DNA of 64,000 bases from Azolla caroliniana (lineage: Eukaryota > Plantae > Polypodiophyta), in the NCBI GenBank assembly GCA_043228905.1, contig JBHGNT010000001.1:22134001-22198000 (forward strand). The letters run 5' to 3'. A model generated the notes under the pieces. It ran no database searches, had not been told where the DNA came from, and saw only the letters and a program-made list of their open reading frames with translations. Made by a program: the position numbers and the translations under genes. Below, one piece after another: positions 1 to 64,000 of this stretch; positions within the stretch are counted from its first letter, which is position 1, and each line of letters starts with the position of its first letter.

Positions 1-1297
1 ATCTACAATTTGTCATCAACCGAGCTAGAAGTCCTGCAAGCCTATATAGAGGAGAATTTGGAAAATGGTTTCATTCGGCATTCGAAATCTCCAGCCGGCG
101 CACCCATTTTCTTCGTCAAGAAAAAGGATGGATCTCAAGTCTTTTAGAATGGATCAATGGTGCAAGGTTCTTCACAAAAATCGACTTACGTGGAGCCTAT
201 AACCTCGTACGGATCTGACCATGAGATGAATGGAAGACCGCGTTTTGCACCAGATATGGGCACTTCGAGTATACGGTAATGCCGTTTGGCCTCACTAATG
301 CGCCAACAATCTTCCAGCACATGGCAAATGATATATTCTGAGATCTCTTGGATGTTTGTTTGATCATCTATTTGGATGATCTATTGGTTTATTCGAAGAC
401 CCAAGAAGAGCATGATTCTCATGTACTGTTAGTACGAAAACAACTTCGAGGACATGGTCTTTATGCAAAGCTGAAAAAATGTAGTTTTGGGTGCAACCAG
501 GTGGAATTTCTGGGCTATGTCATTTCCTCAGAAGGCATCTCCATGGACCAAGCTAAGGTCAAAATTGTGGTGGAGTGGCAAACTCCGCGTTCGGTGCGAG
601 ATGTGCAATACTTTTTAGGCTTTGCCAATTTTTACCGGAAGTTCATACAGGATTACTATAAGCTCGTTCTACCTCTCACACAACTTACCAGGAAGGGACA
701 ATCGTTTGTTTGTTCTGAAGAAGCGGACATGGGTTTCGAGAGTCTTAAAAAGACATTTACATCGGCTCCAATTCTAGCTCATGTCGATCTGGAAAAACTA
801 TTCATTATTGAAGCAGACGCATCAGATTTCGCATTCGGGAGCATTCTGTAACAACGGGATAATGATGAGAAGCTACATCCTGTGGCTTTTCACTCACGCA
901 AGTTTGACGCCGCCAAAATCAACTATGAAATTCATGATAAGGAGCTATTGGCAATAGTGGTCTCTTTTACGCAATGAATGCATTTTCTAGAGGGATCCTC
1001 TCATCAAGTCATCGTATTCAATGACCACAAAAACCTTGCCTACTTTCAGGACACTCGTGTGTTAAATCGACGTCAAGCTCGGTGGGCCCACTTCCTCACG
1101 CGTTTCGACTTCAAAATTACATATTGTCTAGGGAAGCACCAAGGGAAGGTAGATGCATTATCACGGCGTTCGTACCTAGCACCGCGTCTCGGCGAGCCAG
1201 CTTTTGATAACCAAAAGCAAGTAATCTTGGGACCGACACAACTGCAAGCAACATATGTCTTTGGCATGCCCATGGATTCCTACATTATCGATACTAT
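1..1297 (+). pseudogene. Ty3/gypsy chromovirus (Tcn1/Tf-like) element A, pol fragment (RT-RNase H), degenerate
   Basis: Motifs FTKIDLRGAYN, EWKTAF, IYLDDLL, FLGFANFYRKFI, EADASDFA and DHKNL with stops and frameshifts; collinear with the chromovirus at 41474-45606. Confidence 0.93.
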
Positions 1298-1724
1298 TGT
1301 TGAGTGACAAGTTCAACGTTGGGTGCGTAACATGGTGCGTAACCTAGTGTGTAGACTGGGTGCGTAAAACATTACGCATAATGTAAGTCGTAACGGTGCA
1401 AACACCGCGAGGCCGTTAGAAAGATATTCCTCGAAAGAAATAATATTGGGAGTGAGTGTAGCGGCTCATTTATGAGCGTCAAGTATTGTCAGTACTTGTG
1501 TCAGCCCGATTGTCAAGGCTTGTATAAAAGGTGCTCACTAAGCACGGTGTATGTACATAAAGAGTCCTTATTTTGAATCTGAGCTTTCTGTTGTCTGCTC
1601 TCTCTCTCTCTCTGTCTCTCCATCTCCATCTCTACGTTTTCTGTGTTTTACCGAACTGTCTTATTCCTCCGAACTGTGTACTCTGTGTTTACGCACATGC
1701 TTCTGCACAACATATTCTTTTACA
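1298..1724 (+). repeat. Copia-1 5' LTR
   Basis: Starts TGTTGAG and ends TTTACA; TATAAAA near 1523; matches 11936-12279. Confidence 0.92.
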
Positions 1725-1735
1725 TGGTATCAGAG
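1725..1735 (+). promoter_or_regulatory. Primer binding site, tRNA-iMet
   Basis: TGGTATCAGAG immediately after the LTR. Confidence 0.92.
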
Positions 1736-1835
1736 TGCGAGGGTTGAAGTCCTCTACAGCTGACAAGAAAAGCTTGTGACAAAATAGAGTTGAAGTTGTT
1801 CTTCGTTTTTGTTCGGAAAAGAAAAAGACAGCAAT

Positions 1836-4428
1836 ATGGACAGAGGTATGGGAAGCTCGCTACTGACTGAAAAGCTCGACAGGAGCAACTATGCATCTTG
1901 GTCGTACAAGATGCACCAGTACCTGCTCGGTCACGGCTACTCGAGTTATGTCGAAGGAGCTAATGATGTAGCACCCGTTTCGACACACAACGATTTTCCG
2001 GCTTGGGAACAAGCGGCAAGCAGAGTTCTCTACTGCATTGCATCCTATGTGAGCGAACAACTATTGAGCTATATTTAGGATGCTAAGACGCGAAAGGACA
2101 CATGGGCGAATCTCAAAAAGCTTTTCTCTGCAAGCACAACGGCCAGGAAGCTGCAGCTCAGACACGAGCTCAGCAATGTCCGACAAAAAGATCTGTCTGT
2201 GGCCGATTATACGGCCCGAATCAAGGAAACCTGCGACTCTCTCACCTCCATCAACGTGAACGTCGAGGAGGATGAAATGGTGCAGGTTTGCATTGGTGGG
2301 CTAGCGTCCAGGTTCGGAGCCTTCCGAATGGCGGTCTGTATGAGGGAGAATACGCCTTCGTTCTTCGAGCTTCAATCAATGTTTCTCGTGGAGGAAAACC
2401 ACGCGGGTGCGTCGACGAGTGCGCACGTCGATGGCAAGATGCTCTACACGGAGGATGATAGGCCCTGTGGTCATGATGGACGAGGTGGATCGGCACGCAA
2501 TGGAGGCGGCCGAAAGGAGCAAAATGGACGACATAATCGAGATGTTGGAAGCAATTCCGAACCCTCTAGAAGCAGGAGGAGTCATGGCGGCGCTGGAAGA
2601 CGACAAGAGAAAGTCGTGTCGTAATGCTGGTACTTTGGCCAGAAAGGCCATAAGGAGAGTGAGTGCTGGAAGAAATAAGCCAATTCAGACAAAGCTGGAT
2701 CGAGCGGAAGAGATGCAGGAAGGCATTAGAAGTCGCATTACGTGGAAGGCTCGGAATGAGTTGGAAATGGAATGGGCCTTGCCTTCGTAATGAAGCATAA
2801 GGCCAACTCAATGGCCGTGAACACCTCGAAATCGAGCGAGGTGTGGTATGTGGATTCCGGAGCGTCAAATCATATGACAAGTCATGCGGAATGGTTCTCG
2901 TACTTGGAGAAGCCGGAATCACGAGGGGTTGTCAAAACGGGAGATGATACCCCGCATACCATCGAACATGTCAGCGAAGTTCCTCTTAGCCACATAGGGC
3001 AGAAAGGGAATCTCATGAATGTGTTGCATGTCCCGACAATAATGAAGAACTTGGTGTCGGTCGGTCAGATCGTCGACCAGGGAATGCAGGTTCGACGCAT
3101 CTCGACTGCTTCATAGAAGAGGAAGGTAGAGTAATTGCGCAAGGGCTTCGTGAAGGGAGGATATTTATCCTCGACACTAATCAAGCTGGAACCGCGTTGC
3201 ACACGAAAGGACAAAAGGTCGAATCGGATATCGACTAGTGGCACAAGCAGTTTGACCACGTAAATTTTCCACGGCTTCGTGAAATGCAAACGAAGAACGT
3301 TGTTTTCAGGTTGCCGAAATTTCATGGCTGGAATGGCCAAGTCTGCAAAGCCTGTCAGATGGGAAAACAATACTGACTTCCATTCCGCATTGCACACGAA
3401 AGGACAAAAGGTCGAATCGGATATCGACTAGTGGCACAAGCAGTTCGACCACGTAAATTTTCCACGGCTTCGTGAAATGCAAACGAAGAACGTTGTTTTT
3501 AGGTTGCCGAAATTTCGTGGCCGGAATGGCCAAGTCTGCAAAGCCTGTCAGATGGGAAAACAACACTGACTTCCATTCCCCAATGAGCGTAATCATAGTC
3601 GAAATCCACTGGATTTGATCCATTCAGATCTGTGGGGTCAGGCACAGAACGTGAGTCTCGGTGGAAACCATTACTTTGTAACCTTCATCGAAGACTTCAC
3701 TCGGCTATTCAGACGAGAAAAAGGGGTATAAGTGTTACAACCCCCGAACGAAGGAAGTACACGTAAATCGTGATGTCGTGTTCGATGAGTCTGCTTCGTG
3801 GTACTTGCCTTCACCTCCAACTCCTCATGACTCCATTCCAAATTCTGAGGACGACGTTAGCGAGGCTGAAATACCTCCGCATGATGAAATCGGAGCTCTA
3901 AGAGAGAGTCCGATCTCATTTCGGCTAAGTGGGCCAATTGAAGGATTGAGCCGAAATGACTAACCTATTGAAGAGACGGCAAGCAGTGGAGACTCGGTTG
4001 TGATGTCCCCGCATAAAGAACCGAGGAGACGGTTTACGCACAAGGAGAAGGGGAAGAAGAAGACACCGGAATACGATTTCGGTAGTGCCGAGTCAATTCG
4101 AAGCGAATCTGACCTCGAGCCAGTCGAGAAGGAACCTCCACGGAAGAGGTCGAAATCGACCGAAAAGGTCACAAAATCGGGTAATCACGAATTACGACGA
4201 TCTACCCGCCAGAAGAACCCCGTAAAGAGGTACGGGTATAATGAGTACCTGGCGCACCATTACACGTACATGACGCGAGAGGCGGAAGTGTGTGAGCTGG
4301 AGAGCTACATAGAAGCGGCGAAAGACGCGAACTAGCGTGCCGCAATGGAGGAAGAGATGCGCGCATTATCAGAGAATGAAACCTTGGACCTAGTTGATGC
4401 ACCGAAGGGTGTAAAGCCGATCGGATGC
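1836..4428 (+). pseudogene. Copia-1 gag-protease-partial integrase (integrase core deleted near 3705)
   Basis: KLDRSNYASW gag start, WYVDSGASNHMT protease; sequence jumps from FVTFIEDF directly to GYSDEKKGYKCYNP. Confidence 0.88.
3195..3580 (+). repeat. Tandem duplication (~193 bp x2) in the Copia-1 pre-integrase region
   Basis: TTGCACACGAAAGGACAAAAGGTCGAATCGG...GACTTCCATTCC begins at ~3197 and again at ~3390. Confidence 0.9.
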
Positions 4429-4845
4429 TGTTAAGAGACAAGCTCAACATCGGCCGGATCGGTTGAGCAAGCCGAGGACTGGATTGGTTGGGACCGATCG
4501 GTTAGGCCGGACTGGTGCGTAATATGGGTGTATAAACTGGTACGCAGACCGGTGCGTAGGAAGGTCGTATCGGTGCATAAACGGAAAGGCCGTTAGAGAG
4601 ATATTCCGCATAAGGAATAGTTTTGGGAGTAAGAGTCGAAGCTCATTTATGAGCAGTCCGATTGTCAGGGCTTGTATAAAAGTGCTCACTGAGCACATCC
4701 TCTGTACAGATTGAGTATTATTTTGTGTTTTACTCTCTCTCTCTCTGTCTCTCCCGTGCGTACTGTGCAAACCTAAGCTTTCCATTAAACCTGCATTTTC
4801 TGTTGTTCGGTTTTCCTATATTGCTTCTGCACGCAATTCTTTTCA
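4429..4845 (+). repeat. Copia-2 5' LTR
   Basis: TGTTAAGAG...TTTTCA; lacks ~25 bp present in the 3' LTR. Confidence 0.93.
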
Positions 4846-4927
4846 TGGTATCAAAGCGCGAGGGTTGAGAACCTCTACAGCCAACTTTGCTTGAAGGAAA
4901 AACCAACGAAGAAGAACAAGAAAACCG

Positions 4928-7900
4928 ATGGACAAAGGAATGGCTAGCTCACTTCCGACGGAGAAGCTCGACAGAAACAACTACGCGTCTTGGTCTTACA
5001 AGATGCACCAGTGTGGGTGGGTGAACAGCTATTAAGCTACGTTTGGGATGCAAAAACGCCGAAGGGTGCGTGGGAAAATCTGAAGAAGATTTTCGCCGCG
5101 AGCACCACAGCTAGGAAGCTTCAGCTCCGACAGGAGTTGAGCAACCTACGACAATGTGATTTGTCGGTGGTTGACTATACCTCAAGGATTAAGGACATAT
5201 GCGACTCCTTAGCTTCCGTCGATGTGAATATCGAGGAAAGCGAGATGGTCCAGGTCTGTCTCGGGGGTTTGGCGTCGAAGTTCGGGGCGTTCCGAACTAC
5301 TGTGTGTACCCGGGAGAATACGCCGTCCTTTTTCGACTTACAGTCGATGCTCCTTATAGAGGAGAACCACGTGGGTGCGTCGACAAGCACGCATGCCGAC
5401 AACAAGATGTTGTACATGGAGGGAGAGAGGCCCCGTGGTCATGGCGGACGAGGCGAGTCGGTACGCAATGGAGGCGGCCGACGAGATCAAGGAAGAAGGC
5501 ACCGAAGTGATGCCGACAACAATTTTAGACCCTCCCGAAACAGGGGGAGTTGGGGCGACGAGAACCGGCAAGGGAAATCCACCGCGGAATGGTGGTACTG
5601 TCGCAAGAAAGGCTACAAGGAGAGCGAATGTTGGAAAAAGCGCGCTGAGTTGGAGAGGACCGATTCCGGATCTGGTTCCAGACATACCCACAAAGGAAAC
5701 TGGCAATGATCGCACAACGTCGAAGGATCCAGAGAAGCCGAAAAAGGGTCAGTCTTGGTGACGAGACACGAAGCAAACTCAATGAAGCAGTCCGCCCTGA
5801 AATCGGACGAGGTGTGGTACGTTGACTCCATCGCGTCAAACCACATGACGTGCCACGAGGAGTGGTTCTCATATCTTGAGAAACCGACACAACTAGGAGT
5901 AGTCGCAACCGGAGAAGACACTCCGCATCCGATCGCGTATGTCGGTGAAGTTCCCTTGAGCCATGTCAGGCAGAAAGGGAAACTTATGAACATGTTACAC
6001 GTCCCGACCATCACGAAGAATCTGGTGTCGGTCGGGCAGATCGTCGACCAGGGGATGCAGGTTCGGTTTACACACCTCGGGTGCTTCATTGAGGAAGAAG
6101 GCCGTATTGTTGCGCAAGGGTGCAGAGATGGGAGGATGTTCATCCTCGACTCTACTGACGATGGCACCACAATGTTCACGAAGGGACAGAAAGTCAAGTC
6201 GGACATCGACTTATGGCACAAGCGGATAGGCCACGTCAACTACCAGCGGCTTCAAGACCTGCAATTGAAAGAAGTGGTGTTCGGATTGCCCAAATTTCGG
6301 GGCCGGAAGGCACAAATTTGTGAAGCCTACCAGCTTGGAAAGAAACACCGACTTCCCTTCTCGAATGAGCGTAACCGGAGCCGGAACAAGCTCAACTTGA
6401 TACACTCCGATGAGTGGGGGCCGGCACAAAATGTTAGTCTTGGCGGGAGCTGATATTTCGTCTCCTTCATCGACGACTACACACGGCACACGTGGATCTA
6501 CCTCATTGAGAGGAAGAGCGAAGTCTTCAACTATTTCCAGGACCTCAAAGGGTTCGTGGAAATGGAAACAGGAAGAAAGATCAAGTGCCTGCGGTCGGAT
6601 GGCAGAAAAGAATACTTTTCCGGTCAACTCAATGGTTATTTACAATAGATGGGAATTCAGCGCGAATTCAGTTGTACATACACGCTAGAGCAAAACGGCG
6701 TGGCCGACAGGAAAAATCGGTCGGTGGTGGAAGCAGCACGGGCAATGCTGGAGGAGAAGAGCTTGCCCAAGTTCTATTGGGCCGAGGCAGTAAGGACCGC
6801 GGTATACATCCAGAACTGGATCGGAGACAAACTGTCGGCGCACGAGCTATATTTCGGAACGAAGCCGAACTTGCAACACTTACGAGTTTTCAGTAGCATT
6901 GTGTATGTGCATGTGCCGAAGGAGAAAAGGAGAAAGTTGGATGCGAAAGCCGAGATGTCTATCTTGGTCGGCTATTCGGACGAGCTGAACGGTTATAAGT
7001 GTTATAACCCGTGCACCAAACAAGCGTGCGTGAGCGGCGACGTTGTGTTTGATGAGTCTGCGTCCTGGCACTTGCCTCCGACTCCGGACCTCACCTCCAA
7101 TCCGAGTTCTAACGATGAGGACAGCGAGGCCGAGGTTCCTCCGGCTGAGCCTGAAATCGGGACCCCCGAAGAGAGTTCGATTTCATTTCGGTTAAGTGGA
7201 CCGAATGGACGATTGAGTCGTTTTGACCAGTCTAATGAAGAGCCGATGAGTAGTGGAGACTCAATCGTACATTCCCCGCGCAGGAAGCCGAGGAGACGGC
7301 TCACGAGCAAAGAAAAAGGGAAGCAGAAGGTGTTGGATTATGGCACGGATAGGAACGAGTCAGATCGACGTGAGTCCAACTCCGAGGGAAGCCGTGATGG
7401 AGCGAAGTCCGCGTCGGCCGAGAAGACCTCGACATCGGCTAAAGACCGATTACGCCGATCTACCCGCCAGAAGAACCTAGTTGTGCGGTTCGGATACAAC
7501 GATTACATGGCGCATCATTATGCGTACATGACCCATGTAGCGGAAGTGTGTGACCCGGAGAGCTACGTAGAAGCGGCTAAGGACACGAATTGGCGCGCCG
7601 CGATGGAGGAAGAGATGCATGCATTGGTGGAAAACGAGACCTGGGACATGGTTGACGCACCAAAGTGTGTGAAGCCAATCGGATGTAGGTGGGTATACAA
7701 GGTCAAGTACAACACCAACGGCGGTGCGGTTAACCGATATAAGGCCCGGTTAGTAGCGAAAGGCTACGCGTAGAAACACGGCATCGACTATGATGAGACG
7801 TTTGCACCGGTCGCGAAGATGACGATTGTCCGTGTTTTGCTCGCGGTAGCTGCGGCAAAGGGGTGTCACTTACATAAGATGGATGTAAAGAATGCGTTCC

Positions 7901-9422
7901 TGCAAGGTGACCTTGAGGAACAAGTGTACATGGTACAACCCCCCAGATTTCACTCCGTAATGAACACTTCGGCAGTGTGCCGATTGAAGAAGTCCCTTTA
8001 CGGACTGAAGCAAGCCCCGCGTGCCTGGAATGCGAAGATCACGCAGCAACTGCGTCGAATGGGCTTTGCAACGTCAAAATCAGACTCTTCCCTGTTCATC
8101 CGGAAAGGTCGACTCGGGCTGGTTAGTATTTTACTATATGTTGATGACTTGATCATCACCGGCGCCGACCTAAGTGAAATCGACCGCGTGAAGCTCCAGC
8201 TTGTGGCAGCATCATTCAACATGAAGGATCTGGGGGACCTTCATTACTTCCTTGGGATCGAAGTGATCCGCACCCCCGAAGGCATATATAGATCAGCCAG
8301 AGTCATTATGCGCTGAATATGCTCTTCAAATTCGGAATGGCAGATTGTAAGTCCGTCTCGGCTCCTCTGGATAGAACCATCAAGCTTCGCCCCGAGTCCG
8401 GCAAGGTATGAGACCCGACGAGCTTCCGACAGATAGTCGGCAGCCTCATATACTTGACCATCACCCGACCCTATCTCAGTTATCCGGTCGGGGTGATCAG
8501 TCAATTTATGGCGCGACCTACCGAGGAGCACCTTCAGTGTGTGCAACACGTACTGCGGTATGTAAGAGGCACTAAGGACCGGGGAGTGCTATATCGGACT
8601 AGTATAGCCTCGTCGTTGGTCGGCCACACCAACGCTAATTGGGCTGGCAATGCCGCCGATCGCTGATCCACGTCCGAATACGCGTTCTCTCTTGGGAGTG
8701 CCGCGATCGCGTGGAGTAGTAAGAACCAGCCGACAGTTGCACTGTCGAGCACCGAAGCTGAGTACCGAGGAGCGGCTGTCACGACATGCGAAGCCATATG
8801 GTTGAAACAACTACTTAAGGACCTACAAGAGGAGGTGTCCGATCCGACGACGATCTACTGCGACAACCTCAGCAGCCTCCAGCTTGCCAAGAACCCTGTT
8901 TTCCACGCCCGAACTAAGCACATTGAGGTGCACTACCATTTCGTCCGTGAGCGTGTTCTCTCTGGTGAAGTTGAACTTCAGTATGTTCCGATGGATCGGC
9001 AGCCCGCCGACATCTTCACCAAGCCTCTTGGTCTGGACAAGTTGCGGCAATTCTCAGGTGCGCTTGGGTTGCGTCACCTCGACTTGCCGAACTTGAGGGG
9101 GAGAGGTGTCCCGAATGGTGTCCCGAATGACCACGGAACCGAGTTGGATGATGAATTCGATTTCGGATCGGCTGAAGAAGCCGAGGGCGGACCCGCGGAA
9201 GAGTCCAAAAGCGGACACAAAGGGAGCAGCTGGGAGAAAGAGCCGAAGCCAACCAAGCATGGGGGAGATGACGCCGTCAAGGGCGAGAAGATCGAAGAAG
9301 AGTTGGAGACAACCAACTCCGACGAGAGCGAAAACCGATCGGATGTAGCCGAGTCGGTTCAAATGTTTGATTCGGATACGCTGAATCAACCAAGGTCCAA
9401 GCGGAAGAGAAGGTGGCATTAG
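4928..9422 (+). pseudogene. Copia-2 gag-pol polyprotein with stops and frameshifts
   Basis: Protease WYVDSIASNHMT, integrase QNGVADRKNR, RT MDVKNAFLQG and LLYVDDL, RNase H HARTKHIEVHYHFVRE. Confidence 0.93.
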
Positions 9423-9605
9423 AGGCGCCAACACCGCAACAGCAAGGAAGCTGAGAAGGGCCGTGGGAGCAGACAAGCCAACCGGAAGGGTCGAAGCGCG
9501 CGGAGTCGAACATGCCGAGGAGCACGAGCAAGGCGTGGAGCCAGGAGAAGCCGAAGCGTAGATCCGGTGGAGCAGGCGGAACCTCAAGTTGAGCTTGAGG
9601 GGGAG

Positions 9606-10057
9606 TATTAAGAGACAAGCTCAACATCGGCCGGATCGGTTGAGCAAGCCGAGGACTGGATCGGTTGGGACCGATCGGCTAGGCTAGACCGGTGCGTAAA
9701 ACGGGTGCATAAACTAGTGCACAGACCGGTGCGTAGGAAGGCCGTATCGGTGCGTAAACCGAAAGGCCGTTAGAGAGATATTCCTCGTAAGGAATAGTTT
9801 TGGGAGTAAGAGTTGAAGCTCGTTTATGAGCAGTCAAGTACTGTCAATACTTGTGTCAGCCCGATTGTCAGGGCTTGTATAAAAGTGCTCACTGAGCACA
9901 TCCTATGTACAGATTGAGTATTATTTTTGAATTAAGTTTTGTGTTTTACTCTCTCTCTGTCTCTCCCATGCATACGGTGCAAACCTAAGCTTTCCATTAA
10001 ACCTGCATTTTCTGTTGTTCGGTTTTCCTATATTTCTTCTGCACGCAATTCTTTTTA
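9606..10057 (+). repeat. Copia-2 3' LTR
   Basis: Direct repeat of 4429-4845; termini mutated TG>TA and CA>TA. Confidence 0.93.
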
Positions 10058-10062
10058 GATGC

Positions 10063-11655
10063 AGATGGGTGTATAAGGTGAAATACAACACAGATGGCTC
10101 TGTCAATTGCTACAAGGCCCGTTTAGTAGCGAAAGGCTACGCGCAGAAGCACGACGTGGACTATGACGAGACCTTCATGCCTATCGTGAAGATGACTACC
10201 ATGCTAGTCCTACTATCCGTAGCAACAACACGGGGGTGGCACTTACATCAGATGGATGTAAAGAACGCGTTCCTGCAAGGTGATCTTCAGGAGCAGGTGT
10301 ACATGGTACAACCCCCCGGATTTCTATCCAAACAAAACACCTCGGTAGTTTGCCGATTGAAGAAGTCCTTATACAGACTAAAGCAAGCCCCGCAAGCTTA
10401 GAACACAAAGATTACGCAATAGTTGCGTAGGATGGGGTTTGCACTATCAAAATCAGACTCTTCTCTATTTGTTCGGCAAGGTCAATATGGACCGGTCAAC
10501 CTGCTCTTGTACGTTGATGATTTAGTAATCGCCGGTGCCGACCTTGACGAAATCCGCCGCGTGAAGTCTTAGCTTGCGGCATCGTTTGAAATGAAGGATC
10601 TCAGAAACCTTGATTACTTCCTCGGGATCGAAGTGATCCGTACCCCTGAAGGCATATTGATCAAGTTCGGGATGGCAAACTGTAAGCCCATCTTGACCCC
10701 TCTGGATAGAAACACAAAGCTTCGCCGAGATTCGGGGAAGGCGTGCAACCCGACATGGTTCAGACAAATTGTCGGAAGCCTTATCTATCTGACGATTACT
10801 TGGCCGGATCTTAGTTATCCAGTCGGCCTAATCAGTCAATTCATGTCGTAGCCTACGGCTAAACACTTTCAGTGCGCGCAACAGATACTACATTATGTCA
10901 GCGGCACGAAAGAGATAGCGTTGTTTTATCGGACAGGCGTAACCGAACAGTTAGTCGGCTACACGGATACCGATTGAGCCGGAAACACCCACGATCGTAG
11001 ATCCACATCCGGACACGCATTCTCTCTAGGAAGTGCGGCGATTGCGTGGAGCAGTAAGAAGTAGCCGACAGTAGCACTGTCGAGCACGGAGGTTGAGTAT
11101 CAAGGGGCGACTATCGCTATATGCGAAGTCATTTGGCTAAAACGGCTATTACGGGATCTGCATGTAGAGGTGTCTGATCCGACGACGATCTTTTGTGACA
11201 ACCTCAACAGTATCCACCTTGCGAAAAACCCTGTGTTCCACGCCCGGACCAAGCACATTGAGGTGCATTACCATTTTGTCCGCGAGCGGGTCCTTTCAGG
11301 TGAAGTCGAACTAGTGCATGTTCTGATGGATCGGCATGTTGCCCACATCTTCACCAAGACTCTTGGTCGCGACAAGTTACGGCATTTCTCGAGTGAGCTT
11401 GGGTTGCGTCAGCTTGACACGCCGAACTTGAGGGGGAGAAAGGAAGAACAAGAACAAGAGCGTGAAAGGAGCGGAGGTGTTCATCACAGCGATGAGGAAT
11501 GGAACGGAGATTTCGATTTCGAACCGGCTGAAGAAGCCGAAGGAAGAACGAAGGGCCGTAATCGTAGGAAAGAGTCGAAGATAGCCGAAGAGATAGTCAG
11601 AAGTTGTCAAAGGCCTAAAGACAGGGGACGAATTGGAGACAACCAATTCGGATGA
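10063..11655 (+). pseudogene. Copia-1 RT-RNase H (continuation after Copia-2)
   Basis: RWVYKVKY resumes exactly after the TSD (PIGC|RWVY); MDVKNAFLQGDL; ARTKHIEVHYHF. Confidence 0.92.
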
Positions 11656-11935
11656 GAGCGGAATTGAATCGGAAGAGTTCGATTCAATCGGAGTGTTTGA
11701 TTCGGATATGCCGAATCAACTGAAGGCCATGTGGAGAAAAGGGCAGCGGAGGACGCGCCGACACCGCGATAACAAGGGAGCTGAGAAGGGCCGAACAAGC
11801 AAACAAGCCGACCGGAAGGGTCGAAGCGCGCGGAATTGAACGGGTTGAGGAGCGCGAGGAAGGCGTGAAGCCAGAAGGAACCGGAGAGTAGATCCGGAAT
11901 AGCGGACCGAACCTCAAGTTAAGCTTGAGGGGGAG

Positions 11936-12279
11936 TATTGAGTAACAAGCTCAACGTTGGGTGCGTAACACAGTGCGTAACCCAGTGCATAGACTGGGTG
12001 CGTAAAACATTACGCATAACGTAAGCCGTAAGCGTGCAAACACCATGAGGCCGTTAGAAAGATATTCCTCGAAAGGAATAATTTTGGGAGTGAGTGTCGC
12101 GGCTCAATTATGAGCGTCAAGTACTATCAGTACTTGTGTCAGCCCCATTGTCAGGGCTTGTATAAAAGGTGCTCACTGAGCACGGTGTATGTACATAGAG
12201 AGTCATTATTTTGAATCTGAGCTTTCTGTTGTCTGCTCTCTGTCTCTCTCTCTGTCTCTCCCTCTTCATCTCCATCTCT
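11936..12279 (+). repeat. Copia-1 3' LTR, 3'-truncated
   Basis: Matches 1298 to ~1632, then similarity stops abruptly. Confidence 0.88.
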
Positions 12280-12394
12280 GCTCATCCGGTCTTCACCAGG
12301 TCTGTATCATCCGGCTCTCCGTAGTCGGGTCCTCCTCATACGGTTTCGGCACTGTTCTTCTCCCTTCCCATCCGGAGGGACCTGTCTCCCAACA
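12280..12394 (-). repeat. 5'-terminal fragment of an LTR from a Copia-5/7-like family
   Basis: Reverse complement starts TGTTGGGAGACAGGTCCCTCCGGATGGGA, similar to the TGTTGGGATT..GGTC..ATGGGA starts at 32199 and 58018. Confidence 0.65.
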
Positions 12395-12748
12395 AAATTA
12401 ATGATGTCGCTTTTCGTCTCGATCTACCTCCGCAACTTCGGATACATCCGGTGTTTCATAGTTCTCTCCTCGAACCCTATCAAGAGAGCACCATCCTAGG
12501 ACGTATTACACAACCTCCACCCCCAATCGAGCTTGAAGATGGACTTGAGTACAAGGTTGCCTCCATGCTTGATTCCAAGATTGTTCGCAACAAGCTCTAC
12601 TATCTAGTCGATTGGCTAGGATATAATCCCAACGAGCGTACTTGGGAACTGATAGAGCAATGCTCGTGCTCTTCTTGAAGACTTCCATCGTCAATATACA
12701 GACAAACTGGGTCCTCAATCCAAAATGACTCGTGACACTCGTCATTTT
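12395..12748 (+). pseudogene. Chromovirus A integrase C-terminus with chromodomain
   Basis: INDVAFRLDLPPQLRIHPVFHSSLL followed by EYKVASMLDSKIVRNKLYYLVDWLGYNPNERTWE; then PPT AAAGGGAGGATAG. Confidence 0.9.
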
Positions 12749-12767
12749 AAAGGGAGGATAGTGTCAT

Positions 12768-12837
12768 GATATGACAAGATTCGAACCCATGACTTTATGC
12801 TACATGGGTCGAGCTCTTGACCATTAGAACATACATT
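12768..12837 (-). other. tRNA-like (Pol III A/B-box) cassette in chromovirus LTR U3
   Basis: Minus strand reads GTTCT-AATGGTCA-AGAGC (D-arm-like) ... ATGGG-TTCGAAT-CTTGT (T-arm/B-box) with tRNA spacing. Confidence 0.6.
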
Positions 12838-12906
12838 GTAATACATAAAATATTATTTTCATTTATGTTTTATTATAGAAAATTGATGTATATTCTAGAT
12901 TTCTCT

Positions 12907-12926
12907 AGAACATTCTAGAAACTTCA
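12907..12926. promoter_or_regulatory. Perfect 4-unit heat-shock element
   Basis: aGAAcaTTCtaGAAacTTCa about 20 bp upstream of the TATA box. Confidence 0.7.
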
Positions 12927-13081
12927 GGAGTACTCCTAAGAACACTATAAAAGGAGGCACAAGGCATTATTTCGAACCAAATCGGTTCAATGCCAGTCTT
13001 AAGCCTCCTACTACTATTGTATACTCTCTTCACATAATATATATCATTTATCATCATTCTCTCTCACCCTCTCTCTTCCTA

Positions 13082-13786
13082 GAATTGCGTGGGATGCAAG
13101 CAAAAAGATCCAAAAGACGCATAAAAGCAAAATTTTGTGTTCCGGTTGGATGCAAGATATAGAAAAATGGTTTGGTAGATGGGATGCGAGACACTTGCTT
13201 CATGATGCATCATTAGATTCCTCTGTAAATGAGGCATTTTTGCAATGCCAATGTATCATGACATGGGACAAATGTGGAGGCTCACGCTTCACACATTATA
13301 CTACACATGTTGCACCTAACTACAAAACCATATTCTTTGCGGAACGGGGAAATCGTACACATCCATACATGTTAGAGCCCATACCGTTATCTGCCATTCG
13401 AACCATTGCTGCCATGCGACTTAGCTCACATGCATTGCGATGTGAAACAGGGCGTTGGGGTACAAGTGATGAGAGTGGTCGGCTATGCACACTTTGCCCT
13501 AAACAAGTTCGCGAGTCTGAGTATCACACTTTGATACAATGCTCTGCCTTTGATCATATCCGACCATGCTTTCCACATCTCTTCGATCGAGCCCAATCTT
13601 TGCATGAATTCCTCTCACAACCACAATGTGCACTCTCGATTGCAACATTCATTGGTAAAGTTCTTGAACATCGAGAGTCACTACTCACTTTCACACGTAT
13701 CACGTGAAATGTAATATTTTTGGTCTCATAGGTCATATTTGATCTCCGAAGACGATAATATAATCTATCTATCTATCTATCTATCT
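13082..13786 (+). mobile_element. 5'-truncated non-LTR retrotransposon 3' end (RTEX-like)
   Basis: ORF 13135-13707 with RLSSHALRCETGRW..RLCTLC..ESEYHTLIQC zinc-knuckle; (TAA)n(TCTA)n tail; similar CT-rich sequence on both flanks. Confidence 0.75.
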
Positions 13787-14851
13787 CTCTCTCTCTCTCT
13801 TGCTAACTCTTTCCTTCTCTCGAGAGTTCTACATCTTTCTTAGTACTAATCCTAATCTTTTAGTACTAATTCCTTCTCTGTCTTAGTACTGATCATGACA
13901 CATACAACAGATCCACTTCTCCATCAATCACTTTTTCTCTAATAAAGTGATAATGCACTTCAATGTGCTTTGTTCTTGAATGGAACACTAGGTTTTTTGC
14001 CAGCTGAATGTTGTTCATATTGTCACACCAAATTGTGACTGCACCATCTATATACTCACCCAAATCAGAAAGCAATCTTCTGATCCATACCTCTTCACAG
14101 GTGGCTATTGCAACTCCTCTATATTCAGCTTTAGTAGTTGATAGTGCAACAATAGCTTGTTTCTTGCTACTCCATGAAATAATTGCACATCCCAATGTAA
14201 AAATATATCCACATGTGGATCTTCTATCAGTTTGGCTTCCAGCCCAATCAGCATCTGTATATCCTTCCAGCTTTATGTCAAGATCAGCCTTGTAAAACAG
14301 TCCATAGTTATGAGTAGCTTTTACATACCTCAAGATTCTTCTAATGCAGTCCAAATGTGGCTTTATTGGCTGTTGCATAAACTGGCTGACTTATCCAACA
14401 ACATAACTCAAATCAGGTCTTGTTATGGTCAAATATATGAGGCTGCCCACCCTAGACCTGTACATGTTTACATCTTCTATTTTGGCTCCCAAATCAACCT
14501 TCAATTTGCAGTTCTTATCCAATGGTACACCAATAGGTTTGTATCCAAGCATACCATACTTCTTCAACATAGTTGTTACATACTATTTTTGCAACATATA
14601 TATACCACTTTCAGATCTAATCATCTCAATGCCAAGAAAGTATCTCAGCTCTCCCAAATCCTGCATATGAAATTGCATTTCAAGATTTTTTTTCAGCTTG
14701 CTTATTTAATCCATGGAATCACCTCCAATGATTAAATCATCAACATAAATCAAAATAACAACAATTCAATCATTTATCCTTTTTACATACAATGATGGAT
14801 CAGCCTTTGACATTTTAAAAGAAATTTTTTTCAAAGATTCTGAAAGTTCTT

Positions 14852-14901
14852 TATGGCTGTTAACCATAAGGTCGGAGGTTCAAACCCTCCCTGGAGCGCC
14901 A
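14852..14901 (+). tRNA. 3' 50-nt copy of tRNA-Asn(GTT) including CCA (retro-copied fragment, not a functional gene)
   Basis: TATGG-CTGTTAA-CCATA anticodon arm, AGGTC variable loop, GGAGG-TTCAAAC-CCTCC T-arm, CTGGAGCG-CCA; no D-arm or 5' acceptor strand. Confidence 0.9.
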
Positions 14902-14904
14902 AAA

Positions 14905-15543
14905 TGAAAAGAGAGATGATGATAGAAAAGAGAGAGAAGGAAGATCTAGAAACCCAAATCTACAAAGATATATTAATAAGGAGTGATCATCATAGAAACA
15001 AGAGAAAGAAGATACATAAACTCAAGCCTACAAGGATCAATTGATCACTAGAAAAACGCACTACATGAATAGGTAAGAAAAACACCACCAGAAAACCATG
15101 CCCTCTCACCACCTCACTCTTCTTGCTTTATATGAAGTTCTCCTCTAGTAGATCAGTTTTGCTTGCTTTCTTTTCCACGCTTTTTTTAGAGCTGTTCCAT
15201 CTCCTATTCTTAGCTATGACACAACGATCTTCTAATCGTCATATCTCCCTCATCCATGCTCCAAATTTAGAGTTTTAAAAAGCTACGGATAGCTCTCGTC
15301 ATAAGCTTTCTAACCCATATTTACACGTGATATTTGGGTGTCAAACGAGAGAGTTATGAGCATTTGTTTCTGACTGCGTTTTGGTGGTTTGCTTTTTCTC
15401 TTTTTACTTTTCTCCATCTTTATTGCTTTTATTTGGACTTATCCACGAGATGTTGGTTCATGTCCTTGTCCTCCAAATGTGAATCCTCCATACCTTATAT
15501 TCTTTTAGTGTCCAATAGCTTGAATTCTAAAAATAGTTTCACA
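14905..15543 (-). mobile_element. Single LTR of a tRNA-Asn-primed retroelement, inserted in the Copia-3 RT
   Basis: Minus strand TGTGAAA...TTTTCA, then TTT and TGGCGCTCCAGG PBS; TATAAAG on the minus strand near 15130; host RT resumes on both sides. Confidence 0.72.
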
Positions 15544-18016
15544 CCTTGGTGCTTGTTTCAATCCATAGAGAGCCTTTTTTAGCCTACATACATATTCTGT
15601 ATGCTTCTTATCTTCAAAACCTGGTGGTTGACACATATACACTTCTTCTTCTAAGTTACCATGTAAAAAGGAATTTTTTACATCCATATGGTGCTGAACC
15701 CATCTTTTGGATGCACTCACAACAGGTAGTGTTCTTAATGTTGTCATCTTTGCAACCAGTGCAAATGTTTCATCATAATCAATTCCTTGCATCTAGGCAT
15801 ATCCCTTTGAAACAAGTCTTGCTTTATGTCTACTAACATTTACATTTGAATCATGCTTTGTTTCTTTCAGTAACTTCACCAAATACCATGTTTTGTTTTC
15901 AGCCAATGCATCTATTTCTTCTTGTATTGCATTCACCCATTTCTTATCAGATTTTGCTTCATCAAAACTATTTGGATCAAGGATTTGTACCACTTTAGAC
16001 ATGTATGCATAATGCATAGCCATATATGTGTCATAACCAAATCTTTCAACAGTCTTTTTCTCTCTATCTGATCTTCTCAGTTTCTGATTTGCATTTGTCA
16101 TTGCTTTTTCCACACCAAGAATTTTCAAGGATCGTATACCAAGCTCATCATCCAATGATGTATCTGAATCTACATCTTCCATGTTTCTAGATCCATCATC
16201 AAGCATTTCATATTCTACCATCTTCTGTTATCCCTTTTTATCGTCATATTTTTTGTCTTGCATTTTTTCCACTCTATGCATTAGATTCAGATTTACTACC
16301 TAAGCTTCCATATGGTCGAGTACATTCCATTGATGTGGAACTTTGTTGTCCAACATTGTTTCCATCTCCATGGCAATCTCTTCCATTTTCAGAATTTTCT
16401 GTGTCTTCATTTTCACAGTCTTCATCAGTTTCTACATTTCCTTTTGGGTTGTACCAACTGCTTAACTCATCAAATATTACATCACGGCTTACCACAATCT
16501 TTTTTGTTAATGGGTTATATCATCTATACCCTTTTTGCTCCTCTGAGTATCCAACAAGAACACATTTTTCAGCTTTTGGATCAAGCTTCCTTCTCACTTC
16601 AGCTTCCTTCTCAAGAACATATGGAAGTCATCCAAACACTTTTAAGTGTCCTAAACTCGGCTTTTTGCCATAGAAACATTCTTCAGGAGTTACTTCATGT
16701 ACTTCATATGTTATACATCTATTTAGGATATAGTTTGCTGTGTTTATAGCTTCTGCCCAATAATACAATGGCATATTTTTTTTCTGTCATTAAAGCTCTT
16801 GCTACATTCACCAAAGTTCTGTTTTTCCTCTCAACAACTCCATTTTCTTGTGGAGTATATCTACGTGTAAACTGTCTCCTTATTCCTTGATTGCATAGAA
16901 AATCAGAAAATTCATTTGAGAAATACTCTCCTCCTCCCTCAGATCTTAAGCATTTTATTCTAGCACCAGCCTGCTTTTCCACCATACATTTAAACTTACG
17001 AAAGCAATCAAATACTTCACTTTTTTCTTTCATGAAGTAAACCCATGTTTTCCTTGAGAAATCATCAATAAATGTTACATAAAACTTACATCCACTAATT
17101 GATGCATTTTTTGTTGGTCCCCATACATCTGTATGTACCAAATCCAACAAATTTTTGCTTACATGTCTTTCCATATTGGCATGCTTCACATATTTTGTTC
17201 ATCTCACAATCTTTCAACTTAGGCAATCCAGCCACTGCATTTTTCCTCAACATATTTTTCAAGGTTTGCATACTTATGTGACCGATTCTTTTATGCCACA
17301 TTTCCACATCTGAGATTACACTCATTCCTTCTGCAAACATGGTTGTAATCTTTTTAGGCATATCCACATCTAACACAAACATCCTTCCTTGTCGTTTTCC
17401 TTTTGCAATAAGCTTTCCTTGTTTCTCTATAAAGCATCCACTTTGCTTAAACTTAACTTGCATTCCTTGCTCCACTACCTGTCCAACAGAAATAAGATTT
17501 TTTGCAAGGTTTGGAACATGCATCACGTTCAGCATATACTTTTTTTTTCCTTTTTCTTCCCACAATGGGATATCTCCAACATGCTCTATTTGGTGAGTAG
17601 TATTATCACATGTTTGTACATAACCAGGAATCTCTGGTTCTCTTAGAATTTCAAACAAGTTTGCATGTCCTGTCATATGATTAGATGCCCCAGAATCTAC
17701 ATACCACATAAACTCTTCATTGCATCTCTGTGAACATTCAGCCATTGTCGTTGTTTCATGTTGCACCACAAATGCACCATCTTTATCACAGTCTTCACTA
17801 GTTGAGGCATAATTATTTTGCTATCTCCTCCCTCTTTTTTCATCATTTTGCTTTTTATAGCATTCAGCCTTTGTATGGCCTAGTTTTCTACAATACCAAC
17901 AGTCATCATCATTCAAATAAGTTTGCTTACCCCTACCTCTGATGTTGTTTCTTCCACTTGTAACCTGTTGTCCTCTTCCTTGATAACTATTGTTGTTGGT
18001 TCTAGTTGAACCAAAT

Positions 18017-18075
18017 TGTGAAAGATTGCTTGCGGAAGCGTTAGAAAAAACAATACAGAGAGAGAGAGAGTAATC

Positions 18076-18117
<42 letters not shown>

Positions 18118-18457
18118 ACTATTTTATCAAAATTATATGAATACTCTATACTTTGTATATTCTGTATCTACAATGCGCTCATCAGCTCTATTTATACAAG
18201 TCCACACGGGACTGTTAGAAGTACGGTGTACTTCAATGCTCACACGAGCGTCTGACACTAACTACGAGACTATAACTGCCTAGTAGTCTAACCTATACTA
18301 GGCTTCCGGTTACGGATTGGATCCGGCATACCGGCTCCCCAGCTCACCGGTCCTTACTGCTTACCGGCTCAGTTGCTCACCGACATACCGATTCATCTCG
18401 CTTACCGGCTCAGGCTTATTCAGCCGATCCGGCTCCGGTTGAGCTTGCCGCTCAACA
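18017..18457 (-). repeat. Copia-4 3' LTR
   Basis: Direct repeat of 21985-22413 with an expanded (GA)n. Confidence 0.93.
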
Positions 18458-21400
18458 CTCCCCCTCAAGCTCAACCTGAGGTAGGGTCATAGTGTCAACC
18501 TCTGTGGCAACCGGTTCTTCCAACCGACTTCTCCTGGTGTCGCTTCGCCTTGCTCGCGCTCCTTGTCTGGTCCTGTCCAATTTGCCGCGACCCCTTTGGT
18601 TCTGCGCGCCTCGACCTTCGACATGTCTGCTCAATGGGCCCATCTCAGCTCCTTCGCTGCTATGACTCCGGCGCTTGCCGATCCGTCGGTTCCACCGCGA
18701 TGGCATCGACTTCCGCTTCGTCCGTGTCTCCTTGGCCTCTAGATGATCGGACTCATGCGGATCCGTCTGTTGATCCGAATCGGCTGTCTCCGACTCGTTC
18801 CAGCTCTTGTCCGAATCGGTATCCTCCGATTCGATTTCCGGCTTCAGGCCTCTCACCACATCGGACCACGTCCGGGTCTTGGCCTTCTCCGTGCTTCCCT
18901 TGGCTTCTTCAGCCGGTTCACCGACTTGTTCGGATGTGCCGACTTGCTTCGTCGACTCAGCTTCATTTTCCTTCTTGTTTCCACCTCTACCGGTTCTTCT
19001 CTTACCTACGGGTTCAACAATTTTTTTGCCTTTACCCGTTTCGGTAGTGTCTTTGCCCTTGCGTCTCCCCCTCAAGTGCGGCATGTCGAGATGCTGAACA
19101 CCAAGCATTTCGGTAAAGTGCTGCAACTTGTCCGACCCGAGCGGCTTGGTGAAGATGTCGGCAACTTGCCGATCCGTGTGAACATACCGTAGTTCAACTT
19201 CACCGCTCAGGACCCGCTCACGCACGAAGTGATAATGCACTTCTATGTGCTTTGTGCGAGCATGGAACACAGGGTTCTTGGCGAGTTGTATGCTGCTGAG
19301 GTTATTTTGCAGTAGATCAGGATCGGGATCGGTACCTCGATCCACAGGTCTTGCAGTAGCCGCCAAAGCCAAATGGCTTCGCAGGTGGCAATGGTCGCGC
19401 CCCGGTATTCAGCCTCAGTGCTGGATAGAGCCACGATTGGCTGCTTTTTACTGCTTCACGCAACAGCCGCGCTCCCAAGAGAAAACATAAAGCCGGAAGT
19501 AGAGCAACGATCCGTTGCATCGCCAGCCCAGTCGGCATCCGTGTAGCCGACAAGCTCTTCGGTTATACCTTGCCGGTATAAGAGCCCCCGGTCCTTAGTG
19601 CCGCTTACATACCTCAGTATTCGTTGCGCACACTAAAGGTGTTCCACGGTCGGCTTCTACATGAATTGGCTTACCACTCCGACCGGATAGCTAATGTTGG
19701 GTCAGGTGATGGTCAAGTAGATTAGGCTTCCGACTATTTGTCGGAACCGTTTCTCATCGCAGGCTGGTCTGGAGTTGAGATGGATCTTCTAATTCCGGTC
19801 CAGGGGTGTGGAGACAGGTCGGCATTCCATCATGCCGAACTTGTACAATATATTCAACACATAATGGCGTTGAGAAAGCAATATGCCGTCGGGGGTGCCG
19901 ATCACCTCGATCCCCAAAAAATAATGAAGGTCCCCCAAGTCCTTCATATCGAATGCGTCCGACAACTAGGACTTGATGCGGTTGATTTCCGGAAGACTTG
20001 GGTTGGTGATGACTAAATCATCAACATAGAGTAAGATACATACCGGACCGTTTGAGCCTTGAAGGATGAACAGGGAAGAGTCCGACTTAGAGGCAACAAA
20101 CCCCATCTTTCGCAACCGGTGCGTGATCTTAGCATTCCAAGCACGGGGGGCTTGCTTCAAGCCGTACAACGACTTCCTCAGCCGACATACCGCCGACTTG
20201 TTCATCTCCGATTGAAATCCGGGGGGCTGAGTCATAAAGACTTCTTCTTCAAGATCTCCTTGAAGGAAGGCATTCTTCACATCCATCTGATGAAGATGCC
20301 ACCCCCTTGCCGCAGCAACAGCCAGTACCACACGAACCGTCGTCATCTTCGCTACATGAGCGAAGGTCTCATCGTAGTCTATTCTGTAGGTCTGCGCATA
20401 TCCCTTCGCCACTAACCGGGCCTTGTACCGGTTCACTGTACCGTCGGCATTGTACTTTACCTTATACACCCACTTGCATCCGATCGGTTTACAATGACGG
20501 GGAGGGTCAACCAGGTCCCAAGTTCCGTTGGCATCCAGTGCCCACATTTCTTCCTCCATAGCGGCACGCCAATTTGCGTCCTCCGGCTCACACACTTCCG
20601 CGACCTTGGTCATGTACGCATAATGATGCGCCATGTACTTGTTATACCCGTACCGTTTAACGGGATCCTTCTGGCGGCTGGACCAGCGTAACTCACCGTT
20701 ACCCGGTATGAGACCCTTCTTGGTCGGTTCAGTCTTTGTTCTCGAAGATCTGCCTATGTCCTTGCCGAAGTCAGAAACGCACCGATCCGACTCATCATTA
20801 CCGGTCTCGAATTTCGGCATCTTCTGGTTCCCCTTCTCTTTGCGTGTGAACCGTCTCTTCGGTTCCTTGCGCGGGGAGAGCACAACAGAGTCTCCACTAC
20901 TCACCGTCTCATCATCCGACTGGTTGGACTGATCCAGTCTCTCATTCGGTCCGCTTAACCGGAATGATTCCGGACTCTCATCTAGAGTTCCGGCTTCATC
21001 TTTCTCTACCTGGGCCGGTTCGGGCTCACTAGCCCCATCCTCCGACATCGGGTCGGGATCGGAAGTCGGAGTCGGTAAGGAATACCACGATGCCGATTCA
21101 TCAAACTCGACATCTCGGCTGACTCGGACCTGCTTCGTCTGGGGGTTATAACACTTATACCCCTTTTGCTCTTGAGCATAGTCGACTAGGATGCATTTTT
21201 CCGATTTTGCATCCAGCTTTCTCCGCTTCTCATCTGGCACATGTACATAGGCCATGTTGCTGAATATCCGGAGGTGTCTCAAATTCGGCTTGCGCCCGAA
21301 ATACAGCTCGTGAGCTGACACCTTGTCCCCGATCCGGTTCTGGATGTAAACGGCCGTTTGGACCGCCTCCGCCCAGTAGAACTTGGGCATGCTCTTTTCC

Positions 21401-21888
21401 TCCAGCATTGCCCTAGCCGCATGAATCAGTGACTGATTCTTCCTTTCGGCCACACCGTTCTGTTGCGGTGTGTATCTGCAGCTGAATTCTCGCCGATTTC
21501 CTTTTTATTGCAGATAGTTGTTGAATTGGCCGGAAAAGTACTCTTTTCCACTGTTCGACCGTAGGCATTTGATCTTCCTCTCCGATTCCCGTTCCACCAT
21601 CTTCTGGAGGCTCCAGAAACACTCGAAGACTTTGCTCTTCCGCTCAATGAGGTAGATCCACGTAGCTGGTCACCGACACTGGACGCAAAGCAATACATCA
21701 CCCTGCTTGCCGCCTGTTCCCACACTAGGAAGTCCTTGTGTGTCGTCTCCGGTGCTAAGTCGTTCATTCCGTCGACATAACTCCAGTAGCCATGCCCAAG
21801 CAGGTAGTGGTGCATCTTGTATGACCAAGATGCGTAGTTGGTTCTGTCGAGCTTCTCCATCGGGAGCGACGTAGCCATACCTCTGTCC
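18452..21888 (-). pseudogene. Copia-4 deleted gag-pol (IN-RT-RH plus C-terminal extension)
   Basis: ORFs 19966-21453 (IN-RT, LLYVDDL) and 18452-19372 (RH plus tail). Confidence 0.9.
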
Positions 21889-21984
21889 ATTTCTCCTTTT
21901 GTGTTTGTTTTCCGATCTGTTAGGGTTTCCTTCACAAGTGTAGATGTATCAACAGAGGTTCTCAACCCACGCGCTCTGATACCA

Positions 21985-22413
21985 TGTGAAAGATTGCTTG
22001 CGGAAGCGTTAGAAAGAACAGTACAGAGAGAGAGAGAGAGAGTACGCAGGAGAGACACACAGAGAGAGAGCACACTATTTTTTAAAAATTATATGAATAC
22101 TCTATACTCTGTATATTCTGTATCTACAACGCGCTCATCGGCGCTATTTATACAAGTCCACATGGGACTGTTAGAAGCACGGTGTACTTCAATGCTCACA
22201 CGAGCGTCTGACACTAACTACGAGATTATAACTGCCTAGTAGTATAACCTATACTAGGCTTCTAGTTACGGATTGGATCCGGCATACCGGCTCCCCAGCT
22301 CACCAGTCCTTACTGCTTACCGGCTCGGTTGCTCACCGGCATACGGATTCATCTCGCTGACCGGCTCAGGCTTATTCAGCCGATCCGGCTCCGGTTGAGC
22401 TTGCCGCTCAACA
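21985..22413 (-). repeat. Copia-4 5' LTR
   Basis: Adjacent to the Met PBS; TG..CA termini. Confidence 0.93.
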
Positions 22414-22520
22414 CAAATCTTCCATGGCCTCTTCCTCGGCCTCTTCTAGCACTATTGTAGAGGGCTTGCCCCTTAGTCGCAGAGTTTACTTTGTTTACAT
22501 TATCCATCTAATTTCTTTCT

Positions 22521-22902
22521 TGAAATTGTGTTGATGCCCTTCAGGTTTAAAAATTCCTCGCATGCCCCTCTCTTTTTTCTTCTTGATGCTCTCATGTTTG
22601 TGAAATTACCGTATGCCCCTCTCTTCTTCTTCCTCTCTTTTTTTGTTTCTTTCTTTTTCTTTTCCTGTTTCTGTCCAGAAGGAGTAAAGAAGGCTAGGAA
22701 ATCTAATGGTTGCCCTTGAGTTTTTGAAATTGTGTCGATGCCCTTCGCGTTTTAAAATTCCTCGCAGGCCCCTCTCTTTTATCTTCTTGCTGCCCTCATG
22801 TTTGTGAAATTACCGTATGCCCCTCTCTTCTTCTTCCTCTCTTTTTCTGTTTCTTTCTTTTTCTTTTCACTCTTCCTGTCTCAGGAGGAGTAGAGAAGGC
22901 TA
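22521..22902. repeat. Diverged tandem duplication (~205-bp period), pyrimidine-rich
   Basis: TGAAATTGTGTYGATGCCCTTC...GTGAAATTACCGTATGCCCCTCTC...GAAGGCTA at 22521 and 22726. Confidence 0.8.
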
Positions 22903-23858
22903 TTATTTCCTTTCTTTGCCTCCGTTTTCGGCCTGTGCAATTCTACACAGTTCCCAGCGAGTGGATTCAAAAAATACATCCCATTTCTACACATTCTCTC
23001 TCCCACCAATTTCTGTCTCTATTCCCTTGTGTCTCTGTCTTCGTCTTCGCCACTCATAGCATCTTTTATTTTATTGCTTGCCTCTGCCTTCCTCTTCTAC
23101 CTCCAATGTCTGGGTGTCTATGTCTCTGTCTTCCTCCATCTTTTTCTCTGTCTGTCTGAGTCATTCATGCCAAGGGGGTTTGTGTCGATGGCCACATCTT
23201 GAAATGTGGCCAGCCTTTCCTACCGAGCACTGATCCCATGGACATATAACCCTCTGACATTGCTTTTTCTCCCTCATCTTTAAATCCTTTAGTATTTGTA
23301 TCATGTCCATTCGATGATGATGAGATACTTAATAGAACCTGATCCCCATCAAGTTTGGACTTGTATTGAAAGTGCATCTTCTTTCTCTATAGTTTTCTCT
23401 GAATTCTTATTGTTCTAGACAAGCGCAAATGCCCTTAGCAAACTTCAGGGGGGATTGTACGTGAATGCAGATTGAGGCAGTAAATTATCACAAACATTAT
23501 CCAACTCAATTGCATAACCTCCATCATGGCCCTGTAATATCACTGGTAACTGGTTGGTGTTTGTATATCCTGTATATGCAGCACCGTATTGCTCAGGCGA
23601 AGCCATTTATTAGAAATTGGAAGCATACACAGGTACACAGCCATTGGGTTGGGGTACGTAAGGTATTCCTGTGGGTATATTACACCCATACGGAAGTTGA
23701 ATATGTACATAATTGTAATCTACAACATGCAAATTTTGGTAGTATACCCCGTCTGTAGGAGTGTAAGGAACAAAAGAAACCATGCTCGGAGCAGGATAAC
23801 CTATATATACAAGCATAGAAGGATCACCGATGACAACAAAAGAAACATTAGAACATGA

Positions 23859-24600
23859 GCTCTGATACCAACTATTAGAGATATGATCTAATATAAGCGT
23901 ATGGTATGCACCTCCATAGAAGAATTCAATTGATCCAATCCTTCTATGGAGAAGCCTTTTCTCTCGTTTGAACAAGTTATGGTTTCCCTCAGGGATATCC
24001 GCCATATTCATTGATTGACTACAGGATGAATCTGGCCAGTCTCCTCCCCCTGCGGGAGTTTCTTGTCTTCTTTTGTAACCTCATCTATATGTTCTATCTC
24101 ACAATATGAAGCGAGATCAAGCTTATGTTCCTTCACATTCAGTGTTTGATCTACGTTTTGCTCCAAAAGATGGCCATCGCTGTCTCTATCTTTATGGAGA
24201 TTATATAAGAAGGTATAGATCTCGGAATGAAGAAGAAGAGAGTGAGGATAAAAGCAGGTCTTCCAAAAAACACACGCAAAGAATAGGTGAAAGGACGGAA
24301 GGAAGGAAGGAAGAGAAACACTAGAGATGATGAAAACCTAATTGTTGAGATCAAAGCCGACCACAACCGGTTTATACTCCAGCGTATGTATGTATGCAAA
24401 GAATAGGTGAAAGGACAGAAGGAAGGAAGGAAGAGAAACACTAGAGATGATGAAAACCTAATTGTTGAGATCGAAGCCGACCACAACCGGTTTATACTCC
24501 AGCATATGTATGTATGCGGGTGCAAAGATTTAAACGAACAGAATAAAAATAGAAAGCAAAAGTATAACTGCTACGACACACAATATGTTTTACGTGGAGA
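23859..24600 (-). mobile_element. Probable Met PBS and 5' LTR remnant of an unassigned element
   Basis: GCTCTGATACCA at 23859-23870 (minus-strand PBS) followed by non-coding LTR-like sequence; right boundary uncertain. Confidence 0.45.
24276..24517. repeat. 120-bp tandem duplication x2
   Basis: GCAAAGAATAGGTGAAAGGAC...GTATGTATGTAT repeated with about 3 mismatches. Confidence 0.92.
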
Positions 24601-24632
24601 CATAAGAAGAAGAAGAAGAAGAAGAGGACGCG

Positions 24633-26280
24633 ATGAACATAGTCGCGCTCTGCCGCCCACATCGCCAACGTAGCCGGATCATCTCTTGCTGGATATGCCT
24701 CGATTGTTGGTCACATACCTGTCGGCTTTCTAGTCTCTATTCCTGTGCCTGCCATAGTAGTTGAGAACAAATCCGTGGTTGTTGAAATCAAGGCATCGTC
24801 TGCGGCTAAATCCTCTATTGCTTCAACCTTCATTGCCACATCCGCCAATCAAGAGCACTTGCCACGCCGTCGCGAACAATTTGACCAGGGCTCCCGTGCA
24901 GCTAACCTGGATGTCCTTCGCTTTTCGGACAGCGCAATAGAGCTCACGTTGTCGAAACAAGATCGAACACGGATTGTGCAAGAGATTCAGCATTTGGAAA
25001 AGAAGACTGTCATTGCGCAGGTTTTGGGTCTTCGTCCGACATGGGCTGATCTCCGTTTGTTCCTTCAAGCCGCTTTGAAATAGGACCTTGACAACATTAT
25101 AGATGTACAGATACTTGGCAGGAATTACTACCAGTTAGAGTTCGAGTCGGAACGGATGACACCAGTTTTGTTGGAGAAGAAAGCAGTAGCAATCAAGGGA
25201 GGTTGGATCTCTTTTCACAAGTGGAGTCACAACTTTTCCGCAAATCAGGTGCATCATGATTTTGATTCATATCAAACATGTGTGGTTGTTTTTCCAATTT
25301 TAAGAAAAGAATGGTTACCTTCTATGCATGTGATTGCTAGCACTATTGGTACGGTTCTAGAAATTTATGAAAGACCACGCCGGATCGAAGATAAGTCTTT
25401 AGGGGCTGCATCTGCTAAGCTTTTGATTTCTAAGTCTACAAGGCTGCCCTCAAACATTTTGCTACCCAATCTACTTGATCCTCTACAGGCCCCTTACTCT
25501 CAAAAAATCTTATATAGAGGTTTGCCGAACCAGTGTTTCCGTTGTTTTGGGTTTGGCCATTTGGCAAAGTATTGCCCGAAATTTAAGGAAGACATTAACA
25601 AACATACACCTAGTACAACTATAGTTCCATATCAGAATAAAATTGAGGGTAGGACCACAGTGGAGCATAAGAAGACACCGAAGACACATCCACGTATATC
25701 TCTAAATAAACTTACACAAGTGCCAATAAACAATATGCAAGACTTCCCTCCCTTGCAGAATACATGTAATGCTCTCCAAATGGAAGAGGAAAGTTTAGAA
25801 GAACTGAATAATGGGGGTCACTTATCATTCCATCCTCCTCAAAAACTCAAGTCAGACTCTTCATCACAGAAGATAGTTCAACATTCTATTCAGTTTGATA
25901 CATCCTTTCCAAAGTTGGTGGTAGGACAACCACCAATAAAAATAGCTGAGAATCAACAACCTTTGGTTATGTCTACTAATTTGGATATCTCCAATAAGCT
26001 TAAAGAAAACGTTGCCTCTAATCTACAAATGGATTTGGATAAGTCTAAAGGACAACCAAGGGATATAGAAATGAACCAAGAGCACAATCATGCTGGATTT
26101 CAATTTACACAAGATCCTTTGGTAATCCAAAATCCTAAAAAGGTGGTCAAGGAACATAGGATGCATAAGTATGCAAGGAAGGATTTGCTCTTGAGAAGAC
26201 AAATGAGAGCTCAAGAGGGAGCCAAGAAAGGACGCCATGATGCTCTTCTTGAGAAAAGGACATCACTAACCCCTATATAA
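24633..26280 (+). pseudogene. LINE ORF1 (DUF4283-like region plus zinc knuckle)
   Basis: CFRCFGFGHLAKYC; in-frame stops near 24670 and 25081; start codon uncertain. Confidence 0.78.
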
Positions 26281-26281
26281 T

Positions 26282-29200
26282 ATGGATGCCCTACATCTTC
26301 TTTCTTGGAATGTGCAAGGTCTAGGTGGTTAGGTTTTTCGCAGATTTAATGGACTCGTACGTTCCGATTTAGGTATTTCTAATATTGGCATCATAGATAT
26401 CCTCTTTTTGCTAGAGCATCACCTGTGCAGGGATAGGATTCAAAAGTATGGATCCATTTTACCAGGACGGTGGACTCATTTTTGGGTTCTTGCCTTTGGC
26501 CCAAATAGCCGTCAGGCTGGATTATGTATAGCTCTTAGACAACACTTGCAATCTATTATCTTGTCAGCAGGCACTGTTATGAATAAACGAGCACAATTTC
26601 TTATCATAAAAATAGGGTCTCAGAAGGTTGGCCTAATGAATATCTATGCTCCTAACTCCGCGTCAGCGAGGGCGAGTTTTTGGCCGTCTCTTGTGGAATA
26701 TGTGGGGCTAGCAGATTGTTGGTTAGTGGGAGGCGATTTTAATATGATCGAAGAGGCCTCTGATAGAATAGGAGGTACAACTACTACAATTTCAGGTTGG
26801 GAAGCTAAGTGTTGGGATTCCTTCTCTTTTGCTTTTGGTCTACTTGACTTATGGAAAGTGCAATCTTTCTCACGTATACAAGGGTCCCTACATTTTTCTA
26901 GATCCGATGGGAGTGTGGTTAGTGCTACTTTGTCTTGACTAGATAGATTTTATGCTAGTAGTTTCTTTTGGGATGCAGGGGGATCCATTGGCATTATTCC
27001 CGGATCAACGATATCTGACCATGACCCTCTAAAGTTAAATGTTACATTTTATAAGAAGAGATACTCTAAGCAGTGGCGTATACCTCCGTCTTTACTATCT
27101 AATGACAGCCATCGGATGTCAATTGTTCAGATATGGTCAAAATACAACTGGACGACTGATTGTTTGATTCTTTGTAATATGGTGGATGCCATACTTGATA
27201 CACAGAATTTCTTCATGAATATAGTCTCCGCTTCGGTGTATCGTTGCAATTCAGAAATTGCTAATTTGCGGCGTGCTCTTGCAGCATTACAAAAACTGTT
27301 GGAAAGGTATCCAACTTCATCCATGCTACTTTCTGATTTGCAGCAGGTAAAAAGAAGTTTAAAAGAAAAGCAACAGGCACATTCGACATTCTTCTTTTAT
27401 TGTAAGCAAGATCGAGTTAATAAAGAATTTTTCAATCAGTTCAAACGAAAACATAAACCTGTTTCTATTACCCCCTTGAAACGGCTTGATGGATCATATA
27501 CATCAGATGAATCCGAGATGCGAGGTATAGTCTCAGATTACTATCAGCAATTGTTGTCTGCTACAACTTTTACAACAGATAGTCTTTATAAGAAACAAGA
27601 TATACTTGCAACTAATGAAATGGCATCTCATTTAATACAACCATTTACGTTCCAAGAGGTGTTATTTGCAACTAAATCCTTGGGTAAGGATGTCTATCCA
27701 GGAAAAGACGGAATAGGAGTTGGCTTCTACTTACATTATTGGGATCTTCTTGGCCCTATCCTCACCAAAGCGACTAATCTAATTTTTTCAACAGGAGCTA
27801 TGCCTGTGGAATGGAAAGAAGGAATAATATACATGATTCCTAAGTCTAATGTGCAATGTGATGTAGTTTCTAAGTGGCGGCCAATAACACTGCTCAATGA
27901 TATTTATAAGATTGTGGCAAAAAAAATTGCCTTTAGATTATGATCTATGTTGCCATCTATTATTCATGATACGCAGTCTAGTTTGTTACAAGATAGAAGC
28001 ATTTTCGATAATATCTTTTTGTTCTAGGAAATGGTTGCACTAGCTCAACAAAATAAACAACAAATGACAGTTTTACTATTGGACTTTGAAAAAGCCTATG
28101 ATAAAGTAGATTGGGACTTTCTTGAGGCAGTGTTGTCAAGATTAGGCTTTCCTACTGCATGGATAAACGGTGTTTCGACCTTATATAGGCAGGCCTCTAG
28201 CTCAGTTTTGTTTGCTGGAGGTTATGGGCCAATATTTCCAATTTCCAGGTCGGTTAGGCAAGGATGTCCTCTTGCCCCTTCGCTTTATATCTTTTATGGG
28301 GAAGCTCTAGCTTCATACATAAGATCTTCTTCAGCTGGTATAAAAGGTATAGCATTACCTATTGCACAGTCTGTTGTATTGGATGTTGAGTTTGCAGATG
28401 ATACGACCCTCTATGTTGATGGGGAGATTGGTAATCTCGGGCAGGTACAAAATGCTTTGCAGAATTTCCCAGAAGCTACAGGTTCCTCTCTTAATTGGAA
28501 TAAGTCGATAGGGTTATGGGTGGGTGCAGAGCCTCATCCTGCTTGGTATCCAGGTTCTACTTTCTGCTGGCTTAACCAAGGTGAACCTGTTCGGTATTTG
28601 GGATGCCTAGTTGGTATAGATTTAAAATCAGAAGCTATGTTATCCCCGCTGCTATTATCAATAAAGCATAAACTTCTATATTGAGATGTCCAACAATTGT
28701 CCTTTGGAGGTGGGGTTGTAGTAGCAAATTCAGTACTTTTGGCCTCGATGTGGTTTATAGCTTCTGTTTGGTTATTTTCAAGGTCAGCAATAATGAAAGT
28801 ACAAAGCTTGATTCGTAATTTCCTCTAGGGAGGAAAAAATGGATCTCGAACAATAGCCAAAGTTGTTTGGAAGGTGCTGATTCAACCTAAAATCCATGGA
28901 GGGTTGGGTTTGATAGATCCTTTGATGCAGTCAAGAGCCCTCTTGGTTAAGTTTGTGATTCGAGGATTGTTACTAGGGTCAGAATCCTGGAAAGGAATTT
29001 TTCTAAAACAGCTAATGAAGTTAAGTCCTAGGACGGGGGGAATTTGGTCTCCCTCTCTAAAATGGTTGTTCTTGAATGACGTAAGGCAGGATCTACCTTC
29101 TAACCATTTTTTGTTAGGAATCATAAGGGCATGGGATGGGATCAAGTCATTTCTAGTTGAGGAGAAGCCTTCGACTTGGGATGCATTGCTTAATCAGCCT

Positions 29201-30198
29201 CTTCTTGGAAATTCTCTATTTCGGGATAATATAGGAATAGTACTGGGTCTCAGAACTCACCTTGCCTAGGGTAAACTGGATAATGGGCCAACTGCTTCTG
29301 TAAATACTTGGATTCGTTTCCAACAGATGCCACAAGCAGATCGACTTGCGTAGCTACAAATTGTTCATTGAGCCAAGATAATGACGGTTGACATTTCAAC
29401 TTCATATTCCTCAGTAGCGGCGACTTTTGAACCAATACAAGAGCATTTCTGGTTTGGATGCTTCATTAATGATACATTGTTGGCTGTCAAGGGTATCTCA
29501 CCTAATGGGCGCATCTCTTATTTTGAGGTTCTTGATAACAATAGAATGCAACCTCATGTTTTTTTACTGCAGCTACTTTCAGCATGTGCGGAATGCACCA
29601 GTCAGAGTGATTGCAAAAATGGGAAAGAAGTGGCTGCTGGATCCTTATCCTTCTATTGCACATATGTGTGATATGATGTGGTTGTATGCAAAAGAACTTG
29701 TTGCAAGACTACTATGGGATCCGAGGGGTTGGTTCTGGACATATTCCTTGGGGGAACAAATCATAAAGGTTCCCTTTTTTCAGTATCAGTAAAGCTAGGA
29801 AGGTCATTACTAAGGTCTATGAATGCAATGACGCCAGCAACACAAAAACATTGGACTAACAAGGGTGTTTCAACGTTGGAGTTGAAAACATATCGGAGAT
29901 GGATATGGTCTTTCAAGGGGCCTTCTAAATTTATTCATTTTAGATGGCTATTAGTGCATGCTGCATTACCAGTTGGCCAAACGTTAAAAGGGAATGTCGC
30001 ACAGAATCTCAGGCAATGTGGATTTTGCTATGCAACACCGGAGACTACTAAGCATGCCCTCTGGTCTTGTCCCTTGGCTTAGCAAATATGGAATAAAGTT
30101 CTTTCTTTATTCCTAACAATCAATGTTGGTTTCTTGTTCTCATGGGAAGTAGCAGTGTGGGGAGGATTACACTTCAACCTAATGATGTATGAGGCAGA
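26282..30198 (+). pseudogene. LINE ORF2 (AP endonuclease, reverse transcriptase, zinc-finger)
   Basis: LSWNVQGLG, NIYAPN, GGDFN, SDHDP, WRPITLLN, LDFEKAYD, RQGCPLAP, FADD, CGFC..ETTKHALWSC; many stops. Confidence 0.92.
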
Positions 30199-30873
30199 TG
30201 AAATCGAAAGATCCACGGACCTGCGAAAGGTCCTCGAAGAACGAATCCTCGACAGCAAGGTGGAACTGTCGCTGAGGGAAGTGCTCGGGATCGCCAAGAA
30301 GGAGTTCCACGACTCCATCGTAGACTTGGTGAAGAGGAAGAGGCTGTCGACGGAGACAGAACCGGAGAAGCCAGTGGAGGTGCGGACGACGCACATAGAG
30401 GACATGGTGCTGGAAGACGAGTTGGCGGAGAGCCACTATTCGAGGCCGCACTGGGCCAGAGCGACCACAGAGACCCCCGTGAAGATCGGAGATGTTCATG
30501 AACCGGTGGTGGCGTTGGTGGACCACGGTTTAGAAATCAATTTGATGTCCATGGACTTCTACAAGAAGGGGAAATGGCCGATCAACACCAAGCACGGGTG
30601 GAAAATACGGGCAGCGACGCGTGCCACCGAAGAACTGCATGGAGCCTACCCGAATGTACGAGTAAAGATCGGCGATGTCGAGATTGACCAGCACTTCTTC
30701 GTGTAGGAGACGTCCTCACATCCGGTTATACTAGGAGAACCGTACATCACGGCAGCACGGATGGAGACCAAGGTGCTGGACAACGGCTCGGCCTATGCAA
30801 GGGTCAAAAGCCAGGATGGGCGTCACTCGGTCCAGTTCCTAACGGTGAGACCGAACCATGAGCGGAACCACGA

Positions 30874-30917
30874 GGATTTTTAGAGAGGGCTATCAAGGTG
30901 TGGGGCCGCGATAGTCC
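30874..30917 (+). promoter_or_regulatory. Putative -1 ribosomal frameshift signal between gag-PR and pol
   Basis: G GAT TTT TAG, 6-nt spacer, stem GGGCTATC/GATAGTCC; pol continues in the -1 frame; stem conserved in Gypsy-P2. Confidence 0.6.
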
Positions 30918-32198
30918 AGACACTCCGGGAAAACCCCACAAGTGTACGATAGCGAAGAAGACCTGTACTATAAGTAGGAAATTTTGGTTCTCCGACAACG
31001 GAGGGTGTACGATAGTCGACATCGTTGGTCGAAAGAAGAAAAGAGCGGAGGAGCGACTTCGGGCATGTGGTATCCTCGGCCCTGGAGAGGAAATCAACGG
31101 AGCCGTGGAGGCGGTCTCTTTCGACGATACCTTGGGGGAGCTGCGAGAGGTAGTCGGAGGAGTCCTTAAAGAGGACCGGACGATTCCGGTATGTTCGGAA
31201 AGGATGTACGAAGTCATCGCGGACTTCAGTAGAGGGCTCGAGTCGGATCGGACGGCCCGGGTGGACACGAGGTACAAGACTGTGGACCGGAAGGTGAGGC
31301 CAGTCGCGGCTCCCTTGCCGGAAGGCAGCAAGTTGCGAATAAAGGGGGTTGTGTCGGACCCGATTTTATGAAATCCGGCCTGCATAGGACACACGTTCAC
31401 CAACATAACGCTACGTGAGCTCAAAATCAGTGGGGGCGGCTTCCTACTGCAGGCGGAAGAGGACCGTTTTCGGGGAATGCTCGGAAGGCACGGGAAGGCT
31501 TTCGCATTCTCACCGGAGGAGATCGGGTGTGTAGACCCGACAGTCGTGGAACCGATGGTGATATTCACGGTACCGCATGTGCCGTGGAGTCTCAAACCGA
31601 TTCCAATACCCAGAGCTCACATCCCGAAGCTAATGGAGCTGTTAAAGCAGAAGGTCGAGATGGGCATCCTCGAACTGTTGAGTCCCCCATACTCGAATCG
31701 GTGGTTTACCGTGCCGAAGAAGAACGGCACGCTGCGCTTTATTCAAGACCTGCAGTCGGTCAACAAGGTGACCATTCAAAACGCAAGAATCGGACCGACA
31801 ATAGACGAGTTCGCAGAGGCCTTCGCCGGAAGGTCGATTTACTCGATCGGTGATCTCTACTCGGGGTACGATCAGTTCCAGCTAGCCATAGAGAGTAGAG
31901 ACATCACGACAATGCGAACTCCTCTCGGCCTAGTACGGATGTGTACCCTACTGCAAGGAGGGACGAACTCGGTGCCTCACATGGTGAACGCAATGAACAA
32001 GGTGCTGAGGGATTATATCCCGGACATCGCCATGCCGTTTTTGGACGACGTCCCGATCAAGGGATGTCCGGTGGAGGAAAAGGACGAGACGATCAAACCG
32101 GACGGGTGCCGGAAATTCGTGGCGGCGCACATCAATGACTACGAGAAGGTGCTGCAGAGGTTAGAGGGCGCGAGGCTCACCTTCTTCGGGGAAAAATC

Positions 32199-32801
32199 TG
32201 TTGGGATTACGGTCCCTTCTCATGGGATGGTCGGATACCGGAGATGGATGCCGACAAGCCGGTTTCGGTTTCGGATCCGGATGACGAAGACCCCGGTTTC
32301 GGTACCGGATGACGAATGTACCCGGAGAGCGATCCGGATGCAGGGACATATCCGTGAATATGTTCGCTATGGGCCTCTGAGGCTACAGTTGTAAATAGCC
32401 CAAAGTCATATAAGTATAAATATGACTTAGGGCAAACGTTTTTGTTGTTGCTTCTCATTTTTCTGTTTTTCCACTTTAGAGGAGTGAAGAGAGAGAGCAG
32501 CCGTGAGAGCGCGAGAGAGAAAGAGGTAGACGCCTCTGTGTATTTCCGCCGCCTGTGGCGAGGACAGCGAGCTCAAGGTCGTCGCCTTGGAGCTCGTCAT
32601 TGTATACTTCTCTGTATAGTGTTGTTTGGAGTCTTGTACTCCCGTGGTTTTTCCCCGTTTAGGGTTTTCCACGTTAATCCTTGTGTACTCGCGTTTCTTC
32701 GTTTTGTTTCTACGTGTGTTTCCTATTTTCTGCTCCATTGATCCGCGATTAATCGGTTGTGGCCGAGATAAGAAGGTGAATCCAATTGTCGATTCCTTAC
32801 A
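32199..32801 (+). repeat. Copia-5 5' LTR
   Basis: TGTTGGG...CTTACA. Confidence 0.97.
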
Positions 32802-32804
32802 AAC

Positions 32805-32816
32805 TGGTATCAGAGC
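32805..32816 (+). promoter_or_regulatory. Primer binding site, tRNA-iMet
   Basis: TGGTATCAGAGC 3 nt after the LTR. Confidence 0.95.
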
Positions 32817-32830
32817 GACTGTTGCAGAAA

Positions 32831-35800
32831 ATGGAAGGCGGCGGCAGCGGGCAGCCGATGATGATGGTGCTGAATGCACAGAATTACGCCGACTGGAAGA
32901 TCAAGATGGAGGATCTTCTGATCGTTCGGGACCTGTACGAACCGATTGACAGGTCGGAAATACCGAAGGGGGTACTTGAGTCGGAGTGGAAGCTCCTGAA
33001 CCGGAAAGCCGTAGCGACGATCCGACAATATGTCGATGTAAGCGTCCTACAACATGTGGCGAACGACACCAACGCATACGAGATGTGGAAGAAGCTGTCT
33101 GGCCTCTATGAGAGGAAGAATGCGTTGAACCGGACCTCCCTGATGAGGAAGATTGTGAATCTCAAGTATCGGGACGGCGAGAGTATGGTGGAACACGTAA
33201 GCACGTTCATGGGATTCGTGAACCAGCTTGCGGCGATCAAGTTCCCGTTGGAGGATGCAATGCAAGCCATCATCCTGATGTGTACATTGCCGGAAAGCTG
33301 GGAGAACTTGGTGGTGACTCTCAGCACCTCGTGCACCGAAGACAACTTGTCCTTACAAACTGTAAAGACAAGTATTCTGAATGAAGAAGCGCGTCGGAGA
33401 GATAAGGAACCGGCCTCCGACCCGAAGATGCTGTTTACCGAATCGGATCGGGGAAGACAATGGAACCGGAGTCCGCAAAGACGGGAGAAGTCGGGGACCC
33501 GGTCGCAGTCAAGAGGAAGGCCCACATGCTTCCACTGTGGGAAGCCGGGGCACTTCCGAAAGAATTGTCGGCATTACCGAAAAGACAACGGAGCCGACGA
33601 CACCGATTTGAAGAAGTCACCAGAGAGAAACGGTGCATACCGGGGAGCCACGGACCGGAGAGGTTCGGATCGGCGAGGGCAAGACCGGAAAGGAACAACG
33701 GCACTCGCGGCAAGTGAGGAAGAAATCATGCTCATCACCGAAGAAGGTGAGCTAAACGTTGCCGGCGATGAGACGACCTGGGTGGTCGATTCCGGAGCAT
33801 CGTTCCACCTGACCCCGGAGAGAAGATACTTCTCATCCTACACAGCCGGCGAGCATGGCTGTGTTCGGATGGGAAATGAAGGTACGTGCCGGATTGCCGG
33901 CATAGGAGACGTGTGGTTGACAACCCCGACCGGATGCAAAATGCTGCTGAAAGATGTCCGACACGTTCCGGAGGTTCGATTGAACCTGATTTCGGCCGGG
34001 AGGCTAGATGATGAAGGCTACACGGGTAGCATCCGGAACGGTGTCATGAAGTTCAGCAAGGGGAGCTTGATAGTGGTTCGGGCCCGGAAGGTCAACACAC
34101 TGTACCTGATGAATGCCCGGTTATGTCCGGAAGAGCTGAATGTGGCAGCCGACACTGCCGGTGAGCTGTGGCACAAAAGACTGTGCCACATGAGTGAGAA
34201 GGGGATGAAGAGGCTTGCAGAAGACAACCTTATTCCAGTGAAGCACGTGCACCTGGAGAAGTGCACCGATTGCCTGGCCGGTAAGCAGAACCGAACCTCC
34301 TTCCACTCAAGGCCACCGACGAGACGTAGCGCACCATTGGAGTTGGTGCACACGGATGTGTGTCAGGTAGAAACGAAGTCACATGGCGGAGCCCAGTACT
34401 TCGTGACTTTCATTGATGATCACAGCCGGAAGCTGTGGACGGCGCCGTTGAAGACAAAGGACCAAGTGTTGTCGGTCTTCAAAGAACTCCACGCGAGAGT
34501 GGAAAGGGAATCCGGCAAGAAGCTGAAAGCGATACGATCGGATAACGGAGGGGAATACCGGGGGCAGTTCCAGGAGTACTGTCGCTCGAAGGGAATCCGG
34601 CTCGAGTTTACTGTGCCGAAGACGCCGGAACTGAACGGGCTGGCCGAGAGGATGAACCGGACCATAATGGAGAGGGTCCGGAGTATGCTGGCACATGCGA
34701 AACTACCCAAGGGATTTTGGGCTGAGGCAATGTCGACGGCGACGTATGTGATAAATAGATCACCCTCAGTACCTTTGGACGGAGACACGCCGCAGAAAGT
34801 ATGGACCGGTAAGGAAGTGTCCTACCGGCATCTGAAGGTGTTCGGGTGTCTCGCATACGTGCATGTGGCAAAGGACCGGAGAGGAAAGCTAGATCCGAAG
34901 ACCCGGCCATGCATATTCCTCGGTTACGGCGACGACGAGTTCGGCTACCGAGTATGGGACCCGGTCGACAAGAAGATATTCAGGAGTCGAGATATCATCT
35001 TCATGGAGGACAAGACACTCGCCGACTGGGAGTCGGAGAAGAAGATGAAGAGCTCTAAGTCGACCGGTGAGGATCAACTCTACGAGGAGCAGTCCCGACC
35101 GGCAAGGGACCGGTTAGCACTCGAGGATCCGGCCGAAGACGGTGAAGACACAGAACCGGCCGAAGAAGATGAAAATGATGCCGGAACCGGCCCCGATCCC
35201 GAAATGGTCTCGGATGAAGAAGAATCGGAAGAACCGGTTACCGAAGCTCCGGAACGGAGATATCCTCTAAGAGAGAGAAGGGCCCCCCGGAGATTTCCGG
35301 AACCAGAGCACGTGCTGCTAACCGACGAGGGGGAGCCGGAGAGCTTTGAAGAAGCAAAGCACGACACCCAGAGCCGCAGGTGGTTGAGTGCCATGCAGGA
35401 CGAGATGGATTCCCTGCATGAGAACCACACATATGAACTTGTGGAGTTGCCGAAAGGAAAGCGGGCACTTCGAAACAAGTGGGTGTTCAAGCTGAAACCG
35501 GGAGATGCCGGAAATCCCCCGAGATACAAAGCCAGGATCGTGGTAAAGGGGTTTCAGCAGAAGAAGGGCGTCGACTTCGACGAGATATTCGCCCCGGTAG
35601 TGAAGATGACCTCCATCCGGACGGTGCTGAGCATAGCGGCAAGCATGGACCTCGAGGTAGAACAGATGGACGTGAAGACGGCATTCCTTCACGGCGACCT
35701 CGATGAAGAGATCTACATGCAGCAACCAGAAGGATTCGAGAAGAAAGGGAAGGAGCACCTGGTATGCCGGTTGAAGAAGAGCCTTTACGGACTGAAGCAG

Positions 35801-36904
35801 GCTCCCCGGCAATGGTACCGGAAGTTCGACTCCTTCATGACCGACGAAGGGTACCTCAAAACGCAGTCCGACCACTGCGTGTTTGTGAAGAAGTTCGAAG
35901 GAGGAGACTCTCTAATACTCCTCCTGTACGTGGACGACATGTTGATCGTCGGACAGGACCAGGTCAAGATACGGATGCTGAAGAAGGCTCTTCACCGAAC
36001 CTTCTCAATGAAGGACCTGGGTCCGGCGAGGCAAATACTAGGGATGCACATCATCCGGGACCGGAAGAAGAAGCAGTTGTGGCTGTCACAGGAGAAGTAC
36101 GTGACGAAGGTGCTTCAACGGTTCAACATGTCGGAAGCAAGACCGGTCGGATCGACCCTCCCGGCAAACTGCAAGCTGTCCAGCGAGCAAAGTCCCAAGA
36201 CAAAGGCCGAAAAGGAGGATATGATGAAAGTGCCGTATGCCTCAGCCGTCGGGAGCTTGATGTACGCCATGGTGTGTACGAGACCGGACATAGGATATGC
36301 AGTCGGAGTGGTAAGCCGGTACATGAGCAATCCCGGCAGAGAGCATTGGAACGCGGCCAAGTGGATACTCCGATACCTGAAGGGCACGGCAAACGTGTGC
36401 CTCCGATTCGGCTCCGGTAAGCCCGAACTCGACGGCTTCACCGATTCGGATATGTCGGCTGATGCAGATACCAGCCGGTCCACATCAGGGTATGTGATGA
36501 CGTATGCAGGGGGAGCTGTTTCATGGCAGTCGAGGCTGCAGAAGACGGTTGCGTTGTCAACCACGGAGGCAGAGTACATGGCGGCTGTTGAAGCCGGCAA
36601 GGAAATAATATGGATGAAGGACTTCATTAGAGAGCTCGGTATCCGACAGGAGGAGTACCGACTCTACTGCGACAGTCAGAGTGCAATCCACCTTGCAAAG
36701 AACGCGGCCTATCACTCCCGGACAAAGCACATCCAGCGAAGATATCACTGGATCCGGGAAAGGATAGAAGACAAGGAGTTCGTGCTGACGAAGATCCACA
36801 CAGACGAGAACGGGTCGGATATGCTGACCAAGGTGCTTACACCCGACAAGCTGGAAGCATGCCGGAAGAGGATCGGATTGGAGCGACATCCCATGCAGAA
36901 GTGA
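32831..36904 (+). CDS. Copia gag-pol polyprotein (gag, CCHC, protease, integrase, RT, RNase H), 1357 aa
   Basis: Open from ATG 32831: CFHCGKPGHFRKNC, WVVDSGAS, HTD/SDNGGE/NGLAER, MDVKTAFLHG, LYVDDM, FTDSD, HSRTKHI. Confidence 0.97.
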   Translation: MEGGGSGQPMMMVLNAQNYADWKIKMEDLLIVRDLYEPIDRSEIPKGVLESEWKLLNRKAVATIRQYVDVSVLQHVANDTNAYEMWKKLSGLYERKNALNRTSLMRKIVNLKYRDGESMVEHVSTFMGFVNQLAAIKFPLEDAMQAIILMCTLPESWENLVVTLSTSCTEDNLSLQTVKTSILNEEARRRDKEPASDPKMLFTESDRGRQWNRSPQRREKSGTRSQSRGRPTCFHCGKPGHFRKNCRHYRKDNGADDTDLKKSPERNGAYRGATDRRGSDRRGQDRKGTTALAASEEEIMLITEEGELNVAGDETTWVVDSGASFHLTPERRYFSSYTAGEHGCVRMGNEGTCRIAGIGDVWLTTPTGCKMLLKDVRHVPEVRLNLISAGRLDDEGYTGSIRNGVMKFSKGSLIVVRARKVNTLYLMNARLCPEELNVAADTAGELWHKRLCHMSEKGMKRLAEDNLIPVKHVHLEKCTDCLAGKQNRTSFHSRPPTRRSAPLELVHTDVCQVETKSHGGAQYFVTFIDDHSRKLWTAPLKTKDQVLSVFKELHARVERESGKKLKAIRSDNGGEYRGQFQEYCRSKGIRLEFTVPKTPELNGLAERMNRTIMERVRSMLAHAKLPKGFWAEAMSTATYVINRSPSVPLDGDTPQKVWTGKEVSYRHLKVFGCLAYVHVAKDRRGKLDPKTRPCIFLGYGDDEFGYRVWDPVDKKIFRSRDIIFMEDKTLADWESEKKMKSSKSTGEDQLYEEQSRPARDRLALEDPAEDGEDTEPAEEDENDAGTGPDPEMVSDEEESEEPVTEAPERRYPLRERRAPRRFPEPEHVLLTDEGEPESFEEAKHDTQSRRWLSAMQDEMDSLHENHTYELVELPKGKRALRNKWVFKLKPGDAGNPPRYKARIVVKGFQQKKGVDFDEIFAPVVKMTSIRTVLSIAASMDLEVEQMDVKTAFLHGDLDEEIYMQQPEGFEKKGKEHLVCRLKKSLYGLKQAPRQWYRKFDSFMTDEGYLKTQSDHCVFVKKFEGGDSLILLLYVDDMLIVGQDQVKIRMLKKALHRTFSMKDLGPARQILGMHIIRDRKKKQLWLSQEKYVTKVLQRFNMSEARPVGSTLPANCKLSSEQSPKTKAEKEDMMKVPYASAVGSLMYAMVCTRPDIGYAVGVVSRYMSNPGREHWNAAKWILRYLKGTANVCLRFGSGKPELDGFTDSDMSADADTSRSTSGYVMTYAGGAVSWQSRLQKTVALSTTEAEYMAAVEAGKEIIWMKDFIRELGIRQEEYRLYCDSQSAIHLAKNAAYHSRTKHIQRRYHWIRERIEDKEFVLTKIHTDENGSDMLTKVLTPDKLEACRKRIGLERHPMQK

Positions 36905-36914
36905 AGGGGGAGTT

Positions 36915-37515
36915 TGTTGGGATTACGGTCCCTTCTCATGGGATGGTCGGATACCGGAGATGGATGCCGACAAGCCGGTTTCGGTTTCGGATCCGGATGA
37001 CGAAGACCCCGGTTTCGGTACCGGATGACGAATGTACCCGGAGAGCGATCCGGATGCAGGGACATATCCGTGAATATGTTCGCTATGGGCCTCTGAGGCT
37101 ACAGTTGTAAATAGCCCAAAGTCATATAAGTATAAATATGACTTAGGGCAAACGTTTTTGTTGTTGCTTCTCATTTTTCTGTTTTTCCACTTTAGAGGAG
37201 TGAAGAGAGAGCAGCCGTGAGAGCGCGAGAGAGAAAGAGGTAGACGCCTCTGTGTATTTCCGCCGCCTGTGGCGAGGACAGCGAGCTCAAGGTCGTCGCC
37301 TTGGAGCTCGTCATTGTATACTTCTCTGTATAGTGTTGTTTGGAGTCTTGTACTCCCGTGGTTTTTCCCCGTTTAGGGTTTTCCACGTTAATCCTTGTGT
37401 ACTCGCGTTTCTTCGTTTTGTTTCTACGTGTGTTTCCTATTTTCTGCTCCATTGATCCGCGATTAATCGGTTGTGGCCGAGATAAGAAGGTGAATCCAAT
37501 CGTCGATTCCTTACA
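36915..37515 (+). repeat. Copia-5 3' LTR
   Basis: Near-identical to 32199-32801. Confidence 0.97.
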
Positions 37516-37724
37516 AAATCGGCCTTCGGGCAATTAGAGGTCATGGTCGTCGGACACCTATGCGGGTTGTACGACCGGAAACCGTCTCCGGCTAAGGTAG
37601 AAGCCATCTCCGCGATGAAGCACAACTGTAGCTCGGTCACGGAGGTTCGGAGGTTCTTGGGAGCATGCGCGTTCTACCACATATGGATCCCGCATTACGC
37701 CCACGTCGCGGAGCCGTTATACGG

Positions 37725-38346
37725 TGTTGTGAAGAAAACCGTCCACAAGCGGAATCGGTGCACCGGAGCGTAGGAACCGGCTCTTCATGCACGTGCGCCT
37801 TATGTTGTACATAGGAGATCCTAGGCAGGCAGATTCGGTAGGTAGGAAGTAAAGGGGAAACGGTTCCTTCCTTGCCTATAAAAGGAGGGAGACGAGGAGG
37901 GGCGAAGGGATCGGGGAGAGTCGAGGACGAAGTGTTGTCGGTTTGTGTGCGAAGGCTTCTCTCTCTCTCTGGTTCGCAAACTCCATAGCTTCCTTCTGTG
38001 CAGGTTTCGGGAGGCTCGCGCTGCTCTGAGGAATGCCCAAGTGCTTCCGGCAGCACCTCCAACCTACTCCTTACTTTCTGTGCGTTTACGAACAGGTATC
38101 GGCATTTGTTCGCCGGCCTGTTCGGTTGTAACCGACTTCGTGTTTTGTTGTCTTTCTTTGTTAATACATACATACATTCATGTCTCTCTGTGTCGTTGTC
38201 CCACTCGCGTCTTTGTGTCGAAGGGCCGTGACCCTGTGAATCTACTCTCGCACGTAGTGGGTCTCTTCTCTTTTCTCTCTTGCTCTTCGGTACAGGACCC
38301 CCGAGGTCCCGCCTCATTCCACGCATCCGCGAGGAATACCTCGACA
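37725..38346 (+). mobile_element. Solo LTR of the Gypsy-P family in the Gypsy-P1 pol
   Basis: TGTTGTGAAGAAAACC...TCGACA; 4-bp TSD ACGG; removal restores EPLYGLLKKGRKFEW. Confidence 0.92.
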
Positions 38347-38811
38347 ACGGGTTGCTGAAAAAGGGGCGAAAATTCGAGTGGAGAGACGAGCATACGGAGT
38401 CTGTCTGAAAGATGAAGGAAGCGCTTGCCGCAGCTCCGGCGCTCCGAAAGGCTATCTACGGAAAGGACACTCAAATTTACGTAACGGTAGACACGAGTCC
38501 GACCGGGATCGGATGGGTCGTCAACCAAGAGGATGAGGACGGCATGCGTTTCCCGATCCGGTTCGACGCGAAGGTCCTCAGCGAGCGACAGCGAGGATAC
38601 GCCCAGGTTAAACGCGAGCTCTGGGGTATCGTTTCGGCGGTAAAGGCCGATAAAGACTACCTGATCGGAACTAAGGTAATTATCGAGATGGACTACCTGT
38701 CAATTCTTGGCATGGTTTCCGGATGCACGACACCGGACCTGGCAATGCTCAGGTGGATAGCGTACATCAACTCCCTGAATCCGGAAATACGACACATTTC
38801 CGGGAAAGACA

Positions 38812-40284
38812 ATGCCATACGAGGGCGGCATGGTTTCGGAGGACGAGGAAGTCGGCGTGGACTTCTTCGAGGCAGCTTACATAACAATCGGCAGGGAATG
38901 CACTCCAACGCTTAACGATTTCGACGAGAGCAAGTACAACGGGGAGTGGCTGCAGATCAGCGGGTTCCTGAAAACAATGACACCGGACACAGCATGGACA
39001 AAGGATGAGGTCAACCGGATTCGGAAGAAAGCGTACCGATTCTTTCTCCGGGACGGGTACATATGGAAGCACCCGAAGAAGAAGAACAACATCCCGCTCC
39101 GTGTGGTGGCGAAGAAGGAGGAACAGGAGGATTTGCTGGCGGTGTACCACGATAGTCCTTGGGCTAGACACCGTAGAACGTGGGCCACGTTCGAAAAGCT
39201 AAAGGGGAAGTGTTGGTGGCCGGGACTATACCGGGACGTGCATCGGTTCGTGACGACTTGCGAAAGTTGTCAGGTGCACTCCATGATCCGACACCGGGAC
39301 GAGCTTCACCCGACCTACCCTCCGACCACCCACTTCAAGTGGATGGTGGATTTGGTGACGATGCCAATGGGGGTGGGACAGATGCGGTATCTAGTGCTGG
39401 CTCGGGAGGATCTAACGAATCAGGTTGAAGGCCGAGCCCTACAGAACAAGATGACTGCGGCCGTGTGCCGGTTTTTTATTAAGGGCGTGGTATGTCGATA
39501 CAGGTGCGTAGGGAAGATTGTGGCTAATCGTGGTGAGTTGGACGCAGAAGAGGCCGAAGAACTGTTCGACCGGATAGGAGTCAAACTTTCGCTCACCACA
39601 GCGTACAATCCGGAGGCGAACGGGAAGGTAGAGCGCGGACATAGGCCGATTGTCAAAGCGCTAGTACGGGCGTGCGGAGGCCAAGTCGGGAACTGGCCAC
39701 GGCTGCTACCTTATGCCTTGTGGGCGGACCGGACTACGCACAGTTCGGTAATCGGGTTCATGTCGGCAGAGCTTATGCTCGGACAGAAGCCGATCATGCC
39801 AACGGAGCGAACAATCTCCTCGTGGGCCACGATGGATTGGAGGGATGAGATGAGCCGGGCGGAGCTGTTGGCGGCGCGGATTCGACAGCTCGAGCGGAGG
39901 CCGGAGGACGTAGAGCGAGCTGCGGAGAAACTTCGGGTAGCGAGGATAAGGAACAAAGCCCGGTTCGACCGAACGCACCGGCTCCGGCCAAGGAAGATCG
40001 AGGAAGGCGATTGGGTCCTAGTCTACGACAGTAGCCTCGACAATCAGCACAGGGCCACGCGGAAGTTTGCGAGGAGGTGGTTCGGGCCTTACGTAGTAAC
40101 AGGCGCCAATGACAATGGGACGTACCATCTCGCGGAGCTCGACGGTACGAGAATGGTGATACCAATAGCAGGGAAGAGGATCAAAGCGTTCAAGAAACGA
40201 CACGACGGTGAGCCGGAGCTAGGGGGCATGGACAGCAACGACGAGGAGCCCGAGGCGGAGGACGAACCGGTAAACAAGGAATAA
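38812..40284 (+). pseudogene. Gypsy-P1 integrase (HHCC, core, FGPY; no chromodomain)
   Basis: H..H..CESC, WMVDLV, NPEANGKVER, WFGPYVV; separated from the RH by a frameshift. Confidence 0.88.
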
Positions 40285-40360
40285 AAGCAAGGACCGGTTT
40301 TCTCCCGTAGGAACCCAATTTTGGCACAGACCTGTGGATGCGCGGTTAGGTGGGGGAGGA

Positions 40361-40999
40361 TGTCGTGAAGAAAACCGTCCCCAGGCGCAAACCATGTATA
40401 GCATGTGTGAACCGGCCCTTACACGTGGGCACGCCCCTTGTTGTATAGTAGATAGGTAGGCACAAAAGTCGAATCCTAGGTAGCAATATTCTATAGAGAG
40501 AATTAATGTGATGTAAACGGGTGAAACGGCCTCCCTCCTTGAGCTATAAAAGAGAGGGAGACAGGGAGAGAAGGTATCGCGCGCTAGAGGGGACGAAGTG
40601 CTATCAGACTGGGACCGAGCTCTTCTTCTCTGTCGTTCTCCATAGCTTTCTTTTGCGCAGGTTCTCAGGAGGCTGATTCTACTCCGTGGAACGCCCGTGT
40701 GCTTCCGGTAGAATCTCCATCTTGCTCCCATGTGTGCGTGGGTGATCAGACGTCGACATCCATCTCGCCGACCTGATCGGCTGTAACCGTTCGAGTCGTC
40801 TGCATACATACAAATACATACATATATTTATATACATACACTAGTGTTCTCAACTCGTGTCTCCTGTGTTGTTGGGCCGCGTCCCTGTGCGCTTCTTTGT
40901 CTATCTCTCTCTCTCTCTCTTCCTTTTCTCACCTATTCCTCGGTCCAAGACCCCAGTGGTCCCGCCTTGTTCTCCACGTACGCGCGTAACAAAGCGACA
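40361..40999 (+). repeat. Gypsy-P1 3' LTR
   Basis: TGTCGTGAAGAAAACC...GCGACA after the PPT; homologous to 37725-38346 and 48392-49111. Confidence 0.88.
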
Positions 41000-41070
41000 G
41001 CGTCACCCGGACTTGAACCTCGAACCTTGTAATCCATACTTGAAAACCTCAACCATTAAGATAGTTTATT
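41000..41070 (-). other. tRNA-like (Pol III A/B-box) cassette in LTR U3
   Basis: Minus strand reads ATCTT-AATGGTT-GAGGT ... GGTTCAAGTCC; same 35-nt spacing as the copy at 12768-12837. Confidence 0.55.
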
Positions 41071-41132
41071 GTTATATAAAAAAATAAAAGCTACTTCTTA
41101 TATTACATTGATTATTGTAAAAACTCTAGATT

Positions 41133-41182
41133 ATTCTAGAATGTTCTAGAATGTCCTTGAGCATTCTAGAACATTCTAGAAA
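41133..41182. promoter_or_regulatory. Two perfect 4-unit heat-shock elements
   Basis: aTTCtaGAAtgTTCtaGAAt (41133-41152) and aTTCtaGAAcaTTCtaGAAa (41163-41182) just upstream of the TATA box. Confidence 0.75.
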
Positions 41183-41405
41183 TCTCTAAGCTATTCTATA
41201 GGAACCTATAAATAAGGGCATACATGTATTCTCAAATCAATTCGAATCAACACTAGTCTTTAGCTCTCATTACATATCTTGTATCCCTTCTCTTTCTTTC
41301 TCTATCTTATACATCCATTCTTCTCTTAGTATTTGGTTCCTTTCTTCTCATGTTCTCTAATATCCTTCTTCCATCACTCTATCTTTTATCCTTGGTTCTG
41401 ACAGT

Positions 41406-41412
41406 TTGATTC

Positions 41413-41417
<5 letters not shown>
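41406..41417 (+). promoter_or_regulatory. Self-priming PBS (Tf1-type)
   Basis: TTGATTCGAATT is the exact reverse complement of AATTCGAATCAA at 41239-41250, about 32 nt after the TATA box; no tRNA-type PBS. Confidence 0.82.
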
Positions 41418-41448
<31 letters not shown>

Positions 41449-41473
41449 CCTCCTTTGTAACCATCCTGAAACC

Positions 41474-44400
41474 ATGGCTGCCATTAACTCAGAAGAATAT
41501 CTCACCCTTGTTGCAGAAATGGAGAACCTTAAATCCAAATTCGCATCTCTTGAAGTAGAGAATCAACGTCTACTTGGGGATCTACAAAAGGTTACTATAG
41601 AGAAGCCACAACAACAAGGGGAGTTCACGCGACGAGTGCAACAGTTAGAGTCGACAATCGTAGTGTTACAACAACAAAGGGTTGAAGGTCAGGGACTTAT
41701 CAAGGAGCCCAAAATTAGCCTCCCAACTAAATTTGATGGGTCGAGGGCGCATTTCCGAGGTTTTTTGAATCAAGTATGGTTGGTGATTCAAATGCATCCC
41801 GCGTGTTATCCAACAGATGCATCACGAGTCGGGCTAGTGGGCACCTTATTGACTGGCATAGCGTTGTCGTGGTTTGCTCCATTGCTAGAGAACAATTCTC
41901 CTCTACTGAATAATTTTGAGGAATTTATCAAGGAATTTAAGGCGTGTTTTGGAGATACTGATGGGGCGAGAACAGCTATCAACAAGATTCATACACTTCC
42001 TCAAGGTGATCAACCAGCTTCGACATATGTTGCCAATTTCCGTCTCATCGCAAGCGATATTCCTTGGGATGAACAAGCCCTAATGGAGCAATTCCGTTCA
42101 GGCCTTTGTAGTGATGTCAAAGACTTACTTCTTACCTTCCCCGAGGATCCAAGGTCACTTACAGAAGCTATTAGTCGAGCAATACGGTGTGATAATCACC
42201 TTTTTGAGCGTCGATGTGAGCGACAACAACAATAACAAGATCAAGATTCACACCAACTTATGCATCAGTAACGGCGCAATCATCCCCAAGGCAAATGTAT
42301 AGCCCTGCTCCAACTCCAAGGCAAACACGTAGTCCAAACCCAATGGATAGTCCTGCACCCATGGAGATCGATATGACTCAACGACGAGGACCGTTGTCAG
42401 GCGAAGAGAAGCAACGTCATCGAGCAAACCATATGTGCTTATATTGCGGAGGTCCAAGACATATAGCCATTCATTGCTCCCGTAGGCCGAGACGTCAGGT
42501 AAATCAAATTCACTATGACAATAAAAATGAGTCCAACATTTTAGAAGCAGTTAGTGAATCTAATATTATGAATAATCCACCCTTGTCCAATAAATTTGAA
42601 GTCCTAAGCCAATTAGAAGAGGAGTCAAACGAATAAGTCCGGCCAAAATAGGAGCCATTTGGTTGGACAACCCTAAATATGTACAACCTAGTGTGGGTTC
42701 CATTTCTTCCAAGCATGTTAGTAGAGTCTTCTCAGCCCTAGTACAAGTTAGGACACCTAGTTGTCAACTTCAAGTCCAAGCCCTCTTAGATACTAGAGCC
42801 AATTCTTGTTTCATGGATAGAGATTTTTCCCAAAAACACCAAATATCCTTGCATACACTTCCTTGTCCAGTTTCCGTAGTAGTGATTGATGGACGCCCCA
42901 TAGCTTCCGGGAAGATATTTGAAGAGTCTGAGCCAATACACATACTCTTGGGTGATTTAGGATGTGTAGTTTCCCTTAACATAATCCGTAGTCATGAGCA
43001 TCCAATTGTCCTCGGTTTGCCATGGTTCAAGCTACATAACCCTAGAATCGATTGGAGGAAGCGAGAAATTAGGTGCCCTTTAGCAGAAAATATCATTGTC
43101 AAGGATCGAACTCGGGATTATCCTCCTAAAGTATATAGTTCTACCGATGCACCATATCCTTCTCATCAAATTTCAGCCATCACATTGCAACAATTATGCC
43201 AAGTGGGAGGCAAGGAGGACCTTTTCTTATTTGCAGTATCAATGACACCTTCTAGTGTCACTCAAGGGAATTCAGACATCCAAATTCTCAAAAAATATCA
43301 AGACTATGCTGATGTTTTCGACAAAGTCAAAGCTAGTGTTCTTCCAAAGCATCGGCCGTATGACTGTCCTATTGATCTCCAACCAAAAAAAGAGCCACTG
43401 TGGGGTCCGATTTACAATTTATCACCCACTGAGCTTGAGGTTCTTCGAGAATACATTGAGGAAAATCTTGCACATGGGTTTATTCGACATTCAAAGTCTC
43501 CAGTTGGTGCTCCTATCTTTTTTGTGAAGAAAGAGGACGGCTCCCTTCGTTTGGTCGTGGACTATCGAGGCTTAAAAAAAATCACCATAAGGAATAGGTA
43601 TGCTTTACCTTTAATCTCCAATCTCTTAGAACGCATTGGTGGGGCAAAGCATTTTACCAAAATTGATCTAAGGGGTGCATATAATCTTGTTCAAATTCGG
43701 CCGGGAGATGAGTGGAAAACAACATTTCGTACTCGGTATGGTCATTTCGAGTATACAGTCATGCATTTCGGGCTCACAAATGCACCTACAGTATTCCAAC
43801 ATATGGCAAATGACATCTTCCGGGATTTCTTGGATATTTTTCTAATCATCTACCTAGATGATCTATTGATTTACTCTAAAACATAGGGGGAGCATGATAT
43901 ACATGTGCGGCAAGTACTTGAACGCCTAAGGAAGTGTGGTCTTTATGCCAAACTTGAGAAATGCAGTTTTGATTGCAAACAAGTCAAATTTTTGGGATAC
44001 ACTATTTCATCCCAGGGTGTTTTCATGGACCCGGCAAAAGTCCAAACAATATTGGAATGGAAACCCCCATGCTCAGTTCGGGATGTCCAGTGTTTCCTTG
44101 GATTTGCGAACTTCTATCGCAAATTCATACATAATTATTCAAGCATTGTGTGGCCCCTTACTCAACTCACCAAGAAAAATCAAGCATTTTTTTGGAGTGT
44201 CGAAGCGGACAAGGCTTTTACGCAGCTGAAAGAGGCATTCACATCAGCACCCATCCTAGCACATATTGATCCTGAAAAGCCATTTACTATTGAGGCGGAT
44301 GCATCAGACTTTGCATTGGGGAGTATCCTATCGCAACCAGGCGAGGACATGCAAACACATCCAGTCGCATTTCACTCGAGAAAATTTACTGTTTCAGAGA

Positions 44401-45606
44401 TAAACTATGAGGTGCATGACAAGGAGTTACTAGCTATGGTCGACTCATTCGAGCAATGGCGTCATTTTCTAGAAGGATCACCTCATCAGATTATCATTTA
44501 TAGTGATCACAAAAATCTCACATATTTTCAAATAGCTCGAGTATTAAATAGACAACAAGCTCAGTGGGCCCAATTTCTAACACGTTTCGATTTCAAGATC
44601 ATTTTTCGCCCCGGAAAACAACAAGGGAAAGCAGATGCTCTTTCTCGGCGTTCATATCTAGCACTTCGACCTGGAGATCCGGCCTTTGACAATCAAAAGC
44701 AAACTCTCCTCGGGCCATCAAAGCTATAGGTAACAACAATTTATGCCACGCCACTTGATTCTACCCTTCTTGACACTATTCGGCAACAACTTCATTCGGA
44801 TGATTTTGCTAAGGATGTCTTAGCCCACTGTGGTTCAAGTCGTCCATCTTGCTCCACATTGCCAAGCTCATTTCAACATTATCAGGACTTCAAGTGGCAA
44901 GATGGCTTACCCTTCTACAAGAATCTCCTTTACGTCCCCGACAGATCACCCCGACTTCAAGTGTTGGAACATTGTCATGACGCCCCCATGCCTGGACATT
45001 TTGGTATTTCCAAGACCAGTGAGCTGGTGAAACGTTCGTTTTGGTGGCCTCACTTGCAAAAATTTGTCGAAGATTATGTTCGTACTTGTGACACCTGCTG
45101 TCGCACCAAAATACCCCGGCATCACCCTTATGGCTTACTACAACCATTACCCCCTCCCAACAAGCCATGGCAGTCTATTTCTATGGATTTCATTACGGAT
45201 CTACCACCTTCCAAAGCCTTTGATACTATTTTAACAATAGTGGATCGGTTCACCAAGATGGCACATTTTGTACCATGTGTAAAGACCATCAATAGTGAAG
45301 AAACTGCAGATCTCATTATGCGTGAAGTGTTTCGCCATCATGGTCTCCTGAATGATATTATTAGCGATCGAGGTCCTCAATTTATCTCACACTTTTGGAA
45401 GCACCTATGGGCAGGCCTCAAAATCTCTTGCAAACTGTCTTCGGCTTATCATCCACAAACTGACGGACAAACAGAGTGCACAAATCAAACGCTCGAGCAA
45501 TATCTTCGATGTTTCATTAGTTATCAACAAGATGATTGGAGTAATATTTTCCATCTTGCCGAGTTTGCATACAACAACACGACCCACTCTTCTACCAAAG
45601 TTACAC
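41474..45606 (+). pseudogene. Chromovirus B gag-pol with several stops and frameshifts
   Basis: Gag PTKFDG and CLYCGG; protease ALLDT; RT YLDD; RH EADASD; IN SISMDFITDLP, SDRGPQF, HPQTDGQTE. Confidence 0.92.
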
Positions 45607-48368
45607 TTGGTTCCATGATCGTCGGGTCCACGCACCCGATCTCCCCCAACGCGAATGCGAAGGCCTTACCATGCCTTCCAAGCATTCTCCGAAACCTCTC
45701 CTCCTTTACCGGTAGTAGGAAGCCACCACCATCGACCTTGAGCTCCCGTAGCGTTATGTCGGTGAACTGGTGTCCTATGCCGGTCGGATTCCACAAACTT
45801 GGGTCTCACGTGACCCCTTTCATTTGTTCCTCGCTGCCCTCCGGCAAGGGGGCTGCAACTGGCCTCACCTTCCAGTCCACAGCCTTGTACCTCGTATCCA
45901 CGCAAGCCGTCCGATCTGACCTAACCCTTTCCCTGAAGTCTGCAATGACTTTGTACATTTCCACCGAGTTGACTGGAATCACTTGGTCTTCATTGAGGCC
46001 TTCATCGATCACCTTTCCCATTTCCCCCCAGGTGTCGTCGAAAGAGACCACCTCCACGGCGCTGCTAATTCCTTCGTCAGGGCGGAGGACCCCGCACTCT
46101 CTGAAAAGTTCCTCGGCCTTCTTCTTCTCCCGGTCATCGACGTCGGCTATCGTACAACCTCCGTTATTGGAGACCCAAAACCGGAGTGTCCGGACTATCA
46201 CGGCCCCATGCCTTGATAGCCCTCTCTAAAAATCCCCTCAGTTGTCGCCGCCGAGGGTCTCGCGGTTATGCTCATGGTTCGGTTGCACTGCCAGAAATTG
46301 GATGGAGTGTCGTTCATCTTGGCTCTTCACACGCGCGTACACCGAACCGTTATCCAGCACCTTTGTCTCCATGCATGCAGCCGTAATGTACGATTCGCCA
46401 AGTATCACCGGGTGCGAGGATGTCTCCTGCATGAAGAAGTGTTGATCAATCTCGACATCACCAATCTTCACACGTACATTCGGGCAAGCCCCGTGCAGCT
46501 CCTCCGTGGCACGTGTTGCCGCGCGTATCTTCCACCCATGCTTGGTGTTGATCGGCCACTTCCCTTTTTTATAGAAGTCCATAAACATCAGGTTGATCTC
46601 CGACCCATGGTCGATCAGCGCCACTACCGGCTCCTGGACATTCCTGACCCGAACTAGGGTTTCCGTAGTAGCCCTGGCCCAGTGCAACTTCGAATAGTGG
46701 CTCTCCGCCAACTCGTTTTCCAGGGCCGCATCCTCCAGGTGCGTCGTTCGCACCTCCACCGGCTTCTCCAACTCCGGCTCCGTTGAGAGCCGTTTACGCT
46801 TCACCAAGTCCACGATGGAATCGTGGAACTCCTTCTTGGCGATCCCAAGCACCTCCCTCAACGACAACTCCACCTTGCTATTGAAATTCCGCTCCTCAAG
46901 AACCTTCCACAGGTCCATCGTCCTTTCGATTTCGGTGCTCAACCGGTAACCGGTCGGCCTTGCTTTGTCTGTCATGCCGGGATTGCTGGCTTCATTCCTC
47001 TTCAGCCCGAACCAGGTCTCGTACCGATTCTGGGCCGTGGTCCCACCGGCCTTCCCTACCCTCTTATCATCCACCAAAATGTCATAGTTATGGCATGCGG
47101 CTTCCACGAAGCCGGTCTTCTCCTCTACCGGGTCGTCCCACCTGGTGATCTCCCAGACCCACTGCTCCGCGCGGTCCGCTTCTTCCCTCTTCAGTCGTGC
47201 GTCGGAGAGGCCTTCTAGCTCTTCTAGCACCAAGGGCCAGAAGCCGAATTCTTTCGTTTTCCGATCTTCGTTACCACCTACCCGGATTCCGGCAGATGCC
47301 GAATAATGGATAGCTTCTACATGGCGCGCCTCCGCTTCTTCCATTAACCGCTTCATCCTGCCGCGCCCGAAATTTTTCTCTACGGCTCTCCGGGTATAAA
47401 CACCGTGCACCCGTTCATTCCATAGGTACACCATATTACCCCTGAGGGCCTCGGCAAACTCCACACAATCTTGCTGGCGCACCATATACACCGTTGTCCA
47501 ACCGGTGGCCTCCGGTCGTGTGGCTGCCCTCCATTGTCTCTCCGGGCCTACGCGATCTTTAAGTTGCGCACCATTTGTGTCAGCTCCTCAAGAGCCGCTC
47601 CTCCGGATGGGCCCTTCACAGCGTCGGTCGATGTTGAGCCCGTCTCAAGCCAATCCTGGGTTCCCTCTTTTCGTGTCGGCGAAGGCTCATCGAAGTTCTT
47701 TGTCGGGACGGGTCTCGCCACCGACGATCCCTCGCCGCCCCATTCACGCCGTTTGTCAAAACGGCCACAGACTCTCTTCACCATGGCCCAGTCGGCCGTC
47801 AACCCGTCATCCATCTCCAGTAGGAGACCCACTTGATCCCAATCCCGCACATCCACCGCTTTGACAAACAATAGGACCCGGCTCGTGTCTAGCACGGTCA
47901 TGTTCAATGTCGAGAGTTGTGCGAAGCGTTCTTCGAACTCCCGGAGGAGCTTCGACGCATTCCTCCCCTTTTCGGGGGTCTCCACCCACTCCATGAAGTC
48001 TCGCTTCGATAACCGAAACGCGTCATCAAGCCCGTACCATTCAAGGAGCCGTGCTTCGAATTCTACCCAGGTCCGGCATCCGGCCTGTACCTCGAGCACC
48101 TCTGTGTGGATGCCCGGTGTCGCCACCCAAGGGAACCCGGCCAGACGCCTATCCTCCAGAATGTCCCTCATCACCATCTCGGCCCAGTAGGCCTCCAAAT
48201 AGCTCGTGGCGTCGTTTCCACTGAACCGGCCTATTGTGCCGACAATTGCTTCAATGGCCCTATCGAGGGCGCTCGTGCCCTCGCAAGCACTTACTATCCG
48301 ATCGATTGCTGCCAACATGGCTTCGGCGAGCTCTGATCCCCTCATCTTCGACTCCTCTGCCGCCTTGT

Positions 48369-48386
48369 TTCACCTCAGGTTCACCA
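48369..48386 (-). promoter_or_regulatory. PBS, probably tRNA-Trp
   Basis: TGGTGAACCTGAGGTGAA resembles the complement of the plant tRNA-Trp 3' end (TGGTGAACCCGACGTGAA, recalled), 5 nt from the LTR. Confidence 0.65.
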
Positions 48387-48391
48387 AATAA

Positions 48392-49111
48392 TGTCTTCTT
48401 GTTTCGCTCTCTCGTGGTAAATAAGGCGGGACCGCGAGGGCCCTGAACTGAGGAGCAAGAGAAAGAAGAGGAAGTTAGAAGCGCGCACGCGTAGGGCCAG
48501 TTAGGCCTATTTACAACCTGCTGAATGAACCACCAACGTGTATACCGACTGAACAAGAAGCACGCTTGGAGAAAAAAAAAGGAGACTCACAAAAACACAG
48601 ATAGACGAAAAATAGGAGATTCAATTACAATACAATGTTTGCAAGATTACAATTGGCTAGCCGGCAAGAGACCCTACCCAGACGATCACACACCCATGCA
48701 CGCACGTTGTGGAGCCTCTGCCGAAAGCACACGGGCTTTCCTCGAAGCAGAGGCAACCGAATAAGAAAACCTACAGAGAATAACGATAGACAGAGGAGAG
48801 AGCTCGGTTCCCAATCCGACGACACCTCGTCCTTGCCCAAAACATGATATCTGGTTTGGTCTCCTCTCCTACCTTTTATAGGTCGTCGGAGAGAAGCCGT
48901 TGCAGCTTGGTCACGTCACCCTTATTCCCTGTCCCTTCGGACAGGGATATGCATTGATTTCCTAGCTAATGAACGCGTACTACCTAGTATATTTATATCA
49001 GCCAAATAATTCCTAGTTATGTACAAGGTGTTGGTTGGTTTGCACACGCGTAAGGGCCAGTTCCTGCCCCCCTTTCCCCGATTACGCCTAAGGCTGGTTT
49101 TCTTCACAACA
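48392..49111 (-). repeat. Gypsy-P2 5' LTR
   Basis: Minus strand TGTTGTGAAGAAAACC...GAAGACA. Confidence 0.88.
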
Positions 49112-50599
49112 ACGTGTAGCACGTTCATGAGTTTCCCTTTCTGCCCGACGTGGCTGAAGGGAACTTCTCCGACATTCTCGATGGTATGCGGAGTGTTGTC
49201 TCCACTTTCGACAACTACTTGTTTTTCCGGTTTCTCCAAGTACGAGAACCATCATATGATTTGATGCTCCAGAGTCAACATTCCACACCTCCTTTGGTTT
49301 CGAGGTGTTCACCGCCAACAAATTGGCCTTGTGCTTCATTGCGAAGGTTGGGCTCGATCCATTTTCGGCTCGTTCGGAGCCCTCAGCGTAGTGCAATCAC
49401 TGATGATTTTCGTGTTCGGTCGATCCGAATCCAGATGTTGTTTTCTCCGAATCAGCACATTTCTTCCAACACTCGCTCTCGCTGTGGCCTTTCTTGCCAC
49501 AGTACCAACATTCCACTATTACCCGTAAGAATATATGAGGAGGCATAAGGGTATGTGAAATGATGTGATTGATGTGTATGTATAATATGAATGAGTGTGT
49601 GAGGATGAGTATGTGTATGTGTATGAACACATGCACATTTGTGTGCATGTGTACAAAGGTGAGAAAGTGGGTAAGTAATGTAACTCCTTACTTGTCTCAT
49701 TCTTTATTTGTAACGGTTACCTCTTGTACTATATAAACCCACCCATGGGGCATAATTGAACATAGCTTTTTCCCTCTCATTTTGGTGTTGTTTCTTTGTC
49801 TCTCTCTCTAGCTATCTCCCTATCGTAACCCCTCTCGGAGAAAGGCTTCAGCCCCCACCCCAACAACACTTTTGGCATGCCTGAACGGCCGACATCCCTT
49901 GAGAAGAGGTCACTCTCTCCCTCCCTCATTTGTCCCTCTCCATCAATAATCTCTCTCTTTCTCTCCCCCCCCCCTCTTCTCTACATGTGTTTGTGTGTCT
50001 CTGTGTTAGAGAGTGATGCATAGCATAGGTATGGCGAAGTGACCCATGAAGATAAGAGATCCAATGCCTTTGAAAGCTCCCTAGTTGTTGACACCCACTC
50101 TCCCCACATCTTGCTCCTTGCCTGCTATGTTTCTTCATCGTGCATGCACTGAACTCGATTCTCGTATGGACTCTCTGTGGGAGAGCCAGCCTAAAATGGA
50201 GATCTCAGCAGTGCTTCCCCTTCCTTTTCCCCATCTGCTTCTTCTCTTACTCTCAAATGCCCCTTACCTTCATGAAAGGCAAGACCCTAGATCGTTTCCT
50301 CACGGCCAGAACTGTGCTTCGGTTTTAAACTGCGCTTTGCCTGCAAACATTTTTCCTCAGCCTGCTGATTCCAAGCTTCTTCATCCTCTGATTCATTCTA
50401 ATTCCAAGCCACATCCACTATCTCCCTTTCTCCTCTTAAACCCTATGTTATCCCCCCTATCTGCATCCTCATTTGAACAGTTCAGCATTGGAGGATGCTG
50501 ATCTCTCAGATACCGACGTTTGTGTCTTGTATAAAAAGGAAGACACAAGAAGGAAAGAAAGGTCTGTCTAGATAGAGGGAGAGGGTGAGGAAGAGAGAA

Positions 50600-50860
50600 A
50601 TGTGGCATGAAGCACGAAAGTCTGAGAAGAGGATCCATAACATGATGGATGCTTCTCGGAAGAGAGCAGAAAGGATAGCAGTGTTCCTCGCCAAGCGAAG
50701 AGGAGACCCTCAACAATCCCTGCGCCTAATCGGTACGCCTTGTTGCGTCCACCACGATCCGTCTCTCGATTAAGTGACTCAAGGATTGATTCCTTGGAAT
50801 GGAAAGCAAAACAATCTCAGTGACGGGTTTGATGGAAGAGCTCTGCTTGATTTCATTCGA
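50600..50860 (+). pseudogene. CLASRP: Captured intronless 5' fragment of a CLK4-associating SR-rich protein (SWAP/DRY_EERY N-terminal domain)
   Basis: MWHEARKSEKRIHNMMDASRKRAERIAVFLAKRRGDPQQSL...*VTQGLIPWNGKQNNLSDGFDGRALLDFIR, recognisable as the conserved CLASRP N-terminus; one internal stop. Confidence 0.85.
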
Positions 50861-51189
50861 CAGAATGATGCAAAGTTTGTGCTCAAAGAGAGAAGACCTA
50901 GAAAGAAGGATTACAAAGCTGGGAGGCTCAATTCCTATATGGGAGGCTGAACAGTACATGTCATTAGCACATCACGATAGGGATGAAGCTCGAGGATCCC
51001 TCAGACCTTGGCTCGCAAGATTTTGTTGTTGCTATTAAGGGTAGCAGTGGCCTTCCTTATAAAGGTGTGTGGCTAGAGCATGCTATGGGGGGTTATGTGG
51101 ACGGGCCGAATAGGAGCTGAAGAAAAGTATCTGCCAAACAGAAGTAACAGAAAAGTAACGGCTGAACCGGAGTGGCTGAAAAGAAAACG

Positions 51190-51725
51190 GTCGAGATGTG
51201 CGGCCAAGTAAGAATACTGCCGAGATGCGTGGCCCACAGTACGACCGAGACGTGAGAATATAGCCGAGACGATGGCCGAGAGTACAACCGAGATGCACGG
51301 CCAAGAATGCGGCTAAGACGCATGGCTGAGTGTACGATCGAGACGCGTGGCTGAGTGTACGGCCGAGACGCGCAACCGAGAGTATGGCCAAGTAATGCCC
51401 GAGAGAAGGTTGGGGCAAGAATCGGTTGAGAGATCATCATCAGCCAAGAGCATACCGAGATACGGCGACAACCGACAGTGGCGGACAGACAGGGAGCTGG
51501 CCGAAGGAGACAAAGACGGCCAAGCCACAGACATGCGGAGGATAGCCAACGGACGGCGACGGCCGGACAGACGCTCCGGCAGTCGGCTAGCCGAACGGCC
51601 AAGAAATTGAGGCCAAAAGACGGCCCCAAACAGAGCCGGTCGGTGTATAGGCGCGGCCGAACTGGCTGAGAGATGACCGACGTCCAATAGAGGGCCAGAA
51701 AGACACGGCCAACGGGCCGGCCGAA
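51190..51725. repeat. Degenerate short tandem repeats (CGGCCGAGA-type units) inside element J
   Basis: Many GGCCGAGA/GGCCAAGA/GGCTGAG variants at about 10-20 bp spacing. Confidence 0.7.
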
Positions 51726-52817
51726 CAGAGACATCCAGCGGACAACGGATGGAGCCAACCTGCCAATGGAGACGGTTACGGACAAAGCCGGTCGCCGGAC
51801 AACGGCGACCGACCGATGGACAACTGGCTAGACCGCCAACAGGTGGTCGGATGGCGAGTGGAAACGACGGCTGGAGAGAATGACAGATGCAGAGAAGAAA
51901 GAGAAGACATACGCAAGAAAGAGAAGACATGCGCAGAGAAGGAAAAGAGGAAGCAAGGAAGAGGAAGAAGAAGCATCTGAAGGAAGCCGGAGATAGAAGC
52001 TCGAAATGCTCTACAGAAAAGCTGAGAAAGAAGCCATAGTACACCTTAATGCAGCCCCCTTGACACATAAAACCAAAACAGGTTCAATAAAGGAAATTCA
52101 GAAGGGTTTATGGAAGAAAAAGAAGAGAGGAGGGAGATGAGAAAAACAGACGAAGAAGAAATCAGAAGAACAAGAAGATACAGACAGAGAGAGAAAAAGA
52201 AAAAAGGAGAAGAAGAGGGGAAGAGAAGAAAATTTGAAGAAATAGAAACAAAATTTCATAAGTTCGTAAGGGCAGAGAGGAAAATTTCCATAATTTGAGG
52301 GCATACTATCGAATTTCAGAAGCTCGAGTGTTGAAGAGAAAATTTCGAATAAGCAAGGGCCGAAAAAAATAAAATTTAAATGCAAAACATGAGGGTACAA
52401 ATTAGAACTTTAAAAATTAAGGGGTACAAATCATGAAATTACAAAAACACTACTCACATGATGAAAGAAAGAATACATAAATACACAAAACGAGTTCACG
52501 ACCCATGTTGCAGTGAACTAGCCAATTGGTGTATGATCCAATCATGCATTCTGCTGACCGAACAAGAAGGTTCGAGTCAACCAAAGCTCCGATTGAAGTT
52601 CTCGATTGTAGAGCAGTGACCGTTGAGACGACCGATGGAGTTCCGGTCGAGAAGAGTTCCATACGCAGGGCCTGTCCATTGCTCAATATGCAGGGCCTAC
52701 CCATGACGAGTGAGTTCACCGTGCAATGCACTGTCCCATAGGCATGCCATGTGTTACTCGGAAGAATATACGGGGAGGCATAAGGGTATGTGTAATGATG
52801 TGGTTGATGTGTATGTA

Positions 52818-55800
52818 TGATGCGGAATATGTGGAATATTACTCGGCCACAACCGAGTCTCAAATTGGGTCATTTAGAATCGAAACACCGAGAATGGGAA
52901 TGGAGGGTAAATACACATATATGCACGCACACTATAAACAAGAGAATACACGAGATGTTAACGTGGAAAACCCTGAGAGGGAAAAACCACAAGACCCCAC
53001 AGACTCCAAACTATCACTATGTCAAAGAATACAACAAGGGGCGTAGAGGCAATGACCTCGTGCTCACACTCTTCGACCCCCGACGGTTACAACAGAGAAT
53101 CACTCTGTATCTCTCTCTCTCTATATATATATATATATACAACAGTTACGACCAAAACGCAAAGAATGACCGACACACATATACAAAGTGTTTGCCCTAG
53201 ATCATATTTATACTAATATGACATTAGGACTATTTACCTATATGTCCCTTCATCCGGTGAGAGGTTCTCACCGGGCCTGCATCATCCGGTTCTCACCGGG
53301 TCTTCCTTGCCGGGTACTCATCATCCGGTTCTCACCGGGTCTTCCTTGTCGGGTACTCATCATCCGGTTCTCACGATCCCATCCGGAGAGACCGAAATCC
53401 CAACAATCTCCCCCTTCACTCTGGCATGGGATGTTTCGTCAAACCGATCCGCGTCTGACATGCGTCCAGCTTGTTGGGTGTCAGCACTTTGGTCAGCATG
53501 TTCGACCCGTTCTCCTCCGTGTGGATCTTCGTCAACACGAATTCTTGATCTTCAACTCGCTCCCAGATCCAGTGGTACTTGCGCTGGATGTGTTTCATTC
53601 TGGAATGGTATGCCGAGTTCTTTGCAAGGTGGATGGCACTTTGACTGTCACAATAGAGCCGATATTCCTCTTGTCGGATCCCTAGCTCTCCGATGAAGTC
53701 CTTCATCCATAATATTTCCTTGCCAGCTTCCACAGCTGCCATGTACTCCGCTTCCGTGGTTGACAACGCAACCGCCTTTTGCAGCCTCGACTACCACGAA
53801 ACGCCCCCCCCTGCATATGTCATGACATATCCGTATGTTGACCGGCTGGTATCCGCATCAGCCAACATATCCAAATCTGTGAAACCGTCAATTTGGGGTT
53901 TACCGGAGCCGAATCGGAGGCACATACTTGAGGTGCCTTTCAAGTACCAGAGTATCCACTTGACTGCATTCCAGTGCTCTCTATCGGGATTGCTCATGAA
54001 CTGGCTCACCACTCCTACTACGTATCCGATATCTGGTCGGGTACAGACCATTGCGTACATTAAGCTCCCGACGACATACGCATATGGTATCTTCATCATA
54101 TCCGCCTTCTCTACCTTTGTCTTCAGGCTTTGCTTACCAGATAATCTGCAGTTTTCTGGGAGTGTCGATCCGACCGGTTTCGCATTCGACATGTTGAACA
54201 GCTGAAGCACCTTTGTCACATACTTTTCCTGTGACAGCCACAATAGCTTCTTCCACCGGTCCCTGATGATGTGCATCCCCAATATCTGTCTTGCCGGACC
54301 CAAGTCTTTCATTTAGAAAGTCCGGTTCAGGGCCTTCTTCAGCATCCGTATTTTGACTTGGTCAAGTTCAACGATCAACATATCATCCACATATAGGAGG
54401 AGTATCAAGAAGTCTCCTCCGTCAAATTTCTTCACAAACACACAGTGATCGTCTTGCATCTTGTGGTACCCTTGATTGGTCATGAAGGAGTCAAACTTCT
54501 GGTACCATTGTTGGGGAGCTTGCTTCAGTCCATATAAGCTCTTCTTCAACCGGCAAACCATGTGCTCCTTCCCTTTCTTCACAAATCCTTCCGGTTGTTG
54601 CATGTAGATCCTTTCTTCGAGGTCGCCGTGAAGGAACATCGGCTTCACGTCTAGTTGCCCTACCTCGAGGTCCATGCTTGCCGCTATACTTAGCACTGTC
54701 CGGATGGAAGTCATCTCCACTACCGGGGCAAATATCTCATCAAAGTCCACTCCCTTCTTTTGCTCGAACCCCTTCACCACGATGTTGGCTTTGTACCTTG
54801 GGGGGTTGCCGGCATCTCCCGGTTTCAACTTGTACACCCACTTATTACAGAGTGCCCGCTTTCCTTTCGGCAACTCCACCAGTTCATACGTGTGGTTCTC
54901 ATGCAGGGAATCCATCTCGTCCTGCATGGCACTTAACCACTTGCAACTGTGGGTGTCCTCCTTTGCTTCTTTGAAGCTTTCCGGCTCCCCCTCATCGGTT
55001 AGCAACACGCACTCTGTATCCGGAAATCTCCGGGGGGGGCTTCTCTCTCTGAGAGGATATCTATGTCCTTGGCTTTCGGCAACCGGCTCCTCTATTTGTT
55101 CTTCATCCGAATCCGATTCGGGGTCTTGGCCAGTTCCAGTTTCTGCTTCTTCTTCTTCTTCGGTCGGTTCGGTTTCCTCTCCGTAACCAGCCGGTTCTTC
55201 GAGTGTTAACCGGCTCTTAGCCGGGTAGGTCCGTATCTCATCGAACCGATACTTACCGGTCGACTCGGAGTTCATTGTCTTCTTCTCTGACTCCCAGTCG
55301 GTAAGGGTCTTGTCCTCCATGAAGATAATATCTTGACTCTAGAAAACCTTCTTGTCAACCGGATCCCACACTCGGTAGCCGAACTCATCATCGCAGTATC
55401 CGAGGAATATGCAAGGTCGAGACTTTGGATCCAACTTTTCTCTCCGGTCCTTTGCAACATGCACGTAAGCGAGACACCCGAACACCTTCAGATGCTGGTA
55501 AGACACTTCCTTACTGGTCCACACGCTCTGTGGCATGTCTCTGTCCGAGGGCACTGAGGGTGATCTGTTTATCACGTACGTCACTGTCGCCAACGTCTCA
55601 GCCCAAAACGTCTTGGGTAAGTTTGCATGTACCAGCATACTTCGGTTCATCCTCTCCATTATGGTCCGGTTCATCCTGTCGGCAAGCCCGTTTAGTTTTG
55701 GCATCTTTGGCACGGTAAATTCGAGCTAGATTCCCTTCGAGCGACAGTACTCCTCAAACTACCCCCGGTATTCGCCTCCGCTATCTGCTCGAACCGCCTT

Positions 55801-57763
55801 CAACTTCCAGCCAGTTTCTCTTTCCACTCTTGCGTGGAGCTCCTTGAAGATGGATAACACCTGATCCTTCTTCTTTAACGGTGTGGCCCACAACTTCCGG
55901 ATGTGGTCGTCTATGAACGTCACGAAGTATTGCGATCCGGTATGTGACTTTGTGTCCACTTGACACACATCGGTATGCACCAGCTCTAGTGGTGCATTCC
56001 TTCTCATTGATGGCCTTAATTGGAAGGAGGTCCGGTTTTACTTACCAGAAAGGCAGTCGGTGCACCTCTCAAGATGCGCGTCCTTCACCGGAATGAGGTT
56101 GTCATCGGCAAGCCTCCTCATCCCCTTCTCGCTCATGTGACACAGTCTCTTGTGCCACAGCTCACCGGCAGTGTCAGATGCCACATTCACTTCTTCCCGG
56201 CCTAACCGGGCATTCATCAGGTATAGGTTGTTGACTTTCCGGTCCCAAGCCACTATCAGGCTCCTCTTGCTAAACTTCATGACGTTGTTCCGGAAGCTAC
56301 CCGTGTAGCCTTCATCATCTAGCCAGCCGGTTGATATCAGGTTCAATCGAACCTCCGGAATGTGTCGAACATCCTTCAGCAGCATCTTGCATCCGGTTGG
56401 TGTTGTCAAGCACATGTCTCCTATGCCGACAAATCGGCATGTACCTTCATTCCCCATCCGGATGCAGCCGTGCTCACCGGTTGTGTAGGATGAGAAGCAT
56501 TTCCGATCCAGGGTCAGGTGGAACGATGCCCCGGAATGAACAACCCACGTTGTCTCGTCGCCATCAAGGTTCAACTCACTCTCCTCGGTGATGAGCATCA
56601 ACTCTTCTTCACTTGCTGCGATTGCCGTCGTTCCCTTCCGGTCTTTGCCGTTCCGGTCCGGTGACCCCTTCGAATCGTTACTGTTGGTTTCCTTGTCTTT
56701 CCGGAAATGCCGAGAGTTCTTCTGAAAGTGCCCCAGCTTGCCGCAATAGAAGCAAGTGGGCCTCCCCATTGACTTTGACCGTGTCCCTGACTTTTCCCGG
56801 TTTTGGGGACTCCAATTCCTTTGTCTTCCGCATTTTGATTTGGTAATGAGGGCTTTCGCGTCGGAGATCACCTCCTTGTCTTTCTGACGCGCCTCCTCAT
56901 CTAGCAAGCTCGACTTGACTCTTGCTAGGGATAGTTGTTTTCCTTCTGGCCCGGTGTTGCCCAAGGTGACAACCAACATCTCCCAGCTATCCGGGAGGGA
57001 ACCAAGCAGGAGTAGAGCAACTACCGCATCGGTGAGAGGTACTTCCAACGAGGTTGCTTGGTGTATCAGCCCCTGGAAGGCATTCATGTGCTCCACCATA
57101 CTGAAGCCATCTTGGTATCGGAGTCTTACTAGCTTCCGGAATACCAAAACCCGATTAACAACATTTTTGTTCTGAAACATAATGTCGATCTTCTCCCAAA
57201 GTTCATGAGCCTTACTTTCTTCATTAAAGTTGTTGTACAGGCTCATGTCGATGAAGCACCGTATGTACGCCGTTGTCTTCATGTGCATCACCTCCCATAT
57301 CGTGGCATCGATCTTGTTCGGGGTCTTATCCCCGAACATAACCGGCAACCAAAGATCTTTAACCACGAGCATGTCCCTCATCTTCGACTTCCACACTGAG
57401 TCGTTGGAGCAGGTGAGCTTGAACATGCCACCAAATGAATCTTCCATTTTCTGTGTTGTTTCGCTCTAATACCAAATTGTCACGAAATATGCGGAATATT
57501 ACTTGGCCACAACCGAGTCTCAAATCGTGTAGTTTAGAATCGAAACACCGAGAATGGGAATGGAGGGTAAATACACGTATATGCACACACACTATAAACA
57601 AGAGAGTACACGAGATGTTAATGTGGAAAACCCTGAGATAGAAAAACCACGGGAGCCCATAGACTCCAAACTATCATTATGTCAAAGAATAAAATAGGGG
57701 GCACAGAGGCAACAACCTCGTGCTCACACTCTTCACCTAGCGGTGGTTACAACAGAGAATCGC

Positions 57764-57809
<46 letters not shown>

Positions 57810-58018
57810 CAATCGTTACGACCACAACGCAAAGAATGACCAACACACATATACTAAGTGCTTGCCCTCTAGACATTAGGACTATTTACCTATATGTCCC
57901 TTCATCTAGTGAGAGGTTCTCACCGGGCCTGCATCATCCGGTTCTCACCGGGTCTTCCTTGCCGGGTACTCATCATCCGGTTCTCACGATCCCATTCGGA
58001 GACACCGAAATCCCAACA
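52818..58018 (-). mobile_element. Copia-7, full-length degenerate relative of Copia-5
   Basis: LTRs 52818-53405 and 57478-58018; TSD ATGTA; PBS 57463-57474; PPT 53408-53418. Confidence 0.95.
53416..57447 (-). pseudogene. Copia-7 gag-pol with stops and frameshifts
   Basis: ORFs 56038-57447, 55759-56007, 55339-55713, 54313-55320, 53791-54312 and 53416-53766 are collinear with the Copia-5 protein. Confidence 0.94.
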
Positions 58019-59168
58019 ATGTATAATATGAATGCGTGTGTGAGGACGAGTATGTGTATGTGTATGAACACATGCACATTTGTGTGTATGTGTCCAAAGG
58101 TGAGAAAGTGGGTAAGTAATGTAACTCCTTACTTGTCTCATTCTTTATTTGTAACGGTTACCTCTTGTACTATATAAACCAACCCATAGGGCATAATAGA
58201 ACATAGCTTTTTCCCTGTCATTTTGGTGTTGTTTTTTTGTCTCGATCTATAGCTCTCTCCCTATTGTAACCCCCTTGGGAGGGGGGTGAAGCCATCCACA
58301 ACGGGTTTTCCTTGCCGGTTTCCAGCGCTGCCTCGACTCCCCCTGCTTTCAGAGGGTTCGGAACTACTGTTGGCATTTCAACCATGCCTTCCATCTTGCT
58401 CCTGTCGGCCACCTCCATTGCTCACCGAATCGCCTCGTTTTCCATGACCACGGGGCCTATCTTCCTCCGTTTACAACATCTTCTTGTCGGCGTGCGTACT
58501 TGTTGACGCACCCGCGTGGTTCTCCTCTACTAGGAGCATCGATTGTAAATCGAAAAACGATGGTGTATTCTCCTTCGTACAGACCGCTGTTCGGAAAGCT
58601 CCGAACTTTGACACTAACCCTCCGAGTTAGACCTGCACCATTTCGTCCTCCTCAACGTTTACATCGACAGAGGCGTGAGAGTCGCAGATGTCCTTGATCT
58701 TGGAGGTGTAGTTAGCTACCGACATTTCTCGTTGTCGAACATTGCTCAACTCTAGCCTGAGTTGGATCTTTATGGCTATGGTGCTCATGGAGAAAATCTT
58801 TTTAAGATTTCCCCAAGCATCCTTCGCCATCTTCGCATCCTGAATGTAGCTCAGAAGCTGAGCGCTCACATAGGATGCGAAGCAGTAGAGAACTTTGCTT
58901 GCCGCCTGTTCCTAGGCCGGGAAATCTCTGTGTGTCAATTCGGGTGTTGCGTCATTAGCTCCATCAACATAACTCTAGTCGCCATGCCAGAGCAGGTACT
59001 GGTGCATCTTGTACGACCAAGATGCATAGTTGCTTCTATCGAGCTTCTCCGTCTGAAGCAAGCTAGCCATTCCTCTATTCGTTCTTTTCTTCTTCTGTTC
59101 TTTCACTATGATTAGGGTTTGTCTGTTTGTCGGCAACAACAGATCTCAACCCTCACGCTCTGATACCA

Positions 59169-59594
59169 TGCAAAAGAATACGTGCGGAAGCTTAATAGAC
59201 ACAATCGGCTAACAACAGACAAAAGACACAGAGGATGAGGAAGGTTTAATGAAAAGCTTAATCAACACATTGTATGTAGGAGAGATAGAGAGAGCAGAAC
59301 ACAGAAAACTCTATTCCAAAACAATACTCTAAAACTCTATACATAGGATGTGCTTAGAGAGCACTTTTATACAAGTCCATACAAACTGACAAAAGTATTG
59401 ACACGTACTTCAATGCTCATCAATGAGCCTCTACACTAACTCCCAAAATATATTCCTCTGCGGAATATCTATCCAACAACCTCCCGGTTTACGCACCGCT
59501 ATGGCCTCTCATTGCGCACCTGGTTTACGCACCCAATCTACGCACTGATTTAGGCACCGGTTTACGCACCCAATGTTGAGCTTGTATCTCACCA
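59169..59594 (-). repeat. Copia-6 5' LTR
   Basis: Homologous to the Copia-1/2 LTRs (GGTGCGTAA repeats, TTGTATAAAAGTGCTC); PBS at 59157-59168. Confidence 0.85.
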
Positions 59595-61960
59595 ACAACT
59601 CATCTACCCAAAAAGCTCGAGTGAGTCGAGACGTCGTTTTCGACGACTCAACAGCCTAGTACGATCCAAAGACGACTCCGATTTCTACTCCAGTCTTGTT
59701 CGAAGAGATAGAAGATGAATTTTGACTCAAACACATGTTCGAAGAATGTTCGATTACGACAAGGCTTAGTGGACCACAAGAGCCCCCAAGTGACTGAATC
59801 ACATCTCGGCCAAGTCCGAAACTCGACAAAGGGAAGGCCTAGATGTCCAAAAACGAAGATCCAACCAACAATGAGTCAACTCACTCCCTCGATAGTGAGT
59901 TTGAAGGCCTCGACATCCGGACAAACGGAGCGAAGAAAGCCTTAGTATCCGCAAATGAGAAGCTCCACCGGTCCACCCGTGAAAAGAACCTCGTAAGTCG
60001 ATTTGGCTATGATGAGTACATGGCGTATCATTACGCCTTCATGATGAAGGTAGCAACTGTCCAAGATCTGGAAACACTTTCCGAATTCATAAAAGACCAG
60101 CGATGGGTCGACATGATGAATGAAGAAATCCAGGCCTTGTGCAATAACGAGACGTGGGATCTTGTTCCCCATTCACCTCACAAAAAAGCAATTGGTTGCA
60201 GATGGATCTATAAGGTCAAATACAATGTTGATGGCTTCGTAAATCGCTTCAAAGCACGACTCGTCGCAAAAGGATATGCACAAACGCACGGAGTCGATTA
60301 CTAGGAGACCTTTGCCCCAGTGGCAAAGTGACAGGAAAGATGGCATCTTCACTAAATGGATATCAAGAACACCTTTCTTCAAGGCAAATTGGAAGAGGAG
60401 GTGTATATGGTACAACCACCCAGCTTCGAATCGGGTACTCATCCGAAAGTGGTGTGCTGATTCAAGAAGCTAATCTACGGCCTCAAGCAAGCACCACATG
60501 CTTGGCTATCGAAGATCACTCATTATATTCACCAAATCGTCTTTTGAATGTCGAAATTGGGCAACTCCTTGTACATCCAAAACGAGCAAAACAACCCGAT
60601 TGTCATTATCCTATACGTGGATGATCTAGTAATCGGAGGAAAGGATCTCGTTGAGATTATTAAGGTGAAGTCATTCCTATCCGACAGATTCGAAATGAAA
60701 GACCTGCACGAGCGCCATTACTTCCTTGGCATCAAAGTCATTTGAACACCAGTCAGGATATTGATCTCTCAACGACACTATGTTCTCAACTTACTCTACA
60801 AGTTCGGAATGACCGAGTGCAAAACCGTGTCTACCCCTCTCGACAGAAATCTGAAGCTTGATGTCAATTCGGGAACAACCGAGTGCGATCTGACTCAGTA
60901 TCGACAACTGATCGACAGTCTAATTTATCTAACCATCACATGACCCGACCTCAATTATTCCATCGGCCTACTTAGCCAATACAAGCAGAACCCACGAAAT
61001 GATCATCTCAATTGCGCTAAAAGGATACTTAGGTATGTCAATAAGACGATGGATTACGGCATCATGTATAAGTTGAATATGCTTATTCGACTCGAAGGGT
61101 ACACGAGCGCGGACGGGGCTGATTATAAGCCTGATAGACGATCCACTTCCGGATTCATCTTCTCCCTCGGCAGTAGAGAGATCTCCCAGAGCAGCAAGAA
61201 GCAACCAACAATCGCATTGTCGAGCAAGGAGGCCGAATACATGGACGTAGCAGTCGCCACGTGCGAAGCTGTCTGGCTCAAACCCATCTTGAAGGACCTG
61301 GGTGTTCCCATCATGGATCCAATTTGCATTTTCTACTACAACATGAGCAACATCTACCTTGCTCAGAACCCGATATTCCAAGCGTTGAGTAAACACATCA
61401 AAGTGCACTACCACTTCATTCATGCGCGCGTTCAATCCGTCGAAATCGATCTCCAACACATCAGTACAAACCTTCAAATTGTTGACATCTTTACGAAGGC
61501 CTTAGGAGTCGACAAGCTTGGGCAATTCACATTGGACCTTGGTCTCACGATCTCTACATTGCCAAGCTTGAGGGGGAGTACAACATGTGACATGGAAGCA
61601 GTCGAGAAGAAGAAGTAACCGACTAGAGGAGTTGAATTACAACGAACAACGAGCATGAAGCCGAAAATCCGAACGACCAAGTTCCAAGATTTTGAAAGCC
61701 GGAAGCCGCTTCATCCAAATCGAAGTATTCCGAAGACCGAAACAAAACGACTTTTCAACATAGAGAAGTTGTGTTTGAAGGGGCGCGTTGAGAATCAAAC
61801 TCAACTTCCCATAGAGAGAGTGTCCACACTAGTCAATGGATATCGTACTAGGATAATTTTGTAATTAGTAGAAACTTGGGCACTTGCCCTAGATCATTGC
61901 GTACGACTTTACACTAACAAAAGCTAGACATTTAAGGAAGTCGACAATAGACATAATAAA
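59595..61960 (+). mobile_element. Copia-8, 3' half (integrase end, RT, RH, PPT, LTR remnant from ~61786)
   Basis: RVSRDVVFD, AIGCRWIYKVKY, LYVDDL, KHIKVHYHFI; heavily degenerate; right end uncertain. Confidence 0.82.
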
Positions 61961-62719
61961 AGAGAAATTGCCCAGTCTACAAGGTTTCTCAGATCGAAGG
62001 TGGACCAGATCTTCTACACATGATTTGGAGTCACAACATTTCCTTTTAGATGAAGACAATGCTTTGATTGGTACATCTAATGATGAGGAGGATGAATCAC
62101 CATTGTATATTTGGCTCTATAGTAGTGATTCTTATGGGAGGGATAACTCTTGATTGTATTTTTTGGCATGAACAGTTAACAATATAAACTTGTAACAACT
62201 CAAATGATATAAAGCTTAATTGTTTTTAAATCAATCGCTCATTGTGAATAATGTTTGTTATAAAAAACATGGGTTGTTATTTTTACAATAAAAAACATGG
62301 TGTAAAATTCTTCCATTTGCCTAATTTTGTGAATTTTCAAATTTATGACATGGTGATATTTTAAGCTTTTCCATTGAGTCTTTGAGCACATCTGATACAG
62401 GTATCCCATTTTTTGTGAGATGGTTAAAAAAAACCTGAAATTTAACGGAATATTCCCTATCCTTCCAATTGTGTGTGATCCTTCCACTTTTGAACGCGAA
62501 CATATTACAGTTGGGCATGCTCATATACAGTGTGCCCTCTTTCTGTGCTCGGGTCACTATGAGGTTTCCTCGGTAGAACTTCCACTTGCCGTTTTGAAAG
62601 CTACCACAGTGTCCTTCATCGTCCAGCCTTCCAGTCGATATAAGATTGAATCTGATATCGGGGACATGTTGAACTTCCCTCAGAGTCAGTCAACAACCTG
62701 TCGACGTCATCCGGCATAC

Positions 62720-63590
62720 ACTTCCTATGTGGACTATCTTGCACTCACCATTATCTTCTTCTTTACATAGCCATGATCCCCTGTTGTGTAAGTTGAGAAA
62801 CACTCTCTTGACGGAGTTATATATGGAAAGATGCACCTGAGTCGATTACCCAAGTGCACTCTTCACTTTGCAAATTTGTGCTTGCCTACTCACAAATGAA
62901 CAAGATCTCTTCTGCACTCATAGCTACGGCTGATGTGCCCTTTTCATCAGGAATATTCCTAGGTTCGACATTACCGACACTCTTGTCCTTCTTGAGGTGT
63001 TGGCAGTCCTTCTGGAAGTGTCCAGGATTTCCACAATCAAAGCATGTCAGTTTGCCTCTGGACTTGGACCTAGGTTGGCACTTGTCCCTTCTTTGTGGAC
63101 TTCTTTTTTGGTTCCTTCCTCTGCCAATATGTTGTGTCAAGTTTGACTTCGACTGGGATAGGACACCTTTGTCCTTCCGTCTCGCCTCCTTGTTCAAGAT
63201 GCTTGTCTTAACCGCTTGAAGAGAGAAGTTCTCTTCTTGACACGAGGTGTTGAGAATCACCACCAAATTCTCCATGTTGTCCAGCAGGGTACATCATAGC
63301 AGGATGGCCTGCATTGCATCCTCAAGGGGAAACTTGGTTGCCGCAAGTTGGTTCACATACCCCATGAATGTGCTTATGTACGCGACTATGCTTTCTCCAT
63401 CTCTATATTTTAGCCTCACAATCTTTCTCATCAAATATGTTTTGTTGAGGGCATTCTTTCTCTCATGTAGGCCTGACAACTTCTGCCACATCTCATGCAC
63501 ATTTGTGTCATTCACCACATGTTGAAGGACACTTACATCGATGCACTATCTAATGGTGGCAACCACCTTTCTATTCGGAAGTTTCCATCC
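62720..63590 (-). pseudogene. Copia-9 gag-protease fragment (Copia-5-like)
   Basis: MWQKLSGLHERKNALNK, CFDCGNPGHFQKDC; closely similar to the Copia-5 gag. Confidence 0.85.
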
Positions 63591-63879
63591 TATCTCGACT
63601 GTCTAGTCGGCCTTGTCGTCGACCCTACGGTTGGCACGACTAGTCAGTCTCATCTTCGACTTGGATCATCTGTTGTTGACTCTTCTCTATCGACTCTCTC
63701 TATCAACTCTCCATGTATTTGACTATCGGCTCTCAGCCCGAATAGTCAGCTACTCCATGTCTTCGACTGTCAGCTCTTACTCAGCCGAACAATCGGCTCC
63801 TCCCACGGTAGGGACATATACCTAACACATCCATCACTTTGATATTATTTTCTTATATATATTATTGAGGAATATGAAG

Positions 63880-64000
63880 GCAGCTACTAATTATCAACTC
63901 GTGCAAATGAGAGACATAAATATCAAGATAACAATGAACAAAAAAGTACAGAGCAACAAGATCTTTTAACGTGGAAAACCATGAAAGGGAAAAACCACGG
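63880..64000 (-). repeat. Probable copia LTR fragment running off the window
   Basis: TAACGTGGAAAACC...GGGAAAAACCACGG motif shared with the Copia-5/7 LTRs. Confidence 0.55.

Follow-up and report, generated by a model that had tools for sequence, protein, structure and literature searches.

Two chromovirus long terminal repeats (LTRs) from Azolla caroliniana open with minus-strand A and B boxes, and comparison of related elements indicates that this cassette is real and under selection. Its kept, two-fold and free positions match, as far as the aligned letters tell, the degeneracy of a type-2 Pol III promoter, judged against the textbook consensus. The cloverleaf has been lost, and the cassette is not a tRNA gene. 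We give an even chance to the reading that the cassette is a tRNA-derived TFIIIC/Pol III site placed back to back with a Pol II promoter, where it would likely keep that promoter open in heterochromatin. The DNA analysed was one stretch of 64,000 nucleotides, called the window below, together with loci that carry related elements.

Two LTRs with antisense boxes in a nest of retroelements

The window is a nest of retroelements. The domain order in its pieces, assigned with Pfam, is gag, RT, RNase H, integrase and chromodomain, which is that of Ty3/gypsy elements. LTR1 is the 3’ LTR of element 1: it starts at 12762, after an SH3-like domain, a chromodomain and a polypurine tract (PPT), ends at 13900 and is split by an insert. 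LTR2 is the 5’ LTR of element 2; position 41001 lies inside it, and its end at 41403 is followed by a primer-binding site (PBS) as well as gag. The features of both elements are as follows.

12394..12651, plus strand: pol end of element 1 with SH3-like domain and chromodomain (Pfam PF24626, E 5e-9; PF00385, E 2e-7)
12749..12761, plus strand: polypurine tract of element 1, a purine run abutting TGTCA; related loci are arranged alike
12762..13900, plus strand: 3’ LTR of element 1, with an unrelated insert at about 13077-13755 and a terminal inverted repeat
12771..12824, no strand assigned: long imperfect inverted repeat over the LTR1 cassette, a predicted hairpin (-21.3 kcal/mol, z -4.2)
12778..12787, minus strand: LTR1 B box, tRNA positions 52-61, 9 of 9 consensus matches
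12791..12795, minus strand: LTR1 variable-loop motif, positions 44-48; position 45 is unlike most copies
12821..12831, minus strand: LTR1 A box, tRNA positions 8-19, 7 of 8 consensus matches
12945..12952, plus strand: LTR1 TATA-like box of a putative Pol II promoter; the motif recurs at the matching place in related LTRs
41001..41403, plus strand: 5’ LTR of element 2, 93% identical to L030; the first ~24 bp are absent in this copy
41010..41019, minus strand: LTR2 B box, 9 of 9 consensus matches
41023..41027, minus strand: LTR2 variable-loop motif, positions 44-48
41053..41063, minus strand: LTR2 A box, 7 of 8 consensus matches
41206..41214, plus strand: putative LTR2 TATA-like box
41239..41250, plus strand: predicted self-primer of element 2 at the start of R, a 12-nt perfect complement of the PBS
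41406..41417, plus strand: primer-binding site of element 2, self-priming
41474..45620, plus strand: decayed gag and pol of element 2 (PF03732, PF19259, PF00078, PF17921, PF00665)

The first-pass annotation had described a D-arm-like hairpin, a B box and a tRNA-like spacing between the D-loop GG and the G before TTC, and the motifs were indeed found in the places given, on the minus strand of the two LTRs. The offset from G19 to G53 is 35 in each (34 bases between), which is the spacing of class-I tRNAs. When the A and B boxes were scored together against the textbook consensus, each cassette reached 16 of 17, a score attained by none of 60 dinucleotide shuffles (means 11.4 and 11.8). Only three sites in the whole window, on both strands, score at least 16, and two of them are the LTR cassettes. 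The third, also 16 of 17, lies at 52519-52578 on the plus strand, outside the chromoviruses and with a spacing of 41; from its letters it would be either chance or a SINE head. LTR1 differs from most copies at position 10 of the A box, and among the variants listed for this LTR those inside the boxes fall at positions 9, 10, 12 and 59. For LTR2, 2 of the 40 variable places listed fall in 41000-41077.

The same annotation had treated the two LTRs as copies of one family. They gave no blastn alignment with one another, and the two elements share 69% identity in RT-RNaseH; LTR1 and LTR2 hence belong to two different families. The description of the cassette as outward-facing holds for the 5’ LTR and fails for the 3’ LTR. 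Because 12762 starts a 3’ LTR while 41001 lies within a 5’ LTR, the cassette faces host DNA in the latter only; in the 3’ LTR it faces the element’s own PPT and chromodomain.

Both families have close relatives. LTR1 is 95% identical to L001 over 12762-13076, and its distal part, 13755-13900, matches the ends of the LTRs in L001, L003 and L019 at 77-83% identity. The gag and pol region of element 2 is 91% identical to L035, and a nested insertion cuts off its coding region after the integrase core. A longer LTR2 start was seen in three of four sequencing runs, with loose ends before 41000-41009, and both LTR families are abundant in the four runs, which carry four organism labels and come from two studies.

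The elements themselves are, by their sequence, Tcn1-like, self-priming chromoviruses, and so are their relatives. The chromodomain carries Y, W and Y at the aromatic-cage positions, both in P0001 and in most alignment rows. Two long open reading frames (ORFs) are present in loci such as L011, L012, L014, L017, L019, L020, L023, L037, L050 and L058, and the cassette-bearing relatives have gag together with a pol ORF of ~1200 codons. In the window and in eight loci, the 12 nt of the PBS are complementary to the start of R, and each of the four PBS variants matches the R of its own element. Self-priming has been reported for Tcn1; the criterion in the accessible part of that report is complementarity of the PBS to 10 nt or more of the 5’ LTR (PMC6317226). 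The cassette is thus not the primer.

By eye, the RT is ~75% identical to that of SM-Tcn1 from Selaginella, an element with over 200 genomic hits according to the available sections of its description (PMC2864245). SM-Tcn1 shares the aromatic-cage chromodomain and the self-priming, and its R-start and PBS motifs look nearly identical by eye (PMC2864245, PMC6317226, both in excerpt). In contrast, its LTR, as displayed in the part of PMC2864245 at hand, opens with short tandem repeats and shows by eye no antisense B box. Since SM-Tcn1 shows none on this inspection, the cassette is not needed by the whole clade and is a feature of a sub-lineage. The nearest Atlas clusters are commonest in Basidiomycota (two clusters) and Streptophyta (one), with few taxa recorded, and no relatives of the elements were found in the viral and prokaryote collections searched. 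The distribution of the clade (PMC6317226) and the leaf and plant metagenome labels on some runs suggest a host among the non-seed plants. We also observed that the self-primer at the start of R resembles the core of a plus-strand B box and is near-palindromic, in the 12988 region, at 41239-41250 and in L013, L019, L050 and L055. A self-priming match is visible in SM-Tcn1 too; the accessible part of PMC2864245 reports no priming evidence for it.

Conservation of the boxes across related elements

Relatives were fetched by the chromodomain alone, blind to LTR content, which gave 77 loci. The LTR start was called by the PPT rule in 59 and by hand in 3, while 2 loci were too short and 13 were uncallable. 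Of these loci, 71 belong to one run of neighbouring assembly accessions, and the families are deeply diverged. A score of at least 15 of 17 was found at 44 of the 62 LTR starts on the minus strand, compared with 1 of 62 on the plus strand, and the spacing is 34-35 in 42 of the 44 although 30-45 was allowed. The proposed retention of both boxes at the U3 edge across the lineage is upheld, as is the tRNA origin of the cassette. Five loci without the cassette (L041, L051, L067, L068 and L070) were set apart as distant after the result was known, and the other 57 give 44 versus 1; L067, the only one of the five that was compared, has 42-45% pol identity. Among the 13 loci without a callable start, the cassette is still visible after a deletion in L043 and L064 and is absent in L065.

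The background upstream of the LTRs (265,522 nt, both strands) contains 10 sites scoring at least 16, which include two real tRNA genes and at least two upstream LTR copies; the cassette is also present in the upstream LTR copies of L023 and L037. Separately, the minus strand of the internal coding region of L023, L035, L037 and L039, which form one family group, gives A+B scores of 16-17 with a spacing of 33-40.

Independent SINE insertions were considered as a source of the cassettes and ruled out. When LTRs were clustered by single linkage at 75%, 15 of 27 clusters had a member scoring at least 15, and these clusters share the place and the orientation of the cassette. The displayed rows contain no A-rich tail, and with the LTR ending just 11-65 nt beyond the B box, there is no room for a SINE body or tail.

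Selection was assessed in 10 intact elements with long pol ORFs and an anchored cassette (three more lacked an anchored row). These gave 43 element pairs with a fourfold identity below 0.6, and the pairs are non-independent. Across them the pol proteins are 73% identical and fourfold-synonymous sites have an identity of 0.39, with 0.28 expected at random. The invariant box positions have an identity of 0.90, and positions 44-48 of the variable loop, which were not scored, have 0.87. In contrast, the anticodon region or spacer has 0.37, the acceptor strands 0.37-0.38 and the free positions within the boxes 0.32. The boxes are thus far better kept than the neighbouring DNA, and a neutral relic is excluded by the gap between 0.87-0.90 and the 0.37-0.39 of spacer and synonymous sites.

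Because the pairs are non-independent and the box figure is inflated by anchoring on the boxes, we repeated the test on a score-blind MAFFT alignment of 57 LTR starts. Its information peaks are T8, Y11, A14, G18, G19, T35, G45-T47, G51-C56, A58 and C61. In 49 of the 57 LTRs the stretch from position 8 to position 61 measures 53-54 nt, with the distance to the LTR end varying as given above. A58 is kept in 56 of 57 LTRs and the adjacent N59 is free, and a change to A occurs at G53 in 0 of 57, at G51 and G52 in 11 of 57 each, and at R57 in 24 of 57. A-box letter G10, retained by just 7 of the 20 representatives, counts against the promoter reading. A CAA start motif lies 5-8 nt before T8 in several families, not in one column. 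Positions 45-49 were also read as a W-box; this reading was dropped because positions 48 and 49 vary.

The lost tRNA fold and the role of the cassette

While the letters of the boxes are kept, the fold around them is gone, and this is why tRNA finders miss the cassette. The Rfam tRNA model gave no match at either window site or at any cassette in 20 loci, and ARAGORN found no tRNA gene at either window site or at any cassette; among 58 loci, tRNA genes were present in one. That locus, L027, carries two true tRNA genes for Asn and Thr (553-626 and 832-905, facing, ~100 bp from a truncated chromovirus fragment), which served as a positive control for Rfam at 65-68 bits. A covariance-model hit on the reverse strand and covariation in the D and T stems, both put forward as checks at the outset, were thus not seen. 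In 20 representatives, the D stem pairs in 48 of 80 cases versus 45.2 for shuffled partners (p = 0.22), and the anticodon (42 of 100, p = 0.13), T (63 of 100, p = 0.62) and acceptor (46 of 140, p = 0.33) stems behave alike. RNAalifold on 22 rows returned 0 pairs and no lineage-wide structure. The D-arm-like hairpin of the first-pass annotation is not supported as a kept structure by the D-stem result, and LTR1 is off the majority at its A-box position 10. A T4 terminator lies within the LTR in 6 of the 20 representatives, within ~36 nt beyond it in 7, and far away or absent in 7. Without a conserved terminator or stem covariation, a role at the DNA level is favoured over one defined RNA.

The lineage of LTR1 may perhaps be an exception to this preference, owing to a long hairpin predicted there. 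The inverted repeat at 12771..12824 was matched in stability by 0 of 200 shuffles, the corresponding z values in L001, L002, L019 and L020 are -4.4 to -6.3, and the predicted ~54-nt hairpin pairs the B box with positions 15-35. These values bear on the reading that the boxes are a working Pol III promoter whose product is an antisense or hairpin RNA regulating the element or the host, which we consider improbable, although it is the best placed of the alternatives. Boxes and spacing are both kept, as transcription, which needs both boxes, would require, and 3 of 7 consensus hairpin pairs, in a hand-picked set of 16, have changed on both sides. In foamy viruses, moreover, A/B-box-dependent microRNAs are encoded in the LTRs, according to the available part of PMC3993851. 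However, z is -2 or lower in just 2 of 20 representatives and is +1.8 in LTR2. Across the lineage the inner and outer registers of the long hairpin are not significant and the middle register reaches p = 0.05. The hairpin is also equally stable on the plus strand, and there is the variable terminator to account for.

A role in the genomic RNA, in which base pairing of the cassette to the T and D arms of a tRNA from the host would aid dimerisation, packaging or strand transfer, appears less probable still. It would account for the fixed spacing and for the conserved positions 44-47, and the strand and place are as in the Ty3 U3 segments that pair with T-psi-C and D arms (PMC5371799, from the accessible part). 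Against this, self-priming leaves no tRNA bound at the 5’ end. Substitutions compatible with G-U pairing occur in 0 of 57 LTRs at G53, T54 and T55 and are common at neighbouring positions, and positions 12, 13 and 59, inside the would-be duplexes, are free.

A tRNA relic reused as sites for Pol II factors, or carried as a neutral passenger, is slightly less plausible again. Each kept block has a GGT core, which could be a repeated site for one factor, but TFIIIC accounts better than a short Pol II site would for the ten-base pattern of free and two-fold B-box positions and for the tRNA spacing, and neutrality is excluded by the identities reported above. Integration targeting, with TFIIIB/TFIIIC on the LTR attracting insertions or the element seeking Pol III genes, is the least probable role: the two real tRNA genes of L027 do lie 100-450 bp from a truncated element, but they are the only ones in 58 loci, the breakpoints in 59 LTRs are mostly near LTR ends, with no cluster upstream of the A box (on metagenome contigs this is a weak test), and the insert in LTR1 is ~250 bp away from its A box.

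The reading that we prefer is the TFIIIC/Pol III site beside the Pol II promoter. Promoter-like degeneracy and tRNA spacing in both boxes make it likely that a Pol III pre-initiation complex forms. An ancestor would have captured a tRNA gene or SINE head once. The A and B boxes, which lie in the opening ~90 bp of U3, would then bind TFIIIC and set a putative Pol III complex beside the element’s own Pol II promoter, and TFIIIB might load on the AT-rich DNA that separates the A box from the Pol II TATA box. The separation is 100-197 bp in the 9 of 20 representatives in which a TATA box was called. Any Pol III transcript would enter host DNA when started in the 5’ LTR and cross the PPT in antisense when started in the 3’ LTR, presumably mostly as a by-product. 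The benefit would be an LTR promoter that stays open, or is bounded against silencing, in heterochromatin. The chromodomain integrase is thought to steer the element into heterochromatin, and TFIIIC sites have chromatin barrier activity. RLG1, a chromodomain Gypsy element of the moss Physcomitrium, resides in heterochromatic islands and yet is transcribed, as described in the accessible part of PMC7466625.

One aspect of the data counts against this mechanism. TFIIIC tolerates longer A/B spacing, and the near-fixed spacing, the conserved positions 44-47 and T35 are more than two boxes alone should require. A bolder version, which we offer tentatively and hold to be rather doubtful, is that this autonomous, heterochromatin-seeking lineage took over a tRNA promoter of its host as a portable TFIIIC/Pol III module, back to back with the Pol II promoter, which would insulate it from silencing at the places where it inserts, and that the transcript of one sub-lineage has become a microRNA-like hairpin.

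Known systems and further features of the window

Promoters derived from tRNA or 5S genes are known in the LTRs of non-autonomous TRIMs, namely Helenus, Ajax and Cassandra (PMC10886601). Helenus (TRIMp3, Kojima 2024) likewise has tRNA-derived sequence in both LTRs. Unlike the cassette-bearing elements, which have intact gag and pol and self-prime, it is non-autonomous, 311-1263 bp long and tRNA-primed (PMC10886601). Its boxes are proposed to make the template RNA (PMC10886601), whereas the chromovirus boxes are antisense to the genomic RNA and a TATA-type promoter is kept; because they point against it, the chromovirus boxes cannot make genomic RNA. The same study notes that ‘not a few’ Repbase LTRs resemble parts of tRNAs and limits its analysis to TRIMs (PMC10886601). 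Cassandra also keeps the Pol III promoter of a small-RNA gene in plant LTRs, but that promoter is 5S-derived, sits in a non-autonomous element and drives the element’s own RNA (PMC10886601; PMC10946416, available part).

Outside plants, the foamy-virus microRNA genes are Pol III A/B-box units in the LTR of an autonomous and otherwise Pol II retroelement, and the excerpted source gives experimental proof of their terminators and hairpin products (PMC3993851). The cassette differs from these units in that it has no lineage-wide terminator or fold and keeps tRNA spacing. The bipartite PBS of Ty3 resembles the cassette in that its U3 is complementary to the T and D arms of a tRNA; Ty3 is, however, primed by that tRNA, as the accessible part of PMC5371799 describes, while the chromoviruses self-prime and their variation follows promoter degeneracy. 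No description of an antisense A/B cassette in an autonomous plant chromovirus was found in the openly accessible papers and reviews searched.

The cassette would carry the occurrence of Pol III promoters in LTRs beyond TRIMs, where they serve the template RNA, and into autonomous elements, in which their direction is reversed. Silent chromatin is regarded as the insertion target of chromoviruses, which must nonetheless be transcribed there. A selected, putative TFIIIC/Pol III site at the outer U3 edge offers mutagenesis a concrete cis target and opens the barrier activity of Pol III sites to experiment in a plant. If the insulator-module reading is true, copies in their thousands would spread Pol III sites and chromatin boundaries across the repeats of the host.

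Several other features of the window were recorded. TCTAGA palindromes are repeated in the U3 of both LTR families (12890-12930 and 41120-41190), between the cassette and the TATA box, and they are the cause of weak Rfam matches to MIR4378 at 41135-41180. The insert in LTR1, 13077-13755, contains an open frame of ~200 codons with no Pfam match and shares 82% identity across 386 nt with the DNA that lies downstream of the LTR in L057; a Cys/His-rich stretch suggests that it is possibly the 3’ end of a LINE. A young copia element occupies 32199-37517, with LTRs 99.5% identical and an unbroken 1374-codon ORF, and is nested in a non-chromovirus gypsy element. Finally, the 3’ two-thirds of a tRNA-Asn(GTT) ending in CCA lies at 14836-14903 on the plus strand, inside a copia RT gene (Rfam 30.5 bits), with unannotated sequence from there to about 15480, and shares 93% identity with the tRNA-Asn of L027 across 46 nt. 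Its minus strand resembles a PBS extended by about 50 nt into the tRNA, as if a mature primer tRNA had been captured.
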